This document shows, piece after piece, positions 1-7,031 of a stretch of DNA of 7,031 nt; within the stretch, counting starts at the first letter, position 1, and each line of letters starts with the position of its first letter. The DNA is taken from positions 4,232 to 11,262 of the forward strand of contig CAZMCX010000018.1 of NCBI GenBank assembly GCA_964565125.1. The letters are read 5' to 3'. Origin of the DNA: an uncultured archaeon (GTDB taxonomy: Archaea > Iainarchaeota > Iainarchaeia > Iainarchaeales > 0-14-0-20-30-16). A program made the position numbers and the translations under genes. Under the pieces are notes generated by a model. It did no database searches and was not told the DNA's origin. It saw nothing but the letters and a program-made list of their open reading frames with translations.

Positions 1-29
1 TTTACAAAATTACTTTCTTGGTTATTCAT
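1..29 (-). CDS. possible 5' end of a CDS running off the left edge (only 9 codons visible: MNNQESNFV...)
   Basis: ATG at 29..27 (minus) is preceded by GGTG (39..36) with a 6-nt spacer. It is co-oriented with lemA and directly downstream of it. Far too short to test by content. Confidence 0.2.
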
Positions 30-53
30 AACAGACACCACAATAAGAAGAAT

Positions 54-79
54 AAAAAAGAATAAGGATAAACCTTATT
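54..79 (-). terminator. putative lemA terminator: 7-bp hairpin followed by a T6 tract
   Basis: Perfect inverted repeat AATAAGG (61-67) / CCTTATT (73-79) with a 5-nt loop, overlapping the lemA stop codon (81..79). On the minus strand it is followed by TTTTTT (59..54). The stem is AT-rich and weak; the oligo-T alone fits archaeal termination. Confidence 0.35.
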
Positions 80-630
80 CAGAATTTCACTTTTACATTT
101 TGTCTTTCTTCTGTTGTTGCTTCAAAATATGTTTGTTTACTTTTTCCAAACAACCCAGCAAATACATTTCCAGGGAATGTCTCAATTATTGTGTTGTAGA
201 ACAAAATTGAATCATTGTAAAACTGTCTTGTGTAAGCAATCTTTGATTCTATATCCGACAATTCTCTTTGTAAATCCAAGAAGTTTGTGTTTGCTTTCAA
301 ATCTGGATAATTCTCTGCCAAAGCAAATATTGATTTCAAAGCATTTGACATCATATCGCTTGCCTTCATTTTTGTCTCAAAAGAACCTGATGCCATCATT
401 TCTTTTCTTGCTTTAGTTATATCTGCAAAAACTTCTTTTTCGTGTTTAGCATATCCTTTAACTGTTTCAATCAAGTTAGGAATCAAGTCATTTCTCTTCT
501 TTAGCTGAACATCTATCTGAGAAAATGCGTTTTCAATTCTATTGCAAAGAACAACAATTCTATTGTAATAATAGATTAGAATTATTATCAGCAATGCAAC
601 AATACCAAGTATAAGCCACAACCACCACAT
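79..630 (-). CDS. lemA: LemA family membrane protein
   Basis: N-terminal TM helix (WWLWLILGIVALLIIILIYYY) followed by the typical LemA core: NRIENAFSQIDVQLKKRNDLIPNLIETVKGYAKHEKEVF, then AENYPDLKANTNFLDLQRELSDIESKIAYTRQFYNDSILFYN. The ORF-track GTG start (639) lies inside an AGGTGA Shine-Dalgarno (641..636). The ATG at 630 sits 5 nt downstream of it, so I call 79..630. Confidence 0.9.
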   Translation of the reverse strand: MWWLWLILGIVALLIIILIYYYNRIVVLCNRIENAFSQIDVQLKKRNDLIPNLIETVKGYAKHEKEVFADITKARKEMMASGSFETKMKASDMMSNALKSIFALAENYPDLKANTNFLDLQRELSDIESKIAYTRQFYNDSILFYNTIIETFPGNVFAGLFGKSKQTYFEATTEERQNVKVKF

Positions 631-639
631 TACAATCAC

Positions 640-729
640 CTGATTATATTATGTACTGAACATTTTTAAATGTATCTTAGTGATGCAAGAAAAAGCAAAA
701 TATATAATATATCTTAAGGTAATTATTAT
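640..729. promoter_or_regulatory. divergent promoter region between lemA (-) and the MBL hydrolase gene (+)
   Basis: T/A-only boxes at TTTTTAAA (663-670) and AAAATATATAATATAT (697-712). The second box starts about 30 nt before the ATG at 730, which fits a leaderless or very short-leader mRNA. Box orientation and use are not determinable by eye. Confidence 0.4.
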
Positions 730-1383
730 ATGCAAGTTACAACTGATGTATTTGTACTATATCCAGAAACAAACAACTTCTCATCAAATACCTATCTAAT
801 TACTGGGAAAGAGCCTTTACTTATAGACCCCGGACTACATAGTAAAGAGCATTTAGGAGCTTTTTTGAAATCACGGGGCTACAAGTTTTCAGATATTAAA
901 AAAATTATCATAACCCATGCACACGCAGACCACTTTGCATCAGGAAAATATTTTCCAAAAGCAACGTTCTTCATCTCTGAACAGGATGGCTTATACCTAA
1001 AAACAAAAGACGACTTTTATACTATATCAGAAGTTTTTGTAAATAAATATTATCCAGACAATTTATCATTTTTAAAAAACGATGAGTACATTGATATTGG
1101 AAGTTCAAAATTTAAGGTGTTAATTACTCCCGGGCACACATCAGGTTCAATTTCCTTATATGACAAGAAAAATGGCATTTTCATTTCTGGGGATGTGCTA
1201 TTCGAAGATAGTTGCGGTCGATTTGATCTTATATCATCAAGCAAAGCAGAGATAATTTCAAGTTTAAAGAAAATCAAAGCGCTTGATTTCAAAATATTAC
1301 TTTCAGGACACGGCTTAGTTTTCAATAGTTCAGAAGAAGCACAGAAAAAAAATTTAGAACAAATTTTAAAACTACTTAGATGA
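730..1383 (+). CDS. MBL-fold metallo-hydrolase (glyoxalase II / beta-lactamase-like superfamily)
   Basis: All five MBL motifs occur in order: LIDPG; THAHADH (HxHxDH, His63 codon at 916); PGHTSGS; SGDVLF; SGHG. Length is 217 aa. The TGA stop is immediately followed by TAA. Confidence 0.9.
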   Translation: MQVTTDVFVLYPETNNFSSNTYLITGKEPLLIDPGLHSKEHLGAFLKSRGYKFSDIKKIIITHAHADHFASGKYFPKATFFISEQDGLYLKTKDDFYTISEVFVNKYYPDNLSFLKNDEYIDIGSSKFKVLITPGHTSGSISLYDKKNGIFISGDVLFEDSCGRFDLISSSKAEIISSLKKIKALDFKILLSGHGLVFNSSEEAQKKNLEQILKLLR

Positions 1384-1387
1384 TAAA

Positions 1388-2368
1388 ATGATTGAAAAAA
1401 TTACGGAATTTTCACACACAAGATTTCAGGAACACATAAAACAAATCCACGACACATTATACAAAGGGCCAAGAAGCAAATTCACAGAAGAAGCTTTTCA
1501 CGAGATTTCCAGACTTATAAAACATTCTACAAAAACCGCAGATTTAGTACAGAAACATATTAATAGCGAGGGTCCATCAAAATTATGGAGTGCATTACTA
1601 CTTTTTAGGCTAATTAGACACCAAAGACATAAAGCAACAAAAATTATTTTCAGAGTTCGAGAAGCAGTTATGAAAAAAGAACAAAAAGCAGAGTTAGAAA
1701 AACAGTTTGGTGGATTTCTTAATCAGATATTATCTTTAGAAAAAATAGCTACAAATCTCGTTATTGATCACATGCCCGGTGTTTTTGGTATAGATACTTT
1801 AATTAAGTTTTTAGATTTACTGGATACTTCAAAAAAAGACCTGATCTTTAGACTAAAAGAAGTACATGACCTCTTTAGAAAATGCAAAGAACTTAGAGAC
1901 CCGCATATCTTGGCTATTATACTCAGATTAACAAAACTAAGTGGATTCAATGAAGAACAAGCAAGGAGATTAATTTCGGAAGTTCTAAGCCATAAAATAA
2001 TTAAAAATTATTCAAAACTTACGCCTGAAGAACAAAAAGAAATAATAGTCCTCATAGTAAATTCAAATAGTCTAGAAGAACTTCATAAAGCGTTAGACTT
2101 AGCACAAGAATTTGGAGTAAAAAAAATAGCAGACATAGTTGGCGTAAACAAATTACTTGTACTAGAGCACCTAATATATTATAACAATGCAGAGTGGGTT
2201 ACACAGAATATTAAAAGATTACGAAATGCAATAGACCCACAAAGAATAACTCCACAAAACATAAAGTGGTTTGTTCAAATCCTAAAATCTGGGCAAAATC
2301 TGACCACTGAAGAAATTATAGGCATAGTAGAACAAATATTCAAAAAACCCGAATTAAGACCAATATAA
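1388..2368 (+). CDS. hypothetical all-alpha-helical protein (326 aa), co-transcribed with the MBL hydrolase
   Basis: Long uninterrupted ORF whose ATG lies 4 nt after the MBL stop. The sequence is helix-rich with recurring [ST/N]-x-E-E helix-start motifs: FTEEAFHEI, FNEEQARRLI, LTPEEQKEII, SLEELHKAL, LTTEEIIGIV. I recognise no family. Confidence 0.7.
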   Translation: MIEKITEFSHTRFQEHIKQIHDTLYKGPRSKFTEEAFHEISRLIKHSTKTADLVQKHINSEGPSKLWSALLLFRLIRHQRHKATKIIFRVREAVMKKEQKAELEKQFGGFLNQILSLEKIATNLVIDHMPGVFGIDTLIKFLDLLDTSKKDLIFRLKEVHDLFRKCKELRDPHILAIILRLTKLSGFNEEQARRLISEVLSHKIIKNYSKLTPEEQKEIIVLIVNSNSLEELHKALDLAQEFGVKKIADIVGVNKLLVLEHLIYYNNAEWVTQNIKRLRNAIDPQRITPQNIKWFVQILKSGQNLTTEEIIGIVEQIFKKPELRPI

Positions 2369-2376
2369 TCTATTAC

Positions 2377-3564
2377 TTATTTTATTAAAAATAATTTATC
2401 TTTTATTCTTGTCCTATCTTTCAATTTAAGACCTACTTTTTCCCCTTTCTTTCCAATCTTTATTGCTTTTCCGTCTTTTTGGATTGAAGTAATTTTCTGC
2501 CTAAAGAAAGTAGTCTTCCCCTCCGCTTGAAGTTCATCTCCAATCCTTACTTCATTTTGTAACTTTAGCTCCGCAACACCTATTTTTACATAATAATTAG
2601 AAACATTACCCAAATAGATTTTGCTTTCGGTTTCTAAAGATGCACCTTGTGTGTGTATACCTTCTTTTCCGGGTGTTGAAAAATAAAATCCCGATGTAAA
2701 GCCCCGATTATAGACAGTACCCAATTCTTTCAGATATGCTTTCTTTTTCTTTTCAGTAAATTTTTTCTCGGCAATATCTTTCAGAGCGGATTTGTAAACT
2801 TTAGCAGTAACATAAACATATTCTGCTGGCTTTGTCCGACCTTCAATCTTCAGTGCTACTGGCCCAAGCCCAACTATTTTATCCAAAAAGCCCATTGTAC
2901 ACAGATCTTTTGAACTAAAGATCGTGTTTCCAACAACATCTAAGTTCTTATCACTTTCTTTCATATAAAATGTCCTACGGCAAACCTGGGTGCATTCTCC
3001 GTTATTTGCACTTTTATCAAAACAATTCAAACTCAAGAAGCATCGCCCAGAAATAGAAACACACATACTCCCGTGGCAAAAAACTTCAATCCCGACTTTT
3101 GTTTTTTTCTTTAACTCTTTTATGTTCTCAATAGAAAGTTCTCTTGCCAAAACAACTCTTTCAACCCCAAACATTTTTTCAATCTGTTCTACGGCTAAGC
3201 TATTACTTATAGACATTTGAGTGCTTACATGTATTGGCAACTTTCTTGCTTTTGCGAGTTTCATTACCGCAAGATCAGAACAAATTATTGCATCTACTTT
3301 TGCCTTCTTTGCTTCTGTCAAAATTTTTCCTACTTTGCCAAGCTCGTTGTCATAAACAATTGAGTTCAAAGTCAGATATGCTTTCATTTTGCTCTTATGG
3401 CAAAAATCAACTACTTTTTTTAATTCAGATAATTCAAAATTTTTTGCAAAGGCACGCAAATTAAAGTCTTTAAGCCCAAAATACACCGCATCAGCCTTAG
3501 CTCTTTTTGCGGCTTGCAAACAAGGCCAATCTCCAACACCCACAAGAACTTCTATTTTTTTCAT
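2377..3564 (-). CDS. U32 family protein (peptidase U32 / Fe-S dependent hydroxylase family)
   Basis: The N-terminus MKKIEVLVGVGDWPCLQAAKRAKADAVYFG is typical of U32. EVFCHGSMCVSISGRCFLS (aa 160-178, nt 3031-3087) matches the U32 signature E-x-F-x-H-G-[SA]-[LIVM]-C-x4-G-x-C-x-[LIVM]-S as I recall it. Further Cys residues lie at 181, 191 and 195. A C-terminal beta-barrel-like tail is present (IGDELQAEGKTTFFRQKITSIQKDGKAIK). GGAG (3575..3572) lies 7 nt upstream of the ATG. Confidence 0.9.
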   Translation of the reverse strand: MKKIEVLVGVGDWPCLQAAKRAKADAVYFGLKDFNLRAFAKNFELSELKKVVDFCHKSKMKAYLTLNSIVYDNELGKVGKILTEAKKAKVDAIICSDLAVMKLAKARKLPIHVSTQMSISNSLAVEQIEKMFGVERVVLARELSIENIKELKKKTKVGIEVFCHGSMCVSISGRCFLSLNCFDKSANNGECTQVCRRTFYMKESDKNLDVVGNTIFSSKDLCTMGFLDKIVGLGPVALKIEGRTKPAEYVYVTAKVYKSALKDIAEKKFTEKKKKAYLKELGTVYNRGFTSGFYFSTPGKEGIHTQGASLETESKIYLGNVSNYYVKIGVAELKLQNEVRIGDELQAEGKTTFFRQKITSIQKDGKAIKIGKKGEKVGLKLKDRTRIKDKLFLIK

Positions 3565-3684
3565 AATTTGTCTCCAGTTAATATTCTAAATCCAGAAGTG
3601 TATTTATTAGTTTCCAAAAATAATAAATCAAATACCTTTTTATACTATACTACCTTATTTTATAAGTAGTTAAGAGGTGGTGCT
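3565..3684. promoter_or_regulatory. divergent promoter and leader region between the U32 gene (-) and the CBS gene (+)
   Basis: Minus strand: TAATAAATA (3609..3601) is about 30 nt upstream of a short leader carrying GGAG. Plus strand: TTTTTATA (3637-3644) and TTTTATAA (3658-3665) precede a strong SD, GAGGTG (3674-3679), 5 nt before the ATG at 3685. Confidence 0.4.
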
Positions 3685-4740
3685 ATGGACTACAAAAACC
3701 TTGTTGAAAAAAACATCTATTTTGTTGAACCAGACGAGTTTTTATCTAAAATAATAACTAAACTAAAAAACGAAAAAGCAGTATTTGTAAAAGACAAAAC
3801 CAGGTTTTATGGGGCAATTTCAAAAAAGAGCTTTATGTTATTAGGGGCAGACCTCTCAAAAATAAAGGTAAAAAACATTGCAAAAAGTGTTCCAGAACTA
3901 AACAAAAAAACTACTCATCAGGCAATGGTGGAAGCATTTGTTGAATCTAATTTAGAAAAACTACCATATTTTGAAAACAAAGACATTATTGGATACATTT
4001 CAAGAAACAAAGTTTTAGAAAACATAGTCTTACCAGAACTAAATGTTACCGTAGAAGAGGTAATGTCAAAAAATATTATTTTCATAAATATAAATGATAA
4101 CATAGCACAAGTTTTGGCATTATTTAAAGAGCATGGAATAAAAAAATTAGTTGCTCTAGATAATGGAGAATTAGCTGGAGTTATAACAATCACAAACATT
4201 TTCAATTATTTTGTAAGCGGAGATAGAATAAATTTAGACAACTTAAGAAACACAAAAGTAAAAAATGTAATGAAAGAAAATATAATTTCAATGGGGCCAA
4301 ACAAGCACATATCAGATGCAATAAAAAAACTAACTGCTGGAAAAACTTCCTCATTAGTTGTACACGAAAACAGAGACATAAAAGGAATTTTAACAAAAAC
4401 AGATATCCTAGAAAAATATTTAGCAACACAAAAGAAACAAAACTTTTCAGTTCAAATAACCTCAAAATTAGATAAACTTCCTACTGATATAATTAACAAG
4501 AAAGTAGAACAGTTAAGTAAATTCTTCAGAGATGACGAAGAGATTCACATCTTTGTACATTTAACACTAGGAAACGAGAAATACAAAGGGTCTCCATTAG
4601 TTCATTGTAGATTGAGAATTGTAAGCCCCAGAAATAGTGAAAACATTTCTGTAGAAGGCTGGGGCCTAGATCAAGCAATTGAGCTTGCAATACAAAAAGT
4701 AAAAAGAAGAATAGTAAAAGAAAGGGACACTTTTTATTAA
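3685..4740 (+). CDS. CBS domain protein (four CBS motifs, two Bateman pairs) with a C-terminal HPF/RaiA-like domain
   Basis: Four CBS-like units at about aa 2-55, 60-114, 121-176 and 190-247. Example: VEEVMSKNIIFININDNIAQVLALFKEHGIKKLVALDNGELAGVITITNIF. The C-terminal aa 253-346 show a beta-alpha-beta-beta-beta-alpha pattern resembling HPF/YfiA. A strong SD lies upstream. Confidence 0.85.
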   Translation: MDYKNLVEKNIYFVEPDEFLSKIITKLKNEKAVFVKDKTRFYGAISKKSFMLLGADLSKIKVKNIAKSVPELNKKTTHQAMVEAFVESNLEKLPYFENKDIIGYISRNKVLENIVLPELNVTVEEVMSKNIIFININDNIAQVLALFKEHGIKKLVALDNGELAGVITITNIFNYFVSGDRINLDNLRNTKVKNVMKENIISMGPNKHISDAIKKLTAGKTSSLVVHENRDIKGILTKTDILEKYLATQKKQNFSVQITSKLDKLPTDIINKKVEQLSKFFRDDEEIHIFVHLTLGNEKYKGSPLVHCRLRIVSPRNSENISVEGWGLDQAIELAIQKVKRRIVKERDTFY

Positions 4741-4760
4741 CCCTTTTTTCCTTATTTTTA
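4741..4760 (+). terminator. oligo-T termination signals after the CBS gene
   Basis: T6 (4744-4749) and T5 (4755-4759) follow directly after the TAA stop at 4738-4740. Confidence 0.4.
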
Positions 4761-4804
4761 TACAAATAGTGAAATGGGCCTGTGTTAGTCAGACAAATAA
4801 AGCC

Positions 4805-4813
4805 AAAAAAAAA
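4805..4813 (-). terminator. T9 tract downstream of the 475-aa gene
   Basis: The A9 run on the plus strand (4805-4813) reads as T9 on the minus strand, about 33 nt after the TAA stop (4848..4846). Confidence 0.4.
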
Positions 4814-4845
4814 TCAGGAAATATTTTTACGGCTTATAAAGAAAT

Positions 4846-6273
4846 TTACATATTAGATAAAGTTGGTCTTAACATAATTCTTTGTGGGCTTGAGTTCCCA
4901 ATTTTTAGAACAATATCATTAGGATCAATTACATTAATCTGGGCAGACTTATATTTCTGCAAATTATCATTTAGGTCTGCAGCATCTGTTGCAGAGATTG
5001 CAAAATAACAATTAAAAGAAAGCAAAGAGTTTGTTATTTCATTTTGAATAGAGTTTGTTGACTTAGGACAAAATTTCCATCCATCAGTCAAAACAACACA
5101 GACATTATCTACAGATCCTAACAGGCTTAAAATATTCTGAACTATCAATGCTTTTTCTACATCATTTCCAGTTATTGTAATCAAGGTAATTTTTCCAATT
5201 TTATTGGCCACAACTTTCTGAACACTTATTACATCTACCTTTCCGACAAATAAATTAGGATACATTAGATTCAAAGTCTGTGCCATTCTTTTTGCAAGGT
5301 AAATATCATATTCTTTTAACTGTTCATCAGGGCTCACTTTCTGGATTGCTGAAATTAGGTCTGTTATTTTTTCTGGATTGGATTCATATGCCCTCTTAAA
5401 AATTTCTTTATATTCTTTTACGATTCCAAATAATTCACAAAAACTATCAATAGAAATAAGTGATAAATCAACATGCAAATCAGAATTTTCAGAGCCATCA
5501 TACATCAAGTTCTCTATTGGAAATCCTGTTGGTTCTGAATTTGAGTTAAAAGCTTTTACTTCTTTGGGGTGCGGGTTCGCAGACTTAAGGCCAGAAAAAA
5601 TATTCTCAAAATCAAATACAATTACAGGTATTGCACTTAATGAAAACTCTTCTATAAAATCATAGAGCATCTTTTTTTGATTTTCTTTTGCCCCAAATAT
5701 CATTGTTTTTCTAAATGCGTCTAATTCATCAGATGAAAACTCTTCGGAAGATTTATATTTCCCAAAAGAAATCATATGCCCAAAGTTAAGCCTTACATCG
5801 TCTATTTTTTGTAATTCTTCTGGCCTCCTTAAAGTTTTAAAAATATTTAAAGGGTTTATGAAAAACATATTTTGTATTTCTTTACTTGATTCATGCAAAT
5901 CCGTTATTTTTATGTCATAAGTATCTGCAATATCTAAAACTATTTTTCTGGTTTTCGCCAACATTTGTATTTGTTTAGTTATCTCTCGATCCATTTCAAC
6001 TTTACCAACATCAATAATTGTAGAAGGCACAGTTAAACAGAAAAACTTTCTAGTACTTTTTGAATTATGCATTAAGTATAGCATATTGTCTTTGGGCAAA
6101 GTTTCTGCAAATGATTCTAAATCTCCATCTGCAGATCCAACATAAACAACATTTAAAACAAGAGATTTTTTATCAGAACTATATAGTTCGGACAAGATAA
6201 AACTATCTAAAATAGACACTTTAAGATCATGTTGGTCATAGATTCCTTGAAATAATACTGCCCACTCTGCCAT
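4846..6273 (-). CDS. hypothetical protein; HerA/FtsK-superfamily (DUF87-like) fold suspected, with degenerate Walker A/B (putative pseudo-ATPase)
   Basis: Long clean ORF. Three segments line up by eye with the HerA P-loop, Walker B and Arg-finger/QRP blocks but lack the catalytic residues: MIFGAKENQKKMLYDFIEEFSLSAIPVIVFDFENIFSGL, VCVVLTDGWKFCP and FAISATDAADLNDNL. The ORF-track start is a GTG at 6282. I prefer the ATG at 6273, which lies 27 nt downstream of the start of TTTATATA (6300..6293) with no SD, i.e. leaderless-like. Confidence 0.7.
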   Translation of the reverse strand: MAEWAVLFQGIYDQHDLKVSILDSFILSELYSSDKKSLVLNVVYVGSADGDLESFAETLPKDNMLYLMHNSKSTRKFFCLTVPSTIIDVGKVEMDREITKQIQMLAKTRKIVLDIADTYDIKITDLHESSKEIQNMFFINPLNIFKTLRRPEELQKIDDVRLNFGHMISFGKYKSSEEFSSDELDAFRKTMIFGAKENQKKMLYDFIEEFSLSAIPVIVFDFENIFSGLKSANPHPKEVKAFNSNSEPTGFPIENLMYDGSENSDLHVDLSLISIDSFCELFGIVKEYKEIFKRAYESNPEKITDLISAIQKVSPDEQLKEYDIYLAKRMAQTLNLMYPNLFVGKVDVISVQKVVANKIGKITLITITGNDVEKALIVQNILSLLGSVDNVCVVLTDGWKFCPKSTNSIQNEITNSLLSFNCYFAISATDAADLNDNLQKYKSAQINVIDPNDIVLKIGNSSPQRIMLRPTLSNM

Positions 6274-6282
6274 ACAATTCAC

Positions 6283-6345
6283 TCAAAAATCTTATATAAA
6301 TATAGGACTAGCAATTATATACTTTACTAATTTATATATTTTATA
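6283..6345. promoter_or_regulatory. divergent promoter region between the 475-aa gene (-) and the basic-protein gene (+)
   Basis: Three T/A octamers: TTTATATA on the minus strand (6300..6293), ATTATATA (6314-6321) and TTTATATA (6331-6338). Neither gene has an SD, and both ATGs lie within about 15-30 nt of a box. Confidence 0.45.
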
Positions 6346-6348
6346 GTG

Positions 6349-6852
6349 ATGTTTATGACTCCAAAAGAAAGAAAGGTAGACCATTTATCAGGACAAAATA
6401 AACCACATAGTACTGGCTATAACCCAAAAAATCCACAAAATCATAACAGGGCCTGGCAACAATACGCAAGTACAAAAAATAAAGGACCAACATTAGGTGA
6501 AAAAATTAAAAGGCTAACTGCATATTTTGAAAAAAAAAGGATTGCAAGAATGAGGCCTGAAGAAAGAGAATTATTTTCAGCATTAACAAGATCAAAAGAA
6601 AGATATACCGATTTACAAAGAATAGTTAAAAAAATTAAGGTAGAATATGCAAGAGAAATTACCGCTTGGAGAAGAAAAAGACAAGCAAAAGGTTCAGATT
6701 TTACTGAGGCAGACAGACAAATGGAAGAACAAAGCAAAAAACAATGGAAAGACTGGCTAGAAAGACACGAAGATGCCTTGCCACAAATAAAGCAGGATTA
6801 CAACACCGCATTAAACCTTTGGAAAGGGCGTAAACTTCTGAGAAAAGCCTAG
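6349..6852 (+). CDS. hypothetical small, highly basic, Trp-containing protein (about 165 aa)
   Basis: Uninterrupted ORF with non-random composition. By hand count, 41 of 165 residues from the M at 6355 are Lys+Arg, and there are 5 Trp. Helical heptad-like stretches occur, e.g. RLTAYFEKKRIARMRPEERELFSALTRSKERYTDLQRIVKKIKVEYAREITAWRRKRQ. Start is ambiguous: GTG 6346, ATG 6349 or ATG 6355. A T-rich tract follows the TAG stop. Confidence 0.6.
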   Translation: MFMTPKERKVDHLSGQNKPHSTGYNPKNPQNHNRAWQQYASTKNKGPTLGEKIKRLTAYFEKKRIARMRPEERELFSALTRSKERYTDLQRIVKKIKVEYAREITAWRRKRQAKGSDFTEADRQMEEQSKKQWKDWLERHEDALPQIKQDYNTALNLWKGRKLLRKA

Positions 6853-6865
6853 TTCTTTCTTTTTT
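6853..6865 (+). terminator. T-rich termination tract after the basic-protein gene
   Basis: TTCTTTCTTTTTT follows the TAG stop immediately and includes a T6 run at 6860-6865. Confidence 0.4.
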
Positions 6866-6887
6866 CCAGTTATTTTCAAAGGCATAC

Positions 6888-6895
6888 TTTTTAAA
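6888..6895 (+). promoter_or_regulatory. candidate TATA box for the tRNA-Gln gene
   Basis: TTTTTAAA starts 42 nt upstream of the mature tRNA 5' end. That would give a transcript start near 6918 and a leader of about 12 nt. It is the same octamer as at 663-670. Confidence 0.3.
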
Positions 6896-6929
6896 CATTT
6901 TCCTTAGAGTAATATTTAGAATAAGGTCT

Positions 6930-7002
6930 AGTCCGATAGTGTAGGGGTCTATCACTCGGGGCTTTGAACCCCGAGACCGGAGTTCGAATCTCCGTCGGAC
7001 TA
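6930..7002 (+). tRNA. tRNA-Gln (anticodon TTG), archaeal type
   Basis: Hand-folded cloverleaf. Acceptor stem AGTCCGA (6930-6936) pairs with TCGGACT (6995-7001). D stem is GTG/CAC with a GG-containing loop. Anticodon stem CGGGG (6957-6961) pairs with CCCCG (6969-6973). Anticodon loop is CTTTGAA with anticodon TTG at 6964-6966. T arm is CGGAG-TTCGAAT-CTCCG. Discriminator is A7002. There is no encoded CCA and no intron. The A1:U72 first pair is characteristic of archaeal tRNA-Gln (bacterial tRNA-Gln has U1:A72). Confidence 0.9.
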
Positions 7003-7004
7003 TT

Positions 7005-7025
7005 TAATGGGCTTTAGGCCCATTA
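7005..7025 (+). other. perfect 8-bp stem-loop immediately 3' of the tRNA
   Basis: TAATGGGC (7005-7012), TTTAG loop, GCCCATTA (7018-7025). It is GC-rich relative to its surroundings. Function is unknown: 3' processing or termination structure, or a protein-binding palindrome. Confidence 0.4.
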
Positions 7026-7031
7026 TGTCCA

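Follow-up and report, generated by a model that had tools for sequence, protein, structure and literature searches.

A compact protein of the HibA/AHA type, probably a ribosome hibernation factor, in an archaeon of the Iainarchaeota

The gene at 3685-4740 and its surroundings

The window (the whole stretch of DNA that was analysed, 7,031 nucleotides long) carries an open reading frame that runs from an ATG to a TAA stop codon and encodes 351 amino acids, just as an earlier note on this DNA had it. The product is identical to GenBank PIU02902.1, which is annotated as a "hypothetical protein" in a MAG of Candidatus Diapherotrites (Iainarchaeota, DPANN), and this identity bears out the guess that the host is a DPANN-type archaeon. 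An orthologue with 93% identity lies on a 101-kb Candidatus Iainarchaeum contig on which the neighbours are conserved; both attributions place the gene in an archaeal genome. The features are as follows.

~3640-3665: A/T-rich, TATA-like stretches in the 120-nt divergent intergenic region
3674..3679, + strand: GAGGTG, a Shine-Dalgarno-like motif 5 nt upstream of the ATG
3685..4740, + strand: probable hibA/AHA-family gene (ATG 3685, stop TAA 4738-4740, 351 aa)
3685..4038, + strand: CBS1 and CBS2, the first Bateman pair (aa 1-118); divergent, Pfam matches of the single motifs weak or absent, fold present in the model
4039..4218, + strand: CBS3 (aa 119-178), canonical motif G165-V-I-T-I-T-N171; Pfam CBS E 4.3e-12
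4219..4254, + strand: CBS3-CBS4 linker GDRINLDNLRNT (aa 179-190), at the position of the HibA "PTC loop" or AHA "loop 3"
4255..4431, + strand: CBS4 (aa 191-249), canonical motif G234-I-L-T-K-T-D240; Pfam CBS E 6.4e-10
4441..4722, + strand: HPF/RaiA-like domain (PF02482, profile matches, AF2, Foldseek, omega 0.017)
4570..4596, + strand: β2-β3 hairpin G296-N-E-K-Y-K-G-S-P304, assigned by mapping the contact list of PMC13324472 through the alignment
4723..4737, + strand: short C-terminal tail RDTFY (aa 347-351), from length comparison at the R341 anchor
4744..4759, + strand: two oligo-T runs (4744-4749 and 4755-4759) directly after the stop codon

The Shine-Dalgarno-like and TATA-like elements were read from the sequence itself; the oligo-T runs are compatible with an archaeal oligo-T terminator, for which they are candidates. 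Around the gene lie LemA, an MBL hydrolase, a divergent U32-family gene and unknown ORFs; none of them provided a functional link. The PADLOC defence models gave no match to the 351-residue protein.

A CBS tetrad and an HPF/RaiA-like domain

Four CBS motifs followed by an HPF/RaiA-like tail: this reading of the protein is confirmed in both its parts, with matches far stronger than chance. A motif scan finds four G-h-h-[S/T] signatures (aa 43, 103, 165 and 234) spaced by about 60 residues, the whole protein matches Pfam CBS with E 8.4e-28, and its AlphaFold2 model (pLDDT 82.9) contains four β-α-β-β-α units, that is, two Bateman pairs. Taken one motif at a time, CBS3 and CBS4 pass the Pfam test, CBS1 is weak (E 0.027) and CBS2 alone gives no Pfam CBS match. 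The model superposes on CBS tetrads across 260-290 columns (9znf_4, for example, with TM 0.80 on the target), and its Foldseek matches are the CBS tetrads of the ribosome factors SriA-D and Dri, and AMPK-gamma. HibA entries do not figure among these whole-model matches, where CBS tetrads dominate; the structure library's release cut-off in April 2026 is a possible cause.

The ribose-binding Asp/Asn is kept only in CBS3 (N171) and CBS4 (D240), the corresponding residues of CBS1 and CBS2 being S49 and K109. This agrees with HibA and AHA, whose nucleotide site lies where CBS3 and CBS4 meet (PMC13324472, PMC12934967), and CBS3 and CBS4 together are likely to form an adenine-nucleotide site.

The C-terminal domain matches Pfam Ribosomal_S30AE (PF02482, gathering cut-off 23.7 bits) with 28.4 bits in the context of the whole protein (E 2.9e-6) and with 31.1 bits on its own (E 4e-7). 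Its predicted topology (AF2) is E254-260, H267-280, E287-300, E303-313, E318-326, H328-345. Because the full-length Foldseek output was dominated by CBS tetrads, a separate AF2 model of the domain was built (pLDDT 86.8): its best 25 matches in the PDB are all HPF, RaiA, YfiA or pY structures (8uu7_w with TM 0.79/0.81, rmsd 1.8 Å). Profile comparison of the domain leads to 9sr9_H (2.5e-20) and 9l96_a (1.1e-16), and then to bacterial HPF (4v8h_AX, 0.0018; 2rql, 0.004). The E. coli HPF sequence given in the earlier note agrees with the aligned PDB chains; the C-terminal peptide that it quoted is present and ends one residue later than was given (aa 253-347, not 253-346). That note had also named two ways in which its idea might fail, namely a tail with no S30AE profile match and some other fold, or a tail absent or unconserved in orthologues: the profile match is significant, the fold is HPF-like, and every orthologue has the tail in highly conserved form. 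Topology and Foldseek rule out an ACT/ferredoxin-like fold for aa 250-351. Matches of the domain model to PelC were rejected (TM 0.3-0.47, against 0.6-0.8 for HPF), and weak Pfam matches to CGI-121 (19 bits, cut-off 25), DUF6968 (13-16 bits, cut-off 27) and SAM_1, all sub-threshold and overlapping the CBS/HPF regions, are taken as chance.

How close is this domain to its bacterial and plastid counterparts (HPF/RaiA, YfiA, pY; PF02482, TIGR00741)? Fold and topology are shared (TM 0.6-0.8), sequence kinship is detectable (the Pfam match above cut-off; profile E 0.002-0.004 to E. coli HPF), and the binding site, by analogy, is presumably the same A/P-site channel of the 30S subunit. The NCBIfam HPF equivalog TIGR00741 scores 18.9 bits (E 0.0016) and does not reach its cut-off of 40.9, which, as sequences go, makes the domain a relative and not a member of the bacterial equivalog. 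Unlike bacterial HPF, it is not standalone but lies behind a CBS tetrad of about 250 residues, it is without the dimerisation domain of long HPF, and its β2-β3 region is longer and of archaeal type. No RMF-type 100S-forming partner or dimerisation domain is evident.

The CBS tetrad likewise has kin that lack the other module. SriA-D and ARC-A/P (Methanosarcina, Methanolobus; PDB 9ZNF/9ZNG/9ZNI) and Dri (Pyrobaculum; PDB 9E7F/9E6Q) are archaeal hibernation factors that consist of CBS tetrads only. In structure they match the N-terminal module best (9znf_4, E 1e-18, TM 0.80); they sit on the ribosome, adenylate sensing has been proposed for them, and ATP releases ARC. They are, however, without any HPF/RaiA domain, their ribosome sites and orientations differ, and Dri has two CBS tetrads. 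Both phylogenomic papers find these factors and HibA to be largely mutually exclusive phyletically. Membership of this CBS-only group was rejected: the fold of aa 1-250 fits, but an HPF domain is present. AMPK gamma of eukaryotes shares the CBS-tetrad fold (Foldseek E ~1e-15) and has nucleotide sites corresponding to the CBS3/4 pair, but belongs to a heterotrimeric kinase, lacks a ribosome-binding domain and is only 12-15% identical.

Kinship with HibA and AHA, and two missing segments

The combination of the two modules is not a new kind of system: the architecture, ribosome-bound structures, nucleotide binding and phylogeny were published in 2025-2026. HibA (P. abyssi PAB0961; PDB 9SR9-9SRF, 9T7H; Madru et al., Nat Commun 2026, PMC13324472; preprint October 2025) and AHA (Haloferax volcanii HVO_2384; Souza et al., bioRxiv 2026, PMC12934967) are one and the same archaeal hibernation factor, validated by cryo-EM and genetics and present in about 47% of archaeal genomes. 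Two statements of the earlier note, that the architecture was uncharacterised and that HPF/RaiA domains are essentially bacterial or plastid, have thus been overtaken. By cryo-EM, members of the family fill the mRNA path and the three tRNA sites (A, P and E) of the ribosome; they inhibit in vitro translation, and a deletion mutant recovers with delay and has fewer 70S ribosomes (PMC13324472; for AHA, PMC12934967). The CBS module alone does not inhibit in vitro translation (Fig. 6a source data, PMC13324472).

Full-length homology connects the protein at 3685-4740 to this family. Its closest solved relative is P. abyssi HibA (9SR9 chain H; E 1.6e-27 over aa 53-346, with 28.6% identity over 294 aligned positions), followed by a second ribosome-bound CBS protein, 9L96_a (E 7.9e-25). 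(A literature search on the PDB code 9L96 returned nothing relevant; the Methanolobus ARC preprint describes CBS-only factors and not this protein.) These two matches support the suggestion that a fourfold CBS module joined to an HPF/RaiA-type 30S binder serves as a hibernation factor. A separate observation, counted against the assignment, is that the sequence hardly reveals CBS1 and CBS2.

The complete architecture is kept in orthologues at 93-36% identity. Against the 93% orthologue, dN/dS is 0.047 overall, 0.017 in the HPF domain and 0.068 in the CBS module: strong purifying selection acts on both domains. An exhaustive search that took the C-terminal domain as query located it at the C-terminal end of proteins of 350-396 residues and also in standalone proteins of 93-124 residues, which is the pattern described for HibA and for "HPF/RaiA-like" proteins. 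(A technical note: a word-indexed search with the single sequence yielded only 5 relatives; more required profile searches.) The DPANN mostly carry the standalone form (PMC13324472), so full-length versions may be less typical there; the genome taxonomy list in the HibA source data includes 36 Iainarchaeia genomes.

Much of what is distinctive in HibA/AHA is retained. The β2-β3 hairpin is the counterpart of the archaeal-specific insertion of HibA, and its E298-K299-Y300-K301 align with E323-K324-F325-R326, which contact uS12 and the decoding bases G530/A1492 (E. coli numbering; PMC13324472 Supplementary Data 1). The family consensus is hKEKFRGxPL, and the decoding-centre hairpin is conserved, with EKFRG in HibA and EKYKG here. 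Further decoding-centre contacts of HibA align with identical residues (R336 with R311, Q355 with Q330, R366 with R341); of the 42 contact residues mapped in the C-domain, only 16 are identical or similar. In common with HibA/AHA, too, are the restriction of canonical nucleotide motifs to CBS3 and CBS4 and the archaeal host.

Two segments are missing. One is the PTC loop, a highlighted mechanistic feature and not a published definition of the family; it was defined in PMC13324472 and is mechanistically central both there and in PMC12934967. At its position, other family members have 7-9 residues more than the linker GDRINLDNLRNT, from which the conserved GEK(I)P motif is absent; P. abyssi E201, K202, I203 and P205 are deleted, and of the residues through which the PTC loop of P. 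abyssi HibA makes its contacts, five are gone. Measured from anchor to anchor, the loop segment has 25 residues here, as it does throughout the clade (14 members), against 32-34 in 77 and 57-58 in 2 other full-length homologues; it falls short of P. abyssi HibA by 8 residues, and of 9L96_a and haloarchaeal-type members by about 33. The linker itself is almost invariant among close orthologues. The other missing segment is the C-terminal tail that reaches the platform and the mRNA exit. In P. abyssi HibA (residues 373-386) it contacts h23/h24, uS7, uS11 and eS28 (PMC13324472); here the protein stops five residues past the last aligned helix position and 11 HibA tail contacts fall beyond its end. 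Counted from the R341 anchor, the tail has 8-11 residues in the clade and 18-31 in other family members (7-20 shorter). Short loop and short tail alike are common to 14/14 clade members.

Lesser differences are size (351 residues, against 392 and ~406 in HibA/AHA), a β1-α1 insertion 3 residues shorter, an overall identity of ~29% and a host that is DPANN (Iainarchaeota); this protein, furthermore, is known from sequence and predicted structure. The real departures from HibA are the shorter CBS3-CBS4 loop without GEK and the shorter C-terminal tail; the product of 3685-4740 is otherwise an ordinary, somewhat shortened HibA/AHA member from a DPANN archaeon. With its short PTC loop and missing platform tail, it is likely to make fewer 50S/PTC and platform contacts and to rely mainly on the HPF core.

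What a compact HibA may do

The preferred reading, to which we give a probability of roughly 0.85, is that the gene encodes an archaeal ribosome hibernation factor of the HibA/AHA family in a compact, clade-specific form. The domain architecture, homology, fold, conservation and purifying selection set out above carry it. On the other side stand the missing PTC loop and tail, the small share of C-domain contacts retained, the TIGR00741 score below its cut-off and the prevalence of the standalone form in DPANN. Ribosome binding, translation inhibition and stationary-phase protection are known only for HibA of P. abyssi and T. barophilus and AHA of Hfx. volcanii (PMC13324472, PMC12934967), and we infer the ribosome binding, nucleotide binding and physiological role of the compact protein by analogy with these. 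On the model of the P. abyssi HibA and Hfx. volcanii AHA cryo-EM structures, the HPF/RaiA-like domain would wedge into the mRNA/tRNA channel of the 30S subunit, across the A and P sites, with the conserved E-K-Y-K hairpin set against uS12 and the decoding bases; it would be the anchoring and inhibitory part. The CBS tetrad would lie on the 50S side, over the tRNA sites, where it may help to hold the idle 70S ribosome together and shield it from degradation.

As a pair, CBS3 and CBS4 probably bind adenine nucleotides, as HibA does with a preference for AMP (Kd for P. abyssi HibA: AMP 12 µM, ADP 65 µM, ATP 113 µM; that is, AMP > ADP > ATP; PMC13324472), and this might provide a link to the energy state of the cell. 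The "nucleotide-gated" action proposed in the earlier note goes beyond the data: AMP and ATP did not change HibA-ribosome binding in vitro (PMC13324472), and the "sensor" step is on that account unproven, even for characterised HibA.

If the PTC insertion and the platform contacts are gone, is this perhaps a divergent HibA relative, partly decayed or repurposed: essentially a 30S-only blocker of the HPF type, its CBS tetrad employed elsewhere (in regulation, dimerisation or sequestration of a partner) and not covering the 50S sites? The loss of GEK in a loop deletion of 7-9 residues, together with the short tail, in every one of the 14 clade members speaks for it, as do the five deleted PTC-loop contacts and the 11 tail contacts past the end of the protein; contacts of the HibA CBS-module surface are poorly conserved, HibA interacts with replication and recombination proteins, and DPANN often retain the HPF-like domain alone (PMC13324472). 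Yet selection on the CBS module is strongly purifying (omega 0.068), the short linker GDRINLDNLRNT is itself almost invariant, which argues for a retained and specific function, and the two other 50S positions of HibA, at uL5 and the L1 stalk, require no PTC loop (PMC13324472). We regard decay or repurposing as unlikely. Much less likely still, and largely refuted, is a generic CBS regulator (a transcription factor like HhpR, or a metabolic sensor) with a superficially HPF-like C-terminal domain that does not bind ribosomes. JGI names some relatives "predicted transcriptional regulator", and there are weak matches to NCBIfam HhpR (E 4.9e-7, 29 bits), to DUF6968 and to PelC-like folds; but HhpR (NF053603) scores 29.2 bits against a cut-off of 520, DUF6968 and PelC fall as short of their marks as noted above (13-16 bits vs 27; TM 0.3-0.47 vs 0.6-0.8 for HPF), and the homology to proteins seen on ribosomes by cryo-EM is full-length. 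The matches to HhpR, CbpB, PrdR and other NCBIfam models, all far under their curated cut-offs, were set aside as generic CBS similarity.

Within the HibA/AHA reading there is room for a more tentative proposal. The 14 sequences of the Iainarchaeota-type clade may constitute a distinct "mini-HibA" that has lost the GEK loop and the platform tail, has kept the GDRINLDNLRNT linker, and might silence ribosomes without plugging the peptidyl-transferase centre; it is the loss of loop and tail alongside an almost invariant short linker that suggests PTC-independent silencing. Such a protein could use the uL5 or L1-stalk positions only, or make a new contact through the linker. Were this so, it would be a naturally occurring separation-of-function variant, with which the parts played by the PTC loop and by AMP sensing in archaeal hibernation could be tested.

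A "hypothetical" or "CBS domain-containing" protein of a DPANN MAG thus becomes a predicted ribosome hibernation factor, and at least some Iainarchaeota retain the full two-module HibA and not just an HPF-like domain on its own, the form reported to be typical of DPANN. As a natural deletion variant, the compact form could help to work out which HibA contacts are necessary. For small-genome, host-dependent archaea under long starvation, the preservation of ribosomes is plausibly a key trait.

A member of the HibA/AHA family

By the published definition of the family, and judging by its sequence, the window protein is a member of the HibA/AHA family of archaeal hibernation factors and should work alike. 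Its best full-length match among all PDB sequences (E 1.6e-27, 28.6% identity; aa 53-346 aligned with residues 60-371) is 9SR9 chain H, which bears the depositors' label 'Dehydrogenase' and is Pyrococcus abyssi HibA (PMC13324472). HibA (Madru et al., Nat Commun 2026; preprint October 2025), whose family is found in ~47% of archaeal genomes, consists of four CBS domains followed by a C-terminal HPF/RaiA-like domain (PMC13324472); AHA of Haloferax volcanii is an independent description of the same family (PMC12934967). The second-best solved homologue, a 406-aa 'CBS domain-containing protein' (chain a of 9L96, 9L98, 9L9C and 9L9V; E 7.9e-25), has the same CBS plus HPF-like architecture; a literature search for these four codes found no citing paper. 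The remark in the earlier note that such an architecture was uncharacterised is outdated by the publication of HibA (PMC13324472) and AHA (PMC12934967). Other systems share one module: bacterial HPF/RaiA proteins are related but differ in architecture (against the NCBIfam HPF equivalog the window protein scores 18.9 bits, below the cut-off of 40.9), while the archaeal hibernation factors Sri, ARC and Dri, and also AMPK-gamma, have a similar CBS module yet no HPF domain.

The four CBS motifs proposed from the sequence are borne out: G-h-h-[S/T] signatures recur four times at a spacing of ~60 aa (aa 43, 103, 165 and 234), the whole protein matches Pfam CBS at E 8.4e-28, and its AlphaFold2 model (pLDDT 82.9, from a 10-sequence alignment) contains four beta-alpha-beta-beta-alpha units. 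CBS3 (E 4e-12) and CBS4 (E 6e-10) are the sole motifs to pass Pfam CBS individually, CBS1 being marginal (E 0.027) and CBS2 yielding no detected match; the ribose-binding Asp/Asn of the motif is likewise retained only in CBS3 (N171) and CBS4 (D240). Foldseek aligns ~aa 1-270 with entire CBS tetrads, the top match being a Methanosarcina Sri protein bound to the ribosome (9znf_4; E 1e-18, TM 0.80 on target), followed by MJ1225, AMPK-gamma and Dri.

The C-terminal domain is HPF/RaiA-like, as the earlier note had it (the peptide quoted there is present in the protein, but spans aa 253-347, ending one residue beyond the 346 assigned to it). Both the whole protein (28.4 bits) and aa 249-351 taken separately (31.1 bits) exceed the gathering cut-off of Pfam Ribosomal_S30AE (PF02482; 23.7 bits). 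The first matches of a domain profile built from 26 sequences are two archaeal ribosome-bound proteins (9sr9_H, 2.5e-20; 9l96_a, 1.1e-16), and E. coli HPF ranks after them (4v8h_AX, 0.0018; 2rql, 0.004). Modelled separately, the domain (pLDDT 86.8) shows the element order E-H-E-E-E-H; its best 25 PDB matches are all (25/25) HPF, RaiA/YfiA, protein Y or plastid pY (8uu7_w, for example: TM 0.79/0.81, rmsd 1.8 A). Score, profile, topology and structural matches together exclude an ACT/ferredoxin-like fold, which had been named as the alternative.

Host, conservation and gene neighbourhood

GenBank PIU02902.1 ('hypothetical protein COT55_01055', from a Candidatus Diapherotrites archaeon MAG) matches the window protein at 100% identity, and an orthologue with 93% identity is found on a 101-kb contig of Candidatus Iainarchaeum among neighbours identical in kind; the guess at a DPANN-type host was therefore right. 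DPANN are reported to carry mostly a standalone HPF/RaiA-like domain (PMC13324472). Both modules are kept in orthologues down to 36% identity, and comparison with the 93% orthologue gives a dN/dS of 0.047 overall (CBS module 0.068, HPF domain 0.017), so the C-terminal domain is neither lost nor unconserved among orthologues. Exhaustive HMMER search with this domain alone yielded 24 cluster representatives, either 350-396-aa proteins with the match C-terminal or standalone proteins of 93-124 aa: two size classes that mirror the published HibA and 'HPF/RaiA-like' classes (PMC13324472).

Features of the window
79-639, -, LemA family protein (E 2e-59)
730-1383, +, metallo-beta-lactamase-fold hydrolase (E 4e-28)
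1388-2368, +, 326-aa ORF, inside a ~1 kb segment (1375-2376)
2377-3564, -, Peptidase_U32 family protein, 395 aa (E 2e-71)
3685-4740, +, hibA-like ORF, 351 aa (ATG to TAA)
4846-6282, -, 478-aa ORF of unknown family
6346-6852, +, Lys/Arg/Glu-rich ORF, 168 aa
6929-7003, +, tRNA-Gln, anticodon TTG (ARAGORN and Rfam, 62.9 bits)

The hibA-like gene, in a region of 30% G+C, is flanked by the divergent U32-family gene and the convergent 478-aa ORF; a putative GAGGTG signal 5 nt 5' of its ATG and candidate oligo-T runs 3' of its stop codon can be read from the sequence. The divergent arrangement is kept in two related contigs, L001 and L002, as are the tRNA-Gln and the 478-aa ORF (478 aa in L001, ~70% nt identity in L002), which has no significant match in Pfam, NCBIfam, PHROGs or PADLOC. 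The best NCBIfam similarities of the U32 protein, TrhP (tRNA U34 hydroxylase) and UbiU, are both far under cut-off, and nothing found for this neighbour ties it functionally to hibernation. The LemA and hydrolase genes are syntenic in L001, which also keeps the 168-aa ORF (no family assigned; its only match is a sub-threshold AbiEii, E 0.0045) and has an additional 192-aa ORF between it and the tRNA-Gln. The segment 1375-2376, between the hydrolase and U32-family genes, is missing from L001 and L002, where the flanking genes abut; L001 is 84-90% identical in nucleotide sequence on both sides of it. It looks like a strain-specific insertion, and its 326-aa ORF has no family in Pfam, NCBIfam, PHROG or PADLOC.

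Ribosome contacts and nucleotides

The C-domain of HibA occupies the 30S mRNA/tRNA channel, and its CBS module takes three 50S positions (PTC, uL5 and L1 stalk); HibA inhibits translation in vitro, an effect not seen with the isolated CBS module (Fig. 6a source data), and Thermococcus barophilus lacking hibA has smaller 70S pools and delayed recovery (PMC13324472). A loss-of-viability phenotype is reported for AHA (PMC12934967). When the P. abyssi contact list (Supplementary Data 1, PMC13324472) is mapped onto the window protein by pairwise alignment, the hairpin E323-K324-F325-R326, which touches uS12 and decoding bases (PMC13324472), is conserved as E298-K299-Y300-K301, and so are the rRNA-contacting residues R336 (R311), Q355 (Q330) and R366 (R341); identical or similar residues occupy 16/42 mapped C-domain contacts, many other positions being different. 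With the ribose-binding residues of CBS3/CBS4, these contacts make it most likely, by homology, that the HPF-like domain would block the decoding center sterically, as HPF does, while the CBS tetrad would cover the 50S tRNA sites and probably bind adenylates.

Both HibA and AHA bind AMP and ATP at CBS3/CBS4 (PMC13324472, PMC12934967), AHA holding two AMP molecules between these domains (PMC12934967). HibA prefers AMP (12 uM) to ADP (65 uM) and ATP (113 uM), and its ribosome complexes are unchanged by AMP or ATP (PMC13324472). Stabilization of loop 3 (the CBS3-CBS4 linker) by AMP is only a hypothesis of AHA's authors (PMC12934967); the CBS-only ARC factors are the sole case in which ATP-triggered release is reported (ARC preprint).

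A compact loop and tail

Two anchor-to-anchor segments were measured in 93 full-length homologues with an HPF-like domain, a sample biased by the search seeds. From CBS3 to CBS4 (window aa 172-196) there are 25 residues in the window clade (14 sequences), 32-34 in 77 other homologues and 57-58 in 2 haloarchaeal-type proteins; the C-terminal tail from the R341 anchor comprises 8-11 residues in the same clade (14 sequences) and 18-31 in the others. Missing from the loop, among other residues, is GEK(I)P, a conserved motif common to HibA and Dri that touches the A loop, the A2602-equivalent and uL16 (PMC13324472); the missing tail segment is the one that in P. abyssi contacts h23/h24, uS7, uS11 and eS28. 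The shortened linker GDRINLDNLRNT is not simply decaying, because it is near-invariant across close orthologues. The corresponding segment of the two haloarchaeal-type homologues (P0118 and P0119, 405-406 aa) is Gly/Arg-rich and more than twice (>2x) as long as that of the window clade, so the family spans a wide range of PTC-loop lengths. New here are the assignment of the 'hypothetical protein' PIU02902.1 to HibA/AHA, a full-length HibA in an Iainarchaeote, and a variant of HibA with compact loop and tail.

Follow-up and report, generated by a model that had tools for sequence, protein, structure and literature searches.

The 7,031-nt stretch of archaeal DNA analysed here (the window) carries a gene for a protein that resembles the hexameric translocase HerA and in which every catalytic ATPase motif appears to have been replaced. 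Does such a protein truly descend from HerA, and if so what might it do without the motor? The resemblance was noticed by eye in a sequence-only reading, and the four peptide strings quoted there lie at exactly the residues and nucleotides assigned to them. The open reading frame spans 4846-6282 when counted from a GTG; from sequence comparison we favour the ATG at 6273 as the true start, because it agrees with the N-terminus of the family described below and with the orthologues of 88, 81, 65 and 62% identity, each of which begins MAEW or MADW. A TATA-like box, TTTATATA, ends approximately 24 nt upstream of this ATG, and we infer that the TATA-like boxes of the divergent intergenic region (Table 1) are putative promoters.

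When searched on its own, the 475-residue sequence gave no significant match in Pfam, NCBIfam, PHROG, PADLOC or among PDB sequences; weak matches to P4Ha_N, DUF3201 and fructokinase were treated as noise. While a word-indexed search recovered only five related proteins (11 with a profile), an exhaustive search of representatives gave 162 clusters (50% identity); the majority of those listed are approximately 480-510 residues long and align over nearly their full length. The named members come solely from metagenome-assembled genomes of Iainarchaeota and Micrarchaeota, two DPANN phyla. In the sources they are called only 'hypothetical protein' and have no precomputed Pfam domain; the family is previously unannotated. 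Searches of the literature gave nothing relevant on an inactive HerA from DPANN archaea; the 'HerA' in PMC7055376 proved to come from an author's name, 'Heras'. A pattern scan of IMG/VR turned up no relatives and there was no PHROG match, so a viral or mobile origin was rejected. Informative fused domains were likewise sought in the longer members (563-685 residues), which yielded only Pro/Lys-rich tails. A survey of GTDB, giving 13 loci, used a pattern from a six-sequence subset and is therefore biased to one motif and not a census.

A profile built from 125 members was searched against PDB sequences. Its best match was Sulfolobus solfataricus HerA (SsoHerA, 4d2i; E 6.1e-7), residues 112-409 of which align with family positions 167-467, and the second best was Escherichia coli YjgR (PDB 11kk; E 1e-6). 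The weaker matches, down to E 0.035, were to Sir2-associated HerA, D. radiodurans HerA, DptH, TdpA, another HerA and EccC, every one of them an FtsK-HerA-type protein; apart from the weak match to EccC, VirB4 and TrwB were missing. Pfam PF01935 (DUF87) was matched individually by 22 of 93 members (best E 1e-7), and HerA_C was touched by only one of the 93. Sequence similarity to DUF87/HerA is significant at the level of the family only, the window protein alone having no match.

The fold was compared using an AlphaFold model with a pLDDT of 92.7 and a pTM of 0.69 (an earlier one, from five sequences, had a pLDDT of 49 and was unusable). In a Foldseek search of the PDB, HerA structures took every one of the first 27 ranks (E 2.5e-12 to 8e-7, probability 1.0), with VirB4 and TrwB appearing from rank 28 onward only, at E 1e-6 or weaker. 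The best BFVD match was a YjgR-like/HerA-like Klebsiella phage protein, A0A248XCZ8 (TM 0.55, rmsd 4.1 Å over 383 columns). The likeness to HerA is far beyond chance, and a HerA-derived fold is in our judgement practically certain. We conclude that descent of the family from the HerA clade of hexameric P-loop translocases, as the sequence-only reading had proposed, is supported by both sequence profiles and predicted structure.

The pTM, set against the much higher pLDDT, suggests that the protein has two domains of uncertain relative orientation; these and the other features are listed in Table 1. The protein is acidic, with a pI of approximately 5 overall and for both domains. A profile of residues 1-150 alone had no match in the PDB or Pfam; W4, in the GPW motif of this region, is conserved in more than 90% of members. 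In strand beta2 of the core, F220 is kept in 71% and D221 in 81% of members, and the GEY that follows the strand in HerA is lost, the window protein reading ENIF. The four-helix insertion, modelled with a pLDDT above 90, aligns with SsoHerA residues ~213-300 and contains R329, which is conserved in 99% of members. Three of the four HerA-like blocks picked out by eye were reproduced in the profile alignment; however, the fourth, LHVDLSLISIDSF (LHVDLS), had been misplaced, because the HerA 'hhDLS' strand aligns with GKITLITITGND, which pairs with 'GKVNVVSLTQLDED' in 4d2i and 'ESISIFDLSGMP' in 8wiv, and the first residue of which, G360, is conserved in 93% of members. The C-terminal motif falls in the last strand of the model (464-468), and its residues R465, R469, P470 and S473 are found in 117, 124, 113 and 111 of 125 members respectively.

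Table 1. Features of the pseudo-ATPase gene and its divergent neighbour, in window coordinates.
Feature	Position	Strand	Residues	Description and basis
CDS, HerA-like pseudo-ATPase	4846..6273	minus	1-475	475 aa from ATG 6273; stop codon 4846-4848; ORF list
N-terminal domain	5836..6273	minus	1-146	seven or eight beta strands and a long helix in the AlphaFold model; family motif GPW
Flexible linker	5773..5835	minus	147-167	pLDDT <50 for residues 150-164
HerA-type RecA-like core with helical insertion	4849..5772	minus	168-475	profile alignment, Foldseek, BFVD
Relic of strand beta1 and Walker A, KTMIFGAKENQKK	5671..5709	minus	189-201	HMM alignment
Strand beta2, PVIVFDF	5608..5628	minus	216-222	equals HerA 'SVLIFDY' in HMM alignment
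Four-helix insertion	5263..5451	minus	275-337	equals HerA helical bundle; helices 275-281, 286-296, 303-311, 321-337
GKITLITITGND	5161..5196	minus	360-371	equivalent of HerA 'hhhDLSxL' strand; HMM alignment
Relic of Walker B, VCVVLTDGWK	5074..5103	minus	391-400	HMM alignment
Relic of R381 / Q392-R393 (sensor and arginine) region, SLLSFNCYFAISATDAADL	4972..5028	minus	416-434	HMM alignment
C-terminal motif SPQRIMLRPTLS	4855..4890	minus		family-specific; consensus K-x-Y-R-x-x-L-R-P-x-L-S; holds R465, R469, P470, S473
Intergenic region	6274..6354			divergent, AT-rich, 81 nt; TATA-like boxes on both strands; direct reading
c8, basic coiled-coil protein	6346..6852	plus		divergently transcribed; 168 aa from GTG at 6346; pI ~10

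At the position of Walker A, the HMM alignment sets the family consensus 'lviggseeeRkh' opposite HerA 'AILAATGSGKSN', and the window protein reads GAKENQKK, with Q199 at the Walker-Lys position and K189 at that of SsoHerA Arg142. Column 200, where the Mg-ligand Ser/Thr would stand, is K, L, R or I (K36, L30, R11 and I11 of 125). None of 154 family sequences has GxxxxGK[ST] at the aligned P-loop position; a Walker A regular expression matched nine members elsewhere, mostly at an 'LG' motif near residue 171, and these matches were discarded as P-loops because none lies at the P-loop position. A close orthologue, P0003, has a two-residue deletion within the 'ENQKK' loop. In the model, strand 189-194 is followed by helix 196-212, and since this helix starts only two residues past the strand, no P-loop is predicted to remain. 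Column 199 is occupied by Arg in 98 of the 125 members (78%), though not in the window protein, and this Arg could belong to a non-canonical nucleotide site, a point against the overall reading proposed below.

At Walker B, the family consensus 'alivlPEaekllpk' lies opposite HerA 'IIAVIEEAHVFLSK', and T396 and D397 of the window protein (VVLTD) take the positions of SsoHerA E355 and E356. Column 396 is P in 65 and E in 27 of 125 members. Column 397, that of the catalytic Glu, is E34, N20, K18 and D11 of 125, with Q or S also occurring, and reads D, D, N, S and N in the five closest orthologues. Further on, 'seygvGfalsaeheidLs' of the family lies opposite HerA 'RKFGVGLTIVSQRPKGLD'; the R381, Q392 and R393 columns are variable, only G423 and D433-L434 being conserved between residues 416 and 434, and the R142 column is K38, R27 and S21 of 125. 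We take R142, R381 and Q392-R393 of SsoHerA to be its arginine finger and sensor residues. These alignments show the loss of the Walker A loop and of the Ser/Thr that binds Mg, of the acidic pair and catalytic Glu of Walker B, and of the arginine residues, and the replacement of the catalytic motifs that had been noticed in one protein extends to the whole family. The pseudo-ATPase very probably does not hydrolyse ATP, and we infer that it would not bind it.

Such a protein might be a selected pseudo-enzyme or simply be decaying, and it had been proposed that conservation or variability of the degenerate motifs among orthologues would separate the two. The motif positions in fact vary, so there is no motif-specific constraint on them. 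However, the whole protein is under strong purifying selection: dN/dS is 0.06 against the orthologue at locus L001, the other two pairwise comparisons giving 0.21 and 0.24. The family also has near-invariant residues of its own (G171, E208, R329, R465 and R469); G171 and E208 are invariant, and more than 90% of members share each of W4, P141, G250, P252, R329, G360, R465, R469 and P470. The low dN/dS together with these residues argues for a selected pseudo-enzyme and not for decay.

The sequence-only reading had also remarked on the lack of an adjacent NurA, Mre11/Rad50, Sir2 or nuclease gene. This was borne out in the window and, to a distance of approximately 6-10 kb, in 29 related loci. 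Likewise, no second HerA-like gene was found within ~10 kb in 30 loci, there was no match to the defence-system models of PADLOC and no effector gene is adjacent. The surrounding genes are housekeeping genes in a chromosomal context.

Several small genes nevertheless recur. An HMM for an acidic coiled-coil protein, c1, matched in 21 loci. In the main Iainarchaeota clade c1 stands directly next to the pseudo-ATPase gene and is divergently transcribed, and in the clade of the window the two are 2-4.5 kb apart; in L001 c1 occupies 7650-8147. A second coiled-coil protein, c2, is present in 15 loci. The profiles of c1 and c2 matched only generic coiled coils in the PDB and Pfam; for c1 this, its position outside the window and its not being found in Micrarchaeota loci weigh against the overall reading given below. 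The divergent neighbour within the window, c8, keeps its place beside the gene only in L001-L005, the closest relatives, its orthologue in L001 being a 163-aa gene call starting MTPKER that corresponds to the ATG at 6355. It has no family match, and the idea that it is a diverged c1 or c2 was rejected (hhalign probability ~1%, BLASTP E 6.7). We regard c8 as a possible lineage-specific partner whose membership of the system is uncertain.

Other neighbours are particular to lineages. PolB lies two genes downstream in 11 loci, ScpA adjoins the gene in Micrarchaeota loci, and RNase HII is near it in the window's clade and in L014; across three lineages these genes hint weakly at chromosome or replication housekeeping. 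The links may equally be plain synteny of housekeeping genes, which would count against the overall reading. An Rfam scan of a conserved upstream stretch in Micrarchaeota gave no match. In the main Iainarchaeota clade, up to nine fetched loci share the order giant protein (940 to >2400 aa), five small membrane proteins, c1, the pseudo-ATPase gene and c2; the counts are nine loci for c4 and c5, six for c9 and five for c18.

Since every residue needed to burn ATP has been lost, the protein is most likely a non-enzymatic, structural part of a complex. The best explanation as a whole, which we think somewhat probable, is that it is a HerA-derived structural subunit that serves as an assembly platform. 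The RecA-like core of HerA and its helical-bundle insertion are retained, and the motor chemistry is gone. Subunits may still assemble into a ring through the conserved core, for which analogy with HerA gives about an even chance. The platform would carry small coiled-coil proteins, with c1 the leading candidate; that c1 is a physical partner could be right or wrong with equal likelihood.

A different possibility is a passive ring that binds nucleic acid, a translocase repurposed without its motor for replication, repair or chromosome segregation. Ancestry among DNA translocases, the DNA-metabolism neighbours in three lineages and the conserved arginines R329, R465 and R469 are consistent with this, as is the midcell localisation reported for a HerA-domain protein of Haloferax (bioRxiv 10.64898/2026.07.16.738847). 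However, the pI of approximately 5 in both domains does not favour direct DNA binding, and the neighbours are housekeeping genes whose strands vary and which are not conserved across lineages. We therefore consider this role unlikely.

The order of genes in the main Iainarchaeota clade, along with the presence of VirB4 and TrwB among the Foldseek matches, could instead point to an inactive, VirB4/CedB-like cytoplasmic part of a membrane or cell-surface apparatus encoded by the adjacent giant and five multi-pass membrane proteins. This is more doubtful again, as the cluster is absent within ~10 kb in the window's clade, L014 and Micrarchaeota, is separately transcribed and convergent to c1, and contains no gene that matches a known family; moreover, HerA clearly outranks VirB4 in Foldseek. 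In an extended version, which is a longer shot still, an envelope-spanning apparatus particular to the lineage would be built from the pseudo-ATPase, c1, c2, the giant protein and the five membrane proteins. It would derive from a HerA/VirB4-type machine without its own motor and might allow these ultra-small archaea to make contact with other cells, or to exchange DNA or metabolites with them.

The protein could also be a regulatory or stator subunit, comparable to the non-catalytic F1-alpha or clamp-loader delta-prime, that shares a mixed ring with an active ATPase of the HerA family whose gene lies elsewhere in the genome; a regulatory place in a mixed ring was among the suggestions of the sequence-only reading. 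The HerA core, which supplies the subunit interfaces, is retained; we found no direct support for such a ring. No second HerA-like gene lies within ~10 kb in the 30 loci, and as the arginine-finger column is not conserved the usual activation of a neighbour's site is not possible, which leaves this arrangement very improbable.

Slightly more remote still is an NTPase with a non-canonical site, formed for example by K200/K201 and D397 here or, in most members, by the Arg that occupies the Walker-Lys position. That Arg is preceded by GG, a glycine-rich relic such as 'GGSIGER' survives in some members, and D397 aligns with the catalytic Glu. But the window protein has Q at 199, there is no Ser/Thr for Mg2+, acidic residues stand within the loop, and the loop, short and helical in the model, is constant in neither length nor sequence from one close orthologue to another; the catalytic-Glu column, too, can be E, N, K, D, Q or S. 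Finally, a chance resemblance or a decaying HerA pseudogene, which the lone sequence without a significant Pfam, NCBIfam or PDB match might have suggested, is refuted by the profile E-values, the fold match, the dN/dS of 0.06 and the 162 clusters, mostly near full length among those listed, and can be set aside.

Among the conserved proteins that define lineages of DPANN archaea, few have been given a role. If the protein is indeed a structural subunit, it would be a clean natural case of a ring-translocase fold that stands alone and has been kept for non-catalytic work only, and useful for understanding the evolution of pseudo-ATPases. HerA descent without a nucleotide site also provides a testable handle: whether the protein forms a ring, what its ligand is, and whether it works with coiled-coil partners. 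It could point to an unrecognised chromosome- or envelope-associated complex in organisms that are not yet easily grown.

Among known systems, archaeal HerA (SsoHerA 4d2i and Thermococcus kodakarensis HerA-NurA 9x1l) is the best match by sequence profile and structure together. Both have the RecA-like core with its helical-bundle insertion, an 'FD' strand following helix alpha1, a 'DLS-type' strand, a length of approximately 500 residues and a separate N-terminal domain. The family differs in that it has no Walker A or B, conserved catalytic Glu, or conserved arginine finger or sensor, in that its loci have no NurA, Mre11 or Rad50 neighbour, and in its own C-terminal YRxxLRPxLS motif. Its N-terminal domain is beta-rich and has an added long helix; no HAS barrel was recognised there with the profile of residues 1-150. 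The best superposition of the core is with HerA-like proteins of the YjgR/DUF853 type (BFVD A0A248XCZ8), although in the profile alignment YjgR has the Walker A sequence GTGKT where the family has no P-loop motif.

The HerA proteins of defence systems (Sir2-HerA, DUF4297-HerA, TdpA and DptH) have the same fold (Foldseek E 1e-10 to 1e-7) and weak profile matches. In these systems an active ATPase is paired with an effector, and by their PDB titles the structures are of complexes with Sir2, DUF4297 or TdpB, whereas the family has no effector neighbour. VirB4/TrwB/CedB-type ATPases belong to the same superfamily with clearly weaker matches than HerA (Foldseek E 1e-6 to 1e-4); they are active, and the family's adjacency to membrane genes occurs in one clade and is not conserved family-wide. 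The type VII secretion ATPases EccC/EssC, to which the profile and fold matches (to EccC) are weak, offer a functional analogy only: their degenerate FtsK-like domains have lost catalysis and are used for regulation and substrate binding. Those domains sit beside an active domain in a multi-domain protein and still bind nucleotide, whereas the protein described here is free-standing and without any P-loop.

The product of the minus-strand ORF (475 residues, numbered from the ATG) had been read as a catalytically dead HerA derivative. As a single sequence the protein has no significant match in Pfam, NCBIfam, PHROGs, PADLOC or the PDB sequences, so that this protein by itself offers no means of confirming a by-eye HerA alignment. 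In an exhaustive phmmer search, 162 of 1.84 billion representatives matched at E <= 1e-3 (111 at E <= 1e-10), and among the matches listed most were of 480-510 aa and aligned end to end at 21-31% identity; the family is therefore real and fairly diverse. The MAG that carries the nearest orthologue (88% identity) is labelled 'Candidatus ainarchaeum sp.'; for 13 more distant loci the MAG labels are 'Candidatus Iainarchaeum archaeon', 'uncultured archaeon' or 'archaeon', and further members are from Micrarchaeota MAGs. Iainarchaeota are placed in the DPANN kingdom Nanobdellati. Source records name the family only as 'hypothetical protein' with no precomputed Pfam domain, no account of an inactive HerA in DPANN archaea turned up in literature searches, and a pattern scan of IMG/VR found no family relatives.

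When a profile of 125 members was compared with all PDB sequences, it matched S. solfataricus HerA (SsoHerA, 4d2i) at E 6.1e-7 and E. coli YjgR at 1e-6; weaker matches, to E 0.035, were FtsK-HerA-type proteins throughout (Sir2-associated HerA, D. radiodurans HerA, DptH, TdpA, another HerA and EccC). PF01935 (DUF87, 'Helicase HerA central domain') was matched by 22 of 93 members taken singly, with a best E of 1e-7. An AlphaFold2 model from the 125-sequence alignment (mean pLDDT 92.7) was also compared with the PDB using Foldseek, and the best 27 matches were all HerA chains (E 2.5e-12 to 8e-7, probability 1.0), followed by VirB4, TrwB, the STIV2 packaging ATPase B204 and EccC; in a viral structure library the best match was a HerA-like (YjgR-type) phage protein (TM 0.55, rmsd 4.1 A over 383 columns). 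The tie to HerA thus comes from three independent lines, profile, Pfam and predicted structure, and we conclude that, as judged from sequence and model, homology, HerA-clade ancestry and fold place the family in the FtsK-HerA superfamily. The N-terminal-domain profile alone had no PDB or Pfam match. The whole protein is soluble and acidic (pI ~5).

All four peptide strings quoted in the sequence-only reading lie exactly at the residues and nucleotides assigned to them, and three of its four by-eye HerA blocks were recovered in the HMM alignment to 4d2i. It can be seen there that in the Walker A block the family consensus 'lviggseeeRkh' falls on HerA AILAATGSGKSN (K154), in the Walker B block 'alivlPEaekllpk' falls on IIAVIEEAHVFLSK (E355-E356), and in the third block 'seygvGfalsaeheidLs' falls on RKFGVGLTIVSQRPKGLD (R381, Q392, R393). 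The fourth had been misassigned: LHVDLSLISIDSF, taken for the HerA 'hhhDLSxL' strand, precedes the helical insertion, and that strand ('VNVVSLTQL' in 4d2i, 'ISIFDLSGM' in 8wiv) aligns instead with GKITLITITGND (aa 360-371). The residues that family and HerA have in common are structural, namely the 'LG' strand, the 'FD' strand and the GVG-strand glycine.

Judged by column statistics over the 125 members, every nucleotide-handling motif has been lost from the family. The Walker Lys column holds Arg in 98/125 (Q199 in the window's protein), the Mg-ligand Ser/Thr column K, L, R or I (K200), the first Walker B acidic column P (65) or E (27) (T396), the catalytic Glu column E (34), N (20), K (18), D (11) or Q (11) (D397), and the Arg finger column (R142 in SsoHerA) K (38), R (27) or S (21) (K189); the sensor and arginine positions are variable. 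Likewise, a regular-expression scan of 154 family sequences for GxxxxGK[ST] found nine with the motif, always at unrelated positions. Within the family the window's protein is particularly degenerate, since the Arg that most members keep at the Walker Lys position has been lost from it as well. Across the five closest orthologues the sequence of its 'ENQKK' loop is not constant, one of them having a two-residue deletion there, and at the catalytic Glu position they have D, D, N, S and N. In the model, strand 189-194 passes almost straight into helix 196-212, which leaves no phosphate-binding loop.

At the former P-loop (alignment A2, residues 194-204, nt ~5662-5694), most members read GGxx[ED]R[KL]HxxH, with the Arg at the Walker Lys position and His frequent at +2 and +5. 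This motif has been lost from the window's clade; in the main clade a remnant site for anion or metal binding may persist here.

Compared with the 88%-identical orthologue the gene has a dN/dS of 0.06, and compared with a 65%-identical one ~0.2, values that indicate strong purifying selection. The family also has invariant or near-invariant residues of its own (W4, P141, G171, E208, G250, P252, R329, G360, R465, R469, P470 and S473), the last four of which sit in a C-terminal motif, YRxxLRPxLS. The proposal of a catalytically dead HerA derivative is thus supported by the family-wide motif loss together with the HerA profile and fold matches, and, between a selected pseudo-enzyme and decay, motif loss, dN/dS and the family's own residues fit the former.

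Gene context was compared across 30 loci by all-against-all BLAST of ORFs and HMM searches. As the sequence-only reading had noted for the window, no NurA, Mre11, Rad50, Sir2 or other nuclease partner was present, here in any of the 30 loci. The most consistent neighbour, c1 (21 loci), is acidic (165-218 aa, pI ~4.8). A small helical domain at its N-terminus (SGI...IxxTLxxIGL) is joined by an acidic linker to a C-terminal coiled coil, whose last residues are KILETxRxIL. The c1 gene immediately adjoins the family gene, divergently, in the main Iainarchaeota clade and in L014, lies 2-4.5 kb upstream in the window's clade (L001 and L003), beyond the window, and is found beside a very distant family member in L015; its linkage to the pseudo-ATPase gene is therefore recurrent. 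A basic coiled-coil protein, c2, with strongly conserved motifs LNSSILxISQKMKYLVRNEKILGRNLIVLNKK and ELKYVIDSINPLEF, occurs in 15 loci, convergent downstream in 13, and in the main Iainarchaeota clade is flanked by the pseudo-ATPase and PolB. Searches of c1 and c2 for known families gave nothing beyond generic coiled coils. The divergent position in the window is taken by another protein, a basic coiled-coil one (pI ~10), separated from the pseudo-ATPase gene by an 81-nt AT-rich spacer, kept only in the nearest relatives (L001-L005) and without a family match; comparison found it unrelated to both c1 and c2.

Remoter neighbours vary by lineage. PolB follows c2 in 11 loci, ScpA (SMC kleisin) directly adjoins the family gene in Micrarchaeota (same strand in one genome, convergent in the others), and the window's clade has RNase HII, RtcB, a HIT protein and the CBS-HPF gene in the vicinity. 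Just upstream of c1, up to nine main-clade loci carry a giant protein (940 to >2400 aa) and five tightly stacked small multi-pass membrane proteins (~128, 106, 85, 105 and 130 aa); nine loci have the giant protein and the first two membrane-protein genes, and the remaining membrane-protein families are in five and six. No member of the cluster has a Pfam or other family match, and together they may encode an uncharacterised envelope structure. Upstream of the Micrarchaeota members, a conserved stretch translating to EWGLVATSFVIVGLLGLGRFLHCP sits in otherwise dissimilar, spurious-looking ORFs and may represent conserved non-coding sequence; at gathering threshold, Rfam gave no match there in L008 or L010. 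The context of the family gene is chromosomal and housekeeping.

Within the window (G+C ~30%), the product convergent to the pseudo-ATPase carries CBS (Pfam 8e-28) and then C-terminal S30AE/RaiA-HPF (Ribosomal_S30AE 3e-6), an architecture that agrees with the SriA-RaiA/HPF fusion of the archaeal ribosome hibernation factors 'Hib' (bioRxiv 10.64898/2026.01.19.700200); the convergent arrangement recurs in the window's clade and in L014. The 326-aa ORF begins 4 nt past the MBL-fold gene, and is a lineage-specific insertion, since the U32 peptidase and MBL genes abut directly in the syntenic loci L001 and L003.

Features of the window (nucleotides or residues) and of related loci (L numbers)
Feature	Location	Strand	Remark
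LemA	79-639	minus	
MBL-fold hydrolase	730-1383	plus	
326-aa ORF	1388-2368	plus	unannotated; no family match
U32 peptidase	2377-3564	minus	
CBS + S30AE/HPF protein, 351 aa	3685-4740	plus	Pfam
Putative pseudo-ATPase	4846-6282 (GTG); 4846-6273 (ATG)	minus	
N-terminal domain	aa 1-146		seven or eight strands, long helix (model)
Linker	~aa 147-167		low model confidence
HerA-type core	aa 168-475		HMM alignment, model
Four-helix insertion in core	aa 275-337		counterpart of HerA helical bundle
Basic coiled-coil protein, 168 aa	6346-6852	plus	divergent from pseudo-ATPase
tRNA-Gln (TTG)	6929-7003	plus	ARAGORN, Rfam; downstream of basic coiled-coil gene
c1	L001:7650-8147 (+), L012:7204-7803 (-), L014:7379-7912 (-)		18 further loci, including L003:3591-4154
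c2	L012:9530-10015 (-), L019:7690-8178 (-), L014:5176-5658 (-)		and others
Family gene/ScpA, Micrarchaeota	L006:9554-10354, L008:9565-10341, L010:9531-10238		
Giant/membrane-protein cluster	L012:98-7164, L019:145-5272, L027:56-5328 (+)		examples
EWGLVATSFVIVGLLGLGRFLHCP stretch	L008:7718-8008, L010:7145-7555, L006:7475-8122	plus	

We suggest that the family protein no longer uses ATP and would be a structural subunit whose conserved core probably still mediates oligomerisation and which acts as a platform for coiled-coil partners. The gene neighbourhood hints weakly at two other roles, a passive nucleic-acid-binding ring in replication or segregation, or, within a membrane apparatus, the inactive cytoplasmic component. 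The family protein might also join an active HerA in a mixed ring, and a non-canonical NTPase is unlikely. Chance resemblance or decay is excluded by the HerA profile and fold matches and by purifying selection.

Compared with HerA, the putative structural subunit keeps the scaffold, but the Walker A, Walker B and arginine finger that define HerA are missing, as are HerA's defining partners near the family genes. Degenerate domains occur elsewhere in the FtsK-HerA superfamily, for example in EccC, and catalytic loss is therefore in principle already known.
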